Assembly (NCBI GenBank): GCA_033551855.1
Contig: JAWSUI010000001.1
Span: 96,001-160,000 of the forward strand
DNA from: Deferrisomatales bacterium
GTDB lineage: Bacteria; Desulfobacterota; Deferrisomatia; Deferrisomatales; JACRMM01
Reading direction: 5' to 3'
Length of the DNA: 64,000 nt
In this document: positions 1 through 64,000 of the stretch, in pieces
How positions within the stretch are numbered: position 1 is the first letter of the stretch
Layout: the number at the start of each line of letters is the position of its first letter
Translations under genes and position numbers: made by a program
Notes under the pieces: model-generated
Told to the model about the DNA's origin: nothing
Seen by the model: the letters and a program-made list of their open reading frames with translations, nothing else
Database searches by the model: none

Positions 1-390
1 ATGGGCGTGGGGCTGTACTGGACGAGTCGCCCGGAGGCCGAGGGCGGCACCGCGGCCCTCGGGTGGCTCCCGATCCTGGTCTTGCTCATCCTCTTCATCC
101 TGGTCACCCGGCGGGCGCAGCAGCAGTACCAGGGCAACCGGACCCTGCGTTCGCGGGTCCGGTACGAACTGCGCGAGTCCGGACTGTTTCTCCAGACCGC
201 CGAGGCCGGGGGCTTGCTCCCGTGGGGGGAGATCCACCGGCTCGAGCAGACCCCCTCCCACTTGGTGGTCTACGGGAGCCACGGTCAGGCCTTCGTCATC
301 TGCAAAGAGTGGTTCGCCGGCCCCGGCGACGCCGAGGCCTTCGCGGCAGCGATCGAGGCCGCCCTCCCGGAAATGCCCCGCCCAAAATAG
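1..390 (+). CDS. YcxB-like membrane protein (possibly 5'-truncated by the window edge)
   Basis: TM segment followed by a YcxB-like C-terminal pattern (LLPWGEIHRLEQTPSHLVVY...AFVICKEWF). Confidence 0.6.
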   Translation: MGVGLYWTSRPEAEGGTAALGWLPILVLLILFILVTRRAQQQYQGNRTLRSRVRYELRESGLFLQTAEAGGLLPWGEIHRLEQTPSHLVVYGSHGQAFVICKEWFAGPGDAEAFAAAIEAALPEMPRPK

Positions 391-599
391 GGTTCTCCCG
401 GGAAACGACCGGGTGGGCCCGCCCGCTCCGGCACACGAGGCCGGACTGCACGGCAGGTGTTCTCTCCCGCCGCGTCCGGGATCCTCGCGGCATCGCGACT
501 CCCGAAGCGGCTGCTCACGTCGAGCGGCCGTCCGCCTACGTGGTCGGGCCCACCCGATCGTCCCTGGACACGACTACCCGGTCATTTCACGGATGATCC
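391..599 (+). mobile_element. 209-bp MITE, family 1, copy A
   Basis: Closely similar to copies at 24662, 31164 and 46316; imperfect TIRs GGTTCTCCCGG...CGGATGATCC; flanks CAAAATAG/CAAAGTGA (eroded TSD). Confidence 0.85.
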
Positions 600-697
600 C
601 AAAGTGACAGCCGACGGGGAGAGCCCGCGGACCCACGAGCAGTCGGTACGCCCGCTTTTCGGTGCTCGCGACGGCCGCCACACGCAGCGCAGAGGGC

Positions 698-4223
<3,526 letters not shown>

Positions 4224-4238
4224 CGCATCGGTACCATG

Positions 4239-5357
4239 TCAGTCGACGCGCATGGGCATGACCACGCACAGGGAGCGGGGATCATCGTTGCTGCGCAACA
4301 GACACGGCGAGAGGCTGTCCAGGATGGAGAGGGTGACCGCGGTCCCCCCCAGTGCACGCAGGGCCTCCAGCACGTATGCGGCATTGAACGCGATCTTCAA
4401 GGGAGCGCCTTCGTACTCGACCTCTATCTCATCCCTGGCTTCCCCCAAACGAACGTCCGCCGAGCTCAGCACGGCAAGCCCTCCCTGCGCCTCGAGCACC
4501 ACGCTGCGGCTCTCCTGGTCACTCAGGAGCGAAACCCGACGAAGGGCATCGATCAACACCGATCGATCTACCCGGAGCCCGTGGGGGGCCTCCGCGGGGA
4601 TCACCTGCTGATAGTTGGGAAAGGTTCCCTCGACGAGGGTCAGGGAGATATCAGTGGCTCCCACCCGTGCGTGGACTCGTCCCTCGTGCGCCGTGAGCTC
4701 GAAATTCCCCTCGACATCCTCGAGGACCACCTTCAACTCGGACAACCCTTTCTTGGGAAGGATGACGCCGTCCGCAAAGGGGCCGAGGGCCGAAGGAAGA
4801 GGCCGATCGATGAGAGACAGGCGGTGTCCGTCCGTGGCCACCATGCGCAGCAGAGACCTTCCGTCGTCGTCCGTCCAGGCCTTCGTATACACACCACACA
4901 AATACAACCTGGACTCATCATTGGAGGCGGCAAACAGGGTCTTGTCGAGCATCTCCCGGAACGTGCGCGCATCCGCTGAGACGAAAGCGCTCGGCGGCGG
5001 CGGAATGCTGGGATACTCTTGCGGATCCGTGCCGGGAAGGTGAAACACGATCTTTCCCGCGCTCACCGTGATCCAGCCGTTCTCCATGACCTCGATGTCA
5101 ACGGATCCCTTCGGCATCTCCCGGAGAATTTCGTGCAGCTTCCTGCCGGGAATCGCAATCGCCCCAGGGCGAGATACCTCGCACGGACCCCTTTGGACGA
5201 TGCTCACGCGGAGGTCGGTTGCGGACACCCGAACGGAATCTCCTACAGCTTCGAGAAGAATGTTCTCGAGAATCGGACGAGTGCTCTTTCGCTCGAGAAC
5301 AGACTGGGACAGAGAGAGAAGGGAAGCGAAGGACTCTTGGCCCACCTGGATCTTCAT
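4239..5357 (-). CDS. dnaN: DNA polymerase III beta clamp
   Basis: 372 aa, ATDGHRL motif, C-terminal VVMPMR; synteny. Confidence 0.97.
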   Translation of the reverse strand: MKIQVGQESFASLLSLSQSVLERKSTRPILENILLEAVGDSVRVSATDLRVSIVQRGPCEVSRPGAIAIPGRKLHEILREMPKGSVDIEVMENGWITVSAGKIVFHLPGTDPQEYPSIPPPPSAFVSADARTFREMLDKTLFAASNDESRLYLCGVYTKAWTDDDGRSLLRMVATDGHRLSLIDRPLPSALGPFADGVILPKKGLSELKVVLEDVEGNFELTAHEGRVHARVGATDISLTLVEGTFPNYQQVIPAEAPHGLRVDRSVLIDALRRVSLLSDQESRSVVLEAQGGLAVLSSADVRLGEARDEIEVEYEGAPLKIAFNAAYVLEALRALGGTAVTLSILDSLSPCLLRSNDDPRSLCVVMPMRVD

Positions 5358-5369
5358 GATACGGCTTCT

Positions 5370-5575
5370 CCTTCTATGATTATTTTCTTAATTAATAAAA
5401 GTAGTTCGTAGTAGTAGGAGTTGTGGATTCTGTGGATAAGCGGCCTGTGGCGCCTGATATCGGCTCTCGTGACTGTGGAAAACTGTGCGGATAAGTGACT
5501 TGTTCTCCACAGCGGGTGGACCGCCATGAGTTGTGAACACGTTTTCCGCAAGGCCGTCCACAGGGGATCCACAAC
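5370..5575. promoter_or_regulatory. oriC unwinding region: AT-rich stretch, DnaA-trios and DnaA-box cluster
   Basis: AT-rich 5375-5400; TAG repeats 5402-5417; boxes TGTGGATTC 5422, perfect TGTGGATAA 5431-5439, TGTGGAAAA 5474, TGCGGATAA 5486, TTCTCCACA 5503 and further degenerate boxes. Confidence 0.9.
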
Positions 5576-6919
5576 CTATCCGGACAGGGAATTTTTCAAC
5601 GTGGTGATCACGGTTCGCAGGTCTGGATCCTTGGCGAGGGATGCGGTGATCTTGGAGCACGCGTACATCACCGTGCTGTGATCCCTGCCCCCTATCTTCT
5701 GCCCGATCTCCGGGTAGGAGGAGCCCGTGAGTTCCCGGCAGAGGTACATGGCGATCTGACGCGGATAGGCGAGGCCCTTGGTGCGGCGCTGGCCCTTGAG
5801 GTCTGCAAGGGACACCTGAAAGTGCTGGGTCACGACCTTGAGGATGCGGTCGGGGGTGATCTCTTGGCCGGAGTCTCGGATGAAGTCCTTTAGGACTTCC
5901 TTGGCAAGATCAACCGTGACCGGGTTATGGGTCAGGCTGGCGAAGGCGGCGATGCGGACGAGAGAGCCTTCGAGCTCTCTGACATTGCTGGAAAAGTTGT
6001 TTGCGAGAAAGAGAGCAACTTCGTAGGGAAGTGAAATCGACTCGATCTCAGCCTTCTTTTGGAGGATTGCAATTTTCGTCTCTAAGTCGGGTGGCTGAAT
6101 ATCGGCGATCAGGCCCCACTCGAAACGGGACCGCAGGCGGTCTTCCAATCCGGCAATTTCTTTTGGAAACTTGTCGCTGGTTACGACGATGTTGCTGTGA
6201 CTTTCGTACAGTGCATTGAAGGTGTGAAAAAACTCTTCTTGCGTCCGTTCTTTCCCGGATATGAATTGGATATCGTCCATCAAGAGAATATCCATACGGC
6301 GGTACTTTTCTCGGAACTCAGGCATTCGTTTCGCCCCCAAAGCCTGAATGAGCTCGTTCATGAAACTCTCGCTGTGAACGTAGCACACGCGGGCGTCGGG
6401 GTATGAAGAAAGCTTGAAGTTCCCTATGGCGCTCAGGAGATGGGTCTTGCCGAGTCCGACACCCCCGTAAATGAACAATGGGTTGTATGTGCGAGGCGAC
6501 TTTTCTGCTACGGCAAGACAGGCAGCGTGGGCGAACTGGTTGGAGGAACCGACGACGAAGCTGTCGAAAGTGTATTTTGGGTTCAGCCCCAGACTGCGCG
6601 CTTTGTCTTTCCAATTGTTCTCTGAAGGCGTTTGACGAGCACGGTTGGATGGATTCTTCCTGAGGTAAGACTTGTCTCCTTTCTCTACGACAAACTCCAA
6701 CTCGAGAGACGGCCTCCCTTGTCTTTCCAAACTCTTGCGGATGAGCGCAGGGAAGGAGTTTTCCTGGAGCCAGTCTACGAAGAATCTGTTCGGGACCTGC
6801 AGTGTGAGACGCCCCGCGTCAACCCGCAGAGGCTGTATCGGGACGATCCAGGTGGAAAACGTGTGGGGAGGAAGGGTACCTTCCAGATCGTCCAGGACAC
6901 CCCTCCAGATGTTCTCCAT
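5576..6919 (-). CDS. dnaA: Chromosomal replication initiator DnaA
   Basis: LNPKYTFDSFVVG, Walker A GGVGLGKT, DDIQF, GGRDHSTV; start placed at ATG 6919. Confidence 0.98.
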   Translation of the reverse strand: MENIWRGVLDDLEGTLPPHTFSTWIVPIQPLRVDAGRLTLQVPNRFFVDWLQENSFPALIRKSLERQGRPSLELEFVVEKGDKSYLRKNPSNRARQTPSENNWKDKARSLGLNPKYTFDSFVVGSSNQFAHAACLAVAEKSPRTYNPLFIYGGVGLGKTHLLSAIGNFKLSSYPDARVCYVHSESFMNELIQALGAKRMPEFREKYRRMDILLMDDIQFISGKERTQEEFFHTFNALYESHSNIVVTSDKFPKEIAGLEDRLRSRFEWGLIADIQPPDLETKIAILQKKAEIESISLPYEVALFLANNFSSNVRELEGSLVRIAAFASLTHNPVTVDLAKEVLKDFIRDSGQEITPDRILKVVTQHFQVSLADLKGQRRTKGLAYPRQIAMYLCRELTGSSYPEIGQKIGGRDHSTVMYACSKITASLAKDPDLRTVITTLKNSLSG

Positions 6920-6942
6920 GTGGACGTCTCGAGCAGCAAAGG

Positions 6943-6974
6943 TTATCCACAACTGTGGAAAAAGCTGTGGATAA
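6943..6974. promoter_or_regulatory. DnaA boxes upstream of dnaA (autoregulation or second origin sub-region)
   Basis: TTATCCACA 6943-6951, TGTGGAAAA 6954-6962, TGTGGATAA 6966-6974. Confidence 0.85.
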
Positions 6975-7218
6975 ACAGGCGACCTGCGTTCGCGAAAAGC
7001 GAGCGTGGAATGTGAAGGTGGAAGGCGGTCGGGGAAGGGATACCCCCGGTCGCCTGGAGACTAACAAAGGGCAAGGTGGGCAGGCAAGGGGTTTGTGGAC
7101 CGGGCAAGAGAAACGTTGTTCGGGGGAGCTCATGTTGACGCAACCGCCCGTTTGCGTTAGTGTTTCGGACATTCTGCCGGTGAGTGGGCCGCCGGGGAGA
7201 GACCACAGGGGAGGGAAC

Positions 7219-7854
7219 ATGGGAAGGGACGCCAAGGCGCAGCGGAAAGCGGCGCTGAAGAGGAAGCGAAGGGAGCACCGGGTGCAGGAGGCCAGGGCCC
7301 AGCTCCGGGCCGCAAAGGCGGGGGGTGGGGGCAAGGCGATTCTTTCGCGTCTGGAAGAGTTGCCAATCCACGAGTGCGTGGTGAGTCGCGGCTGGGAGGA
7401 GAGAGGCCTGGCCCATGTGCTGCTGGCCCGGCGCGCCCCGGGGGGCGCCCTGGTCGTCGGGGGGTACTACGTCGATACCCTCTGTACGGGGCTCAAGGAC
7501 ACCGCTTTGATGAACGAACTGAGCGAGGAGGAGTACCGCGAGAGGGTCAAGCCGAACATCTTCAATGACCCCGTGGAGTTCGAGGAGTGTGCGCCCGGCA
7601 CGGCCCGAGCCCTGGTGGAGGGAGCCGTGGCCTTCGCCGCCTCTTTCGGCCTAAAACCCAACAAGCGGTGGCCGGAGTCCAAGCGGCTCTGGGAAGGGAT
7701 CGAGGCGGATCCGGGGACCATCGCTTTCGGCCGGAACGGGAAGCCGTGTCTGATCGTGCGGGGCCGCGAGAACGTGAGCGGAGTGAGGGCAAGGCTCGAC
7801 CGCACCGTGGGCGCCGGCAACTACCTGGTGGAGGAAACGGAAGCCCTGTCCTAA
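7219..7854 (+). CDS. Hypothetical protein with basic N-terminus
   Basis: RBS GGAGGG before ATG 7219; protein-like composition (YYVDTLCTGLKD). Confidence 0.75.
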   Translation: MGRDAKAQRKAALKRKRREHRVQEARAQLRAAKAGGGGKAILSRLEELPIHECVVSRGWEERGLAHVLLARRAPGGALVVGGYYVDTLCTGLKDTALMNELSEEEYRERVKPNIFNDPVEFEECAPGTARALVEGAVAFAASFGLKPNKRWPESKRLWEGIEADPGTIAFGRNGKPCLIVRGRENVSGVRARLDRTVGAGNYLVEETEALS

Positions 7855-7910
7855 GGGGTTTCGGCTGGGCCGGGGCGGGCTCGGCCTCTCACACCGGGAG
7901 GCACGACGAC

Positions 7911-7941
7911 AAGAGGCCGTCGCTCGTGCCGACGGCCTCTT
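7911..7941. terminator. Hairpin between convergent ORF and tRNA (putative terminator)
   Basis: AAGAGGCCGTCG-loop-CGACGGCCTCTT, perfect 12-bp stem. Confidence 0.6.
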
Positions 7942-7951
7942 GGGGACTCGG

Positions 7952-8027
<76 letters not shown>

Positions 8028-8091
8028 GCCGGGGAGGGCCGGAAGGTTAGTCCATGCGCCGAACGGGTGTCAAGCCGGTTCCCGTAAGGGA

Positions 8092-8484
8092 TCACTTCTT
8101 CCTCTCCTCTTCCCCGAAGAGGTCGCCGAAGTCGAGGTCCAGGAGCTCCTCGGTCTCTTCCTGAGCAGGCTTGGTGCCCTCTTCCTCATAACTCGTCCGC
8201 TCCACGAGCACGTCGAAGGATTCGTCGAAGTCGAGGGGCTCCCGCGGAGCGGCTTCCTCGCTGACGAGGATGTCCGGGGTGAGCCCGGCCCGGTCGGTGT
8301 GTGCGGATGGGTCAACGTCTTGTCGTTCGGAACCCGGGGACGGGGCAGGCGCGACGGGGGCGCGTTCCTCCGGGGGCACGCAGATGACCTGAAGGAGCGA
8401 GCGGGCGTCCCGCAGATCGGCTCCGCACCGCTTGCAGGCCTCCAGATGGTCGAAGCTCGTGTACTTGCACTTGGGGCACTTCAT
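8092..8484 (-). CDS. Zinc-ribbon protein with acidic tail
   Basis: MKCPKC...CKRCG; RBS GAGGAG. Confidence 0.75.
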   Translation of the reverse strand: MKCPKCKYTSFDHLEACKRCGADLRDARSLLQVICVPPEERAPVAPAPSPGSERQDVDPSAHTDRAGLTPDILVSEEAAPREPLDFDESFDVLVERTSYEEEGTKPAQEETEELLDLDFGDLFGEEERKK

Positions 8485-8522
8485 GGACGTGGCTCCTCAT
8501 TGTGGGGTTCGGGGCGGGCAAG

Positions 8523-9287
8523 CTACCACGGGGCTCCCGGTGCCTCAAGGTCGCCCCAGCGAGACAGGAGCACGGCGAGGCCGGCCACCGCGGCGGTCTC
8601 GGATCGAAGGATCCGGGGGCCGAGGCTCCAGGGAGCAAAGCCGGCCTCGGTGAGGGCGGTCCGCTCCGCGGGGGACCAGCCCCCCTCAGGACCGGCGGCG
8701 ATCACCGCGTGGGTTGGGGCCCTCGGGAGGGCAAGCGCGGTTTCGCCGGTGGCGTGCCGCTCGAGGAGGGCGAAGCGCACCTCGTGCGAGTCCGCGGGGC
8801 CCAGGGACTCGAGGGACTCACCGAAGGGCCGTGGTGCCGTGATCTGCGGTACGACAGCCCTCTCGCACTGCTTGGCAGCGGCCAGGGCCACTTTCTCCCA
8901 GCGGTGTCGCTTCTCCCGCAGGCGCCCCGGCGGGGCTCGCGGGACCGTCCGCTCGGTGAGGACCGGCAGGAAGCGGCAGACGCCGAGCTCGGTACCCTTT
9001 TCGAGGATCCACTCCCACCGCTCCGCCTTCGGTAGCGCTTGGAACAGGGTGACGCGCAGGGGGGGCTCGTTGGCGGGAAGGGGTTCGAGCCCTTCTGCGG
9101 TCAGGAAGTCGTTGGCGACGGTCCCCACCTTCCCGGTCCACCGCCGGCCCATGGGATCGAGCAGGGTGATGCGGTCGCCGGCGGCCGTGCGCAGCACGCG
9201 GCCGGCGTGCCGGGCCTCCTCGCCGCGGAGGACGGCGGTTCCGGCGTCGGGGTCCAGGTCGTCCAAGTGTACCAGGAATTGAGGCAT
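8523..9287 (-). CDS. rsmE: 16S rRNA m3U1498 methyltransferase RsmE
   Basis: HAGRVLR, EKGTELGV, GPEGG, LGPRILRSETA. Confidence 0.95.
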   Translation of the reverse strand: MPQFLVHLDDLDPDAGTAVLRGEEARHAGRVLRTAAGDRITLLDPMGRRWTGKVGTVANDFLTAEGLEPLPANEPPLRVTLFQALPKAERWEWILEKGTELGVCRFLPVLTERTVPRAPPGRLREKRHRWEKVALAAAKQCERAVVPQITAPRPFGESLESLGPADSHEVRFALLERHATGETALALPRAPTHAVIAAGPEGGWSPAERTALTEAGFAPWSLGPRILRSETAAVAGLAVLLSRWGDLEAPGAPW

Positions 9288-9356
9288 GGGCGATCCTTTC
9301 GACAAGGGCCTTGCGGCACTTGAGGTTCGGCCACGGGCGAGGGAGGAGACCTTCGG

Positions 9357-10247
9357 ATGAGAGCGTCGCTTCGGGCGTACCTCCTCGTCAATGCCGCCAC
9401 GCTGCTGTGGGCGGGGAACGTGGTCCTGGGAAGGGCCTTGCGCGATGCGGTGGGCCCGTGGACGCTGGCCGGGCTCCGGGCCGCCGTCGCCGCAGTGCCC
9501 TTTGCCCTGTTGCTCGCCTACTCAGGCCGCCGAGACGGCCCGGCGCGCGGGGTGGGCTTCCGGGAGTGGGGGATGATCGCCGCGATGACGCTTTCGGGGG
9601 TCGTCGGTTTCCAGGTGCTCCTCTACACCGGGTTACGCCACACTACGGCCCTCAATGCCGGCGTGGTCAATGCCACGAGCCCTCTGGTGGCCCTGGTCCT
9701 GGGGCGGTTGCTGGGGGCGGGACCCCTCCGCCCCGGGCAGATGATCGGGGCTCTCGTGAGCCTGGCCGGAGTGGTCGTGGTGCTCAGCGGCGGCTCCTGG
9801 GAAACCCTGCGCGGCCTGGAGCTCAACCCGGGGGATCTCCTGGTCCTGGGGGCCGTTTTCCTGTGGGCCGTGTACTCGCTCCTGGCGAAGTGGCTCCTCG
9901 TGCGGCGCTCCCCGGTTTGGGTCACCGCCCTGTCGACCCTGGCGGCGCTCCCGGTGCTCGCAGCGCCGGCCCTGTGGGAGTGTTCCGTCTCGCCCCCTGC
10001 GATCCACGGGGGCCTGTTGCTGGGGATCTTGTACATCGGCCTCGGGCCCTCCTTCCTGGCGTTCCTCGCCTGGAACCACGGAGTCCAGCGGCTGGGGGTG
10101 GCCGGTGCGATGGCGTTCTACAATACCCTTCCGGTGTATGCGGGGGCTCTCGGAGCCGCCCTCCTGGGAGAGTGGCCCAGGGCGTATCAGCTCGTGGGGG
10201 CCGCCCTCGTGCTGAGCGGGTGCCTTCTGGCCGCGCGGGGCCGCTGA
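9357..10247 (+). CDS. DMT/EamA family transporter
   Basis: About 10 TM segments, duplicated EamA pattern. Confidence 0.9.
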   Translation: MRASLRAYLLVNAATLLWAGNVVLGRALRDAVGPWTLAGLRAAVAAVPFALLLAYSGRRDGPARGVGFREWGMIAAMTLSGVVGFQVLLYTGLRHTTALNAGVVNATSPLVALVLGRLLGAGPLRPGQMIGALVSLAGVVVVLSGGSWETLRGLELNPGDLLVLGAVFLWAVYSLLAKWLLVRRSPVWVTALSTLAALPVLAAPALWECSVSPPAIHGGLLLGILYIGLGPSFLAFLAWNHGVQRLGVAGAMAFYNTLPVYAGALGAALLGEWPRAYQLVGAALVLSGCLLAARGR

Positions 10248-10331
10248 GGCCGGGCGGAACCGCGTTTTGGAGCGGGTAGAGGCTGGACCGGGTGGTCCGG
10301 AGAGGCGGCGGAGCCGGGGCCGGCCAAATCC

Positions 10332-10360
10332 TTGCGGCCCTCCGGGGGGTCTGTTAGCAT
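10332..10360 (+). promoter_or_regulatory. Putative sigma70 promoter for selB
   Basis: TTGCGG-17 bp-TAGCAT. Confidence 0.45.
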
Positions 10361-10422
10361 CCTACGGGTTTTTCCCATGACGACGCGTTTTGCGGAGCGA
10401 GATCAGAAGGTTAGGATTTCCG

Positions 10423-12357
10423 ATGGAGCCGGTCAACGAAAAGCGGGTCGTCCTGGGGACTGCGGGGCACATCGACCACGGCAAGTCGTCCCTCGTGCGG
10501 GCCCTGACGGGCACGGACCCCGACCGCCTCAAGGAAGAAAAAGAGCGGGGCATCACCATCGAGCTGGGGTTCGCCCACCTGGCCCTCCCCTCCGGGATCG
10601 ACCTCTCGATCGTGGACGTTCCGGGACACGAGCGCTTCGTCCGGAACATGGTCGCCGGAGCAAGCGGGATCGACCTGGTGATGCTCGTGGTCGCGGCGGA
10701 CGAGGGGGTGATGCCCCAGACGAGGGAGCACCTCGACATCTGTTCCCTCCTGCGGGTGAAGGGGGGGCTGGTGGCCCTCACCAAGGCCGACCTCGTGGAC
10801 GAAGAGCTCCTGGAGCTGGCCCAGGAGGACGTCTCGACGGCCCTGGCGGGCAGCTTCCTCGAAGGGGCCCCGGTGGTGCCCGTCTCGGCAAACACCGGAC
10901 AGGGGCTGGGGGCGTTGGTGGATAGTCTGGACGCCCTGGCCCGGACCGTGCCCCAGCGGGGAACCAAGGGGCTCTTCCGGCTGCCGGTGGATCGGGTCTT
11001 CACCATGCGGGGCTTTGGCACCGTCGTCACGGGAACGGTCATCTCGGGCGCGGTGCGCAAGGACGAGGAGGTAGAGGTCCTCCCGAGGGGGCGTCGAGGA
11101 AAGGTGCGCGGCGCTCAGGTGCACGGCCGATCGGTGGATCGGGCAGCCGCGGGGCAGCGTACGGCCCTGAACCTGAGCGGCCTGGAGGTGGCGGATCTTC
11201 ACCGGGGGGATACCGTGGTGCACGTCGGCTCCCTGGAAACCACGCACATGCTCGACGTGCGCTTGGATGTGCTGCCCGGAGCGGGGCGCCCCCTGACGGA
11301 CCGGGATCGCGTGCGGCTCCATATCGGCACCCAGGAGGTGCCGGTGGTCGTGGCGCTGTTGGAGGGGGACGAGCTCTGGCCGGGGGAGGGGGGGTATGCT
11401 CAGCTCCGAAGCCCTGCCCGGGTGGTGGCGTGTCCGGGCGATCGGTTCGTGCTGCGCCAGTTCTCCCCGGCACACACCCTGGGGGGAGGGGCCGTGCTCG
11501 ATCATCGCCCGCGCCGTCACCGGGGCCGGCGGTCCGAGACGCTGGCCTCCCTGGAGCGGCTCGAGTCCGAGGACCCGGCCGAGCGGTTGGAGGTCTTCCT
11601 CTCCGCCCGGGGTCCCGCCGGCCTCGGGCCCCAGGAAGTGCAGGCCGCTCTTGGGGTCCCCCTGGAGGAGGCGCGACAGCTCCTCCAGGGGGCTGCTCGG
11701 GGCGGGTGGGCCCTGGTGACCGACCGCAAGGGCCAACGGCACCACCACAGCGACCTGGTGGCCGGCCTCGAGGCACGGGCGCTGGAGGTTCTCGGGGCCT
11801 ATCATGCGGACAACCCCCTCAAGCGGGGTCTCGGGGTCGAGGAGCTCCGCACCAAGTTTCCCCGGTATATCGGCCCTCGGTTGGTGGAGTTCGTGCTGGG
11901 GCGGATGGCAGAGGCGGGCCGGGTCGTGCTGGAGGGAGACCTGGTGCGGCGCAGTGACTTTTCGTTGCGGCTGAGCGCCGACGATGAGAGTTTGCGAGGC
12001 CGGATCCAGGAGATGCTCGCTGCCCGGGGTTACGAGGCCCCTTCCCTGGAGGACGCGGCCGCCGCCCTGGGGGAGGAGCCCAAGGCGCTCCGGCCGGTGC
12101 TCGACTACCTCGTGGGGCAAGGAGTGCTTCACCGGACCAAGGAGGGGTTCTACTTCGAGAGCCGGCGCCTGGAGGAGCTCGGCCGCAGAGTGGCGGCCCT
12201 GCTGGAGCAGAAGGGGGAGATGGCGGTGTCGGACGTGAAGGACCTTACCGGCACGACCCGCAAGTACACGGTGCCGTTGCTCGAGTACCTGGACTCCCAG
12301 AAGGTGACGGTGCGCAAGGGAGATGTTCGGGTGCTGGGTCCCCGGGGGCGAGGCTGA
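10423..12357 (+). CDS. selB: Selenocysteine-specific elongation factor SelB
   Basis: GTAGHIDHGKS, RGITIELGF, DVPGHERF; C-terminal winged helix TRKYTVPLLEYLD. Confidence 0.96.
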   Translation: MEPVNEKRVVLGTAGHIDHGKSSLVRALTGTDPDRLKEEKERGITIELGFAHLALPSGIDLSIVDVPGHERFVRNMVAGASGIDLVMLVVAADEGVMPQTREHLDICSLLRVKGGLVALTKADLVDEELLELAQEDVSTALAGSFLEGAPVVPVSANTGQGLGALVDSLDALARTVPQRGTKGLFRLPVDRVFTMRGFGTVVTGTVISGAVRKDEEVEVLPRGRRGKVRGAQVHGRSVDRAAAGQRTALNLSGLEVADLHRGDTVVHVGSLETTHMLDVRLDVLPGAGRPLTDRDRVRLHIGTQEVPVVVALLEGDELWPGEGGYAQLRSPARVVACPGDRFVLRQFSPAHTLGGGAVLDHRPRRHRGRRSETLASLERLESEDPAERLEVFLSARGPAGLGPQEVQAALGVPLEEARQLLQGAARGGWALVTDRKGQRHHHSDLVAGLEARALEVLGAYHADNPLKRGLGVEELRTKFPRYIGPRLVEFVLGRMAEAGRVVLEGDLVRRSDFSLRLSADDESLRGRIQEMLAARGYEAPSLEDAAAALGEEPKALRPVLDYLVGQGVLHRTKEGFYFESRRLEELGRRVAALLEQKGEMAVSDVKDLTGTTRKYTVPLLEYLDSQKVTVRKGDVRVLGPRGRG

Positions 12358-12485
12358 GGGGGGTGTCTCCCCCGTGGCCCGTGGCCGGGCTCGGGGGAAG
12401 GTTCGAGAGGGTCGACGACGTAGTGGGGAGGAATGTGCCGCTCGCCCCCTCCGGGGACGGCCGGGAGGGCGAGACACTTCCCTGA

Positions 12486-12632
12486 CCGGGGGAGCACGCG
12501 CGGGAGCCTGTCCTCGGCCCGCGTCTGGCGGACGAGCCGGGGGTCACCGTGGTAGGCTACGCGAGGAGCGGGCGCTTCGACGTCTACGACCACCCCCGTC
12601 GCGTCGACGGTGCCGGGGTGGAGCCGAGCTGA
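12486..12632 (+). pseudogene. fdhD: 3' remnant of formate dehydrogenase accessory sulfurtransferase FdhD
   Basis: Start-less frame LADEPGVTVVGYARSGRFDVYDHPRRV resembles the FdhD C-terminus. Confidence 0.6.
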
Positions 12633-12732
12633 GGGGGCTCGACCGGGGGGCGGTGGGCCCTGTCGAGGGGAAGACGGCAACCGGGAGAGCGGTCCGTGCC
12701 GTAGGCGTGCGGCGCCGCGGGAGAGGTGCAGC

Positions 12733-14049
12733 GTGTCTGGAAAGCGAGCGGTAGTCGCGCTGATCGCAGCGCTTCTGGCCTTTGGCTACGTCTTCACCAT
12801 GAACCCGGGATCCGTGGAGTTCCGGATCTATCCCGGAGCCACGGTGAACACGAGCCTCGCTCTGGTCCTGTTTTTCTTCTTCCTGGGGGGCTTCGGTCTG
12901 GCGGTGTTCGCCACTGCGTTCAAGGAGGCCCTGCGGTCGTTCCAGTTCTGGCTGCACCGCCGGGGTGACCAGCGGCGGGAAGCCGCCCACCGCCTCGTCC
13001 TGCAGGGCAGGGGGAGCGCCCTCCTGGGGCGGACCGCCGCCGCCCGCAAGCTGCTCCGCAAGGCATACCGGAAGTCGCGGGAGGCCCCGGTGGCCCTGGA
13101 GGTGGCGCGTGCCGAGCTGGGGGACGGCAAGGTTTCCCTGGCGGAGCGCCGTCTCAGGGCCCTTCTCGAGGACGATCCCCGCAACCCCGAGGTCCTGGCT
13201 CTGCTGCTCGATGTGTACCGGGGGCGGAAGGACTTCGAAGGACAGGTGGCCGCCTTGGGCCGCTGGCTGGAGGTCGAGCCGGACCACCTGGCCGCCCTCC
13301 AGTCCCTTCGAACCCTCTATCGGGACGCCGGGAACTGGTCGGAGGCAGCCCGGGTGCAGGAGCGGGTCGTGGCGCGCACCGAGGCGCGCCAGGCCCGCGC
13401 GGCCGAGCGGCGTGTTCTGAGCGAGCTGCGCTGGCGGCAGGCCGGGAACCTACCGGCGGTTCCGGCGCGGCGGCTCCTGGAGCGGGTGGTGGCCGATGAC
13501 GAGGGGTTCGCGCCGGCCCATGCGGCCCTGGGGGAGCGGTGGCTCGCGGCCGATGACGTCCCCGCGGCGGTGCGGGCGTGGGTGCGGGGCTACGAGGCGA
13601 CGGGCCAGGCGGGCCTCCTGCTGCGCGCCGAGGAGGTCTTGTTGGAAGCAGGACGGACCGACGAGATCCTCAAGCTGTACCGGAAGCTGGGAAAGCGGGG
13701 GGGCGCCGCCTTCCTGCTGCGGGTGCGTCTGCTCCTGGATCTGGAGCGATCCCAGGAGGCCCTCCAGGTGATCGAGGGCGAAAGAGCCGCGGGTGGGGCG
13801 GGACGCGCCGAGAAGCTCCTCCTGGGGGAGGCGCTGTATCGACTCGGGTCCTATGACCAGGCGGTGCGGGCGTTTCGGGAGGGGGCTCTCGGAGCGGACG
13901 GGCCGATGCCGATCTCGTTCATCTGCTCGGGGTGCGGCCACGCCTCCCCGCGCTGGGGCGCGCTGTGCGCGGCCTGCGGCCGCACCGACACGCTCGAGCT
14001 CGAGTGGGGAGCTGTGCCTTCCCGAGCGGCTCTTCCCGAGCCGGCCTAG
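12733..14049 (+). CDS. LapA-domain/TPR/rubredoxin-like protein (LapA-LapB fusion-like)
   Basis: Two N-terminal TM segments with an NPGSV loop, TPR-like helices, C-terminal CSGC...WGALCAAC. Confidence 0.75.
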
Positions 14050-14053
14050 GAAA

Positions 14054-14262
14054 GGCTCACCCGGGACGACGGCCGCGTCGGCCTGTCCACGCCGGCGAGA
14101 GATGCCGGACCACCAACGTCGCCCGTGGGCCGGGGCCGGCCGGAACGCCCAACGGAAACGCGGGTCCCGACGGTCTGCCGGAAACGAACGGCCGCCCGCG
14201 TGCGCGGCCTGACGTACCCGGGCGTCCGCGGGGAGCCGGCCCCGGTCATTCCCTGGAAGACC
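14054..14262 (+). mobile_element. Degenerate 209-bp MITE, family 1, copy E
   Basis: Same length; ends GGCTCACCCGG...CCGGTCATTCCCTGGAAGACC; internal blocks align to copies A-D. Confidence 0.65.
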
Positions 14263-14279
14263 TGCAGAGGAGGGGGCCC

Positions 14280-15821
14280 GTGCGACGCGCGGCACTGATC
14301 ATCCTGGACGGCTGGGGAGAGCGGGAGGCGTTGGAGTTCAACGCGGTGCGGCAGGCCCGGACTCCCCGCCTGGCAGCGCTGCTCCAGAGCTTTCCCTCCG
14401 CCACCCTTGGGGCGGGCGGCCTCGCCGTGGGTCTCCCGGAAGGTCAGATGGGCAATTCCGAGGTCGGGCACCTCAACCTGGGCGCCGGCCGGGTCGTGTA
14501 CCAGGACTACACGCGCATCAATCTGGCAGTGGAGGACGGCTCGTTTTTCGCCAACCCGGTCTTGACCCGGACCTGCGATCTCGTGGGGGGGGCCGGGGGG
14601 GCGCTGCACCTGTTGGGGCTGGTCTCGGACGGAGGCGTGCACAGCCACCAGAACCACCTCCACGCCCTCGTGGAGCTGGCGGCCGGCCGTGGGGTGGAGC
14701 GGGTCTTCGTCCACGCGTTCCTGGACGGCCGGGACACGCCGCCCCAGAGCGGGTGGCGGTATCTGGAGGCCCTCGAAGAGCTCTTGGGCCGCGTCGGCGT
14801 GGGGCAGGTCGCAACCCTCTGCGGGCGCTACTACGCCATGGACCGAGACACCCGCTGGGATCGGGTGGAGAAGGCGTTCCGAGCCCTGTGTCGGGGCGAA
14901 GGAGTGCCGGCACGCTCCTCGGCCGAGGCCGTGCGGAGCGCGTACGACGAGGGCCAGACCGACGAGTTCGTCGTGCCCCGGGTGGTGCTGGACGGGGACG
15001 GTCGCCCCGTGGGCCCCGTGGGGGACGGCGATGGGGTGATCTTCTTCAACTTCCGGGCAGACCGGGCCCGGGAGCTCACGAGGGCCTTCACGGAGCCGGG
15101 CTTCGAGGCCTTCGACGTGACCGGGCGGCCGGCGCTCCGCTCCTACGTGACCTTCACGGAGTACGACGAGACCTTCGGGCTTCCCGTGGCGTTCCCGCCG
15201 GAGCGCCTGACGCATCTGCTCGGGGCCTTGGTTTCGGACGCCGGTCTTCGCCAGCTCCGCATCGCCGAGACCGAGAAGTACGCGCACGTGACGTTCTTCT
15301 TCAACGGCGGCGAGGAAGAGCCCTTCCCCGGGGAGGAGCGCATCCTCGTGCCGAGCCCGCGGGACGTGACCACCTACGACCAGAGGCCGGAAATGAGCGC
15401 GTTCCAGGTGCGGGACCGGCTGGTGGCGGAGATCCACCGGGGGGTCCACGATCTGATCGTCGCGAATTTCGCCAATCTCGACATGGTGGGCCACACCGGG
15501 ATCCTCGAGGCCGCCGTGCGGGCGGTCGAGGCCGTGGACACCTGTGTCGGGGACGTGGTGGACGCCCTCCGGGCAGCGGGGTACGCTGCCGCGGTCACGG
15601 CGGACCACGGCAATGCGGAGCAGATGTGGGACCCGGGAAGCTCCCAGGCACACACCGCCCATACCACGAACCGGGTACCCTTCGTCCTGGTGGACGAGGG
15701 GCGCCGGTCGTTGCGGCTTCGGCCGGACGGGATCCTGGCGGATGTTGCGCCGACCCTGCTCCAGGTGATGGGGCTGGCCCAACCGCCGGAGATGACCGGC
15801 AGGAGCCTCCTGCCCGGCTAG
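14280..15821 (+). CDS. gpmI: 2,3-BPG-independent phosphoglycerate mutase
   Basis: [43 protein letters not shown]. Confidence 0.97.
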
Positions 15822-16573
15822 GGCTTCGCTCCGGTCTCCTCGGGCTCCTCCACCTGCTCCTGCCCGCCGTGTGCCCCGCCTGCCGGCGGCGGGAACCGGG
15901 GGAGGCCGCCCAGCCGTTTTGCGGTGACTGCCGAGACCGCCTCGAGCCCCTGCGCGAGCCGTTTTGCCCCGTCTGTGCGCTCCCCTTCCCGGGGCAGGGC
16001 CCCTCCCACCCCTGCCCTCGCTGCCTCGAGGATCCGCCAGCTTTCCGAGAGCTGCGGGCCTGGGGAGTCTATCGAGGTCTCTTGCTGGAGACGCTGCGAC
16101 GCTGGAAGTTCGGCGGAGACCCCTGCCTGCGAAGGGGCATGGGCGATCTGGCCGTGGAGGCGCTGCACCGGTTCTGGCCGCGGGAGCACTTCGACGCGGT
16201 GGTGCCGGTGCCCTGTCATGCAGCGACCCTGCGGCGGCGGGGCTTCGACCTGCCCGCGTTCCTCGCGCGAGGTGTGGCGGGGGCAGCCGGTGTGCCGTGG
16301 CGCCCCTTGGCCCTGCAAAAGGCCCAGGCGATACCCGAGCTGGTGGGGCTGGACGTCCGCCAGCGGGTTGCGGCGGTGCGAAGCGCGTACCGGCCCCGGC
16401 AGGGCCTGGAGGGGTCCGTCCTGCTGGTGGACGACGTGGTCACCTCCACGGTCACGGCCAGGGCCTGCGCCCGCGCGTGCCAGGAGGCCGGCGCCGGGCA
16501 GGTGCGGGTGCTGTCCCTGGTGCGGACCCCATTGGAAGGCGCCGGGCGGGGAGGGTTCGCGGGTGGGTGGTAG
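15818..16573 (+). CDS. comF: ComF family protein (zinc ribbon plus PRTase); start codon uncertain
   Basis: [34 protein letters not shown]; first canonical start is GTG 15869. Confidence 0.85.
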
Positions 16574-16806
16574 GAAGGCCCATTCCGCAAGTGCGCCGGC
16601 ACACGAGCGCCGCCGCCTCAGCCGCGGTACCTGCCGGGGGAAGGCTGCCCGGCTTTTCTCCCAGCCAGGTGCCACCGCGGCGCACCGACGCTCTCGGTGC
16701 GTCACCGGATCTGGCGACCATTCCACTTAGCGCTGGCCGACCTCCCGACCCTGTGGTACAAGCGAGGCACTTCTTGGCCCGGCCACCGAGGACTAGGGGA
16801 GGGACC

Positions 16807-17781
16807 ATGACTCCGAGTCAAGACAGCCTGACCATCTGGTGGCGCAACCGGACGACCGGAGAGAGGAGCCGCCTGAGCCTCTCCCGGCGGGGGACTCTTT
16901 TCGCAGGGGGTCTGTGTCTGGCGGCGTTCGCCGCGGCGTGGGTCCTCGGGGCCGTGTCGCTGCGGCTCCACCAGGAAAACGCCCTCCTCCACGCCCGGCT
17001 GGGAGCCGTGGAGGAGCTCGCGCGGGGACTCCGGGACGCCGAGATGGAGATCGCGGCGGCACGGGACGGCCTGGAGCAGGTGCGGGCCGAGGAGGCGAGA
17101 ATCCGGAAGTGGCTCGGCCTGGATGGGGAAGGCGGGGCCGGGCGGCGAACGGCCGACGGGGCCGAGGCGGAGGGGGGGCAGGGTAGCCTGGGGGACGTGG
17201 ATCTGGCGGTGGTGGCGCCGGAGGAGCTCGCGACGGTTGCCGTGGAGGAGGGGCTCCCGGGGGAGGGTCTGGGGTACGCGGCCTGGGCCCTGGCCTCCGA
17301 CCTGGCGGATCTGGCGTCCCGCCTCCACGAGCGGAAGCGCCAATGGGACGCGCTTCCCTCCCTGACCCCGGTGGATGGGGAGCACTGGGTCAGCTCGGCG
17401 TTCGGGTGGCGTCGAAGCCCCTTCACAGGGGAACGGGAGTTCCACTCGGGGGTGGACTTTGCCGGCGCCCGGGGGACCCCCATCGTCGCCGCGGGGGACG
17501 GGACGGTGGTGCGCACGGTCAACGACGCCCGCCTGGGAAAGGCGGTCACCATCGACCACGGGAACGGCATGGAGACAGTGTATGGCCACTTGGACCGCAT
17601 CTTGGTGCGGCGGGACGACACCGTCTCCCGGGGGCAGGTGATCGGGAAGCTGGGCAGCACGGGCCTTCGGTCCACCGGCCCCCATCTGCACTACTCGGTG
17701 CGGGTGGGGGGAAAGTACGTCAACCCGCGAAACTACCTCTTCGACGCGGGCCTGTTCCCCTACCCTGTCGCCGGAAGGTGA
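16807..17781 (+). CDS. M23 family peptidase with TM segment and coiled coil
   Basis: HSGVD, YGHL, STGPHLHY. Confidence 0.92.
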   Translation: MTPSQDSLTIWWRNRTTGERSRLSLSRRGTLFAGGLCLAAFAAAWVLGAVSLRLHQENALLHARLGAVEELARGLRDAEMEIAAARDGLEQVRAEEARIRKWLGLDGEGGAGRRTADGAEAEGGQGSLGDVDLAVVAPEELATVAVEEGLPGEGLGYAAWALASDLADLASRLHERKRQWDALPSLTPVDGEHWVSSAFGWRRSPFTGEREFHSGVDFAGARGTPIVAAGDGTVVRTVNDARLGKAVTIDHGNGMETVYGHLDRILVRRDDTVSRGQVIGKLGSTGLRSTGPHLHYSVRVGGKYVNPRNYLFDAGLFPYPVAGR

Positions 17782-17818
17782 CCCGCGGCCCGCGGTGGGC
17801 CACCACCCCGCACTTCCC

Positions 17819-18805
17819 CTACCCCCCGATGCGATTCATCGCGAGATCGTCTGTGGGCGGGGTCCACCCGAGGCGGTGGGCCTCGGGCTTGTGGGCGACC
17901 ACGTCCCGGACCGCCGAGGCGAGGGCCCGGTCGTCTGCACCGGCCCGTAGCAGCTCTCGCAGGTCGGTCTCGTCTCGGGAGAAGAGGCAACCGCGAAGGC
18001 TTCCGGACGCCGTGAGCCGCAGGCGGTTGCACCCGCCGCAGAAGTGCTCGCTCAGGGGGCTGATCACGCCGATGCGCCCACCCCGGGGCAGCAGGAAGAC
18101 CCTGCAAGGACCCGACAGGCTGTCCGGAACGCTGGGGGCGAGTGGGTAGCGCGTGCGCAGGGTCGCGAGGATCTCCGCGGCTGACAGGACCCGGTCGGCG
18201 TCCCAATATTCGCGGGATGCCGGCATGAGCTCGATGAACCGGACCTCATAGCCCCCCTCTTCGGCGAAGGCGGCGAAGTCGAGGATTTCCCCGTCGTTGA
18301 CCCCCCGCTGGGCGACCACGTTGATCTTCACGGGGCTGAGGCCCGCACGGCGCGCGGCGTCGATTCCCGCGAGAACCCTCTCGAGGCCCGGCCGGCGGGT
18401 GATCACCGCGAACACCTCGGGCCGCAGGGTGTCGAGGCTGACGTTGACGCGGCGAAGGCCCGCCTGTCGCAACGCTGAGGCCAATTCCCCCAGGAGCAGC
18501 CCGTTCGTGGTGAGGGAGAGGTCCTCCACGCCGGGAATGCGCGCGAGCTCCCGAACGAAACCGAGCAGCCCTCGGCGCACCAGAGGCTCCCCCCCCGTGA
18601 CCCGCACCTTGCGGATCCCCTCCGCCACGGCAACCCGCACGACCCGGAGCATCTCCTCGTAGGACAGGATCGCCCCGTGCTCCAGGGGGGCCACGCCTTC
18701 CGGGGGCATGCAGTAGGTGCAGCGCAGGTTGCAGCGGTCGGTGACCGAGAGGCGCAGATAGTTGATCGTGCGCCGAAAGCCGTCGCGCAGAGAGGGGCTC
18801 GTCAT
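17819..18805 (-). CDS. moaA: GTP 3',8-cyclase MoaA
   Basis: CNLRCTYC, FCGGCNRLRLT, C-terminal IGG. Confidence 0.97.
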   Translation of the reverse strand: MTSPSLRDGFRRTINYLRLSVTDRCNLRCTYCMPPEGVAPLEHGAILSYEEMLRVVRVAVAEGIRKVRVTGGEPLVRRGLLGFVRELARIPGVEDLSLTTNGLLLGELASALRQAGLRRVNVSLDTLRPEVFAVITRRPGLERVLAGIDAARRAGLSPVKINVVAQRGVNDGEILDFAAFAEEGGYEVRFIELMPASREYWDADRVLSAAEILATLRTRYPLAPSVPDSLSGPCRVFLLPRGGRIGVISPLSEHFCGGCNRLRLTASGSLRGCLFSRDETDLRELLRAGADDRALASAVRDVVAHKPEAHRLGWTPPTDDLAMNRIGG

Positions 18806-21096
18806 CGCAAGACGTCCAGGGACCGCGGGTCGGAAGGATCGAAGGGAAGGCTCGACGGCGCGGCCTCCCCGCGGGGAGGCGGGGGAGGGACCGAGCCCCT
18901 GACGAAGGCGGCGGTGAAGCTCTTGGAGGTGGACGGGCCCGCGAGGAACCCGGTTTCTGCATCGACGCGGGCGAACTCCACCCCCTCCGGGACGCCGAAT
19001 TCAGCAGGGGCCCTTCCCGCGACGGCGGCCCGCATGAAGTCCAGCCAGATCGGGGCCGCAGCGCGCCCGCCCGTCTCTCCCCGCCCGAGGCTCCGGCTGT
19101 CGTCGTAGCCGATCCACACCGCCGTGACCAGGTCGGGGGTGTAACCGAGGAACCAGGCGTCCCGGTTGTCGTTGGTGGTCCCGGTCTTGCCCGCGGCCGG
19201 GCGCGGGAGCCCTCGGGCCTGGCGGCCCGTGCCCTCTTGGATGACGGCCTGCATCATGTGGGTGAGGACATAGGCGGTTTCCGGCCGCAGGGTCCGTTCC
19301 CCTTCGGGGGGGGAGAAGGACTCCAAGGGTGTCCCGTCGCGGTCCTCGACCCGAAGGAGGAAGGTCGGCTCCCGACGAATTCCCCCCGTGGCGAAGGCCC
19401 CGTACACCGAGGCGAGCTCCAAGGGGGTAACCGTCGATGCCCCCAGGGCCAGAGAGAGGTCGGGACTGATGGGGCTGCGGATGCCGAGGCGCTGGAGGAA
19501 GGAGACCGCGTAAGGGACCCCGATGTCCCGCAGCACCTTCACGGTCACCACGTTGCGCGAGTGCACCAGGGCCTCCCGCAGGGTGGTCGCCCCGTAGAAG
19601 GCCTCGGTGTAGTTGCGAGGCTTCCACTTGTCCTCGCGATCGGGAGAGTCGTAGACGACAGGAGCGTCGTAGACGAGGGTCGATGGGCCGAACCCCCTCT
19701 CCACCGCGGCGGCGTAGATGAGCGGCTTGATCGCGGAGCCGGCTTGGCGCTGGGCCTGGAGGGCACGGTTGAATTGGCTCTTGGAGAAATCGTATCCCCC
19801 GATGCAGGCCAGGACCTCTCCGGTGCGCGGGTCGAGGGCCACGAGCGCCCCGTCGACCTCCGGCTCCTGTGCCAGGCGAGCAGACAGGGCGCCGTGGGCC
19901 GATACCTCGAGGTCGCACAGGACGACGTCTCCGGGGCGGAGCACCTCCGGGGGGGTTCGGCCGCGGGGAAGGGCCCAGGACATGGCGTCGGCCGGGAGCG
20001 GAATCTCCTCCCCCCCGACCAGGACCGTTGCGCCGGAGGGGTTGACCCGGCGGACCAGAGCCAGGGTGCGGCCCGGGGCCGCCGGGGCGCCTCCTTCGGC
20101 GAAGGGTCCCTCGGCGGGGGGTTCCAGACGGTCGAAGGGGCCGCGATACCCCCGGGACCGGTCCAGGGCCTCGATCCCCTGACGCAGTGCGCGTTGGCCC
20201 GCCTCCTGAAGCCGTGCGTCCATGGAGGCGACCACCCGCAGCCCCTCGCGCTGCAGGGCCGCCGTCCCGTAGCGTGCTTCGAGCAAGCGGCGGACCTGCT
20301 CGGAGAAATGGGGGCTCCGGGTGGCGTAGGGGTTTCGGGCGCCGGAGAGCGCGAGGGGCTCGGCTGCGGCCGCCTCGGCCTCCTCGGGGGAAACCCAGCC
20401 CTCCTCCAACAGGCGGTTCAGGACGTACTGCCGGCGCTCCAGTGCCAGGTGGGGGCGCTGTTGGGGGTTGTAGCGGCTCGGCGCCTGGGGTAGTCCGGCG
20501 AGCAGAGCGGCCTGAGCCAGGTCCAGGTGCCGCGCCGACGTGCCGAAATACACCTCCGCCGCCGCCTCGACGCCGTAGGCGCCGTGGCCGAGAAAGATCT
20601 GATTGAGGTACAGCCGCAGGATCTCCGGCTTGGTGAGATTGCGCTCGATGCGGACAGCGAGGACGGCCTCGCGGATCTTGCGCCGGAAGCTTCGCTCCGG
20701 GGAAAGGAGCAGAGACTTGGCCACCTGCTGCGTGATCGTGCTGCCCCCCTGGACGATGCGCCCCTCGCGGACATTTGCCAGGGCGGCCCGGAGGATCCCA
20801 CGCCAGTCGAGGCCCTCGTGGCGGAAGAACTTGCTGTCCTCGGCGGCCAGGAAGGCGAGTACGACGTGGTCTGGCAGGTCGGCGACCTCCACCACCTTCC
20901 GGCGCTCTTCGGCGAACTCCGCCATGAGGACCCCGTCGCGGCTCCAGACGGTGGTCACCACCGGCGGGCGATAGTGGCGGAGGGAGGCGACCGGGGGCAG
21001 TCCGGAGAGCACCTGGTGGAGGGCCCAGACGCCAAGGCCTGCGGTCAGCGCTGCGACGACAGCCAGGCCCAATCCGACGCGGGCCGCGATGTGCAT
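18802..21096 (-). CDS. mrcA: Penicillin-binding protein 1A
   Basis: Transglycosylase motifs AEDSKF and GGSTITQQ; transpeptidase motifs SAIK, SRN, KTG. Confidence 0.93.
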   Translation of the reverse strand: MHIAARVGLGLAVVAALTAGLGVWALHQVLSGLPPVASLRHYRPPVVTTVWSRDGVLMAEFAEERRKVVEVADLPDHVVLAFLAAEDSKFFRHEGLDWRGILRAALANVREGRIVQGGSTITQQVAKSLLLSPERSFRRKIREAVLAVRIERNLTKPEILRLYLNQIFLGHGAYGVEAAAEVYFGTSARHLDLAQAALLAGLPQAPSRYNPQQRPHLALERRQYVLNRLLEEGWVSPEEAEAAAAEPLALSGARNPYATRSPHFSEQVRRLLEARYGTAALQREGLRVVASMDARLQEAGQRALRQGIEALDRSRGYRGPFDRLEPPAEGPFAEGGAPAAPGRTLALVRRVNPSGATVLVGGEEIPLPADAMSWALPRGRTPPEVLRPGDVVLCDLEVSAHGALSARLAQEPEVDGALVALDPRTGEVLACIGGYDFSKSQFNRALQAQRQAGSAIKPLIYAAAVERGFGPSTLVYDAPVVYDSPDREDKWKPRNYTEAFYGATTLREALVHSRNVVTVKVLRDIGVPYAVSFLQRLGIRSPISPDLSLALGASTVTPLELASVYGAFATGGIRREPTFLLRVEDRDGTPLESFSPPEGERTLRPETAYVLTHMMQAVIQEGTGRQARGLPRPAAGKTGTTNDNRDAWFLGYTPDLVTAVWIGYDDSRSLGRGETGGRAAAPIWLDFMRAAVAGRAPAEFGVPEGVEFARVDAETGFLAGPSTSKSFTAAFVRGSVPPPPPRGEAAPSSLPFDPSDPRSLDVLR

Positions 21097-21233
21097 AGGG
21101 TTCCTATGGGGAGAGTGAGCACGGGAAGCGACGTCCGCCGGGATTCCGGCTCGTGCGTTCAGGCAAGGCAGGCTTCTGAGGGGCCAACTCTAGCACAGTA
21201 CAGCCTTCACGGACAACGGAGGGCTCCCCTCCT

Positions 21234-21440
21234 GGATTCACCGGCTGGTCAGCGAGCGGAGTCCGGGAGCCCCTGCGTTTCGCCCCGAAATCCGCGGTAA
21301 TTCGAAGAAGTGCCCCAGCAGTCCCCGGTGCGCCGGGCTTCACCCGGTTGCACCGGCCTCGTCGACTCGGTGGATGCGGTGCGGGGCTGCACTCCTGGGC
21401 TTCCGGATTCCGCCCCACCATGTGGTGGTGGATTCTGGCC
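21234..21440. repeat. Dispersed repeat family 2, copy 1 (upstream of the mrcA promoter)
   Basis: Shares GGGAGCCCCT(G/A)CGTTTCGCCCCG..ATCCGC...GTGCGCCGGGCTTCA with 61447-61620 and 24476-24895; right boundary approximate. Confidence 0.7.
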
Positions 21441-21530
21441 CCTCCGGGGCACTCCCCTCCTGCGAGGACCGGGTCCGGACGCCCCAGCGCTCCTTGCCCG
21501 GCGCGGTTTCCAGCCCTCCCTTCTATCGGC

Positions 21531-22397
21531 TCACTCCCCCAGGAGCTCGAGCTTTCGACGGGCGATGGGGGCCTGCTCGGAGCTCGGGTGCTCCCGCAGG
21601 AGCTTGCGAAGCAGGATGCGGGCGTCCACCGCGTCGCCGATCGCATCGAAGGCGAAGGCCTGTTTCAGCAGCGCGCTTGCCACCTTGTCCCCCCGGGGGA
21701 ATTTCTGCACCACCTTGTCGTATTCCAGGATGGCCTGCTCGTACTGCCCCTGATCGTAGTGTGTCTCGCCAATCCAGAACTGGGCGTTGTCGGTGAGGTT
21801 GGTGTCGGGGTGGAGGCGGATGTACTCCCGAAACCCCTCTCGGGCCTCTTCGTAGCGCCCCTCTTTGTAAGTGGTGTAAGCCCTGTCGTAAAGTGCCTGC
21901 CCCGTTGCGGCCGGGGCAGAGGGTGCGAGAGCGACGGCCGGCGGTGCGGGTGTCGCGGGGCCCGGCGTGGAGGGCACTGTGGCAGCCGGGGCCGGCCCTC
22001 GTTGCTCGAGAGCCTCGAGGCGGAGGGCGAGGTCGGCGAGTCGGGACTCGAGCACCGGGACAGGGGCAGTTGTTCCGGCAACCGGCGGGGACCGTTCGGA
22101 GGCGTCGACCCGCCCCGCCAGGGTCCGTACCTGCGCGCCGAGCTCTTCCAGCCGCTGCCCGAGATCGGCAACCCGCCGGTTGAGCTCCGGGTCGGCCCCG
22201 CCGCCGGCCTGGGGGGCCCGTGCTTCTGCGACTGCCCTCTCCAGTCGGAGAACGCGCAACTGCAGTTCTTCGATCTGGCCGCCTTGCTGGGCTACCTGTC
22301 GTTCCGCGACGGTGCAGGAGGCGAGGAGCAGGAAGGCGGGCAGGGCGGCAAGAAGTGCCGCTCTGCCCGCCACCCGGCGGCGGGGAAGAGTCGGCAT
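21531..22397 (-). CDS. cpoB: Cell division coordinator CpoB (YbgF)
   Basis: Lipoprotein-like signal, coiled coil, TPR motif NAQFWIGE; follows pal. Confidence 0.92.
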   Translation of the reverse strand: MPTLPRRRVAGRAALLAALPAFLLLASCTVAERQVAQQGGQIEELQLRVLRLERAVAEARAPQAGGGADPELNRRVADLGQRLEELGAQVRTLAGRVDASERSPPVAGTTAPVPVLESRLADLALRLEALEQRGPAPAATVPSTPGPATPAPPAVALAPSAPAATGQALYDRAYTTYKEGRYEEAREGFREYIRLHPDTNLTDNAQFWIGETHYDQGQYEQAILEYDKVVQKFPRGDKVASALLKQAFAFDAIGDAVDARILLRKLLREHPSSEQAPIARRKLELLGE

Positions 22398-22975
22398 CAG
22401 CGCTGGGTCTCCACGAACTCGGCGCGGCGGTTCAGGGCCCAGGACTCCTCATTCTGCCGAGGATCGAGGGGGACCTCCTCTCCGTAGCTCACGACATGCA
22501 TCCGGTTCGGGTCGACGCCGAGGTCCATCAGGTACTGAAAGGCGCTCTTGGCGCGGCGCTCGCCGAGCCCCAGGTTGTACTCGGTGGTGCCTCGCTCGTC
22601 GCAGTGGCCTTCGACCCGGATCTGCACGCCGGGGTTCGCCGCGAGGTAGGCGGCGTTGTGACCCAGGATCTCGCGGGCATCCGCGCGAATGACCGACTGG
22701 TCGAAGTCGAAGTGAATGCGCTGCAGGCCGGGTGAGGTCTGCTGGGCCAGGCCGCTGCCTGGTCCGGGGACCGGCGCGGGGGCGATGGCGGCGGTTTCCG
22801 GGGGAGGGGGCTCGAGGGGAGTCGCGCGGAGGGGGGCCTCCCGCACGGGCGCAGCCTCGGCGGCGGGGACGATCTCTCCCTCCTGGCGGACCTGCTTCTT
22901 GGCGCATCCCCCGAGGGTCAGGGTCACCAGAAGGGCGAGGGCAAGGGTGGCGGCGGTCAGCGACTTTCTTCTCAT
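22397..22975 (-). CDS. pal: Peptidoglycan-associated lipoprotein
   Basis: Lipobox LGGC, EGHCDERGT, YNLGLGERRA, NRRAEF. Confidence 0.96.
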   Translation of the reverse strand: MRRKSLTAATLALALLVTLTLGGCAKKQVRQEGEIVPAAEAAPVREAPLRATPLEPPPPETAAIAPAPVPGPGSGLAQQTSPGLQRIHFDFDQSVIRADAREILGHNAAYLAANPGVQIRVEGHCDERGTTEYNLGLGERRAKSAFQYLMDLGVDPNRMHVVSYGEEVPLDPRQNEESWALNRRAEFVETQR

Positions 22976-23020
22976 GGCACGGAACCTCCTGTGCGCGGCA
23001 CGTGTCCAGTGGGCATCGGG

Positions 23021-24376
23021 TCAGCCCCCTCCGGGGCGGAAGAATACAGGGGACCAGGCAGGCTGCGACGCTTTCTCCCCCCTGGGGCTCACACGGCGGA
23101 ACTCCTGGCCCCCGACCCGGAAAACGTACACCGCGCTGTCGCCCTCCCTCGCCGAGGTGACCGCGAGAAAGCGGCCGTCCGGGGACCAGGTGGGATCGAG
23201 GGTGTCGTAGGGTCCGAAGGTGAGCTGGCGCACCTGGCGGCCCTGGGGGTCCACCATGTACACCTGGAAAGCCCCCCGCTCGTCTTTGCCGGTGAAGGCG
23301 ATCCAATCTCCCCGGGGGGACCAGTCCGGGTCTCCGTTGTGGGTCCCCGCGACCGTGAGCCGGCGCACGTCGCGCCCATCACGGTCCATGGTGAAGATGT
23401 GGGGGTTGCCGAGTCGGTCCGAGACGAAGGCGATGCGCTTTCCGTCCGGAGACCAGGTGGGTGCGACGTCGATGGCGCGGTCCCGGGTGAGTCGGACCAC
23501 CTCCCGCGTCGCCTTGTTCATCCGGTAGATCTCGGGGTTTCCCTCTTCCGAGAGGACGAGCAGCAGTTCCTTGCCGTCCGGAGAGTCGCGTCCCCCCAAG
23601 TCGAGACCCCTGCGCTGGGAGACGGCCCAGTGTCTCGAAGTGGTCAGGTCCAGGAGGTAGAGGTCGGGATCGCCCTGCTGGTATCCGGTGTAGTACAGAT
23701 ACCTCCCGTCGCGCGACCACGCGGGGTTGAGGGTGAGCGAGCCCATGTTGGTGAGCCGGCGCGCGGCGGCTCCGTCCATGTCCGCGACGGCGAGCTCCTT
23801 GCCCTGCCCCTGTTGGACCACGTACGCGATCTGGGTCCCGAAGGGGCCCGGGGAGCCCGTGAACTCCTCCAAGACCGTATTGGCGAACATGTGGGCCACG
23901 GTGCGGGCGGCTCCCAACGGGGCCGAGTACTGTCGGCCAAACAGGGTCTGGCGACGCAGCACGTCATGGGCCCACAGCTCCACCGAAAGGGCCTCGCCGC
24001 TCCGGAAGATCCTGCCCTTGACGAGAACCTCCGCGCCGATGGCGAACCAGTCGGCATAGGCTGCGGGGGTGGGCTGCAGCGGGGCCTGGGGATCCTCGAG
24101 GTAGCCCCGGGGGTCGAGAACCTCGAAGAGCTCGGTGCTCGTCAGATTGGCCCGCAGCACCCGGGCGATCTCCGTGAGGGCTTCCCCCACGTCCCCCCCT
24201 TCGTGTCGCAGGGTCGGTGCCGCCAGGGGGATCCGCCGCAGGGTCGGGGCGTTGATGTCGATGTAGACCTTGGCCTGGGCGGGAAGCGCGCAGGCCACTG
24301 CCACGAGCGCTGCCGCCCACGACTTGGGACTCCACCAACGAGCAAGGTGAGGGGCGAACCATTGGGTGCGGGTCAA
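23021..24376 (-). CDS. tolB: Tol-Pal beta-propeller protein TolB
   Basis: Signal peptide and repeated PxWSPDG motifs; precedes pal. Confidence 0.94.
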   Translation of the reverse strand: MTRTQWFAPHLARWWSPKSWAAALVAVACALPAQAKVYIDINAPTLRRIPLAAPTLRHEGGDVGEALTEIARVLRANLTSTELFEVLDPRGYLEDPQAPLQPTPAAYADWFAIGAEVLVKGRIFRSGEALSVELWAHDVLRRQTLFGRQYSAPLGAARTVAHMFANTVLEEFTGSPGPFGTQIAYVVQQGQGKELAVADMDGAAARRLTNMGSLTLNPAWSRDGRYLYYTGYQQGDPDLYLLDLTTSRHWAVSQRRGLDLGGRDSPDGKELLLVLSEEGNPEIYRMNKATREVVRLTRDRAIDVAPTWSPDGKRIAFVSDRLGNPHIFTMDRDGRDVRRLTVAGTHNGDPDWSPRGDWIAFTGKDERGAFQVYMVDPQGRQVRQLTFGPYDTLDPTWSPDGRFLAVTSAREGDSAVYVFRVGGQEFRRVSPRGEKASQPAWSPVFFRPGGG

Positions 24377-24430
24377 AGCGGAGCCGATCCCTTAACACCG
24401 CGAAACGCGGAGGTTTATCGCGAAGGCTTC

Positions 24431-24459
24431 ACGATAGTATAGGGGGGTGCCCAAGTCAA
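24431..24459 (-). promoter_or_regulatory. Putative sigma70 promoter for tolB-pal-cpoB
   Basis: TTGACT-17 bp-TATCGT on the minus strand. Confidence 0.55.
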
Positions 24460-24475
24460 GGACGACCGGATGTCC

Positions 24476-24965
24476 GTGATGCACCGCCTGGCACGTGCCC
24501 GGGGAGCCCCTCCGCTCCGCCCTGCACTCCGCGGCCATGCGAAGGGCTGTTCCCGCAGGCCCCGGTGGGCCGGGCTTCCCTCGTGTGCGCCGGACCGGGC
24601 GGGTCGGCAGGGGCGGTGCGGGGCTGCGCTCCAACGCTCCCCGGCCCAGCCGGAGGATTTGGGTTCTTCCGGTAAACGACCGGGTGGGCCCGCCCACTCC
24701 GGCAGACGAGGCCGGGCCGCACGGTAGGTGTTCTCCCCCGGCGCATCCGGAATCCTGGCGGAATCGCGACTCCCGAAGGGGCTGCTCACGTCGAGCGGCC
24801 GTCCGCCCACGTGGTCGGGCCCACCCGATCGTCCCTGGACACGAGCACCGGGTCGTTCCCCGGATGATCCAGAATTTGATGGCGGATTCCGGGATGCCCA
24901 GGTTCCCGCGTCTCGGAGAAGAACGGGATCGGGGAGCCCTTGGGTTTCGCCGCGCCATCCGAGTC
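24476..24965. repeat. Repeat family 2, copy 2 (interrupted by MITE copy B), plus a partial tandem copy at about 24901-24965
   Basis: Aligns to 21234-21440 on both sides of the MITE (TGGCGGATTCCGG vs TGGTGGATTCTGG). Confidence 0.6.
24662..24870 (+). mobile_element. 209-bp MITE, family 1, copy B
   Basis: TIRs; 8-bp TSD AGGATTTG/AGAATTTG. Confidence 0.9.
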
Positions 24966-24982
24966 GGCACTGTGCCCGCCCC

Positions 24983-26194
24983 TCAGCCCGCCTCCTCGGC
25001 GACGGCCCGGCCGAAGGCGGACGTGGTCAGGACCCGGACCCCTTCGGAGCCGGATGCCAGGTCGGGGGTGACGCGCCCGGAGGCGAGGACGCGAGCCACG
25101 GCCTGCTCCAGGCGGGCGGCCGCCTCCGCGAGGCCGACGTGGCGGAGCAGCATCGCGCCGGAGAGGATGAGGCTACCGGGGTTGGCCATCTCCTGGCCGG
25201 CGATGTCGGGCGCAGTACCATGGGTGGCCTCGAAGACCGCGTACTCGTCGCCGATGTTGGCCCCGGGCGCCAGGCCGAGGCCCCCGACCTGGGCTGCTGC
25301 GGCGTCGGAGATGTAATCGCCGTTGAGGTTCGAAAGGGCGAGGACGTCATAGCGCTCGGGCCGGAGGAGCAGCTCCTGGAACATGGCGTCCGCAATCCGG
25401 TCGTTGACGAGGATCGTCCTCGGGGGGAGGACGCCGGCGAGCCGGTCGTCACGCGGGCCCGAGCGGAGCTCGGCCTCGGTCACGGTCTGCTCGGCGAACT
25501 CGTGGGCGGCGACCTCGTACCCCCACTCCCGGAACGCCCCCTCCGTGTACTTCATGATGTTGCCCTTGTGCACGAGGGTGACCGACCGGCGACCGTTTTC
25601 GAGGGCGTAGCGCAGGGCTCGGCGGACGAGCCGCTTGGACCCGCGCACGCTCATGGGCTTGATCCCGATCCCCGAGTCCTCGGGGATCGGGGCCCCCATC
25701 TCCTCTGCCAGGAAGCGGATCACCTTGAGGGCCTCTGGGGTGCCTTCCCGCCACTCGATGCCCGAGTACACGTCCTCGGTGTTTTCCCGGAAGATGATCA
25801 CGTCGAGGCGCTCCGGGTGGGTCACCGGCGACGGCACCCCTGCGAAGGAGCGCACCGGGCGGACGCACGCATACAGGTCCAGGGTCTGGCGCAGGGCCAC
25901 GTTCAGGCTCCGGATGCCTCCACCGACGGGGGTTTCCAGGGGGCCCTTGAGGGCCACCCGGACGGACCGGATCGCTTCCAGGGTCTCGGGGGGCAGGGGG
26001 GAGCCGGTGCGCGCGTAGGCCGCTTTCCCGGCGAGAGCCTCCCGCCAGGAGAGGGTCGTGGAGCCCCGGTAGGCGCCCTTCACCGCCGCATCGACGGCTT
26101 CCACGGCGGCCGGAGCGACCTCGGGGCCGATACCGTCGCCCTGGATGAGGATCACGGGAACGGTGACGGGCGCGGTGGGCGAGGGTTCTGTCAT
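24983..26194 (-). CDS. icd: NADP-dependent isocitrate dehydrogenase
   Basis: GDGIGPE, TPVGGGIRSLNV, VHKGNIMKYTEG, NLNGDYISD, EATHGTAP. Confidence 0.95.
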   Translation of the reverse strand: MTEPSPTAPVTVPVILIQGDGIGPEVAPAAVEAVDAAVKGAYRGSTTLSWREALAGKAAYARTGSPLPPETLEAIRSVRVALKGPLETPVGGGIRSLNVALRQTLDLYACVRPVRSFAGVPSPVTHPERLDVIIFRENTEDVYSGIEWREGTPEALKVIRFLAEEMGAPIPEDSGIGIKPMSVRGSKRLVRRALRYALENGRRSVTLVHKGNIMKYTEGAFREWGYEVAAHEFAEQTVTEAELRSGPRDDRLAGVLPPRTILVNDRIADAMFQELLLRPERYDVLALSNLNGDYISDAAAAQVGGLGLAPGANIGDEYAVFEATHGTAPDIAGQEMANPGSLILSGAMLLRHVGLAEAAARLEQAVARVLASGRVTPDLASGSEGVRVLTTSAFGRAVAEEAG

Positions 26195-26209
26195 GGGGGG
26201 ATCCTCCCT

Positions 26210-27406
26210 TCAGGGGGTGTTGCGCTCCCCCAATGGCACCCATGCGCACCCCTGGGGTCCGCAGTAGTCGCCCACGTACACGGCCTCGGGCCGGTACAGC
26301 TCGGGCTTCTCCTGGGCCTCGGCGAATTTCTCCTCGATCACGTGGGCGCACCAGCCGGCGACGCGCCCCAGGGCGAAAACGGGGGTGAAGAGGTCGGTGT
26401 CGATGCCGAGCTGGAAGTAGGTGGCCGCCGAGTAGAAGTCGACGTTGGGGTAGATCTCCAGGCCCTTGCGGGCGCGGAACTCCTGTTGGGTCGCCTCGCG
26501 CACCGCCTCGGCGATGTCGATCCAGAAGCTCTGGCCGGTCTGTTTCCCGAGCTCCAGGGCGAGCTCCATCAGGATGGGGGCCCGGGGGTCCAGGGTCTTG
26601 TACACGGCGTGCCCCATGCCCATGACCTTCTTGCCGGCGTCGAGCTTCGCCCGCACGTAGGCCGCCGCCTTGTCCGGGGTGCCGATCTCCTGGAGCATCC
26701 GCATGACCTGCTCGTTGGCCCCCCCGTGGAGCTCCCCCGAGAGGGCCCCCACTGCCGCCGCCACCGAGGCGTACAGGTGTGCGTGGGTGCTCGCCACCTC
26801 CCGAGCCGCGAAGGTCGAGGCGTTGAAGGTGTGGTCGGCGTGCAAGGTGAGGCACACGTCCACGATGTGGGACTCCTGCTTCAGGGGTTCATCTCCCTTG
26901 AGGAGGTACAGGAAGTGGGCGGCGTGGGAGAGATCCTGCCGGGGCTCCAAGGGCGCCTTGCCCTCCCGGAGGCGCTTCCAGGCTGCGACCACGGCCGGAA
27001 GGCGTGCCGTCAAGCGCTCGGCCTGGCGCTTCACCGCGTCCTTGGACGTGTCCTTGAGCTCCGGATCGTGGTCGGCGAGGAACGTCACCGCGCCTTGGAG
27101 GACGTCCATCGGAACCGCGGTCTTGGGCCGAAGGGCCATCGCCTCGGCGACCGCGGCCGGCAGGGCGCGGCTCGCCCGGAGGCGGGCGTCGAAGGCCGCG
27201 AGCTCCTCCCGGGTCGGGAGGGCTCCGTGGATCAGGAGGTGGGCGACCTCTTCGTAGGTGGAATACCGGGCCAGATCCTGGATGAGGAAACCCCGATACT
27301 GGAGCTCGCCCTTGACGCCGTCGATGTAGCTGACCTTCGTGTCGGCCACGGGGATGCCCCGCAGGCCGGTGTTCTTCACCCGGGGAAAGCACACCTGTTC
27401 GTCCAT
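26210..27406 (-). CDS. gltA: Citrate synthase
   Basis: HADHTFNAST, LHGGAN, GMGHAVYK..DPR, PNVDFYS; RBS GAGGAG. Confidence 0.93.
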   Translation of the reverse strand: MDEQVCFPRVKNTGLRGIPVADTKVSYIDGVKGELQYRGFLIQDLARYSTYEEVAHLLIHGALPTREELAAFDARLRASRALPAAVAEAMALRPKTAVPMDVLQGAVTFLADHDPELKDTSKDAVKRQAERLTARLPAVVAAWKRLREGKAPLEPRQDLSHAAHFLYLLKGDEPLKQESHIVDVCLTLHADHTFNASTFAAREVASTHAHLYASVAAAVGALSGELHGGANEQVMRMLQEIGTPDKAAAYVRAKLDAGKKVMGMGHAVYKTLDPRAPILMELALELGKQTGQSFWIDIAEAVREATQQEFRARKGLEIYPNVDFYSAATYFQLGIDTDLFTPVFALGRVAGWCAHVIEEKFAEAQEKPELYRPEAVYVGDYCGPQGCAWVPLGERNTP

Positions 27407-27689
27407 CTCGGCCTCTCCTCTTGCGGTGGTGCCGGGTCTCGGCGGCTGGATGGGAGCCGGCCCTCGTCCCCGTGCTGGCACCGTTGCGGGTACGGGGTGG
27501 ATGCCCGTGTCCCGCCTCTCTCTTTGCCGCTACTGGGTCCGTCCACCCCCTGCCCCCGCCGCACGGTGTTGTTCGGCGGTCGCCTCTGCTCCGGTCTCGC
27601 CCTGCCCTCGCCTTGGGTGACGGTTGCAAGGCGGCATCGGCATGGCAGCGAATCCCTGGCGCAAAACAGTAGCGGAGGCCCCGCCGCTG

Positions 27690-28319
27690 TCAAACCCCCG
27701 TGCTCGCCGCTCTTCGTTTGCGACGCCGGTGCCGCGCCACGTAGAAGGCGAGGAGGGCGGCGCAGAAGACCAGCAGGGCCAGGGTGGCCTCGCGAGAGTA
27801 GGCTCGGATGAGCTCCTCGTTGCCGGCGGCCACGTACCCGACGGCGGCGAGGATCGCTACCCAGATTCCGGCACCCAGGCCCGTGTAAAAGAGGAACCGC
27901 CCGAGGGGCATCCGCGCCAGGCCGGCGGGAAAGGAGATGTACTGTCGGACGACGGTGATCAGTCGACCGATGAAGGTGCTGATCTCCCCGTGGTCGCGAA
28001 AGAATGCCTCCACCCTGTGGAGCTTCTCCAGGGGAAGGAAGAGGAAGCGGCCGTAACGCTCCAGGAAGGGCCGCCCCAGCCACACCGCGAGGCCGTAGTT
28101 CACCAGGGCCCCGGCCATGGAGCCGGCGGTGCCGGCGGCGACGGCGGCCCAGAGGTTCATCTCCCCGCGGTGGGCAAGGTACCCGGCGGGGATCATGACG
28201 ACCTCGCTGGGGAAGGGAAAGAACGAGCTCTCGAGGGCCATGAGCAGGAACACCCCGGGGTACCCGAGGTGTCCCACGGTCTCGATGATCCATGTGATCA
28301 GTTCCCCGAGCAGGTGCAT
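27690..28319 (-). CDS. DedA family protein
   Basis: LESSFFPFPSEVV, GRLITVVRQYISFPAG. Confidence 0.92.
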   Translation of the reverse strand: MHLLGELITWIIETVGHLGYPGVFLLMALESSFFPFPSEVVMIPAGYLAHRGEMNLWAAVAAGTAGSMAGALVNYGLAVWLGRPFLERYGRFLFLPLEKLHRVEAFFRDHGEISTFIGRLITVVRQYISFPAGLARMPLGRFLFYTGLGAGIWVAILAAVGYVAAGNEELIRAYSREATLALLVFCAALLAFYVARHRRRKRRAASTGV

Positions 28320-28404
28320 CGGCAGCCTGGGAAGGAGAGGCGGGACAGGGGGAGGATACCCGAAGGTGCGGCTCGGGCGCGAGCCCGAGCCGCACGCGCG
28401 GAGA

Positions 28405-29595
28405 TCAGGTGAAGCGCTCTCCTTCGGAAGGGGTGAGCAGGCCGGGGAGCAGGGAAGCCCCCAGGGCGAGGGCGCCGAAGACCGTCACGCCGTGGGCGAA
28501 AGAGGCGAGCTCCCCGAACCAGGATATGGCCGCCGGCACCGCCCCTCCCCCCAGCAAGAAGGCCAGGGGGACGGTTAGGGATACGGCGACGTTTCGCACC
28601 TCCGGGGTACCCAGCTGGGAGAGCGCCGCAAAGGCTGGAGGGAAGAAGCACACCGCGACCAAAGGCTGGAGGAGCACGGCCCCGGCCACCCAGGCTCCGG
28701 GGAGGACGCCCAAGAGCACGGTGAAGGCCCCGGTCGCGAGGAACACGCCCTGAAGGGCCCTGCGGGGCCCGAGTCGATCCGCTGCCCACCCCGCCCCAAA
28801 GGCGGCCACGAGCCCGGACAGACGGGACACCGCGACGAGGACGTTCACCCACTCGCGCTCCATGCCCCTCTCGGTCACGAGGTACAGGGGAAGGACCGCG
28901 TACACCCCCAAGCTCCCTCCAATGCCGAGGGTGAACAAGGCGACGAGCAGCCAGAACGATCGGGACCGGATCAGGAGCCCCAAGGTCCGCGGGCTGGGGA
29001 CCTCCCCGCGAAACTCGCCACCCCGGCCGCGCCCCAGGAAGGCCAGGGCGGCGAGCAGGGAGGCGGCGCCCAGGAGTCCCGGGGCTGCCTGCCAGGGGAA
29101 CCGGGCCAGGAAGGCCTCGGCCAGGAGCGGTGCGGCCACGAATGCCAGATTGGGGGCCATCTCGTGGACGGCCAAGGCCCGACCCCGCACGGTCGGGGCC
29201 ACCAGGGAAGAGAGGGTGGCGATGCCCGAGGGGAGGTACAGGCCGGCACCCGCCCCGAGGGCGAGCAGGCCCGCCCGGATGCCGTTCAGGTCCTCTGCCA
29301 CGGAGATGGCCACCAGTGCGGCGCCGGTGCAGGCGGCCGACGCGACCACGGTCCGGCGATGGTCGAGCCGGGAGGAAATCAGCCCGGATCCCAGAAGCCC
29401 CGCGCAGTATCCGGCCGAGACGAAGAGGAAGAGGCCCCCGGCCTGGGCGGGGGCGATGCCCAGGTCATCGACGATCGCCGGAAGCAGGGGTGCGAAGATG
29501 ACCCGGCCGACGAAGTTCAGGAAAAACATCGCCGTGAGGGCCAGCAGGGGCCCCAGGGGGATGGGTCTGGGCCCCTGGAGGACGGGGCCGGTCAC
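28405..29595 (-). CDS. MFS transporter
   Basis: About 12 TM segments; GTG start overlaps the upstream stop. Confidence 0.88.
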   Translation of the reverse strand: MTGPVLQGPRPIPLGPLLALTAMFFLNFVGRVIFAPLLPAIVDDLGIAPAQAGGLFLFVSAGYCAGLLGSGLISSRLDHRRTVVASAACTGAALVAISVAEDLNGIRAGLLALGAGAGLYLPSGIATLSSLVAPTVRGRALAVHEMAPNLAFVAAPLLAEAFLARFPWQAAPGLLGAASLLAALAFLGRGRGGEFRGEVPSPRTLGLLIRSRSFWLLVALFTLGIGGSLGVYAVLPLYLVTERGMEREWVNVLVAVSRLSGLVAAFGAGWAADRLGPRRALQGVFLATGAFTVLLGVLPGAWVAGAVLLQPLVAVCFFPPAFAALSQLGTPEVRNVAVSLTVPLAFLLGGGAVPAAISWFGELASFAHGVTVFGALALGASLLPGLLTPSEGERFT

Positions 29596-30788
29596 ACGAA
29601 GCGTTCCATGAGGGAGCGGATCCCGTCCTCGACCCCTCCCGGCCCGTAGGCGCGGGTGAGCTCGGCCAGCACCGCCTCCGCGCGGGCGCGCAGCCCAGGG
29701 CGCTCCAGGTCTCGCAGCCCTTCCAGGAGGCCGGCCCGACGGCCGGCCTGGTAGAGGCGCTGCTCGCCGGGGTCGAGGGAGAGGAAGGCGTCGCATTGGG
29801 CCAGCAGCGGCCCCCGGTCGTCCGGAAGCTGCCCCTCCAGGTCGCCCAGGAGATTCAGGATGTGGTCGCTGGCGACCCGGGAGTGAATTCCCTCCAGACC
29901 CGCCAGGAAGTCCCGGATCTCGGAGAGGACCTCGACGTCGGTCTGGCGGGACAGCGGGGCGTCGGGCCCGTGGAAGAGGGCCCACAGGGGGAGCTTGGGG
30001 CCGAGGCACAGGGTCCGGAAGCGGATGAAGTGAGGGTCGATGGCGTTGAGGACTCGCGCCGTGTCCCTCGCGTGTCCTTCGCTCATCTCGCACCCCCCCA
30101 GCCCCGGCATCACGTACTCCGAGAGCTCCAGACCCGCCTCCACCACCCGGCGCCCGGCCCGGATGTGAAGCTCCGCCGTCGCCCCCTTGGAGATCAGGCG
30201 AAGGAGCGGGTCGTGACCGCTCTCCATGCCGATGTGGATGCGCGTGAGCCCGTGCTCGCCGTAGGAGCGCAGGTCCTCCACGGAGAGGCGGGCCACGGTG
30301 CGGGAACGGGCGTAGGTCGTGATCCTTTCGATCTCGGGGAAGCGGTTGCGGAAGTAGGCGAGCACCCGCCGCACCTGGGCAGGCTTCATGATGAGGGAGT
30401 CCGCGTCCTGAAGGAACGCCGTGCGGCCCCCGTGGGCCAGAGCATTGGCGACGCCGTACTCGGCATCGGTGCGCACGGGGCCGAGGCGCACGGCCCGGCG
30501 AGGCCCGCCGTCGGCTCCGGTCCCCTGGAGGCCGTCCCGGATTCGAGCCATGGCGTCGATGTCGGCCTCGATCTCCTCCGGGGTGCGCAGGCTGAAACGC
30601 CCGCGCTTGTAGGTGCGACAGAAGGCGCACCGGTTCCAGGGGCAGTTGCGGGTGAGGCGCAGGAGGTAGCTGCCTGCCTCGCTGGGTGGGCGGATGGGGC
30701 CGACTTCGAAGCTGTCCGTTGTCCGTTGCCCGTTGTCCGCGGGAGCTGCAGGGTCGGTGGTGGAGCCGTGCGGGTTGTCCTTGGTCAT
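29592..30788 (-). CDS. Radical SAM protein
   Basis: IRPPSEA, CPWNRCAFC, IGMESG; start uncertain. Confidence 0.88.
   Translation of the reverse strand: MTKDNPHGSTTDPAAPADNGQRTTDSFEVGPIRPPSEAGSYLLRLTRNCPWNRCAFCRTYKRGRFSLRTPEEIEADIDAMARIRDGLQGTGADGGPRRAVRLGPVRTDAEYGVANALAHGGRTAFLQDADSLIMKPAQVRRVLAYFRNRFPEIERITTYARSRTVARLSVEDLRSYGEHGLTRIHIGMESGHDPLLRLISKGATAELHIRAGRRVVEAGLELSEYVMPGLGGCEMSEGHARDTARVLNAIDPHFIRFRTLCLGPKLPLWALFHGPDAPLSRQTDVEVLSEIRDFLAGLEGIHSRVASDHILNLLGDLEGQLPDDRGPLLAQCDAFLSLDPGEQRLYQAGRRAGLLEGLRDLERPGLRARAEAVLAELTRAYGPGGVEDGIRSLMERFV
30713..30739. repeat. Heptamer array (GTCCGTT)n, downstream arm of the four-helix-bundle cassette
   Basis: TGTCCGTTGTCCGTTGCCCGTTGTCCG. Confidence 0.75.
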
Positions 30789-31390
30789 GGGGTCAGTGGG
30801 TCTCCTTGGAGGGGCTGGCGCCCGACGGAACGGGGGTACGCGTTGCGGCGCGGCGCAAGCTCGTCGACCAGGGTTCTTGGGGTCCTTACGTCTTCTTCCG
30901 TGAGCAGCCCCGGGCGTAAGCCCTGCGGAGTCATTGCTGGGCCTCGTGGAGGGAGCCGCGGGCGGTACGCACAAAGCGGCGACGGTCCCGACAGCTGCCG
31001 CGTCCCGAGCCCTCGGCGATGTTTGCTCCGACGGAGTCTGCCGATCGCACCAACTGCCGCCCGACCGTCTCCTGGGAAAACGAATCCCAGCACGCGACTA
31101 CGTGCCAGATCCCATCTGCGAGTTGCTCCGAGAGCCGATACACGTCCAGTTGCTCGAAATTGCGGTTCTTCCGGTGAACGACCGGGTGGGCCCGCCCACT
31201 CCGGCAGACGATGCCGGGCTGCACGGTGGGAGCGCTCCCGCGCCGTATCCGGGATCCTCGCGATCTTGCGGCTCCCGAAGCATTTGCTCCCGTCGAGCGG
31301 CCGTCCGCCTACGTGGTCGGACCCACCCGATCGTCCGTGGACACGAGCACCCGGTCATTTCCCAGATCATCCGAAGTTGCTCTGTCCCAC
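30785..31390 (-). pseudogene. Four-helix bundle protein (TIGR02436/23S-IVP-like), inactivated
   Basis: Reconstructed MGQSNFEQLDVYRLSE...QLVRSADSVGANIAEGSGR...ARGSLHE; MITE inserted at codons 4-6, TGA at 30931, then a frameshift. Confidence 0.85.
31164..31372 (+). mobile_element. 209-bp MITE, family 1, copy C (inside the four-helix bundle gene)
   Basis: TIRs; TSD GAAATTGC/GAAGTTGC; removing the element and one TSD restores the reading frame. Confidence 0.92.
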
Positions 31391-31421
31391 CGCTGCCCCC
31401 GGCAATCCAACGGGCCACGGG

Positions 31422-32207
31422 CTAGGGACGATGGGCCTCTTCTCTAGCAACCAGCGCCGCGCCGAAGGCTCCCAGGAACTGGGGATGGGGGGGAACCTCG
31501 ACCTGGGCGCCGGTCCGTGCGGCCATCAGCTGGGCTACGATGGGGAAGGCACCCACCACCCCTCCGCTCATCACGATGAACGACCCGAGGGGGCCCATCT
31601 CTGCCACCCGGGCGACCACCGAGTTGAAGATCCCCCGGCACAGGTTCTCCGGGCCCTCTCCCTCGCGGATGAGCTTGATCACCTCGGTGGCCGAGAACAC
31701 GGTGCAGAAGGACGAGAGGGTGATGTCCTTCGTGGCGGCCTCGGCGTAGGCCTCGATCCTCTCCAGGGGGAGGTCCAGGCGGTGGGCCACCTCCTCGACG
31801 AAGGCCCCGGTGCCCGCGGCACACTTGCGGTTCATCAGGAAGTTCGAGACCGCGCCGTCCCGCCGAACGTGAATGATCTTGTTGTCCTGCCCACCGATGT
31901 CCACCACGTCCATCTCCCGGGGAAAGTGGTGGAACGCCCCCGCCGCGTGGCAGGAGATCTCTGTGCGCCGGGCATCGGCGAAGGCCACGTTGCGCCGGCC
32001 GTACCCCGTGGTCACGGTGAAGGCGAGCCGGTCCCCCGGCGCCCCGTCGGTATCCAGGGCCTCCTGCCGGAGCTCGGCGGCCACGTCTTCGAAGGAGATG
32101 CCCGTGCGGCGAAGCACCCGTGCACGGACCTGCCCGTCGGCGTCCAGGAGCACCGCCTTGGACCAAGAGGAGCCGAGGTCGATCCCGAGAAAGAAGGGGT
32201 TGCTCAT
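31422..32207 (-). CDS. Acyl-CoA dehydratase activase (HgdC/BadG-like ASKHA ATPase)
   Basis: GIDLGSSWSK, TGYGR, DIGGQD, MNRKCAAGTG, CTVFS. Confidence 0.9.
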   Translation of the reverse strand: MSNPFFLGIDLGSSWSKAVLLDADGQVRARVLRRTGISFEDVAAELRQEALDTDGAPGDRLAFTVTTGYGRRNVAFADARRTEISCHAAGAFHHFPREMDVVDIGGQDNKIIHVRRDGAVSNFLMNRKCAAGTGAFVEEVAHRLDLPLERIEAYAEAATKDITLSSFCTVFSATEVIKLIREGEGPENLCRGIFNSVVARVAEMGPLGSFIVMSGGVVGAFPIVAQLMAARTGAQVEVPPHPQFLGAFGAALVAREEAHRP

Positions 32208-32280
32208 GGTCTGCTGTCCGTTGTCCGTTGGGGCACTCCGCGAGGCTACAGTCTACAACGGACCACGGACGACGGACCAC
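32208..32280. repeat. Inverted heptamer arrays (empty site)
   Basis: GTCCGTTGTCCGTTG ... CAACGGACCACGGACGACGGACC. Confidence 0.75.
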
Positions 32281-32283
32281 ACT

Positions 32284-33516
32284 CTACCCGCCCAGTTGCT
32301 CGACGAACGCCTCCAGGTTGGTGCGGGCCTGCTCCTCGGAAAAACACCGCAGGTCGTTCAGGTCGCCATAGAGGACGACGTAGGGAGTCCCCGTGCGTTC
32401 CTTGAGCCGCTGGGGCAGCCCATACCGGGTGTTTGAGTTGCAGGGGCAGGTCTTTGCATCGTGGTACACGATGCCGTCCACCGCGAAGTCCCGGGCCAGG
32501 CGGGCGACGACGTCCTCCTTGACCGCGTCCGAGCGCACGATGAAGAGCTCCAGGTACGCCCGGGCCATGGCCTCGAAGGGATCCCCCTCCCTGCCCCCCT
32601 CGAAGGCCTCGAAGATCCAGGAGTTGCAGTAGGTGGACACGACGACCGCCGTGCGGAGCTCCTGAAAGAACCCGGCGAGCTCCCGGAGCTTGCCCCACAC
32701 GGGCATTCCGTCCCAGTAGATCCGGTGGCGCTCCCCCTCCACGCCGCCTACTCCCTGCGCAGCGCGCTCCTCGAGCTCGGCCAGCAGCTCGCGGTAGAAG
32801 GCCACGGGACCGGGTGTGCCCCGCAGGACCACCGCCGGCCCCATGAGGATGGTGGCGTCGAAGAAGGTCAAGGGGCTCGGCCGGTGGCGGCCGCTGAAAA
32901 GGCAGGCCTTCCAGAGCCGCGAGGTATCCGCCGAGAGGGCCAGGACCTCCCGGAAGCGGTCGATGTCAAACGTGTGGCCTGCGATCTGCTCCAGGGGGGG
33001 GACGAGGGCCTGGTACTGCGCCACCATGCCGTCCACCAGGGGCCGGGTCAGCTCCCCGACCTTGGTGGGAGAGTTGACCCCCACCAAGGGCACACCGAAC
33101 TCCCGGGAGTAGAAGGAGAACCAGTCCTGCACGTCGCGGCACTGGTTGGTGTTGTACACGAGCACGTCGGGCCGGGGGACGCCCTCCAGGCCATACGCCT
33201 TCTTCAGGGGGGTGTCCTTTGCCAGGTACGCCCCGATGTCACTGGTCAGATAGCTGCAGATGTCGGGGCTGTACCCGATGGCGTTGGCCAGGGGGATGAA
33301 GTCGTTGGCCCGGCGGCTCGCCCCCAACAGGGCCCCGTGGTTCTCCGGGTAGTAGACCGTGTACCCCAGGCTGAGGAGCAGCTCGGCGGGCCCCACGCTG
33401 GTGCACCAGGCGACCTTTCGTCCCGGGTCCCGGGCGGCCTCGGCGACCTCCCGGAAGTGGCCGGCCATGAGCTCTTTCATCTGTTTTTGCGCCCGGAAGG
33501 GCTTGAACTCTTTCAT
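32284..33516 (-). CDS. 2-hydroxyacyl-CoA dehydratase subunit (HgdA/B/D family)
   Basis: YPENHGA, DICSY, TNQC, KTCPC, RLEAF-like terminus NLEAFVE. Confidence 0.87.
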   Translation of the reverse strand: MKEFKPFRAQKQMKELMAGHFREVAEAARDPGRKVAWCTSVGPAELLLSLGYTVYYPENHGALLGASRRANDFIPLANAIGYSPDICSYLTSDIGAYLAKDTPLKKAYGLEGVPRPDVLVYNTNQCRDVQDWFSFYSREFGVPLVGVNSPTKVGELTRPLVDGMVAQYQALVPPLEQIAGHTFDIDRFREVLALSADTSRLWKACLFSGRHRPSPLTFFDATILMGPAVVLRGTPGPVAFYRELLAELEERAAQGVGGVEGERHRIYWDGMPVWGKLRELAGFFQELRTAVVVSTYCNSWIFEAFEGGREGDPFEAMARAYLELFIVRSDAVKEDVVARLARDFAVDGIVYHDAKTCPCNSNTRYGLPQRLKERTGTPYVVLYGDLNDLRCFSEEQARTNLEAFVEQLGG

Positions 33517-33518
33517 GG

Positions 33519-33625
33519 GGTTGTCCGTTGTCTGTTGTCCGTCGAAGTTTGTCCGACGTCCATTGGCCGCTGGAGGCAAGACGCGCCCCCGGCTCTCCAG
33601 CGGACCGCGGACGATGGACCACGAG
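33519..33625. repeat. Inverted heptamer arrays (empty site)
   Basis: GTTGTCCGTTGTCTGTTGTCCGTC ... GCGGACCGCGGACGATGGACCACG. Confidence 0.7.
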
Positions 33626-33631
33626 CCGTTT

Positions 33632-35665
33632 CTAGGCTCCCTTGAACTCCGGTCGCGACACGCCCACGCTCTTGAGGCCGGTCAGGGCGTCGGCGGTGCG
33701 GAAGATCTCCTCCAGGCGGCTGAGCTCGAGCTCGAGGCCGGCGGGAAGGTCCACGGTCATCCCCTCGTCGAGAATCTCGTTCGCGGCGCACACGGCCAGG
33801 GGGGCCTTCCGGGGAATGGCCTTGGCCGCCGCCTGGACCCGGGGGTCGCCGCTGGGAGCCCTTCCGCCCAGGACCTCGCCGATGTGCTGGTCGGAGAAGG
33901 CCTCAACTACCGCCTCCCACCCTGCCGGCACCGGCTTCTTCGCGTACTTGTCGGCGACGGCGCCCTTCGCGGCGAGGTTGCGAATGAAGGCGTCCGCCTC
34001 CGCGGAGGGCACGTAGTAGGCCGCCAGCCCGATCTCGTGGGCGGTCTTTCCGTCCAGGGGTGCGCCGGTGAAGACCAGGTACTTGCCGAGCTCCTTGCCC
34101 ACGATACGGGCGGTGCGCTGGGTGCCGCCCAAGCCGGGGAAGATTCCGATGCTCGTCTCCGGGAAGCCGAAGCCCGCCTTCTCGGTGGCGACGATGGCTT
34201 GGCACGCCAGGGCGAGCTCGGTGCCGCCGCCCAGGGAGAGGCCGTCCACCTTGGCGATCACGGGTTTCAGCGAGGTCTCGAGCTTGCGCAGCACGCGCTG
34301 GCCCCGGCGCGCGAACTCGCCGATCTTCGGAACCCGGCCCGCCTCGATGTTGTCGATGAAGAACTTGATGTCGGCTCCGGCAACGAAGGCCTTGCCCGCA
34401 CCCTCGATCACGATGGCCTTCACGTCCGCCCGCGCGGAGGCGTCGTCGAAGGCTGCCTCGAGCTGCTCCACCACGGCTTCGTTGAGGGCGTTCAGGGCCT
34501 CGGGACGGTTGATGCGGAGGGTGGCGATGCCGTCCTTCACGGCGAGTTGGACGACCTGGATGGGCCAGGGGGAGCCCGAGGCCTTTCGCGCGGAGAGGCT
34601 CTTGGCCAGGGGGTGGCCGAACTCGGCGCAGAAGGTCTCGGCCAGGGCGACGGCCTTGGCCGTGCCCACCTTGTTCATGAGCTCAAAGGGCCCCAGAGCC
34701 CAAAGAAGACCGATCTTGGCGCCCTGATCGACGTCCTCCAGGCTCGCGACCTCCTCGTCCAGGAGCTCGCCCGCCACCTGAAAGACGACCCCCATGAGGC
34801 GGTCGGCGACTTGCTGGAACTTCGCGTCGTCCGCGGTGCCCGCCAGATTCCAGGGCTCGTTCTTCTCTGCCTGGGCCTTGAGGAGCGCCACCGGCGGGTA
34901 GTAGCCCCCGAGCTCCCGACCCAGGGTGGCCTCCGCGTGGTACGCGATGGGCACGCCGGTCACGTTCATGAGCTCGAAGGGCCCCATCCCGATGCGGAAG
35001 GCTTTCTTGGCCGCCGCCTCGATGGTGGGGATGTCGGCGACCCCCTTCTCCAGGAGACGGACCGCCTCGTTGAGCCACGGGACGAAGAAGCGGTTCACCA
35101 CGAACCCCGGACGGTCCTTGCACAGGATCGGCACCTTCCCCATACGCTTGGCGAGCTCGAGGCTGGCGTCGACCGCGGCCGCACTCGTCTTGGCCCCGGG
35201 GATCACCTCGACGAGGCGGTTCTTGGCCGGGTGGTAGAAGAAGTGGAGCCCGACCACGCGCTCGGGGCGCTTTGCGGCCTCGGCGAGGTGGGTCACGTAA
35301 AAGCTCGACGTGTTGGTGGCGAGCACGGTCTCGGGCCCGCACAGGTCGCCGAGCCCCGCGAAGAGCTCCTTCTTCACCGTCTCGTCCTCGAACACGGCCT
35401 CGATCACGTAGTCGCAGTCGGCAAGCTCCTTGAGATCTGTGGTGTCGTAGATGCGGGCCAAGATCTCCTCGACCTGCTCGGGCTTGAAGATCTTTCGCTC
35501 GACGGCCTCGCCGAGAAGGGTGCGGATGCGGGAGCGTCCCCGGGCCACGAACTCGCTCGTGAGGTCCTGCATCACGACGGCGAACCCCTCCTGGGCGAGC
35601 TTCTGGACGATACCGCTTCCCATGTTGCCTGCGCCGACTACCCCGATCTTCTTAAGCTTGGCCAT
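33632..35665 (-). CDS. 3-hydroxyacyl-CoA dehydrogenase/enoyl-CoA hydratase fusion
   Basis: N-terminal GAGNMG, ATNTSS, HFFYH; C-terminal NRPEALNAL, AFVAGADI, GGGTE, PETSIG. Confidence 0.92.
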   Translation of the reverse strand: MAKLKKIGVVGAGNMGSGIVQKLAQEGFAVVMQDLTSEFVARGRSRIRTLLGEAVERKIFKPEQVEEILARIYDTTDLKELADCDYVIEAVFEDETVKKELFAGLGDLCGPETVLATNTSSFYVTHLAEAAKRPERVVGLHFFYHPAKNRLVEVIPGAKTSAAAVDASLELAKRMGKVPILCKDRPGFVVNRFFVPWLNEAVRLLEKGVADIPTIEAAAKKAFRIGMGPFELMNVTGVPIAYHAEATLGRELGGYYPPVALLKAQAEKNEPWNLAGTADDAKFQQVADRLMGVVFQVAGELLDEEVASLEDVDQGAKIGLLWALGPFELMNKVGTAKAVALAETFCAEFGHPLAKSLSARKASGSPWPIQVVQLAVKDGIATLRINRPEALNALNEAVVEQLEAAFDDASARADVKAIVIEGAGKAFVAGADIKFFIDNIEAGRVPKIGEFARRGQRVLRKLETSLKPVIAKVDGLSLGGGTELALACQAIVATEKAGFGFPETSIGIFPGLGGTQRTARIVGKELGKYLVFTGAPLDGKTAHEIGLAAYYVPSAEADAFIRNLAAKGAVADKYAKKPVPAGWEAVVEAFSDQHIGEVLGGRAPSGDPRVQAAAKAIPRKAPLAVCAANEILDEGMTVDLPAGLELELSRLEEIFRTADALTGLKSVGVSRPEFKGA

Positions 35666-35853
35666 GGCTTCCCTCTCCTCTGCGCCAGGGGCGCGATCGC
35701 TGAAAACAAACCGGATCCCGGTAAAGCTTCACCGTCTGTAGCTCTGCGGAGGCTCGCCGGGCGAGCCTGGTACCTGGCGCAACGTGCGCCGGAAAGCAGT
35801 ATACAAGATGCGTACCTGTCCGGAGAAACGGCGAGGGGCGGGATGCCCGGGTC

Positions 35854-36768
35854 TCAGGGCGCGAGCGGGCCCGCTCCGGGCGGGGAGAAGCGGGAGACCT
35901 CCGGGGGGAGCGGGAAGCTCCTCCCCCCGAGCCCCCGGCAGGCGAGGCTCGCGACGGTCACCGCGAGACGGAGGGCCCCCTCGCGGCGCAGCCCGCGGAC
36001 CAGGGCCAGCGCCAGGGCCCCGTGGAAGACGTCCCCGGCGCCGGTGCTGTCCCGGACGGTCACCCGCAGGGAGGGGAACCGCAGGATCTTGCCGTCGAGC
36101 AAGGCGATGGCCCCCTGATCCCCCAGCGTTGCGCAGCACCACCCCCGGGCCCGGCCCGCCACGGCCTCCAGGGCTGCCTCCGGGGGGGCCCCGGGGACCG
36201 CCTGCTCCAGAAAGCTCCGACTGACCGCGAGGACGTCGGCGCGGCCCCAGGTCTCCACCCATCGCTCTCCCGCCCGCTCGGCGTCGGCCACGGTGAGGAT
36301 GCCGCGGTCCCGGCAGAAGGGCTCCAGCTCCGGGAGGAGATGCTCCCCCTGGCGGTCCACCAGCACCGCCCGCGCCCCTTCTGCGGCGGGCCGGACCTCC
36401 TCCCAGGCGAGTCTCTCGGGGGCAGAGGGCTCGTAGGCGATGGTCCGGGTGCCCCGGGCCCGGGAGACGAGGCACCAGGCCGTGGGCGTCCGGCCCCGGG
36501 GCGCGGGCATCCCGGAGAGATCCACCCGGAAGGCCGCCATCCGCTCCCGGGCGAAGCGGCCCGCCTCGTCGTCCCCCAGCACCCCCACGAACCCCGCCCG
36601 CCCTCCCAGGTGGGCCGCAAGGCACGCCGCGGTCGATGCCTGCCCTCCCCCCTCCCGCAGCCGGGCCAGCACCGGGACCTTGGCGTCCTCCGCCGGGTAG
36701 GCCTCCACCTCCAGGAGCTCGTCCACGCAGGCCCGGCCGACGCAGAGGAGGTCGAGGTCGCGGATCAC
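35854..36768 (-). CDS. PfkB family carbohydrate kinase
   Basis: GGQASTAA, DSTGAGDVF. Confidence 0.9.
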   Translation of the reverse strand: MIRDLDLLCVGRACVDELLEVEAYPAEDAKVPVLARLREGGGQASTAACLAAHLGGRAGFVGVLGDDEAGRFARERMAAFRVDLSGMPAPRGRTPTAWCLVSRARGTRTIAYEPSAPERLAWEEVRPAAEGARAVLVDRQGEHLLPELEPFCRDRGILTVADAERAGERWVETWGRADVLAVSRSFLEQAVPGAPPEAALEAVAGRARGWCCATLGDQGAIALLDGKILRFPSLRVTVRDSTGAGDVFHGALALALVRGLRREGALRLAVTVASLACRGLGGRSFPLPPEVSRFSPPGAGPLAP

Positions 36769-36834
36769 AGGCGACCGACCGGGGCCGGCTCCCCGCGCAT
36801 CATCCGTGCTCCTCCCCGCCGAGGAGCGCGATCG

Positions 36835-37318
36835 TCACGGATCGACCCCGGCCCGTGCGGACTGCGCCAGGGCAGGCTCGACCTCTTCCAGCCACTCCCG
36901 CGCCAGGGCCTCGAGGGCGCGGTCGCGGTAGGCGAACCAGGCTTCCCTCTGTTCGGGCTAGGCGGCCAGGGCGTCCTTGAACCGGCGGAAGGGTTTGGTG
37001 CCGCGAAGGGCCGCCTCCAACAGCTGCCGGACCAGGGGTTCGATCACCGAGGCAGCGAACTCGGCCATGAGGCGGTAGCCCTCGGAGGACGGCCGGGGCT
37101 CGATCAGGAGGTACCGGTCGCTGCCCTCCTCCAGGGCCTCGGCGAGCGCCTCGTCTTCCTCCCGGATGCCTTCGGTGACCGGGAAGACCTCGCCGGTCTT
37201 CCCGGTCGAGGAACCACTCCAGTCCCGGGTCGTTGCTTTCCAGTGCCATGGCGAGCTGGGCGAGGTCGACGGGCAGTCGATGCAAGGGGCTCTCTCCCGA
37301 TGTTGCGGGGGGCGTCAC
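36835..37318 (-). pseudogene. UPF0158 family protein, frameshifted
   Basis: WFLDR|KTGEV frameshift near 37201; EGYRLMAEF...KPFRRFKDAL; in-frame TAG at 36958-36960. Confidence 0.75.
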
Positions 37319-39369
37319 TTCCAGGAGGCGTATTCCCGAATCTCCGAGAAGGCGACCACCTTGTTTCTTCCGGTGTGCCTGGCCGCGTACAGGGCCTTGT
37401 CGACCCGGGCGACGAGGTCCTCCGGGCCCTCCGACTCCCCCTCCAGCGTCGCGGCGCCGAGGCTGACCCGCAGGGCCAGAGGTCTTTCACCCCAAGACAC
37501 AGTCAGCGCCTGCACGCCGGCCCGCACCCGCTCCGCCAGAGCCAGGGCGCCGTCCTCGGGCGTGTTCGGGAGCAGCACCGCGAGCTCCTCGCCGTTGTAC
37601 CGGGCGGCGAGGTCGGTCGCCCGGGCGACCGCTGCGAGGGTGCGGGCGACGGCCTGGAGCACGGCGTCACCCGCGAGGTGTCCGTGCAGGTCGGTGATCT
37701 TCTTGAGTTGGTCGACGCCGAGGAGAAGCACGGACAGGGCCTGCCCGCACCGGCGGCTCCTCTGCACCTCTGCGGCGAGCCGTTCGGAGAACACCCGGCG
37801 GTTGGCGAGGCCCGTCAGCTCGTCCCTGGCCGCTAGATTCCCCAGCTCCTCGTGGGCGCGGAGGAGACAGATCCCCTGGGCGCCGTGCTGGGACAGGACC
37901 TCGCAGAACTGTACCGCGGCGGGGTCGAAGGCCTTCGGGGGAACGCTCGCCGCACATAGGATGCCGATGGGCTCGGCGCTCGCTCGCAGGGGCTGGAGGA
38001 TCAGGCTGCCGAAATCCGGCGCCGGCAGCTCGTGGCTGAAAAGGGGTCGACGGGCCCCTTCCCGAGGGGTGTCGTACTGCAGGTACTGACCACTCTCCAA
38101 GACCCAACCCGCGAGCCCGTCCGCGGGCGAGAAGGCCACGCCCTCCCACTCGGCCCAGCGGGGGTCGCCGACCGCATCGAAACGAAGGCGCCCTTCGCCG
38201 TCCAGCAGGGCCACCGCGCAGAAATCCGGCTTGATGCGGGCCTGGAGCGCCGCGAGGGAGATGCTGAGCACCTCCGGGACCGAGCGGCACGTGACCAGGC
38301 TCTTGGAAAAGTCGTGCAGGTGCTGGAAGTCCAGGGAGCGGCGCTTCCAGTGCTCCAACTCGCGCAGCTGGGTGAGGATCGTCCCGACCTGGTGGGCCGC
38401 GACCTTGAGGACGGTGCTGTGTGCTTCGGAGAACGCGTTCTCCTGGAGTTGGTCCACCGCCAGCACTCCCTGCACCTGGTCGCCCTCGACGATCGGCACG
38501 CCGAGGAAGCTCTTCACGGCCACCCCGGGGCCGTAGTAGCCGAGGCGGGCCCGGGCATCGCGGAGGGCCCCAACGGACAGTGGCTTTCGGTTCTCCAGCA
38601 CCCATTGGAAGGCCGTGCCCTCGAGGTTGAACACCCGGTCCTCGCGGATGTCGTGGCTGTCGGATACCAGCTCCCGCAGAAAGAGGCCCCCGCGGGGAGT
38701 CGTCACCACGAGGGCGGCCCCGTGGGCGCCGGTGTGCTCCTTCACTTCCTGGAGGTAGTCGTAGAGCAGGTCGTCGAGACGGGACAGGTCGCGGCGCGGG
38801 CCTTCCGGTGCGGACGGCGATCCCTCCAAGTGCTCCTGGTCGAGGCGGAGCTTGTCCAGGGCCAGCTGGAGGCGCCGGCGGTGGCGTTTCTCGAGCAGGG
38901 AGGCCACCCCGGCCGCCGCGGCCACCAGCTCCAGATGGATCAGGGGCGCCAGTGTGTCGCGCCAGAGGGGAAACGCCGCCAGCGGCAGGACGAGCACGGC
39001 GGGAAGGGGTACGGTGGAGGCGAGGGCGATGAGAAGAATGGCGTGGGCGGCGAGGGACCACGCGGGAGGGGCCCCGGCCACCACCAAGGCGGTGGACAAG
39101 GCCAGCGCCGCGAGAAGCCCGACCTCGGCCCTCTCCAGGTCGGGGGACCGGGAGCGGACCACCAAGGCGTGGATGCGCCACAGGAAGTAGGCGATGAAGG
39201 CGACCAGGAGAACCAGGGCGGATGGGTGGAGTCCCTGCTCGGGGTCGAACAGTCCGGCCAGGAGAGCCGCGCCGTGAGCCGCCGGGGCCAGCGCCCGGAG
39301 GGCCAAGGCCACAGCCGCGGTTCCCGCCGGGGGGCGGGCTTGGTGTCGGGGTTCAGCGCTGGGGGGCAT
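37315..39369 (-). CDS. Membrane GAF-GAF protein with degenerate GGDEF domain
   Basis: TM segments, two GAF-like regions, DELTGLANRR, active site RYNGEEL, RxxD (RATD). Confidence 0.85.
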   Translation of the reverse strand: MPPSAEPRHQARPPAGTAAVALALRALAPAAHGAALLAGLFDPEQGLHPSALVLLVAFIAYFLWRIHALVVRSRSPDLERAEVGLLAALALSTALVVAGAPPAWSLAAHAILLIALASTVPLPAVLVLPLAAFPLWRDTLAPLIHLELVAAAAGVASLLEKRHRRRLQLALDKLRLDQEHLEGSPSAPEGPRRDLSRLDDLLYDYLQEVKEHTGAHGAALVVTTPRGGLFLRELVSDSHDIREDRVFNLEGTAFQWVLENRKPLSVGALRDARARLGYYGPGVAVKSFLGVPIVEGDQVQGVLAVDQLQENAFSEAHSTVLKVAAHQVGTILTQLRELEHWKRRSLDFQHLHDFSKSLVTCRSVPEVLSISLAALQARIKPDFCAVALLDGEGRLRFDAVGDPRWAEWEGVAFSPADGLAGWVLESGQYLQYDTPREGARRPLFSHELPAPDFGSLILQPLRASAEPIGILCAASVPPKAFDPAAVQFCEVLSQHGAQGICLLRAHEELGNLAARDELTGLANRRVFSERLAAEVQRSRRCGQALSVLLLGVDQLKKITDLHGHLAGDAVLQAVARTLAAVARATDLAARYNGEELAVLLPNTPEDGALALAERVRAGVQALTVSWGERPLALRVSLGAATLEGESEGPEDLVARVDKALYAARHTGRNKVVAFSEIREYASWK

Positions 39370-39652
39370 GGCGCTCGGGCAGCAGGAAGACGGTCTCCCC
39401 TTCCCGGATCATCCCCAGGTCCCGGCGGGCTCGCCTCTCGATGGCCCTCGGGTCTTCCCGGAGCCTGGCGATGTCTCGCTCCAGGGCGGCGCGCCGATCC
39501 CGGAGATCAGCGATCTCCTCCGACAGGGCCGCCCGTTCCTGCCGCAGCCGGCGCAGCTCGCGCGATCCCTGGTCCCCGAGAAGCGCAACGGCCAGAAAAG
39601 CCAGGGCCGCCACGAGGGCGGTGCCCAGGGCGATTCGCTCTCGAACGCTCAC
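39353..39652 (-). CDS. ftsB: Septum formation initiator FtsB/DivIC
   Basis: TM segment, coiled coil, IERRARRDLGMIREGE. Confidence 0.85.
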   Translation of the reverse strand: MSVRERIALGTALVAALAFLAVALLGDQGSRELRRLRQERAALSEEIADLRDRRAALERDIARLREDPRAIERRARRDLGMIREGETVFLLPERHAPQR

Positions 39653-39674
39653 GGGAGGTCCGCTGCCGTCCCGC

Positions 39675-40460
39675 CTATTCCAAGCGGAACCGGACCCGGA
39701 TGGTTCCCCACTGCTCCCTCTCCTCTCCCGGCGGCAAGGCGTTGAACCGGAAGGCCTTGATGTACTCCAGGGCCGCGTGGTCGAGCTCCGGGTCTCCCCG
39801 CTCGGTGGGGTAGGCCCTGCCGACGTCGCCCTCGGGGGACACGTAGAAACGGATCGCGACGGAGGCCGGATGGCGGATGGGGACCTGGGGCGGGGGAGGT
39901 TCCCTGACCACGCGGCGATCGAGACCGACCGGGCCTTCGATCTCCAGTCGGCGCATGGCCTCCCGGGCGGCCGCGTCCAGGTCTTCTCCCGGGGCCGTGA
40001 CCCCGCGGAGCAGTGCCTGTGCCACGTCCGTGGCTGCCGGGGGCTCGGGTGCCGGAGACCGCGCCGGGAGCAGGCCCGGGCGCTCCGGGAGGGGCTCGAC
40101 CCGATCCGACCAGAACCGGCGCTGCCCCACCGTGTCCGGCTCCGGTAGCTCGGCGCGGCGGGTTGGAAGGCGCAGCGGGGGGAGCGGGAGCGGAGGGTCC
40201 CCGGCGGTCACCTGGGGCCCGAGCAGGTCCGGGGCCAGGGCCTCCAGGGCCTCGCGGGTGACAGCGGGGGGTGCGGGGCGTGCTGCTGCCGGGGGAGAAA
40301 GCGGCAGCGGGGGCGGAAGGGGTCGGTGCAGCTCCACTTCGACGAGGCGCTCCTCCCCCACCAGCAGGCGGACCCGCGCGGGCGGCACGAAGAGCACGAC
40401 CGCCAGGTGGAGGATGAGGCTGGTGCCCAGGGCGAGAGCCAGGGCGACTCGGGCGGACAT
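39675..40460 (-). CDS. TonB family energy transducer
   Basis: SxxxH TM motif (SLILH), Pro-rich linker, TonB C-terminal domain. Confidence 0.85.
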   Translation of the reverse strand: MSARVALALALGTSLILHLAVVLFVPPARVRLLVGEERLVEVELHRPLPPPLPLSPPAAARPAPPAVTREALEALAPDLLGPQVTAGDPPLPLPPLRLPTRRAELPEPDTVGQRRFWSDRVEPLPERPGLLPARSPAPEPPAATDVAQALLRGVTAPGEDLDAAAREAMRRLEIEGPVGLDRRVVREPPPPQVPIRHPASVAIRFYVSPEGDVGRAYPTERGDPELDHAALEYIKAFRFNALPPGEEREQWGTIRVRFRLE

Positions 40461-40466
40461 GGCACC

Positions 40467-40871
40467 TCACCGGTGGGGCCGCGTCGCGATAGCCAGGCGG
40501 CTCAGCCCGGAAATCTTCGCCCGGTCCATGACGTCCACCACGAACTTGTGGGGAGTCTCCTCGTCCGCCTCGATCACCACCAGGGTGTCCCGGTCGGCGC
40601 GGGCGGTGTCGCGCAGAAGCGCGTCGAGATCCTCGGCGCTCGCCCGCTGGTCTCCCAATAAGAGCGAACCCGCCGGGTCCACCTTGACGCGGAGCTCCTG
40701 GCGCTCGCTGCGGACGGGCTCGGCCTTCGCCTGGGGCAGGTTGATGCGGATCCCCGGGGAGACGACGAAGGTGGTGGAGAGCATGAAGAAGATCAGGAGC
40801 AGGAAGACGCAGTCGATCAAGGGCGTGAGGTCCGGGGTCACCTGTTCCCGTCGGGGCTTGCGGAACCTCAT
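40467..40871 (-). CDS. exbD: ExbD/TolR family protein
   Basis: DLTPLIDCVFLLLIFFM, IEADEETPH. Confidence 0.9.
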   Translation of the reverse strand: MRFRKPRREQVTPDLTPLIDCVFLLLIFFMLSTTFVVSPGIRINLPQAKAEPVRSERQELRVKVDPAGSLLLGDQRASAEDLDALLRDTARADRDTLVVIEADEETPHKFVVDVMDRAKISGLSRLAIATRPHR

Positions 40872-41512
40872 GCGTCCGCCTCGGCGCGGCTCGGGACGCG
40901 GGACCGCAGGTCGGCGTTCTTCACGAGATCCACGAAGTGCAGCGCGTACTGCTCCAGGCCCAAGATGATGCGATCCAGCTTGCCAAGGAAGTACCGGTAG
41001 GCGACGAAGGTGGGGATCGCCACGGTCAGGCCGGCGGCGGTGGTGATGAGCGCTTCGCTGATGCCCCCGGCCAGGCTGGCGGGATTCCCCACGCCCTGGA
41101 CGCTGATCACGGTGAACGCCTTGATCATTCCGGAAACCGTGCCCAGCAGCCCCAGCAGCGGCGCCACGTTGGCAACGGTCCCCAGGATGCCCACGTAGCG
41201 CTCCAGGTGGGCGGCCTCTCGGCGACCCACCTCCTCCACGGCCTCCTTGACCGCATCGCGGCCTTGGCCGGCGTGCCGGAGGGCGGCCTGGATGACGGCC
41301 CCCATGGGGCTGGGGCTTCTTCGGCACACGGCCATGGCCTCTTCGAGGAGCCCCCGCCGAATCAGCTCTTCCGCGCGCCGCGCCAACTCCTTGGGAAGGT
41401 TGCGACTGCCGCGCAGCGTCCAGGCCCGCTCGAGGAACACGGCGACGGCGATGATGGAGCACCCGACGATGGGGATCATGAGGACTCCCCCTTTGAGCAC
41501 GTATTCGTACAT
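40868..41512 (-). CDS. exbB: MotA/TolQ/ExbB proton channel
   Basis: APLLGLLGTVSGMI, GISEALITTAAGL. Confidence 0.9.
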   Translation of the reverse strand: MYEYVLKGGVLMIPIVGCSIIAVAVFLERAWTLRGSRNLPKELARRAEELIRRGLLEEAMAVCRRSPSPMGAVIQAALRHAGQGRDAVKEAVEEVGRREAAHLERYVGILGTVANVAPLLGLLGTVSGMIKAFTVISVQGVGNPASLAGGISEALITTAAGLTVAIPTFVAYRYFLGKLDRIILGLEQYALHFVDLVKNADLRSRVPSRAEADA

Positions 41513-41694
41513 GGATTCCTCTCAGAGCCTGTGACCCAATGTGCTGCGCGACCGGATTGCTTCGTTGCGCACGCGTGCACTCCTAAGCCGATCTGTTTGA
41601 GCGCTCTCGTCGGTCGCTCCAGCGCGCGGTGCACGCCGGTCTGCTCACGACGATTCCGTCACCGGCGCCTCGCGCGGGAGCACGGAGGAAGCGT

Positions 41695-44600
41695 TCAGCG
41701 CGCCGGGGCTGCCGGCGCCAGGCGGCCCAGGCGCGCTTGGGCCGCCCGGACCGGCTCTCCCTGGGCCTCGGCGGCCACCTTCTCGTAGAGGGCCCGCGCG
41801 CGGTCCGGATCCCCCTGCCCCTCGAGGAGTCCGCCCGCCCGCAGCAAGGCCCGCGCCGCAGCTTCGTCGGTAAGGGAATACAGATACCCGATCCGAAGGT
41901 AGGTTTCCAGGGCTTCCTGGCCCTTTCCCACGGCTTCCTCGGCGCTTCCCAGCGCCAGGAAGGCCCGCAGGCCGTCGGGGCTGAGGCCCATCCCCGCCGC
42001 CTCCGTCAGCGGCGCCAGGGCGCGGTCCGGTGCCCCGGCCCGGAGTCGGAGCTCGCCGAGGTCTGCCAGAACCCCCTGTCGGAGCAGCCGGGCCTGAGGA
42101 GGGCAGGTTCCCAGGGCGGCCGCGAGGCGTTCCTCGGAGCCGGCCCAGTCCTCGAGGTCGCGTGAGGCGGCGGCCGCGCTGCGCAGGGCCCGGCAGCGAT
42201 CCTCGCCGGCCGAACGCCGGCCCAGGGCGTCCCACGTGTCCCGGGCTGCCTCCGGGGGCCCCATCCGGTCGAGGACGCGGGCGAGCTCCCACAGGGCTGC
42301 CGCGCCGACGGGCCCCTCTTCCTCGGACACCTGCGAGAGGATTTCCGTGGCCTCCTCTGTGCGACCGGCCTCCAGAAGGCTCCGGGCGCCCTCCAACTGG
42401 GCCTGCGACGCTCGTGCGGCTGTCGGTGTGAGCTCAGCGGCCCGGCCGTAGGCGGCGGCGGCGGCCTCGGGCTCACCGCGCTCGGCGAGGGCCCGGGCCA
42501 ACAGGAGGAAGAGGTCTGCCGCCCGGGGGTCATCGCCGTGGCGAGAGGCGAAGCGCTCGGCAGCCCCGGCGAGGTCTTCGATGCGGCCGAGCCTCACCAG
42601 GGAGAGGGCCTGACCGTAAGACCCCTCCGGGGTGTCGCCCAGGGCAACGTAGCCCTCCAGGGCCTCGGCGTAGCGGCCGAGGTTGTACAGGCTGTCCGCG
42701 CGCTTGCGGCCTGCCTCTTCCGTGCCGGGCCCATCGGGCTCCAGGAGGAGGGCGGCCTCGAAGCGGGGTAGGGCCCGGTCGAAATGCCCCGCCGCAAAGT
42801 CCAGCCACCCCAGCGCCTGGTGGGCACGGGAGGCGAAGGGGCCCTGCGGGGCGTCTTCGAGCAGGCGGTAGAGGACGGTGCGCCCTTCCGCTTCCCGGTC
42901 GCCGCGGGCCAACATCCAGCCGCGATAGTAGCGGACTGCGTGCCGATGGGTCTCGTCCTGGGTCTCCGCCTCCAGGCGGTCCAGAGCTTCGAGGGCGGCC
43001 CGCAGCTCCCGTCGGTTGAAATGGGCGCGCGCTTCGTTCAGCAAAGCCTCGTCCCGGTTGGGATCGGTCGGGTAGGCCCGGGCGAAGCGACCAAAGAGGT
43101 CGGCGGCCTCGTCCCAACGCGCGTCCTGGAAGGCGAGCCATGCACGCCCCTGGAGGGCTTGGGGGTACGCCGCGCTCCCCTCCGGAACGGCGCGGAAGGC
43201 GCGCAGGGCCTGATCCCGCAGGCCCTGGCGCAGTCGGGCTTCCCCCAGCCAGGCCCACACCCGGTCCGCCTCGGCATAGTTGGGTGCTCGGCGCAGCGTT
43301 TCCTCGAACAGGGCGGCGGCCTCCGCCGGGCGGCCCGCGAGGAGCGCGCACAGGCCCCCGCGGTGCAGCGCGGGCGGGCCGAGGTCGGTCTCGGGGGGTA
43401 CCGCTCGGTAGGCAGCGCCCGCCTCCTCGTAGCGCTCGAGCTGGTAGAGGCTCTCGGCGATCATGAACCGTGGGATCGAGTCCTTCGGTGCGTCCCAGGC
43501 GCGCAGCGCAGAGCGGTAACGGGAGAGTGCTTCCTCGTACTCCCGCTGCCGGAAGGCGAGCCAACCCAGATCGGCTCGGGCCCACCCCACCCACGGCCCC
43601 TCGGGAGCCCTTGCCTCGAGCGCCCGCAGCGCCTCGGGAGCCTGGTGGTCCTCGGCGTCCACCAGGGCGCGGACCCTGCCGTAGAGGGCCGGGCCGAGGA
43701 GCTCCGGGGGGGGGTCGGATTCCAGGAGGGGCGAGAACCGCCGGTCGGCTTCCCGGGGCCTCCCCTGATCGAGGAGGGCCCACCCGAGGGCCACCCGGGC
43801 CGCCGGTGCGGAGGGGTGGTCCGGACTCTCCAGCAGGAACCGGAGGAGCACGGTCTCGGCGCCGGAGTGGTCCCCGGAGCCCTGCCGGGCGAGCCCCAGA
43901 GCCACGAGGCCTGCCGCCCGGACCTCCCGCGGGACCGAGTCGCCTCGTTCACCCAGGTCCCTTAGCGGCTGCAGGTAGTCCAGGGCTTCTTGGGGGTCCC
44001 CCGCGGCAAGGCGGTCGGCTCCGAGACGGTACAGGGCCTCGGGGCGGTGGATGCCGGCAGGGTCGCCGGCCAGGGACTCCCAGATGGGCCGAGCCTCCTC
44101 GGCTCGACCGAGGTCGGAGAGAAGCCAGGCGAGCCGGTAGGCGGCTTCCGGGGCGTAGTCTCCCTGGACCAGACGCAGAAATGCCGCCGCCTCCTCCGTC
44201 CGGCCCTGGCGCCGGCGGACCTCCGCGAGCCAGAAAGCGGCGTCGTCGGCTCGGGGATGCCGGGGGTGGTCCGCCCGGAGCTGGGCCAAGTAGGCTGCCG
44301 CTTCGTCGAGGACGTCTCGAGAGAGACGCTCCATCGCGGTCTTGTACAGCGCCTCGGCGCCGCCGGTCGCACGGGCCAGGGCGCCGCCGACAGGGTTTCT
44401 GTACGCACACCCCGGCGACCGAACTGCCGGCGCAGCCCCGAGGGCCGGGGAAGGGAGCACCTCGGGCGGCGGCTCCCATCGGACCGAAGCCTGGGCCAGG
44501 CGGGGCGCCTCGAGGGGGAGGAACCCGGCCCGCTGGGCGTCCAGGCGCACCTGGTCGATGCCGCGAACCACCACCTCCGGCAACTCGAGGCCCTCGGGGT

Positions 44601-44697
44601 TCGGCGCAATGCCAAGGGCCAGAGGGGCGCCGAGGGCGAGCGCGGCGCACCCGAGAAGGGCCCGGGCCAGGGGACGGGGAAGAGGGGCCAAGCGCAC
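41695..44697 (-). CDS. Large exported TPR protein (about 1000 aa)
   Basis: RBS CAGGAGG before GTG, signal peptide, many TPR-like repeats. Confidence 0.85.
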   Translation of the reverse strand: MRLAPLPRPLARALLGCAALALGAPLALGIAPNPEGLELPEVVVRGIDQVRLDAQRAGFLPLEAPRLAQASVRWEPPPEVLPSPALGAAPAVRSPGCAYRNPVGGALARATGGAEALYKTAMERLSRDVLDEAAAYLAQLRADHPRHPRADDAAFWLAEVRRRQGRTEEAAAFLRLVQGDYAPEAAYRLAWLLSDLGRAEEARPIWESLAGDPAGIHRPEALYRLGADRLAAGDPQEALDYLQPLRDLGERGDSVPREVRAAGLVALGLARQGSGDHSGAETVLLRFLLESPDHPSAPAARVALGWALLDQGRPREADRRFSPLLESDPPPELLGPALYGRVRALVDAEDHQAPEALRALEARAPEGPWVGWARADLGWLAFRQREYEEALSRYRSALRAWDAPKDSIPRFMIAESLYQLERYEEAGAAYRAVPPETDLGPPALHRGGLCALLAGRPAEAAALFEETLRRAPNYAEADRVWAWLGEARLRQGLRDQALRAFRAVPEGSAAYPQALQGRAWLAFQDARWDEAADLFGRFARAYPTDPNRDEALLNEARAHFNRRELRAALEALDRLEAETQDETHRHAVRYYRGWMLARGDREAEGRTVLYRLLEDAPQGPFASRAHQALGWLDFAAGHFDRALPRFEAALLLEPDGPGTEEAGRKRADSLYNLGRYAEALEGYVALGDTPEGSYGQALSLVRLGRIEDLAGAAERFASRHGDDPRAADLFLLLARALAERGEPEAAAAAYGRAAELTPTAARASQAQLEGARSLLEAGRTEEATEILSQVSEEEGPVGAAALWELARVLDRMGPPEAARDTWDALGRRSAGEDRCRALRSAAAASRDLEDWAGSEERLAAALGTCPPQARLLRQGVLADLGELRLRAGAPDRALAPLTEAAGMGLSPDGLRAFLALGSAEEAVGKGQEALETYLRIGYLYSLTDEAAARALLRAGGLLEGQGDPDRARALYEKVAAEAQGEPVRAAQARLGRLAPAAPAR

Positions 44698-44918
44698 GGG
44701 CGCCTCCTGTTCGGGGAAGGGGGCGGGCCGCAGCCGGTCGGCACGGAGAAGGGAACGCCCCAGCGGGAGGGTGCAGTATAACACCGGTGCCGCGGGGACT
44801 GTACCCGGCAGGCGTTCCGTGCCCCGTCGTCCCCGCCGAGCTCGTCACAGGACGGACGCACGGGTGTCGGAGCTCTGAGCGCAGCCGGACGGAGAGGAGA
44901 GGTCAGAAGGACCGTTCG

Positions 44919-46064
44919 TCAGGGCGGCTCCGCGTGCACCCGATCGAGGAACTCAGAGATCCGGTGGGCGTAGTGGTCGACTTCGACCAGGAAGGCGTCG
45001 TGGCCGTAGTCGCTCTCGACGGACACGTGCTCCACGTCCTTGCCCAGGCGCCGGAGGACCCCTTCCATGACCCGGGAGTCCTCGGGGGGGTAGAGCCAGT
45101 CGGAGGTGAAGGTCACGAAGCGCACCCGGGCCCGAATCTGCGAGAGCGCCTCCTCCATGCCTCCGGCGAAGCCGTCCCCCAAGTCGAAGGTGTCGAGGGC
45201 CTTGGTGAGGTAGAGGTAGCTGTTCGCGTCGAATCGGTCGGGGAACTTGTATCCATTATAATGGAGGTAGCGCTCCACGTCGTACTGGGCGGTGAAGGCG
45301 TAGATCCCCTCGCGGCCCGAGATCCGCCGCCCGAACTTCCTGCGCATGGAGGCATCGCTCATGAAGGTGAGGTGGCCGATCATCCGCGCTATGGCGAGCC
45401 CGTCCCGAGGGGGCTCGCCGCCATAGTACTCCCCCCCCTTCCAGTTGGGGTCGGTCATGATGGCGCGCCGCCCGATCTTGTTGAAACCGATGCACAGTGG
45501 CGACGAGGCGCCGGTGGTGGAGATCGGGATGACGGAGCGGACCCGATCCGGATGCCGGACCGCCCACTCCAGCGCCTGCATTCCTCCCATCGAGCCGCCG
45601 ATGGCGCAAAGGAGGCGCTCGATGCCCAAGAGGTCAAGCACCCGAGCCTGGACGCGGACCATATCCCGCACAGTGATGATCGGGAACTTCATCCCGTAGG
45701 GCTTGCCCGTGCGGGGGTTTGTGCTCGCGGGCCCCGTCGTGCCCTGGCAACCCCCCAGCACGTTGACGCAGACGACGAAGTACCGGTCCGTGTCGATGCC
45801 GCGCCCCGGGCCGATCATGGGATCCCACCAGCCAGGGCGCCGGTCGTCCGGCCCGAGAATTCCGGCAGCGTGGGCGTCCCCTGACAGGGCGTGACAGACC
45901 AGCACCGCGTTGTCCGCGGAAGGCGAGAGCCGGCCGTACGTCTCGAAGCAGACGTCTATCGGACCCAGGATGCGGCCGCTTTGGAGGTGGAGCTCACCGG
46001 GGGGCTCGCACACCGCCACCTGGCGCGGGGCAACGAGCCCCACACCGCTGTCGGACAGCGTCAC
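44919..46064 (-). CDS. metX: Homoserine O-acetyltransferase
   Basis: CHALSGD, GGSMGG, GHDAFL; preceded by a SAM-I riboswitch. Confidence 0.95.
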   Translation of the reverse strand: MTLSDSGVGLVAPRQVAVCEPPGELHLQSGRILGPIDVCFETYGRLSPSADNAVLVCHALSGDAHAAGILGPDDRRPGWWDPMIGPGRGIDTDRYFVVCVNVLGGCQGTTGPASTNPRTGKPYGMKFPIITVRDMVRVQARVLDLLGIERLLCAIGGSMGGMQALEWAVRHPDRVRSVIPISTTGASSPLCIGFNKIGRRAIMTDPNWKGGEYYGGEPPRDGLAIARMIGHLTFMSDASMRRKFGRRISGREGIYAFTAQYDVERYLHYNGYKFPDRFDANSYLYLTKALDTFDLGDGFAGGMEEALSQIRARVRFVTFTSDWLYPPEDSRVMEGVLRRLGKDVEHVSVESDYGHDAFLVEVDHYAHRISEFLDRVHAEPP

Positions 46065-46138
46065 ACGCGACTCCTCGGAAGGGCGGCGTCGGGAGGTGTG
46101 CCGGTGCGGCGAGGGGCCGCCGGCAGGAGGCCGACCTT

Positions 46139-46240
46139 CTCATCTCTCGGGGCAGGACGCCCCGCAGGAATTAGCACCTTGCCCGGGGGGCCGGTTGCTG
46201 TGGCTTCGCAGGGCCTGGTCCCTCCGCCACTCTCGATAAG
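46139..46240 (-). ncRNA. SAM-I (S-box) riboswitch
   Basis: CTTATCGAGAGTGGCGGAGGGACCAGGCCCTGCGAAGCCACAGCAACC...GGTGCTAATTCC...GAGAGATGAG. Confidence 0.95.
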
Positions 46241-46273
46241 AAGCGCTTTCCGGCGTTGTCGACCGGAATAGTG

Positions 46274-46302
46274 TTTATAGCACCGCGGAACGGGGGCGTC
46301 AA
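46274..46302 (-). promoter_or_regulatory. Putative sigma70 promoter for riboswitch-metX
   Basis: TTGACG-17 bp-TATAAA with extended TG. Confidence 0.6.
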
Positions 46303-46315
46303 ACCCCTGTTTTTT

Positions 46316-46524
46316 GGATCATCCGGGAAATGGCCGGGTAGTCGTGTCCAGGGACGATCGGGTGGGCCCGACCACGTAGGCGGACGGCCGCTCGACGGGA
46401 GCAGCCGCTTCGGGAGTCGCGATGCCGCGAGGATTCCGGACGCGGCGGGGGAGAACACCTACCGTGCAGCCCGGCCTCGTCTGCCGGAGTGGGCGGGCCC
46501 GCCCGGTCGTCTGCCGGAAGAACC
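46316..46524 (-). mobile_element. 209-bp MITE, family 1, copy D (inverted)
   Basis: Reverse complement of copies A-C; TSD TGTTTTTT/TGTTTTTC. Confidence 0.9.
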
Positions 46525-46581
46525 TGTTTTTCCCTCGGATCCGCCGTTTCCGTGTGGAGCCGGGCAGGGGAGGAACGGCTC

Positions 46582-47049
46582 TCAGTCCTGGCAGTCGGCG
46601 CAGAGCCCGTACAGCTCGAGGCGATGATACGTCACCCGAAAGCCGCGGCGGCCCGCGATGTCCTGCTGCAGCTTCTCGATGGTAGGGTCTTCGAACTCCT
46701 GGATGCCGCCGCAGGCGAGGCACACCAGGTGGTCGTGGTGGCCGACGTCCATCCCGGCCTCGTAGCGGACCCGCCCCTCGTGGAAGCGCCTCTCTTTTGC
46801 GATCCCGGCTTCCACGAAGAGGCTCATGCTCCGGTAGACGGTGGCGTGTCCGATGGAGGGATTCGTCCTCCGGATGCGCCCGCACAGCTCGTCCACGCTC
46901 ACGTGGGCGCCTTCCCGAAGGAAGGTGTCGAGAACGACATCCCTCTGGCGAGTCGCCCGCAGCCCCTTCTGCTTCAGGTAGGCCGCCAGCCGCGCGCGTG
47001 CGTCCGCCACCCGCTGGGACGAAGCATCCTCAACCTTGCGTCGCGCCAT
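46582..47049 (-). CDS. fur: Fur family transcriptional regulator
   Basis: GLRATRQR, ATVYR, HHDHLVCLACG, CADC. Confidence 0.9.
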   Translation of the reverse strand: MARRKVEDASSQRVADARARLAAYLKQKGLRATRQRDVVLDTFLREGAHVSVDELCGRIRRTNPSIGHATVYRSMSLFVEAGIAKERRFHEGRVRYEAGMDVGHHDHLVCLACGGIQEFEDPTIEKLQQDIAGRRGFRVTYHRLELYGLCADCQD

Positions 47050-47650
47050 GGCTTGCCTCCGCCAGGTCCGCCTTCACGGCCGCGACCAGCTCGGTGCCGA
47101 GGTTTCGGGCCTCTTCCAGGGCTTCCGGGCGCCGGAGGATCGCCCCTTTCTCGTCCACCTCCCGGCACGTCACGGTCCGCCACGGTGCGGCGTCCAGGGT
47201 GTCGAGGAAGTAGCGGAAGGTCAGGAGAGGACCGTCGAAGATCTTCGCTCCCGCGGAGCCCCCGACGCTGAGGAAGACCCCCTTGCGAACGGCGAGCGGG
47301 GTCCGGTTGGCGCTCTTGCCGCGCAGGTACTTGAGGGACCAGAAGGCTTGGCAGCGATCGATGAACGCCTTTGTGTGGGCGCTCACGGAATAGAACATGA
47401 CCGGGCTCGCGAGGGCGATGGCGTGGGTGTCCCGCAGCGCCTCATACAGGCTCTGCATGTCATCCCGGAGGGCGCAGCGCCCCTCCTCTTTGCAGGCGTA
47501 GATCTCGCGGCACGGGGAGATCTTCAGGTCTCGCAGGTAGACGCGCTCGGCAACGCCGCCGCCCTCCTCCACGCCCTGGGCAAACGCGTCGAGGAGCAGG
47601 TCGGTGTTTCCGCGGATGCGCGGGCTGCCGTAGAGGCACAGCACCCGCAC
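47030..47650 (-). CDS. Flavodoxin family protein/NADPH-dependent FMN reductase
   Basis: GSPRIRGNT, PCREIYAC...C, ASPVMF, KAFIDR; start uncertain (47650 or 47704). Confidence 0.85.
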   Translation of the reverse strand: MRVLCLYGSPRIRGNTDLLLDAFAQGVEEGGGVAERVYLRDLKISPCREIYACKEEGRCALRDDMQSLYEALRDTHAIALASPVMFYSVSAHTKAFIDRCQAFWSLKYLRGKSANRTPLAVRKGVFLSVGGSAGAKIFDGPLLTFRYFLDTLDAAPWRTVTCREVDEKGAILRRPEALEEARNLGTELVAAVKADLAEASHGATQG

Positions 47651-47670
47651 CGTGGCGCCGGTGGGCTCGT

Positions 47671-47700
47671 TTGACAGTGTGGCCGGGCGGTCGCTAGAAT
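47671..47700 (+). promoter_or_regulatory. Putative sigma70 promoter
   Basis: TTGACA-18 bp-TAGAAT. Confidence 0.55.
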
Positions 47701-47758
47701 CCATCAGGCTCTGTTTTTTGGCGACTCCAGGCCCTTGGGGGGCTCCGGGACGAAGGAG

Positions 47759-48241
47759 ATGGCGATGAGCGTTCGAGAGGCTGCCGTCGTCGCGCTGGGC
47801 GACGCCGTGAAATTCGAATCGGACGGCCGGGATTTCTACCTTCGAGCCGCGGAGCAGGCCGAAGAACCGGCGGCCAGAGCCGTCTTTCTCGCCCTGGCCG
47901 AGGACGAGAAGGACCACGTGGGAAGGGTACGGGAGATCTACGAAGAACTCAAGGACAAGCCCGGCTGGCCGGATGTCTCCTCCATGGTGACCCGGCGCTC
48001 TGGAGTTCTCGATGCTTTCGAGGCGGCATCCGCCCGCCTGTCGGGGGCAGCCTCGGAGCACGCGACGGTCCGTCAGGCGCTGGCTACGGCGCGGGACATG
48101 GAGAAGAAGGGCCTCGCCTTTTACCGAGACCGGGCGTCCCGCGCGACGTGCGAGGCCGAGGCGGAGTTCTATCGGCGTCTCGCCGACGAGGAGCAGATCC
48201 ACCTCACGGCGGTCGAGGGGCTGTTGTCTGCGCTGGGCTGA
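47759..48241 (+). CDS. Ferritin-like/rubrerythrin-domain protein
   Basis: Duplicated E...FY...LAxxExxH motifs. Confidence 0.87.
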   Translation: MAMSVREAAVVALGDAVKFESDGRDFYLRAAEQAEEPAARAVFLALAEDEKDHVGRVREIYEELKDKPGWPDVSSMVTRRSGVLDAFEAASARLSGAASEHATVRQALATARDMEKKGLAFYRDRASRATCEAEAEFYRRLADEEQIHLTAVEGLLSALG

Positions 48242-48248
48242 TCCGTCG

Positions 48249-49163
48249 GTGCGATCCCCGTTGGTTGGGCCGGAGGACCGACTCGGCCCCGGGCTCCATA
48301 CCCTTGGCCCCGGTGTCTGGATCACCTCGGGGCGGTCCGTTGTCCTGGAGGGGGCGGACCACCTCGCCTTGGTGGATCCGGGGGACGAGCCCTTCGGGAA
48401 CCCCGCCGCGCCGACCGGGCCGCTGGCGGAGCTGCGCCGCCTGGAGCGGGAGACGGGCAAGGTCCTCTCCTGGATCCTCGTCACCCACTCCCATCCCGAT
48501 CACGTCGCCAATCTCTCGGTGCTGCGAGCCGCGGCACCCGATGCACGGGTCGTGGCCCACCGCGGCGGCCCCCTGGAGGCGGATCTGTCCGTGGGCCGGC
48601 GGGTGTGGCTCGAGCTGGGGGGCGGGGTCGAGGCAATCCCCACCCCTGGACACAGCGCCGCCGGAGATGACCTCTCGTTCTGGCGCCCCGAGGGAGCGCT
48701 CCTGCTCCCGGGCGATCTCGTGCAGCCCAAGGGGGAGACCTGGGGCGCCGCCTTCTACCCCAGCCCGTGGCCGTACTTCACCGAACCGGCGCCCTATCTG
48801 CGCAGCCTCGAGGGTCTCTCCCGACTGCCCTTCTCGGTTTTGGCCACCGGCCACCGGGAGGTGCGGTTCGAAGCGCAGGCCCGCGCGTGGCTGGAGCTCA
48901 CCGCGCGGGCCATCCGGAGAGTGGGGGAAGAGGTGGCCCGGTGGCGCGGTGCCGATGACCTGGCGGCGGCCGGGCCCGCCATCTTTCGTCTCCTCGCCGA
49001 AGAGCGGGGAATCCCCGCGTCCGAGGTGGCCCGTCGGCTGGCCGTGGACGGGCAGGGCACCTCGCCCTTTCAGCGCTTCGACCTGCCGGGGGTCACGGGG
49101 TACTGGGCGCGAAGGTGCAGGAGGGCTCGGGGAGACGCGGAGGACGGGCTCCCCGGCCCGTGA
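48249..49163 (+). CDS. MBL-fold metallo-hydrolase
   Basis: THSHPDH, TPGHS, GD, TGH; start approximate. Confidence 0.82.
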   Translation: MRSPLVGPEDRLGPGLHTLGPGVWITSGRSVVLEGADHLALVDPGDEPFGNPAAPTGPLAELRRLERETGKVLSWILVTHSHPDHVANLSVLRAAAPDARVVAHRGGPLEADLSVGRRVWLELGGGVEAIPTPGHSAAGDDLSFWRPEGALLLPGDLVQPKGETWGAAFYPSPWPYFTEPAPYLRSLEGLSRLPFSVLATGHREVRFEAQARAWLELTARAIRRVGEEVARWRGADDLAAAGPAIFRLLAEERGIPASEVARRLAVDGQGTSPFQRFDLPGVTGYWARRCRRARGDAEDGLPGP

Positions 49164-49205
49164 CCGCCGTGAGGAGAGGGGCCGGCCGGGCCGGGAACGA
49201 CGACT

Positions 49206-49234
49206 TTGACACCCCCCCCGACGCTTGCTAGATT
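49206..49234 (+). promoter_or_regulatory. Putative sigma70 promoter for nifUS
   Basis: TTGACA-17 bp-TAGATT. Confidence 0.6.
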
Positions 49235-49287
49235 CCAGCGGCTATCTTGGACGCCTTGCGGCGATCGCGCTGCGGAGGGATGCCCCG

Positions 49288-50130
49288 ATGTGGGATTACA
49301 CGGATAAGGTCAAGGATCACTTCCTGAACCCGCGCAACGCGGGGAAGATGGCGGACGCGGACGCCGTGGGTGAAGTGGGGAGCCTCGCGTGCGGGGACGC
49401 CCTGCGGTTGTATCTCAAGGTTGCGGACGACCGGATCGTCGATGCCTCGTTCCAGACCTTCGGGTGCGGGAGCGCGATCGCTTCCAGCTCGGCCCTCACG
49501 GAGATGGTCAAGGGCAAGACCCTGGATGAGGCCCTCCGGGTGACGAACCGCGACATTGCGGACTTTCTGGGGGGCCTGCCCAAGGAGAAGATGCATTGCT
49601 CGGTCATGGGACGTGAGGCCCTGGAGGCAGCGATCAACAGCTACCGGGGGATCGAGATTTCGAAGCACGAGCTCGAAGGCGAGGTGGTGTGTGAGTGCTT
49701 CGGGGTGACGGATGCGCAGATTCGGCGGGCCATCGAGGAGAACGACCTCAAGAGCGTCGAGGACGTTACGCACTACACCAAGGCCGGCGGGGGATGCGAG
49801 CGGTGCCTGCCGGACATCGAGCGCATACTGGCGGAGGAGCGGGGAGCCCGGGAGGCGAGACCTGTCCCTGAGGGGGCGGCCCCGAGGAAGCTCACCAACA
49901 TCCAGCGCATTCAGTTGGTGCAGAAGGTGATCGACGAGGAAATCCGGCCGAGCCTGCAGGCTGACGGGGGCGACCTGGAACTCGTGGACGTCGACGGCGG
50001 CACGGTGTACGTGAGCCTGCGGGGCACGTGCACCCATTGCCCGTCCAGCCAGCTGACCCTCAAGGGAGGGGTGGAAGCGCGGCTCCGGGAGATCGTCGAT
50101 CCCGACCTCCAGGTAGTGGAGGTGCAGTGA
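49288..50130 (+). CDS. nifU: Fe-S cluster scaffold NifU
   Basis: [42 protein letters not shown]. Confidence 0.96.
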
Positions 50131-51314
50131 TGGAGACGGTCTACCTGGACAACAACGCCACGACGCGGGTGGACCCCGTGGTCTTCGAGGAGATGCGCCC
50201 GTACTTCTGCGAGCGGTACGGGAACCCCTCGAGCATGCACTCCTTCGGCGGCCACGTGGGGGTGAAGATCGCGGAGGCCCGGGAGCGGGTGGCAGAGCTC
50301 CTCGGCTGCGACCCCCCTGAGATCTTGTTCACTTCCTGCGGGACCGAAGGCGACAGCACGGCTATCCGCTCCGCTTTGGAGGCGCAGCCGGAGAAGCGGC
50401 ACCTCGTGACCACCAAGGTCGAGCACCCGGCGGTGCTGAACCTGGCCAACCACCTGGTCAAGAAGGGTTACCACCTGACCCTTCTCGGGGTGGACGGTGA
50501 CGGGAGGATCGACCTCGAGGAGCTTCGCAGCAGTCTGCGGGACGACACGGCCCTGGTGTCTCTCATGTACGCGAACAACGAGACCGGCACCGTGTTTCCC
50601 TTGCAGCAGGCGGCCGAGATCGTGAAGAGCCGCGGGATCCTCCTCCACACCGACGCCGTGCAGGCCGTGGGGAAGCTGGCCGTGGACCTGCGGACCCTGC
50701 CGGTGGACTTCCTGGTGCTGTCGGGTCACAAGCTCCATGCCCCGAAGGGGGTCGGAGCGCTCTACGTGCGCCGCCGGACGCCGTTTCGGCCGTTTCTCGT
50801 CGGCGGCCACCAGGAGAGAGGCCGTCGGGGAGGCACGGAGAATGCCCCGGGCATCATCGGCCTAGGCAAGGCCTGCGAGCTCGCGGGCGCGAACCTGGCG
50901 GAGGAGAGCGGGCGGGTGAGGGGTCTGCGGGATCGCTTGGAGAAGGGGCTCCTCGAGGCGATCCCCGATGCCCGACGCAACGGCGATCCCATGGAGCGGC
51001 TTCCGAACACTACCAGTCTGGCGTTCAAGTTCGTCGAAGGCGAGGCGATCCTGCTGCTCCTGGATCAGCTGGGCATCTGTGCCAGCTCGGGCTCCGCTTG
51101 CACCTCGGGGAGCCTGGAGCCTTCCCACGTGCTGCGCGCCATGGGGGTACCGTTCACCTATGCCCACGGGTCGATCCGGTTCAGCTTGAGCCGCTTCTCC
51201 ACCGAGGCGGAGGTGGACTTCGTGGTCAGGGAGATGCCGGGAATCATCCAGCGGCTGCGGGCGATATCCCCCTTTCAGGAGGGGGATCAGCCCACGGCCG
51301 CCGGCACCTGCTGA
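50130..51314 (+). CDS. nifS: Cysteine desulfurase NifS
   Basis: YLDNNATT, SGHKLH, SSGSACTS. Confidence 0.96.
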   Translation: METVYLDNNATTRVDPVVFEEMRPYFCERYGNPSSMHSFGGHVGVKIAEARERVAELLGCDPPEILFTSCGTEGDSTAIRSALEAQPEKRHLVTTKVEHPAVLNLANHLVKKGYHLTLLGVDGDGRIDLEELRSSLRDDTALVSLMYANNETGTVFPLQQAAEIVKSRGILLHTDAVQAVGKLAVDLRTLPVDFLVLSGHKLHAPKGVGALYVRRRTPFRPFLVGGHQERGRRGGTENAPGIIGLGKACELAGANLAEESGRVRGLRDRLEKGLLEAIPDARRNGDPMERLPNTTSLAFKFVEGEAILLLLDQLGICASSGSACTSGSLEPSHVLRAMGVPFTYAHGSIRFSLSRFSTEAEVDFVVREMPGIIQRLRAISPFQEGDQPTAAGTC

Positions 51315-51373
51315 CAGCGGCGTCCGGGGGGCGGGGAAGGTCCTCGGGCGCGCCCACGGGCTCTGAGGGCACG

Positions 51374-51922
51374 GTGAGCCGCGAGCATTTGGACCGTCTC
51401 GAGCGAAGGATCGAACAACTCCGGAGGGAGTACGAACTGTTCCTCGCGGGGCAGCGGCGGGGAGAGCCCGTCGCCCTGCGGGAGGAGATCAGGCGGGAAC
51501 TGCTCGCGAGAACCCGCCAGCCACCGCCTTCCACGGCGGCCGGTTTTCGCGTGCGGGCCCTTGCCCTCCGCTTCCAGGCCGTGGAAGCCCAAGTGCGCCG
51601 GCTCCTGGAGCCCCGAGGCGCCCGAAAGGGGGGCCGGCCGTCGGGGGTCGGGGGGGAGCAGGGTGTCCTGCTCCAGCGGAGTTGCCTGGAGGAGCGTGGG
51701 CTGTTGCAGGGGGGCGCTGCCCGGCTCCATCGCGAGCTGGTTTGCCTGGTGGGGGAGCGGGGGGCGCCGCCCGCCGGTGTGGTGTGTGAACGCCTGGAAG
51801 CCGAGATGCGCAGGCAGCTCGCGGTGCCGGGCGTGGAAGGGGTGCGGTTCCGGGTCGAACGGGGGGAAGCCGGCGCGACGATCCGGGGGACGGTCGTTCG
51901 AAGGGCCGACGGGCCTGGCTGA
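51374..51922 (+). CDS. Hypothetical protein (resembles the MXAN_5187 C-terminal-type domain)
   Basis: LRREYELFLAGQRRGEP ... VRFRVERGE pattern recalled from deltaproteobacterial proteins. Confidence 0.5.
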   Translation: MSREHLDRLERRIEQLRREYELFLAGQRRGEPVALREEIRRELLARTRQPPPSTAAGFRVRALALRFQAVEAQVRRLLEPRGARKGGRPSGVGGEQGVLLQRSCLEERGLLQGGAARLHRELVCLVGERGAPPAGVVCERLEAEMRRQLAVPGVEGVRFRVERGEAGATIRGTVVRRADGPG

Positions 51923-52065
51923 GAGGCCCCGGCCGTCAGGAGTGCGCCGCAGCCCCGCCAGGGGGGCTGCGGCGCAGGACCGTCCCGCCGAGGAGCTCCT
52001 GTCGTCGATTTCTCGGCCTCTTGCTGGCGCGAGGGCCCGGCGCCGCCAGCAAGTAGGCCGGGAGA

Positions 52066-52503
52066 TCAGGACCTGGAGAGGGCGACGTCGCGCAGGACAC
52101 CGATCTCGAGCTGCGCGTCGTCGAGGACGGCCTTGAGGACGTCCCGCTGGCTCAGTACACCGAGGAGCGCGCCCCCCTGGATCACCGGGAGGTGGCGGAT
52201 GCTGAGCCGGCCCATGGTCCGCATGGCATCTCGCAGGGAGTCACCCGGCCCCATCACCGTGACGTCGCGGGTCATGAAGTCGGCCACTACCGCCCCGGCA
52301 GCTTGGTCCCCTCGCTCCGCCAGGGCCCGCGCCAGGTCCCGCTCTGAGAGAATCCCCAGGAGCTTACCCATCGGGTCGGTCACCGGCAAGGCTCCGACGC
52401 GATGCTCGGTGACGAGCTGGGCGACCCGCTGAATAGAGTCGTCGGGGCTGCAGGTGAAGACTCTCTGCGTCTTCTTCTTCCTAAGAAGCTCGCTGACCTT
52501 CAT
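52066..52503 (-). CDS. CBS domain protein
   Basis: VGALPV...GILSERD, MTRDV, IRHLPV...LSQRD. Confidence 0.92.
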   Translation of the reverse strand: MKVSELLRKKKTQRVFTCSPDDSIQRVAQLVTEHRVGALPVTDPMGKLLGILSERDLARALAERGDQAAGAVVADFMTRDVTVMGPGDSLRDAMRTMGRLSIRHLPVIQGGALLGVLSQRDVLKAVLDDAQLEIGVLRDVALSRS

Positions 52504-52724
52504 GGGCCTCCTCCTTGTCGGGGTGGCGCGGGAGGGTTGCGGTTCCCGCGAGGAACCTTACCGGGCCGCCGGGACTCGGCAAGTCACTTCCTTGGATGCC
52601 GGGGGGAGAGGTTCTCCCGGGAGCGTCCGCAAGCCTCCCGCCCCCGTGTGATGCCCCCGGACCGCGTGCACAGACCTGGCGGGGCCGGAGAATGCTGACC
52701 CACCCGGCTGTTTCCCGGAAGTGC

Positions 52725-52755
52725 GAAAAAGAAGGACGTTCCCGCCGGAACGCCC
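52725..52755 (-). terminator. Rho-independent terminator of the atp operon
   Basis: Minus strand: GGGCGTTCC-GGCG-GGAACGTCC followed by TTCTTTTT. Confidence 0.7.
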
Positions 52756-52783
52756 CTCGCTTCCCGTGAGGCGCCGGCCCGCC

Positions 52784-53197
52784 TCAGCGCCGGCGACCGC
52801 CCACCTGGAGCTGGTTCATCGCCCGCTCCATCTTGGCTTCGGCCTCCAAATACTCCTTTGCCTCCCGGGAGTAGGTCTGCAGCTCCTTCTCGGCCTCGGC
52901 CTTCAATGCTTCGGCCGCTTGAATGTCAATCTCTGCGGGGAACTCGGCCTCCTCGGCCAGCACGGTCACCTTCGCGTGCTGGATCTCGGCGAAACCGCGG
53001 CGGACCGCGAGAAAGTGCTCCTCGGAGCCGATCCGGTACATCAGCTCCCCCACCCCGAGGGCGGTGAAGAACGGCGTGTGCCCGCTCAACACACCGAACT
53101 CCCCCTCGGCGCCCGGGGCGGTGATCTCGGAGACCTCGTCCGCCACGAGCTGCCGGTACGGGGTGACGACCTCCAGGCGAAACGTGTCCTTTGCCAT
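52784..53197 (-). CDS. atpC: ATP synthase epsilon
   Basis: LEVVTP, GEFGVLSGHTP. Confidence 0.95.
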   Translation of the reverse strand: MAKDTFRLEVVTPYRQLVADEVSEITAPGAEGEFGVLSGHTPFFTALGVGELMYRIGSEEHFLAVRRGFAEIQHAKVTVLAEEAEFPAEIDIQAAEALKAEAEKELQTYSREAKEYLEAEAKMERAMNQLQVGGRRR

Positions 53198-53213
53198 GGT
53201 GCTTCTCCGGGCC

Positions 53214-55623
<2,410 letters not shown>

Positions 55624-55639
55624 CCCCGATTCTCCGCCG

Positions 55640-57151
<1,512 letters not shown>

Positions 57152-57158
57152 GGTGGTC

Positions 57159-57701
57159 TCACCCCTTGATCAGAGTTTCTCTCATGCGTTCGAGTTGGGT
57201 GCGCAGGCTGCCGTCGAAGACGAGGTTGCCCACGCGGGCCACCACCCCGCCCAGGAGGGACGGGTCGACGTGGAGCTCGAGCTCCACGTCCTTGCTCAAC
57301 GCCTTGGCAAGCGCTTGGCGCAAGGCCAACACCTGGTGGTCGTGCAGCGGCATCGGCGTGGCGGCTTGTCCGCGCACGCGGCCATCGGCCTCATCGCGCA
57401 TGGCGGAGAAGGCGCGGAGCACGTCACCGAGCTGAGGGAGCTGACGCGCCCCCAGGAGAACCCGGAGGAAGTTGGCGGCCAGCCGATCGAAGGACGCGGA
57501 CGCCAGGACGGCCTCGAGGACCTCGGCCTTGGCCGGGCGGGGCAGGATCGGGCTGAGGAGCGCCGTGCGGAGGTCCTCCTGGGAAGACAGGGCCTCCTGC
57601 ACGCTCGCCAGTTGGTCGGCCACCTCGGCCGTCTTGCCCGCCTCCTGGGCCAGCTCGAAGAGCGCCTTGGCGTAGCGCTGGGCGATTCGCGACCGGATCA
57701 A
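57159..57701 (-). CDS. atpH: ATP synthase delta
   Basis: [17 protein letters not shown]...[11 protein letters not shown] start overlapping the atpF stop. Confidence 0.93.
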
Positions 57702-58267
57702 TGGACCCTCCCGATGTTCTGGATGGTGAGCTCCACCGCCTTCTTCTGGTCTTCCGCCGTGTAGGCCTTGGCCAGGAGCTGCTCCGCCAACTGCACGGAG
57801 AGGGTGGCAACCTCGGTCCGGAGCTCGTCGGTCGCCCGCTTGAGCTCGTGGGCGGCAGCCGACTCCACCTGCCGTCGGATGGACTCGGCGGCCTTCTCGG
57901 CGTCGGCCACGAGGCGGCCGCGCTGGCGCTCCCCCTCGGCCTGGAAGTCTGCGTGAATGGTCCGAATCTCTGCCTGCAGGTCCGCGACGCGGGCCTTGTA
58001 CTCCTGGTAGCGGGCCTCGGCGGCATCCCGCGCCTGGAGGGCTTCCTCCAGCTCCTTCTTGATCGAGTCGCGACGCTGGGCCAGGGCCTGGGTTATGGGC
58101 TTGCGCAGGAAGTAGTACAGCAGGCCCAGGAGGATGCCGAAGTTGACGAACTTCATCGTCAGGTCGTACAGGGGTGGGCGGCCGGTTCCTTCGGCAGCGG
58201 CCCACAGGACGGCAGGGGCGAGGAGCGCCCCGAGGGTCAGGAGCAGTGTCAAGGCGCGACGGCCCAT
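57698..58267 (-). CDS. atpF: ATP synthase subunit b
   Basis: KFVNFGILLGLLYYFLRKPI followed by a coiled coil. Confidence 0.9.
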   Translation of the reverse strand: MGRRALTLLLTLGALLAPAVLWAAAEGTGRPPLYDLTMKFVNFGILLGLLYYFLRKPITQALAQRRDSIKKELEEALQARDAAEARYQEYKARVADLQAEIRTIHADFQAEGERQRGRLVADAEKAAESIRRQVESAAAHELKRATDELRTEVATLSVQLAEQLLAKAYTAEDQKKAVELTIQNIGRVH

Positions 58268-58692
58268 CAGACGGCCCTCCCGAGGATGCGTTGGGCGATG
58301 GATTCGGCGACCTGCCCGGCTTGGGCTCGGAGGGACCGCCGCGCCTCCTCTGCCTCGCCGCGCAAGCGGGCTCGGACCTGGGCCACGGCCTTGTCCGCCT
58401 CAGCGGTGGCCGCGGCCAGCAGACGGTCCCTCTCGGTCTCGCCCTGGCGGACGAGCTGGGTGCGGGACCGGTCGGCATCGGCCTTGGCAGCGTGAATGCG
58501 CTTCTGGTAATCGTCCCAGATGGCCTGGGCTTCGCTCTCGAGCTGTGCCGCCTTCGTCCGGCGCCCCTCGGTTCGCTCCCTCCGTTCCTCGAGGACCCGC
58601 AGCATGGGCCGGAAGAGGATGCGGTTCAGGAGGTACATGAGGAGCAGGAAGTTGACGAGCTGGACGACCAGGGTGGCATTGATGTTGATCAC
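58267..58692 (-). CDS. atpF2: ATP synthase subunit b'
   Basis: INATLVVQLVNFL...LFRP followed by a coiled coil. Confidence 0.9.
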   Translation of the reverse strand: MININATLVVQLVNFLLLMYLLNRILFRPMLRVLEERRERTEGRRTKAAQLESEAQAIWDDYQKRIHAAKADADRSRTQLVRQGETERDRLLAAATAEADKAVAQVRARLRGEAEEARRSLRAQAGQVAESIAQRILGRAV

Positions 58693-58794
58693 GGACCGAT
58701 CCTCCGTAACCCGGGGGCAGAGCGGCCGCGATCATACACGAACGCCTTGGGTGAATCAAACGGGATTCGGTGCTGCCGAGACGATTTTCCCGTG

Positions 58795-59049
58795 TCAGAC
58801 CACGAAGATCAGGAGCAGGGCAATCACGAGGGAGTAGATCCCCGTGGATTCGGACACGGCTTGCCCTACGAGCATCGTGCGGGTGAGCAGGTTGGCGTGC
58901 TCGGGGGCTCGGGCGATCCCTTCGCAGGCCTTGCCGGCCGCGAAGCCTTCGCCGATACCGGGGCCTATGGCGCCGAAGCCCATGGCGATGCCTGCGCCCA
59001 ACAGGGCGGCGGCGCGGATGACGTCGGGTCCGCTGATCTCTGGGGTCAT
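58795..59049 (-). CDS. atpE: ATP synthase subunit c, Na+-type signature (84 aa)
   Basis: GPGIGEG and QAVSESTGIY; RBS GGAGG. Confidence 0.95.
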   Translation of the reverse strand: MTPEISGPDVIRAAALLGAGIAMGFGAIGPGIGEGFAAGKACEGIARAPEHANLLTRTMLVGQAVSESTGIYSLVIALLLIFVV

Positions 59050-59077
59050 GGGATACCTCCGGCAGGAAGCAAGATGT

Positions 59078-60064
59078 TCAAACGACGTATAGAAGTAGAA
59101 GGGCGACGAGAAGCCCGTAGACGGCGGTGGACTGGCTGACGGCCTGGCCAACGAGCATGGTGCGCACCAGGACTGGCGAGAGGTCCGGGCGACGGCCGAT
59201 GGCACGGCAGGCGGCGGCGGCGGCCGAACCGGAACCGATCCCGGGGCCCGTGGCGGCGAGGCCGGCCGAGATCCCGGCACCGAGCAGGGCTGCAACCGCC
59301 GCCAGGCTGCCGGCGCCCGCATCTCCCGGGTGGGCGAAGACGAGCAGAAAAGCGACGAGCAGTCCGAAGATCGACGGCGTCTGGGCCACGGCCTGTCCCA
59401 TCAGCATAGCACGCAGCAGGGAGGCGTAGCCCGCCGGGCGGCGGGCTATGGCGTGGCAGGCGGCGGCGGCGGTCATCCCGGAGCCGAGGCCGGGCCCAAC
59501 GGCCGAGACGCCGGCCGAGATGGCTGCCGCCGCCAGGGCGGAAGCGGCGCTCGAGAGGGAGCCTGCCGCTTCGAGAGGGACGGCGAAGAGCAAGAGAAAG
59601 GCCATGACGAGGGCAAAGATGGCCGGGGTCTGGGCCACGGCTTGCCCCACGAGCATGGCGGTGGTGACGCGGCCCGCGGCCTGGGGGTGGCGGGCGATGC
59701 CCTTGCAGGCCGCAGCGCCGGCGAGGCCGGCCCCCAGGCCCGGGCCCAGTGCCCCGACGCCCATGCACAGGCCGGCGGCCCCCAGGGCGGCGGCTTGGAG
59801 GAGGCTGGGGACCGGCCGGGCGGTGAACAGGAGCAGCACCGCCACGACGAGGGCGAAGATGCTGGCGGACTCCGCCACGGCCTGGCCCACCAGCATGGTG
59901 CGCTGCACCCTGTGGGCGACGGCCGGCTGCCGCGCGATGGCCGCTGCCGCCGCTTCGGCGGTGCGGCCTTCGCCGATCGCGGCGCCGATGGCCCCCAGAC
60001 CGATGCACAGGCCGGCACCCAACACCGCCGCCGCCTGGGTCCACGCAGCAGGGTCCACGCTCAC
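59078..60064 (-). CDS. Quadruplicated subunit c (four fused hairpins, one Glu site)
   Basis: Four repeats of GxGxG...IAR.P...MLxGQAV; E65 in repeat 1, Q145/Q228/Q311 in repeats 2-4. Confidence 0.93.
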   Translation of the reverse strand: MSVDPAAWTQAAAVLGAGLCIGLGAIGAAIGEGRTAEAAAAAIARQPAVAHRVQRTMLVGQAVAESASIFALVVAVLLLFTARPVPSLLQAAALGAAGLCMGVGALGPGLGAGLAGAAACKGIARHPQAAGRVTTAMLVGQAVAQTPAIFALVMAFLLLFAVPLEAAGSLSSAASALAAAAISAGVSAVGPGLGSGMTAAAACHAIARRPAGYASLLRAMLMGQAVAQTPSIFGLLVAFLLVFAHPGDAGAGSLAAVAALLGAGISAGLAATGPGIGSGSAAAAACRAIGRRPDLSPVLVRTMLVGQAVSQSTAVYGLLVALLLLYVV

Positions 60065-60735
60065 TCCTGGAGGGCCACGGAAATGTATGTGAGGGTGAGC
60101 ATCGCGAAGACGAAGGCCTGCACGGTGCCCACGAAGAGGCCAAAGAACGCGCTGAGCAGGGGCGGGAAGATGAGGTGGTGGACGAGGTGGCTCACGACGA
60201 GGATGATGATCGAGCCCCCCATCACGTTCCCGTAGAGGCGAAAAGACATGGAGACGACCTTCGCCGCTTCACCAATCACGTTGAGAGGGAACATGAAGAA
60301 GAACGGCTGAAAGTACTCTTTGAGGTAGGCGCGCCAGCCCTTGGCCTTTACCGCCGCCGCTTGAGCTGTCAGGAAGGCGATTAGAGCCAGGATCAAGGTG
60401 GTGTTGAGGTCCTTTGTGGGTTCTTGCAGGAACGGGATCATCCCCAGCCAGTTGGAAATCAGGATGAAGATGAACAGGGTCAGGACCAACGGGTAGTAAC
60501 GGGGACCCCGTTTGCCGAGGGTTTCCCGGACCAGGTCCCGGAAGCCCCCGACCACGACTTCGGCCAAACTCTGGAGGGCCCCGGGCACCAGGGTGGGGCG
60601 GCGCGAGACCGCCATCCCGAGGGCGACGAGCACGGCCATGACGACCCAGGACATCAGGAGGGTGGTCGCGTTCAAGACGACGTCGCGACCGGCGAAGGGA
60701 AGAACCCAGTGGGGGATGTGGGTGATGGCTTCCAT
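60061..60735 (-). CDS. atpB: ATP synthase subunit a
   Basis: PTKDLNTT, PLNVIGE, SMSFRLYGN, VQAFVFAMLTLTY. Confidence 0.95.
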   Translation of the reverse strand: MEAITHIPHWVLPFAGRDVVLNATTLLMSWVVMAVLVALGMAVSRRPTLVPGALQSLAEVVVGGFRDLVRETLGKRGPRYYPLVLTLFIFILISNWLGMIPFLQEPTKDLNTTLILALIAFLTAQAAAVKAKGWRAYLKEYFQPFFFMFPLNVIGEAAKVVSMSFRLYGNVMGGSIIILVVSHLVHHLIFPPLLSAFFGLFVGTVQAFVFAMLTLTYISVALQE

Positions 60736-60757
60736 GGCCGGACCCTCGGAGGGAGGC

Positions 60758-61141
60758 TCAATCGCCCCCGCAGGGGCCCAGAAGGCTGCCCGCGAGGAGA
60801 ACGGCGGGCCCCGCGAAGAGGCCGAGTGCGGCGGACCCGAGGGAAACCCCGGGGAGGGCGTAAGCGGCTCCCAGGGCGCCGGCCCGCAGGCCGGTTCGCA
60901 GGAGCGACCCCAATCGGGCGCGCCGGCCGGCCAGGCGCGGGGGCGCCGTGACGTGGCGGGCGATCTGCGTTCCGAGCAGATGCACAGCCGCTGCGCTCGC
61001 GAGGCTCCCGAGCAAGAAGCCCTTGGCCTCCGGCGATCCACCGAGCAAGCCCAGCAGAGCGGCACCGCCCAGTCCGAGGAGCCCCGCCCCGGCAGCGGCT
61101 CCGAGACGAAACCGGCGGAAGACATCGACGGTGGAAGTCAC
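60758..61141 (-). CDS. atpI: ATP synthase accessory protein I (4-TM)
   Basis: Hydrophobic about 127-aa ORF between atpZ and atpB. Confidence 0.65.
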   Translation of the reverse strand: MTSTVDVFRRFRLGAAAGAGLLGLGGAALLGLLGGSPEAKGFLLGSLASAAAVHLLGTQIARHVTAPPRLAGRRARLGSLLRTGLRAGALGAAYALPGVSLGSAALGLFAGPAVLLAGSLLGPCGGD

Positions 61142-61410
61142 CGTTGCCTCCTCTCGGCCCGGCGCCCCGTCTCGGTGACGATCCGGTAGACAGCCCAGAA
61201 GCCGGAAAGGGCCCCCAGGGGAATGAAGAGGGCTTTCCAGAGCCCCCGGTGCCCGGTCCACTGGTCGAGGTAGTACCCCAAGGCAAAGCCGATGCCCACC
61301 GCGGCGACCATCGTCAGGCCCAAATGCGTGAGGAGGCCGAGGTGCTCCATGAGGTCCTTCATCTCCTTGGGATTGAAGTTCCTCTTGCGTGTCGGCTGGT
61401 TAGGTACCAT
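61138..61410 (-). CDS. atpZ: AtpZ/AtpI-like small membrane protein
   Basis: GIGFALGYYLDQWTG...LGALSGF; start uncertain. Confidence 0.8.
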   Translation of the reverse strand: MVPNQPTRKRNFNPKEMKDLMEHLGLLTHLGLTMVAAVGIGFALGYYLDQWTGHRGLWKALFIPLGALSGFWAVYRIVTETGRRAERRQR

Positions 61411-61446
61411 TGGGTCCTCGGGGTGTCAAGGCAGAGGGCGGTCCGT

Positions 61447-61620
61447 GGATCCCCCGCCTGCTCGGCAAGCGGGGTCCGGGAGCCCCTACGTTTCGCCCCG
61501 CAATCCGCAGCGGTTCGACCAGGTGTCCTCGCATGCCACTGTGCGCCGGGCTTCAACCGTTTCCGCGGATTCGCCGGCCGGGCGGCCGCGGGTGGGGGGG
61601 CCCGGTAGGCCTCCGGAAGC
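61447..61620. repeat. Repeat family 2, copy 3 (upstream of the atp operon -35 box)
   Basis: Aligns with 21234-21410; TTGACA on the minus strand at 61424-61429. Confidence 0.7.
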
Positions 61621-61754
61621 ACTGGATTTCTCTGGAGATTCTCAGGTCGACGCAGCGGAGGGGGATGTGGCCCCACAGCGGGCAGCACGCGCCAGACCGC
61701 CGTCCGGAGCGGGCGGAGGGCTCTCCTGCTTGGGAGAGGCACCGGGGGGCTCAC

Positions 61755-62612
61755 TCAGCGGCCGGATGCCTCGAGGAGGGACAGGAGGCGATCCAAGTCG
61801 TCCAGACTGCGGTAGTCGATGCGGATGCTGCCGGCCCCCTTCTTCTTGGCCGGCTGCACGGACACCCGGGTGCCCAGTCGGCGGCCGAGGCGGTCCTCGA
61901 GCGCTCGTACGTTGGGGTCCTTCGGCGGTGCGGGGGCAGGTCCCGCCGCAGGCCTTCGCGCGAGGGCCTCCGCCTCCCGCACGGACAGACCGCGGCGGAG
62001 GACCTGGCGGAGCAACTCGAGTCGGGCCGCGTCTCCGGTGACGGTGAGAAGGGCGCGGGCGTGGCCGGCGGAGAGGGTGCCGTCGCGCAGGGCCTGGAGC
62101 GCCTCCTCCGGCAGCCCCAGCAGCCGCAAGGCGTTTGCAACGGCGGCCCGGGACTTCCCGATTCGGGCGGCGAGGGCCTCCTGGGAGAGCCGGGCTCGGT
62201 CGAGAAGCAGTCGGTAAGCCTGGGCCTCCTCTACAGGATTGAGGTCCTCGCGCTGGAGGTTCTCCACCAAGGCCATTTCAAGGACTTCGTCTTCGTCGGC
62301 CTGGCGCACGATCGCAGGAACCTCGGTCAGCCCGGCGCGCTGGGCGGCTCGCCAGCGGCGCTCGCCCGCGATGAGCTCGTAGGCGCCGGACGCGGACCGT
62401 CGCAAGATCACGGGTTGGATGAGCCCCTTCTCGCGAATCGACTGCGCGAGCTCCTCGAGCGTCCCGTCCGGAAAGTGCTGGCGGGGTTGGTGGGGGCTCG
62501 GGTGAATCTCCTCCACGGGGCAGAGGAAGAACTCTCCTTCCAGGCGGTCGGGGAGCAGGGCGTCGAGCCCCGAGCCGAGGGCAGGGCGGGGGCGTTTCGC
62601 GGTCTGAGCCAT
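61755..62612 (-). CDS. parB: Chromosome partitioning protein ParB
   Basis: [31 protein letters not shown]. Confidence 0.96.
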
Positions 62613-62635
62613 GGGGGTCCTCTGGGGGCGCCGCC

Positions 62636-63421
62636 CTAAGCGGCGACGGGGGGCTGTGGGGCCGCCGGCCGGATCAGCTCCCTGGCCATGCGCAGGTAGC
62701 CCTGGGCCCCGCTGGAGCGGATGTCGTACAGGAGGGCCGGCTTCCCGTGGCTCGGCGACTCACTCAGGCGCACGTTGCGGGGGATGACCGAGCGGAAGAC
62801 CTTGTCCTTGAAGTGGCGCTTGACCTCGTCGGCCACTTGGTGGCTGAGGTTGTTTCGGGGATCGAACATGGTGAGCAGAATCCCCTCGATCTCCAGCCGG
62901 GGGTTGAAGCCGCGCTTGACCGTCCGGACCGTGTGGAGGAGCTGGGAGAGCCCCTCGAGGGCATAGTATTCGCACTGGAGGGGGATGATGACGGCGTCGG
63001 ATGCCACCAGGGCATTGATGGTGAGCAGACCAAGGCTCGGGGGGCAGTCCACCAGGATGTAATCGTACTCTTGTCGAACGGGCGCGAGGGCCTCCCGGAG
63101 ACGGAACTCCCTCCGATTCGCGGTGACGAGCTCGACCTCCGCCCCGGACAGGTCGCGGGAGGCCGGCACCAGGAACAAGTGGCCCAAGGCGGTGGAGCGG
63201 GTCGCGGAGGCTGCGGGAGCCTGCCCCGTCAGGACGTGGTAGGAGGTGAGCTCCCCGGGCCCTGCCCGCTGTCCCAGCCCGCTGGTCGCATTGGACTGGG
63301 GGTCCGCGTCGAAGAGGAGCACCCTCTTCTCCGCAGCGGCGAGGGACGCGGCGAGGTTCACGGCGGTGGTGGTCTTGCCGACGCCGCCCTTCTGGTTGGC
63401 CAACGAGAGAATGCGAGCCAT
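62636..63421 (-). CDS. parA: Chromosome partitioning ATPase ParA/Soj
   Basis: NQKGGVGKTTT, DPQSN, DCPPSLG, QCEYYALEG. Confidence 0.96.
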   Translation of the reverse strand: MARILSLANQKGGVGKTTTAVNLAASLAAAEKRVLLFDADPQSNATSGLGQRAGPGELTSYHVLTGQAPAASATRSTALGHLFLVPASRDLSGAEVELVTANRREFRLREALAPVRQEYDYILVDCPPSLGLLTINALVASDAVIIPLQCEYYALEGLSQLLHTVRTVKRGFNPRLEIEGILLTMFDPRNNLSHQVADEVKRHFKDKVFRSVIPRNVRLSESPSHGKPALLYDIRSSGAQGYLRMARELIRPAAPQPPVAA

Positions 63422-63556
63422 GGACACCTCCCAACGCGGGACGTTACCACAGGGCCGGCGAGGAGGGAACGGGCTTGCGCGAACCTGTGGCGGGCGGTCC
63501 CCACGGGGTTGTGCGGGGGGGGCGGGACGCGCGCAGGAACCCGGTTCGTGCCGCGG

Positions 63557-63572
63557 TGTTTCACGTGAAACA
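63557..63572. promoter_or_regulatory. parS site
   Basis: Perfect palindrome TGTTTCACGTGAAACA between rsmG and parA. Confidence 0.95.
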
Positions 63573-63585
63573 GCCCCGGGGGGGC

Positions 63586-64000
63586 TCAGTCGATCCTCCG
63601 ATATACTTGCAGTCGTCGGGGCCCGGCGCCGGGGGGGGGTGGGTACTCCAGATCCTCCACCGAGCTCCAGCCGATAGGCGGCTCCGCGGGGCCGGACCCC
63701 AGGAGCAGGAAGACGTCGCCCGAGGGAGCGAGGAAAGGGCGCGCGGACTTCAGCAGGGAGTGTGGGGCGGCCAAGGCCCTGGCGGTGACGGACGCAAAGC
63801 TCCCGGCCAGCTCGGGCTGTTCCCGAAGGGCTTCTTCGTGACGGGACTGCACCACACGGACCCGGCCGAGGCCCAGGACCCGGACCGCGTGGCGCAGGAA
63901 GCTCGCGCGCTTGCCCAGGGGCTCCAGGCAGACCACCACGGCGCCGGGCCACGCCAGAGCGATGGGGAGGGCCGGAAGGCCGGCGCCGCTGCCGATGTCC
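63586..64000 (-). CDS. rsmG: 16S rRNA m7G527 methyltransferase RsmG (5' end outside the window)
   Basis: DIGSGAGLP, E..GKRASFL, VTARAL; precedes parA. Confidence 0.9.
   Translation of the reverse strand, partial: DIGSGAGLPALPIALAWPGAVVVCLEPLGKRASFLRHAVRVLGLGRVRVVQSRHEEALREQPELAGSFASVTARALAAPHSLLKSARPFLAPSGDVFLLLGSGPAEPPIGWSSVEDLEYPPPPGAGPRRLQVYRRID

Follow-up and report, generated by a model that had tools for sequence, protein, structure and literature searches.

A four-hairpin c subunit with one predicted ion site in a bacterial F1Fo operon, a probable member of a hybrid Na+ rotor ring

In the F1Fo operon of a Deferrisomatales bacterium we found a gene, referred to here as c4, which encodes four fused c-subunit hairpins. 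The product is a member of the subunit c family by both descent and fold, and the catalytic residue is gone from three of its four units. Judging from the residue patterns in c4 and its relatives, it probably works in the rotor of a Na+-coupled F1Fo ATPase/ATP synthase, in a hybrid ring resembling that of Acetobacterium woodii and with a blind sector of three sites. Its membership in the ring, the number of copies per ring, Na+ as the coupling ion (from the motif) and the direction in which the enzyme works are what we infer from these patterns.

In the proposed arrangement, c4 would share a c-ring with copies of the one-hairpin, 84-aa c subunit encoded next to it, as c1 does with c2/3 in A. 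woodii, and would fill four hairpin positions. Each ion site would be made by two neighbours, Glu32/Glu65 being provided by one hairpin and Ser66/Thr67/Tyr70 by the preceding hairpin. Hairpin 1 of c4 would give the Glu pair of a site that is completed by the hairpin in front of it, whatever subunit this belongs to. Hairpins 2 to 4, with Gln for Glu and Ala or Ser for Glu32, would form three consecutive sites unable to bind an ion, and the Ser-Thr-Tyr of hairpin 4 would complete the site of the following subunit. In such a ring the number of ions would be lower by three than the number of hairpins, which should alter how many ions are transported for each ATP, and the blind positions would all be adjacent.

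Results

In the window, i.e. the whole stretch of 64,000 nt that was analysed, c4 is located at 59078..60064 on the minus strand and forms an uninterrupted open reading frame of 328 aa when read from the GTG at 60064. The Pfam profile PF00137 matched it in four stretches (E 1.5e-55, 185.7 bits at a cut-off of 24 bits), which is the number anticipated in a first-pass annotation of this DNA; the 328-aa frame, the four hairpins, E32 and E65 in hairpin 1, and Q145, Q228 and Q311 had also been described there, with all named residues exact. Judging from its context, the likelier start is a second GTG at 60058 (326 aa), because it has AGGAG 5 nt upstream and gives an N-terminus that matches the relatives in length. 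The database gene call for c4 (P0001) also comprises 326 aa and starts at this GTG.

A purpose-built hairpin HMM placed the hairpin borders at residues 2-85, 83-164, 165-247 and 248-328. The essential carboxylate of the second helix is found in hairpin 1 only (E65), with Gln in hairpins 2 to 4. Hairpin 1 (59810..60061, minus strand) contains a live half-site with E32 (AIGEG), E65 (AVAESASIF) and S66, but has A67 and F70 in place of Thr and Tyr; on the split-site reading, the preceding hairpin would supply these two residues. Hairpins 2 (59573..59818, minus strand; A112, Q145, T146, P147 and F150) and 3 (59324..59572, minus strand; S195, Q228, T229, P230 and F233) are dead. In hairpin 4 (59081..59323, minus strand) the carboxylate side is dead (S278 and Q311) and S312/T313/Y316 are kept. 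Compared with the three-hairpin forms present in most relatives of the same order, hairpin 3 is the extra one. It joined the terminal-hairpin clade in a hairpin tree with a support of only 0.198, and a comparison of hairpin 2 with the terminal hairpin as its source gave no decision either way (profile scores of 87.6 vs 81.6 bits, mean identities of 0.48 vs 0.48).

The c4 gene lies between atpB and the 84-aa c gene in an operon that encodes a complete F1Fo in the canonical F-type order with delta (a, b', b, delta, alpha, gamma, beta, epsilon), all on the minus strand. The first gene of the operon encodes an atpZ/AtpI-like small membrane protein (61138..61410; PF09527, E 1.8e-13), a homologue of which is found at the equivalent place in most related loci. 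Upstream of c4 is atpB for Fo subunit a (60061..60750; PF00119, E 1.2e-51; conserved Arg in MSFRLYGN), the TGA of which overlaps the first GTG (60064) of c4. Downstream of c4 is atpE (58795..59049; PF00137 in one stretch, E 1.7e-18), preceded by GGAGG at a distance of 6 nt. Its 84-aa product contains the full two-carboxylate Na+ motif with all five residues, E/E/S/T/Y at 32/65/66/67/70 in the usual numbering (its own E34, E67, S68, T69 and Y72). Then follow atpF' for b' (58267..58692; PF00430, E 5.1e-19), atpF for b (57698..58267; PF00430, E 2.1e-20), atpH for a 181-aa delta (57159..57704; assigned from position and translation, and 56% identical to the delta-position gene of another genome, G010), atpA for alpha (55640..57151; PF00006 match), atpG for gamma (54760..55623; 79% identical to its G010 counterpart), atpD for beta (53214..54626; PF00006 match) and atpC for a 137-aa epsilon (52784..53197; named by position and sequence appearance only). 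N-ATPase operons have the order atpD-atpC-atpQ-atpR-atpB-atpE-atpF-atpA-atpG, with AtpR and without delta. An assignment of the window operon to this type was rejected on the basis of its delta gene and canonical order; the AtpR-bearing N-ATPase operon of the source genome is on another contig (C13; AtpR PF12966, E 1.1e-28).

In a set of 79 proteins with 243 adjacent hairpin pairs, which includes kin and does not represent independent trials, Tyr70 was absent from all 226 hairpins whose next hairpin lacks Glu65 and present in 15 of the 17 whose next hairpin has it. The C-terminal hairpin carried S-T-Y in 78 of the 79 proteins, and no first hairpin had Tyr70. Among 119 database proteins, the corresponding counts were 476/476, 18/22 and, for the C-terminal S-T-Y, 119/119. 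The exceptions were L069 and L084 in the former set, and P0033, P0048, P0089 and P0098 in the latter. Patterns with extra live sites were scattered at about seven places on the subunit-a tree, indicating that they do not stem from a single inherited event. As read from these alignments, Thr67/Tyr70 are kept only where the next hairpin keeps its Glu, which is a new rule and the pattern that would be expected of neighbours in a ring. A. woodii c1 also fits the rule when aligned to c4 through 4bem_J (ETSGIF in hairpin 1, QTTGIY in hairpin 2). In the F. nucleatum ring, according to the accessible text of PMC3692424, the Glu32/Glu65 site is completed by Ser66 and Val63 of the adjacent subunit, with Tyr70 and Thr67 taking part in the network.

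The fold of c4 was modelled with AF2. With an alignment of 54 sequences the model comprised four helical hairpins (eight helices) at a pLDDT of 95.3 and a pTM of 0.92; this run was used instead of the single-sequence one, which was unusable (pLDDT 48.1). The best PDB match by sequence was A. woodii c1 (4bem_J, E 4e-27), and the same chain was the best fold match (Foldseek E 1.4e-6, target TM 0.80, rmsd 1.7, 157 columns), in keeping with the choice of A. woodii c1 as the comparison in the first-pass annotation. A complex model of c4 with the 84-aa c scored 0.68 against 0.00 for the best control, a value that 116 of 157 solved complexes and 2 of 215 mismatched pairs attain, although a solved complex of like kind (4BEM) exists, so that this score may reflect likeness only. 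Contact agreement between runs was at least 98% and the partner pLDDT at least 85. The interface is predicted with confidence: in the model the 84-aa c docks on hairpin 4 of c4, with c residues 34 and 67 opposite c4 residues 309-314 and 316-317.

The split-site pattern also bears on whether c4 could have a role outside the rotor, as an assembly scaffold, a ring-size template or a regulator occupying subunit a. Its three lost sites could mean a lost transport role, and the operons with fused-c genes also encode AtpI-type assembly factors, but there is nothing direct in favour of such a role. The half-sites obey a ring-neighbour logic across the end of the chain, which a protein outside the ring would not need, and A. 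woodii c1, to which c4 is most closely related, belongs to a ring. Moreover, the polar R-x-P loop, which in subunit c makes the contact with the central stalk, is present in all four hairpins (ARQP, ARHP, ARRP and GRRP). We find a non-rotor role very unlikely.

Relatives of c4 are widespread, and the design is common among related sulfate reducers. At least 431 tblastn-confirmed stretches, among at least 603 pattern matches in a one-genome-per-species collection, encode a relative. An open reading frame of 3-6 hairpins is followed by a one-hairpin c gene in 78 of the 80 loci kept from the matches listed, in line with the earlier suggestion that genomes be searched for atpB, a four-fold c and atpE in this order; the other two loci (L076 and L077) read a-c-c2. 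The range of 3-6 hairpins refers to the dissected proteins, whereas the listed representatives run from about 160 to 1139 aa. As judged by record titles the carriers span several phyla, with the series found in Thermodesulfobacteriota and neighbours, and they include the cultivable sulfate reducers Desulfatibacillum alkenivorans DSM 16219 and Desulfacinum infernum DSM 9756. Of 66 four-hairpin proteins, that of the window included, 51 have a single live site, located in hairpin 1. Five-hairpin forms are common in the family, and one four-hairpin form (L085) has all its sites dead. The counterpart of c4 in the same genus is split over contig ends; proteins P0002, P0003 and P0006 are 75-80% identical.

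We compared 108 pairs that are 80-99.5% identical, and wherever dS could be computed, dN/dS (NG86) lay between 0.016 and 0.165. For 15 close pairs, all of them family members other than the window gene itself, the pooled values were 0.081 in the first hairpins, 0.057 in the internal (dead) ones and 0.061 in the last. These results demonstrate strong purifying selection on every hairpin class, live and dead alike. Random decay of the E/Q/Q/Q pattern among homologues had been named beforehand as the outcome that would speak against a functional subunit; the one-site pattern in 51 of 66 proteins and the low dN/dS indicate conservation.

A decaying tandem duplication or an assembly artefact might be suspected, as c4 consists of repeats in DNA of 75% GC, where long open frames arise easily. 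The hairpins are, however, only 42-54% identical to each other according to the HMM dissection, and such diverged repeats would not collapse or expand in assembly. A single Logan contig of 4,847 nt (run X1) covers 58500-60900 unbroken with 3 different letters and no gaps, although X1 may be the source sample of the window itself, in which case the contig represents a second assembler and not a second sample. Together with the dN/dS of 0.06-0.08 in every hairpin class and the conservation over several phyla, this led us to reject decay or artefact as next to impossible; an artefact had been thought unlikely from the outset.

The partner c subunit has to be considered in a further alternative, namely that c4 forms rings of its own, apart from those of the 84-aa c, e.g. 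three copies giving 12 hairpins, three sites and one ion per ATP. The S-T-Y of hairpin 4 could equally complete the hairpin 1 Glu pair of another c4 copy, and 3, 4 and 6 hairpins all divide 12. The common five-hairpin forms do not fit this arithmetic, and the all-dead L085 could not work alone. All 78 loci have a one-hairpin c gene downstream of the fused gene, and c is far more conserved, the 84-aa c being 71-90% identical to its 42 counterparts compared with 44-59% for c4 outside its closest kin. One ion per ATP would also be too little for synthesis, which is not possible with this ratio at usual membrane potentials. Finally, the solved A. woodii ring consists of one c1 and nine c2/3, as stated in the available part of PMC9171764. 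Separate c4 rings are accordingly quite unlikely in our estimation. The first-pass proposal, a subunit of the rotor type in which one site is live and three are dead, appears to hold as far as sequences can tell, the family being conserved and always paired with a one-hairpin c of the Na+ type.

With regard to the genomic setting of the c4 module, 47 of the 80 loci read atpZ-a-c4-c-b'-b and show no gene for F1 among the matches on that strand, mostly with more than 5 kb of locus past the start of b. In Desulfobacterales the fused-c genes belong to a separate Fo operon that has b'/b genes of its own. The source genome has a single F-type alpha/beta pair, the one in the window, and an atpI-like/a/c locus, whose c reads Q/E/S/L/Y, at the edge of another contig (C9), 300 bases from its end. 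The 8 other genomes examined (G005, G010, there on one contig, G013 and G041-G045) likewise all have a second a + c(QESLY) locus and one F-type alpha/beta pair each; G042 additionally contains an N-type pair and a further pair taken as V/A-type.

Discussion

The second Fo locus raises the possibility that one F1 is served by two interchangeable Fo motors. The a+c4+c module would then be a low-stoichiometry Na+ motor, mainly for ATP-driven Na+ export, and a+c(QESLY) an ordinary synthase, so that the gear, and perhaps the ion, would be set by the choice of module. This extends the hybrid-ring explanation and does not compete with it. The single F-type alpha/beta pair alongside a second a + c(QESLY) locus in all nine genomes examined, and the 47 loci with a c4 module and no F1 gene among the same-strand matches, are consistent with such an arrangement, and the blind arc may be no obstacle if F1 supplies the torque. 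On the other hand, the c4 module of the window lies directly upstream of b', b and all F1 genes and looks like the main enzyme. Further genes next to the C9 locus could be missing from the assembly, given its distance of 300 bases to the contig end, and the other high-scoring PF00006 matches owe their assignment as flagellar or Rho-type to no more than weak similarity and a single neighbour. We therefore regard two motors on one F1 as conceivable rather than probable. The first-pass annotation had instead suggested that the cell changes gear through the c4:c ratio. We found no evidence for this, and the c4 and c genes are adjacent in one operon; of the two, switching of the Fo module looks likelier.

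The hybrid ring could make ATP synthesis cheaper in ions, or it could allow Na+ to be exported at the expense of ATP against a steeper gradient. The geometry favours export over synthesis, because the blind arc of four hairpin steps would yield no torque itself. In a ring of about 11 hairpins, the arc between live sites would measure about 131 degrees, which exceeds the 120-degree step of F1. The ring of 11 hairpins with 8 sites and 2.7 ions per ATP in the earlier annotation was given as an illustration. The man-made, H+-coupled fused c10 of Bacillus PS3 is instructive here: according to the text available from PMC8809890, covalently joined F-type hairpins assemble and work, and two slow sites hurt least when adjacent. 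A single E56Q in this c10 abolished ATP synthesis (Mitome 2004, cited in PMC8809890), which suggests that three adjacent Gln sites would be mechanically hard for a synthase. In contrast to c10, which is stopped by one such substitution, the c4 family keeps three Gln sites under purifying selection.

Among known systems, c1 of A. woodii (and Clostridium aceticum) is most similar to c4. Both are F-type subunits encoded between atpB and a one-hairpin c of the Na+ type, both have Glu in the first hairpin and Gln later, and the Phe/Tyr rule at position 70 is common to them. They differ in that c4 has four hairpins instead of two and three adjacent blind sites instead of one. Position 32 is Glu in c4, as part of the two-carboxylate motif, and Gln in c1, the motif of which is given as Q....ET then Q....QT in the part of PMC7911925 at hand. 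Moreover, c4 belongs to a 3-6-hairpin series of Thermodesulfobacteriota and neighbours, whereas A. woodii c1 is from Firmicutes acetogens. The F. nucleatum c subunit (3ZK1/3ZK2; sequence match to 3zk1_A, E 1.3e-13) shares E32, E65, S66, T67 and Y70, to go by the portion of PMC3692424 available, with the 84-aa c and with the site that hairpin 1 would form together with a neighbour. Unlike the hybrid proposed here, its ring is a homomeric c11 in which every subunit is a single hairpin and none is fused or blind.

V/A-type proteolipids (Enterococcus hirae NtpK, eukaryotic c, and archaeal c with 2, 3 or 13 hairpins) resemble c4 in being multi-hairpin and in having fewer sites than hairpins, although all 13 hairpins of M. 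kandleri c keep their sites according to the accessible text of PMC2359735. The fold of c4 matched 2bl2_A and V-ATPase c chains with target TM values of 0.77-0.83 over two hairpins. The relation in sequence is much weaker (6wlw_1, E 9.2e-6), the operon of c4 is F-type throughout, and blind and live hairpins alternate in V-type rings whereas the blind hairpins of c4 are contiguous. A classification of c4 as a V/A-type proteolipid was rejected on account of its F-type neighbours and of V-type matches at only about 9e-6.

To our knowledge, the A. woodii ring is the sole natural F-type ring with a blind position that has been studied, C. aceticum being a second case at the sequence level. A search of full-text literature gave no F-type c of three hairpins or more from bacteria, in agreement with the earlier remark that no description of a four-hairpin, one-site subunit of this kind was known to its author; a mention in Brandt and Muller 2015 or Matthies et al. 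2014 is possible. None occurs in the available portions of PMC9171764, PMC7911925, PMC3692424, PMC2359735, PMC8809890, PMC13343851, PMC13053071, 10.64898/2026.10.01.756066 and 10.1101/2024.02.27.582367, and the last of these, a 2024 preprint, excluded c sequences longer than 250 aa, as stated in the part of its text consulted.

How many ions a cell has to spend per ATP, a basic parameter of its energetics, is set by the count of ion sites in the c-ring. The c4 family is a natural series, widespread and under strong conservation, in which two to five blind positions lie side by side and some carriers are cultivable, and the covariation between neighbours allows live sites in fused c subunits to be read from sequence. 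The questions made testable by this family include how a rotor crosses uncharged positions, where the floor of the ion/ATP ratio of F-type enzymes lies, and whether anaerobes near the thermodynamic limit switch between Fo motors. In its widest form, which we put forward as a tentative and rather doubtful idea, a large group of anaerobes would operate one F1 head with two exchangeable motors. One would be the ordinary a+c(QESLY), and the other a sodium motor in which 2-5 Gln hairpins form a covalently fixed blind sector, tuned in length by gain and loss of hairpins, with a Na+/ATP ratio well below the hairpin number and maybe a leak-free resting position. If this is true, the family would constitute a natural stepwise "gearbox" in F-type enzymes, comparable to the F-to-V transition, and would provide a direct test of a rotor crossing charge-free positions.

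A complete F1Fo operon containing a four-hairpin c gene

A complete F1Fo operon lies on the minus strand of the window. It opens with an AtpZ/AtpI-like gene (61138–61410, PF09527) and atpB (60061–60750, PF00119, E 1.2e-51), followed by the fused c ORF (c4, 59078–60064), the 84-aa c gene (58795–59049), b' and b (PF00430) and, in the remainder of the operon, delta, alpha, gamma, beta and epsilon. As the first-pass annotation had expected, the 328-aa ORF contains four PF00137 stretches (Pfam, E 1.5e-55), and the residues it had named were all correct: hairpin 1 holds the carboxylates E32 and E65 (AVAESASIF), and the equivalent positions of hairpins 2, 3 and 4 are A112/Q145, S195/Q228 and S278/Q311. 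Hairpins with Glu at position 65 are here called live, and those without it blind or dead. The four hairpins are 42–54% identical among themselves and to the 84-aa c. The first GTG of the ORF, giving 328 aa, overlaps the atpB stop, and a second GTG at 60058, with AGGAG 5 nt upstream, coincides with the start of the 326-aa gene called in the database (P0001). With the second GTG the fused protein aligns better with its relatives, and judged from sequence GTG 60058 is the likelier start.

A Logan contig of 4,847 nt from sequencing run X1 spans 58500–60900 unbroken and gap-free, differing in three letters; as the window may itself derive from the X1 sample, this is an agreement between assemblers only. 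One difference, C for T at 59449, would replace Ile206 (ATA) by Val on the loop side of hairpin 3; the others lie at 60382 and 60778. Upstream of the operon are genes named by their sequence appearance only: directly beside it a parB-like gene (61755–62612), then a parA-like gene ending at 62636 and an rsmG-like gene from 63586 on. Such par and rsmG genes beside the atp operon (61755–64000) form the usual origin-proximal neighbourhood.

Spread, architecture and selection of the fused c family

A word-indexed protein search, in which 8,000 candidates were scored, gave 1,834 proteins at E ≤ 1e-3, with sizes clustering around 325, 404 and 485 aa among the 120 listed. A library of 1.84 billion representatives gave 1,890 matches at E ≤ 1e-3, of which 98 reached E ≤ 1e-30. 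This library also held much longer multi-hairpin c proteins (P0126, 1139 aa; P0165, 968 aa; P0210, 784 aa; P0213, 631 aa) and, at about 30% identity, a second, distant four-hairpin-sized group of about 80 representatives of about 315–320 aa. In a collection with one genome per species, at least 431 of the 603 stretches that matched the pattern code for a relative, and 80 loci were kept for dissection. Labelled by record title only, 53 of the 80 are Desulfobacterales and the rest are other Thermodesulfobacteriota, 'Deltaproteobacteria' and single MAGs titled Bdellovibrionota, Nitrospirota, Planctomycetota and Coatesbacteria; cultured type strains are the source of two loci, namely Desulfatibacillum alkenivorans DSM 16219 and Desulfacinum infernum DSM 9756.

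With an HMM trained on the five hairpins of the window, we found an ORF of three, four, five or six hairpins followed by a one-hairpin c in 78 of the 80 loci. With the window included, the 79 proteins comprise 4 with three hairpins, 66 with four, 8 with five and 1 with six, and the four-hairpin proteins have one live site in 51 cases, two in 13, three in 1 and none in 1. The remaining two loci (L076:1185–1950 and L077:524–1307) show the reverse order of a, one-hairpin c and two-hairpin c, both hairpins of the latter being live with full E/E/S/T/Y.

The dN/dS estimate proposed in the first-pass annotation gave a purifying range for the family: among 108 pairs of 80–99.5% identity, NG86 values were 0.016–0.165 where dS was computable, the remaining pairs being dS-saturated. 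For 15 close pairs taken together, dN/dS came to 0.081 in first hairpins (1,229 codons), 0.057 in internal hairpins (2,546 codons) and 0.061 in last hairpins (1,200 codons), so the dead hairpins are constrained as much as the live one. Decay of the fused gene was rejected because the family and its pattern are conserved and dN/dS is low in the dead hairpins too.

Residues at each site follow the state of the next hairpin

The Na+ site of a c-ring is shared: according to PMC3692424, one subunit supplies Glu32 and Glu65, its neighbour supplies Ser66 and the carbonyl of Val63, and Tyr70 and Thr67 belong to the hydrogen-bond network. We read residues 32/65/66/67/70 in each hairpin of the 79 proteins (243 adjacent hairpin pairs). 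The commonest pattern was EESAF-SQTPF-GQTPF-NQSTY followed by the monomer EESTY, and that of the window is EESAF-AQTPF-SQTPF-SQSTY followed by EESTY. When the next hairpin lacked Glu65, Tyr70 was absent in 226/226 pairs and Ser/Thr at 67 in 219/226; when it had Glu65, Tyr70 was present in 15 of 17 pairs (exceptions L069 and L084). S-T-Y was present in 78 of 79 proteins in the C-terminal hairpin, which in a ring would adjoin another subunit, and Tyr70 occurred in the first hairpin of none of the 79. The same counts in 119 database proteins were 476/476, 18/22 and 119/119, all these covariation counts including related sequences and hence not being independent trials. Variants with extra live sites (EQQE, EQEQ, EQEE, EQE and EQQQE) occur at about seven separate places in the tree of the adjacent subunit a. 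The A. woodii c1, a proven ring member, follows this rule too (hairpin 1 ...AVAETSGIF, hairpin 2 ...AVAQTTGIY in the alignment). We read the covariation as evolutionary evidence that hairpin i touches hairpin i+1 as ring neighbours do, and that the ring hairpin after the end of the c4 chain carries a live Glu pair.

The one C-terminal hairpin without S-T-Y is that of L085 (5042–6019; record titled Nitrospirales MAG), whose fused gene has four hairpins and no carboxylate (MGSPF CQSPF SQTPF CQGNF) and adjoins a normal EESTY c and F1 genes. In the hairpin tree, the live last hairpin of L074, L075 and L079 (Desulfacinum) groups with monomeric c and not with terminal hairpins, which suggests that a monomer was fused onto the fused gene in these lineages; that of L012, L035 and L017 groups with dead terminal hairpins.

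Relatives of this genome

In the subunit-a tree the neighbours of the window are L019, titled Deferrisomatales, and L054, titled Thermodesulfobacteriota. Strong matches to c4 (E ≤ 1e-18) were present in 16 of 20 genomes from the window's genus, family or order, and the c4 query found nothing beyond a single hairpin in the other four (G004, G008, G009 and G017). Nine of the 11 complete fused genes from such genomes have three hairpins, of the type EESAF-AQTPF-AQSTY, and two have four. Fetched loci from other families of the phylum had a one-hairpin c only (13/13), QESLY in eight of them. Profile scores (130, 115 and 117 bits) and mean identities (0.70, 0.63 and 0.64) identify hairpins 1, 2 and 4 of the window, in this order, as orthologous to the first, second and third hairpins of the three-hairpin proteins, and by this comparison hairpin 3 is the added one. 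The comparison indicates that variation in hairpin number comes from blind hairpins being gained or lost between fixed ends.

Predicted structure and contact with the monomer

With a 54-sequence alignment, AF2 predicted four helical hairpins for c4 (pLDDT 95.3, pTM 0.92); the single-sequence run (pLDDT 48.1) was unusable. Foldseek against the PDB placed A. woodii c1 (4bem_J) at the top (E 1.4e-6, target TM 0.80, rmsd 1.7) and V-type c chains next, and none of the c-type chains listed aligned to c4 over more than about two hairpins. Predicted binding of c4 to the 84-aa c scored 0.68 versus 0.00 for the best control, a mark attained in 116 of 157 solved complexes and in 2 of 215 mismatched pairs, but the pass may reflect likeness only, as 4BEM is a solved complex of this kind. 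The runs agreed in at least 98% of contacts, with partner pLDDT of at least 85. In the model the monomer docks on hairpin 4 with its Glu pair (residues 34 and 67) in the interface, opposite c4 residues 309–314 and 316–317, and this modelled direction agrees with that inferred from covariation.

A further Fo module outside the window

The genome, in 132 contigs and 100% complete by markers, has seven PF00137 matches, five in the window and one each on contigs C13 and C9, and three sets of a and c genes. Contig C13 carries an N-ATPase operon (10500–16600; loci L003, L120 and L122) with beta...AtpQ-like (PF09527), AtpR (PF12966, E 1.1e-28), a, c, b and alpha, its c being E/E/S/T/Y. On C9, 300 bases from the contig end, lies a second Fo module (300–2082, locus L006) with a weak match to AtpI, a subunit a that shares 35% identity with the window's and a c with Q/E/S/L/Y. 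The C9 c frame has about 60 extra, signal-peptide-like N-terminal residues (MLKKLW...APAYAQD), and similarly long c frames occur in genomes G005 and G010. Alpha/beta pairs are found in the window and on C13 only; other PF00006 matches look like flagellar and Rho-type ATPases, a naming that rests on weak similarity and one FliJ-like neighbour.

A second a and c(QESLY) locus, apart from the single F-type alpha/beta pair, was present in all eight other genomes examined (three of the window's order, namely G005, G010, which is a single contig, and G013, and those of L010, L035, L012, L079 and L018). The fused-c module forms an operon by itself, atpZ-a-c4-c-b'-b, in 47 of the 80 loci, where the same-strand matches include no F1 gene and the locus mostly extends more than 5 kb past the point at which b starts. 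The module continues into delta-alpha-gamma-beta in the window and a few other lineages. Judged by gene content, one F1 thus seems to have two alternative membrane modules.

Implications for the rotor

Full-text literature searches found no description of such a fused c. Compared with the systems already described, the novel points are hairpin numbers of three to six, two to five blind sites in a row, a motif with two carboxylates, wide distribution among sulfate-reducer lineages, an Fo operon of its own and the neighbour rule.

We consider c4 probably to be a ring subunit giving one live and three blind positions. The ring would be an A. woodii-like hybrid but with a contiguous blind sector, in which each permanently neutral Gln site would pass the Arg of subunit a and face lipid with no ion loaded or unloaded and no torque. 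A ring of N hairpins that includes one fused copy would carry N-3 ions per turn, and by our arithmetic the arc between the live sites flanking the blind sector would be 4 x 360/N degrees, i.e. 131 at N = 11 and 96 at N = 15. Being comparable to one 120-degree F1 step, this arc would pose no problem if ATP hydrolysis drives the rotor and would be demanding for synthesis. According to PMC8809890, an engineered PS3 c10 bearing a single E56Q did not make ATP, and two slow sites were least harmful when adjacent, whereas the A. woodii enzyme with one blind site does make ATP, as does an A-type enzyme with a V-type c (PMC9171764 for both). Set against each other, these cases leave the direction of the c4 enzyme between two options: it would be either a low-Na+-cost synthase or a Na+ pump in high gear whose F1 the QESLY module would also use.

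Follow-up and report, generated by a model that had tools for sequence, protein, structure and literature searches.

A four-hairpin c subunit in a complete F-type ATPase operon

The window (the whole stretch of Deferrisomatales bacterium DNA analysed here, 64,000 nucleotides) contains a complete F-type ATPase operon on the reverse strand, in which the gene for a long, atpE1-like c subunit (59078..60064), here called c4, sits between atpB and a single-hairpin atpE. Pfam matches identified atpZ-like gene 1 (61138-61356), atpI (60758-61120, a match under the curated cut-off), atpB for subunit a (60061..60735, the stop of which overlaps the c4 start region), atpE (58795..59049), b' (58267-58692) and b (57698-58267), all on the same strand. 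The genes for delta, alpha, gamma, beta and epsilon (52784..57704, same strand) were recognized by eye in the ORF translations, which were then compared with the genome by tblastn. The ORF translations also indicated, by eye, an ordinary context on either side of the operon, with rsmG-parA-parB upstream (61755-64000) and nifU/nifS-like genes downstream (49225-51314).

The c4 ORF (59078-60064, reverse strand) is stop-free over 328 aa and has four PF00137 (ATP-synt_C) stretches; together with an AF2 model, these describe a four-hairpin (8-helix) c subunit with one predicted net Na+ site. Translation probably starts at the GTG at 60058, giving 326 aa, because this is the recorded length of the protein (P0003) and a Shine-Dalgarno-like AGGAG lies 5 nt upstream. 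With a start two codons later, the residue numbers used here may therefore be two lower. Pairwise identity is 46–57% among the four hairpins and 44–59% between each of them and the single c.

The single c carries the full two-carboxylate Na+ motif (E34...E67-S68-T69-x-x-Y72, ESTGIY), the elements of which are divided between the two ends of c4. Hairpin 1 (residues 5-80, 59825..60052) keeps E32 (59969-59971) and E65 (59870-59872) in the motif E65-S-A-S-I-F70, with T67 replaced by Ala and Y70 by Phe. Hairpin 4 (residues 253-327, 59084..59308) has no carboxylate and reads Q311-S312-T313-A-V-Y316, preserving the donor half of a site (S312/T313 at 59126-59131, Y316 at 59117-59119). Between them, hairpin 2 (residues 88-160, 59585..59803; Q145-T-P-A-I-F) and hairpin 3 (residues 170-242, 59339..59557; Q228-T-P-S-I-F) appear silent. 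Position 32 is Ala in hairpin 2 and Ser in hairpins 3 and 4, the hairpins that lack a carboxylate. A preliminary description of this sequence had assigned E32, E65 and S66 to hairpin 1, with T67 and Y70 lost, and S-T-x-x-Y without Glu to hairpin 4; these residue readings are correct, except that the hairpin-1 S66 is part of the half facing hairpin 2 and not of the outer site. Its statement that hairpins 2 and 3 had lost both halves is true of the carboxylate and of STxxY, but these hairpins are not blank, since an invariant Gln65-Thr66-(Pro67) is retained.

Direction of the half-sites

Whether such half-sites face outward follows from the order in which neighboring hairpins share ligands. Each site in the rings of Ilyobacter and Fusobacterium takes Q/E32 and E65 from one subunit and V63, S66 and Y70 from its neighbor, according to the available text of two published accounts (PMC2359735, PMC3692424). 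The first of these also describes the site of Enterococcus hirae NtpK as shared by its two hairpins, with T64/Y68 coming from the first and Q110/E139 from the second (ligands L61, T64, Q65, Y68, Q110 and E139; PMC2359735), and STxxY of hairpin n therefore pairs with the Glu of hairpin n+1. The same n/n+1 rule is given in the accessible part of a 2026 preprint (10.64898/2026.10.01.756066).

The AF2 model of c4 (pLDDT 94.0, pTM 0.91) folds as a four-hairpin arc. It superposed on chain J of 4BEM (TM 0.81 of target, rmsd 1.7 Å) and on chain A of 2BL2 (TM 0.81 of target, rmsd 2.3 Å) over 159 columns in each case, covering both hairpins in sequence order; the handedness therefore transfers, and the hairpin-1 E65 and hairpin-4 STxxY face outward in the model. 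The outer helix is broken at Q145, ahead of P147, and again at Q228, likewise ahead of a proline, which suggests for the modelled structure that Pro67 fixes a kink otherwise tied to ion binding.

A modelled complex of c4 with two single c subunits scored 0.67 against 0.06 for the best control, with at least 97% contact agreement between runs and partner pLDDT of at least 78. The mark used for this score was reached by 116/157 solved and 2/215 mismatched pairs, counts that are only roughly valid for a complex of this kind. Because a similar complex has already been solved (4BEM), the score shows likeness and not binding, and it may reflect memory of 4BEM by the predictor. The direction of the half-sites is based on three lines of evidence, namely superposition of the folds, the rule taken from the literature and the lists of interface residues. 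In the latter, c4 contributes E32 and E65 but not positions 63, 66, 67 or 70 of hairpin 1, residues 309-314 and 316 of hairpin 4, and none from between residues 80 and 253. The c subunit at the hairpin-4 side presents E34/E67 and not S68, T69 or Y72, and the one at the hairpin-1 side presents V65/S68/T69/Y72 and not E67. The complete ligand set (E/Q32, E65, S66, T67, Y70) is thus available in the complex model at the two outer interfaces alone, whereas all three inner interfaces lack a carboxylate in both the sequence and the model. The expectation that both outer faces complete a site with a neighboring c was borne out to this extent: E32/E65 and S312/T313/Y316 are set against complementary halves, and the NtpK rule, the superpositions on NtpK and c1 and the complex model agree on the outward facing of E65 and STxxY.

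Conservation of the polarity among homologs

Near homologs were drawn from the matches listed (119 of 1834 besides c4 itself, with 4, 5 or 6 hairpins each), and residues were counted on 118 of them after one N-terminally odd protein was excluded. Among these listed matches, the first hairpin had E65 and F70 in 118/118 proteins, and the middle hairpins had Q65 and F/L70 in 355/355 cases with an invariant Ser/Thr66. The last cassette hairpin had Q65 in 118/118, Y70 in 114/118 and Asn at position 32 in 104/118. The full pattern of Glu first, silent middle and STxxY last was found in listed matches with five (66), six (26) and four (4) hairpins, and 22 of the listed near homologs carried an extra fused, c-like terminal hairpin with ESTxIY.

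The preliminary description had made its reading depend on whether the asymmetry is conserved, and the best 80 of 431 GTDB loci agreed with it closely. Among the 78 of these 80 with 3–6 hairpins (the other two being an intact double c), the first hairpin was acidic in 77/78 and never carried Y70 (0/78), the last had STxxY in 77/78, and the middle hairpins were acidic in 4/162. A single c adjoined the fused c in 80/80 of these best loci, one of them cut at a contig end. Their titles were mostly those of Desulfobacterales or other deltaproteobacteria, with a few other groups. Relatives of the same order showed the polarity in 10/10 complete genes. Where an inner hairpin in the best 80 of 431 loci did carry E/Q32 and E65, the preceding hairpin had Y70 (15/15 vs 0/225; 15/17 if Asp32 is admitted). 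This covariation was dropped as the main proof of direction, given that 12 of the 15 cases are a normal c fused C-terminally and that it was not significant in more diverse sequences (below); in addition, kin are not independent.

The pattern was looser in distant homologs. We clustered these at 50% into 150 representatives and kept 95, after dropping 55 that were truncated or had fewer than 3 or more than 6 hairpins. The first hairpin was acidic in 86 of the 95, and Y70 occurred in the last hairpin of 85, the first of 2 and 5/161 middle hairpins. The last hairpin was also acidic in 64 and the middle hairpins in 63/161, the full STxxY was in the last hairpin of only 42, and the covariation of Y70 with Glu was not significant (P = 0.09). 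As far as these sequences indicate, Glu first and Tyr last is general, and exactly one site is limited to the clade of this gene.

The association also held from the side of the single c. When it was used as query against 201 genomes of the phylum (E ≤ 1e-28), 18 other loci were found, several in genomes already included in the other comparisons, and a fused c was adjacent in 18/18. Sixteen of these partners were polarized, one was cut by a contig end and one was an all-intact double. A search for longer forms gave three matches, all of the archaeal type, in which almost all hairpins carry Glu and Tyr. A polarized cassette of more than six hairpins was not seen, which is weak evidence.

Selection and origin of the fourth hairpin

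Hairpins 1–4 had dN/dS ratios of 0.136, 0.140, 0.101 and 0.125, compared with 0.038 for the single c (simple counting on 15 disjoint pairs from 53 four-hairpin genes, one distant pair including this c4). Purifying selection, as gauged from these ratios, is acting on all four hairpins, which evolve approximately three times faster than the single c.

Three hairpins were present in 8/10 complete genes of same-order relatives, and hairpin 3 of c4 is chimeric. At diagnostic columns, its N-terminal part is of the last type in 6/10 (middle type in 2, neither in 2), and its C-terminal part is of the middle type in 8/9. Comparison of out-of-phase units gave 52/82 identical residues between 138-220 and 221-303, compared with 44/80 and 40/79 in the other comparisons. 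The fourth unit thus most likely arose, on this residue evidence, by internal duplication of an already silent interface in a three-hairpin ancestor, leaving both ends untouched. Convergent silencing of hairpin 3, hinted at by a hairpin tree (71 columns, modest support, used as a lead only), was rejected in favor of this duplication on account of the chimeric columns and unit identities. The earlier proposal that the split ligands reflect selection for ring incorporation is supported within limits: the polarity is maintained under purifying selection (dN/dS 0.10–0.14), but because a silent interface was most likely duplicated, the asymmetry was inherited and not freshly selected, and incorporation itself is a modelled property.

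Two a/c modules and one F-type F1

The assembly is 100% complete with 4.16% contamination, and tblastn found the F-type F1/b/b' set in it once, in the c4 operon. A second atpZ-atpI-atpB-atpE operon on contig C9 (L081, G000:C9:307-2120) is without b or F1 genes, and must therefore share the F1, b and b' of the c4 operon if it is used. Its c subunit reads Q...ESLVIY and, lacking T67, is probably of the H+ type judging by this motif. An N-ATPase operon is also present on contig C13 (L082, G000:C13:3816-16559), with a c subunit reading E...ESTAIY and about 6 kb of unrelated genes between gamma and alpha. Candidates for a Na+ cycle comprise one RnfD/NqrB-family gene and two decarboxylase beta subunits, and the genome also has a membrane pyrophosphatase gene.

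Two a subunits were found in 13/20 relatives and two full F-type gamma genes in 0/20; the other 7/20 had a single a subunit, some of these genomes being incomplete. The gamma gene of one relative (G007:C14:115826-116682) matched in several pieces, which suggests frameshifts or sequencing error. The usual module at the GTDB loci is a-cN-c-b'-b without F1 genes, with alpha downstream in 5/63 loci that have at least 3 kb of flank. Each of five named genomes (5/5) had one strong gamma match and a separate single c elsewhere, four of these reading Q...ESLCIY.

Comparison with known c subunits

The best sequence and fold match of c4 is the c1 subunit of Acetobacterium woodii (4BEM chain J), also known from Clostridium aceticum. 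Its gene likewise lies ahead of a single c, and it has one net site, with E79-T-S-G-I-F84 in the first hairpin and Q162-T-T-G-I-Y167 in the last (alignment-counted numbers). As in c1, fused F-type hairpins lie beside a single c in an F-type operon, with E first and Gln plus STxxY last, and the partner c of c4 carries the complete Na+ motif (E34...ESTGIY), as expected for the partner of a c1. With four hairpins and not exactly two, c4 is therefore a variant and not c1 proper. Where c1 has two hairpins and one empty site, c4 has four hairpins and three consecutive sites predicted to be empty; both hairpins of c1 have Gln at position 32 and neither is a QTP hairpin, whereas c4 belongs to the two-carboxylate E32/E65 site type. 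A further difference from c1 is that two a/c modules accompany the one F1 in the genome of c4. In the available text of the sources, the A. woodii ring is composed of nine single c and one c1 with 10 sites (PMC9171764, PMC7793690) in 11 hairpins (PMC7793690), the hybrid enzyme makes ATP from 90 mV (PMC9171764), and both A. woodii and C. aceticum are described as having lost the hairpin-2 carboxylate (PMC7911925). The same polarity being present in c1 (4BEM), the half-site principle is already known.

The V/A-type double c of E. hirae (NtpK, 2BL2) shares with c4 the fused hairpins, one site per subunit and the same N-to-C handedness. It differs in its opposite polarity, with the site lying within the subunit and STxxY preceding Glu, its homo-oligomeric ring and its A/V-type enzyme; the half-sites of c4 are reversed and its operon neighbors are F-type a, b' and b, which sets it apart from the NtpK type. 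The c11 rings of Fusobacterium nucleatum and Ilyobacter tartaricus (3ZK1, 1YCE) use the same interface ligands (E/Q32, V63, E65, S66, T67, Y70), and the single c found here is of the Fusobacterium E32/E65 form, but these are homomeric single-hairpin rings with every site filled, unlike the ring proposed for c4. Several hairpins per chain are likewise found in archaeal c/K subunits (the Methanocaldococcus jannaschii triple and Methanopyrus kandleri 13-mer, in the accessible text of PMC2359735). These differ from c4 in being A-type, keeping most or all sites and having no separate single c for end sites.

The 2015 survey by Brandt and Muller reportedly included operons in which short and long c genes occur together, and may therefore list such proteins. 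It was, together with Matthies 2014, outside the literature covered, in which we found no description of 3–6-hairpin, one-site F-type c subunits. A 2026 mBio paper, in the part available, records two to four atpE copies in Desulfatiglandales and leaves them unresolved (PMC13343851), and the available part of the 2026 preprint mentions STxxY in second hairpins and "several multi-hairpin structures" (10.64898/2026.10.01.756066). The polarity principle is known; the length series and the long empty stretch are apparently undescribed, and the series is puzzling in terms of mechanism. The present analysis adds a direct test of which way the half-sites face, an origin of the fourth unit by duplication and, from the search with the single c, its obligate pairing with a fused gene.

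A putative spacer in a hybrid Na+ ring

On a slight balance of probability, we consider c4 a functional spacer in a hybrid Na+ c-ring, each end of which completes a site with a normal c. It would be built into the ring, probably in one copy as is A. woodii c1, where it would fill four positions and remove three consecutive ion sites, and each turn would move three fewer Na+. The neutral Gln65-Thr66-Pro67 of the silent hairpins would probably mimic the ion-locked packing and helix kink while carrying no charge. With one copy, an 11-hairpin ring would have 8 ions (2.67 per ATP) and a gap of 131 degrees between carboxylates, a 12-hairpin ring 9 ions (3.0 per ATP, 120 degrees) and a 15-hairpin ring 12 ions (4.0 per ATP, 96 degrees). 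An 11-hairpin ring cannot be assumed, because the inner helix of known Na+ rings is one residue shorter in alignment (seen for A. woodii) than here. Ring size could not be taken from the glycine motif, which proved unusable, and a published ring-size survey states in its available text that sequences longer than 250 aa were excluded (10.1101/2024.02.27.582367). Counterpoints to the spacer reading are that some homologs have lost even the end halves (L078) and that 7/20 relatives, some of them incomplete genomes, showed a single a subunit.

The Na+ motor may constitute the second a/c module of a one-F1 cell, a low-gear Na+ option beside the H+-type motor. By reasoning, ATP-driven Na+ export that builds up a steep Na+ gradient seems a somewhat more likely main use than ATP synthesis, because a gap near or above 120 degrees would be easy to cross under F1 torque and hard on ion power. 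By analogy, the A. woodii hybrid enzyme, which makes ATP, would argue against a lean toward pumping, as would the position of the c4 module at the head of an F1 operon. A bolder version, which we think unlikely, is that a working F1Fo still makes ATP although its ion-blind arc spans at least one catalytic step of 120 degrees (three empty sites here and up to five in six-hairpin homologs). It would do so at 2.7–2.0 Na+/ATP, assuming an 11-hairpin ring, and lineages would change gear through gain or loss of a single silent repeat and by switching Na+ and H+ motors on the same F1. If true, ATP-yield estimates would shift for abundant sulfate-reducer-type bacteria. The natural series of one to five consecutive empty positions would open to direct testing the old question of how far a rotor coasts without ion torque and how much elastic energy the enzyme stores.

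The arc could instead serve in the ring as a parking position or leak stop: if two a/c modules compete for one F1, a Na+ motor without its F1 head would leak, and an ion-blind arc would stall against subunit a until F1 drives it. We regard this as rather unlikely, though it accounts for one F-type F1 set serving two a/c modules here, for relatives that have two a subunits (13/20) and never two full F-type gamma genes, for the scarcity of alpha downstream (only 5/63 loci with at least 3 kb of flank) and for the single strong gamma and separate single c of the five named genomes (5/5). A gap ranging from 2 to 6 hairpins would also be tolerable for a stop. Against it, the F1 operon itself begins with this module, both here and in close relatives, and the two-hairpin form of A. 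woodii is in an ordinary complete operon and makes ATP.

A role of c4 as assembly nucleus or size template for the ring (a pre-curved arc, possibly handled by AtpI), with loss of the inner sites a by-product and any change in ion ratio incidental, strikes us as improbable. It would fit the finding that the single c of this clade was not seen without a fused partner (18/18 loci in the 201 phylum genomes). Some fused partners in the comparisons as a whole are all-intact doubles (L069, L070, L150), so that what is required may be the fusion and not the silencing. Strict exclusion of Glu would not, however, be needed in a pure scaffold, and Gln65 was present in 355/355 middle hairpins among the matches listed.

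Rings built of several c4 copies or of c4 alone, for example a 12-hairpin (c4)3 ring in which 120 degrees separate each of three sites from the next, are very improbable. The two ends of c4 would complement each other by the half-site rule, but ATP synthesis at about one Na+ per ATP is implausible on energetic grounds, forms with five hairpins predominate among the near-homolog matches listed, and an intact single c lies beside the fused gene at 80/80 of the best 80 of 431 loci (one cut at a contig end). It is scarcely credible that nothing is silenced and that Gln65 and Thr66, with backbone carbonyls, still hold Na+ or H+ at the inner interfaces. The invariance of Gln65 and Ser/Thr66 in the middle hairpins and the presence of Asn32 in 104/118 last hairpins among the matches listed might suggest so, yet there is no charge-balancing carboxylate, T67 and Y70 have been lost, c4 has Ala or Ser at position 32, and published accounts of A. 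woodii describe the equivalent Gln site as empty (10 sites for 11 hairpins). Decay of a duplicate outside the enzyme, to which the faster evolution of c4 relative to the single c might point, is effectively refuted by the intact frame, dN/dS of 0.10–0.14, the polarity across 3–6-hairpin forms and the fixed place between atpB and atpE, in keeping with the preliminary description, which had preferred a functional spacer to a decaying duplicate.

Variant and longer multi-hairpin forms

Several variants were observed in the comparisons. A four-hairpin c in a record titled Nitrospirales (L078:5036-6016) has neither carboxylate nor STxxY at its ends; its gene adjoins that of an intact single c, and the F1Fo operon around them is full. 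Three other four-hairpin forms (L007:5998-6972, L064:5719-6702 and L010:5995-6972) have a restored or retained inner site, with Y70 in hairpin 2 and E32/E65 in hairpin 3, and are natural controls for the gearing idea. Cultured carriers include Desulfatibacillum alkenivorans and Desulfacinum infernum, whose forms carry an intact c fused at the end and leave two sites empty.

A large distant clade (P0197-P0268 range) comprises four-hairpin c subunits in which position 65 is E, Q, E and D(E) in turn and Tyr70 is found solely in the last hairpin. Single-chain c subunits of 15 hairpins (I...EALGIY type) were represented by P0123, P0124 and P0154, of which P0124 is from a Promethearchaeota archaeon according to one source; longer than the 13-hairpin M. 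kandleri protein, they may form a whole ring in one chain. Forms with 13, 10, 8 and 7 hairpins were also present (P0176, P0216, P0242 and P0199).
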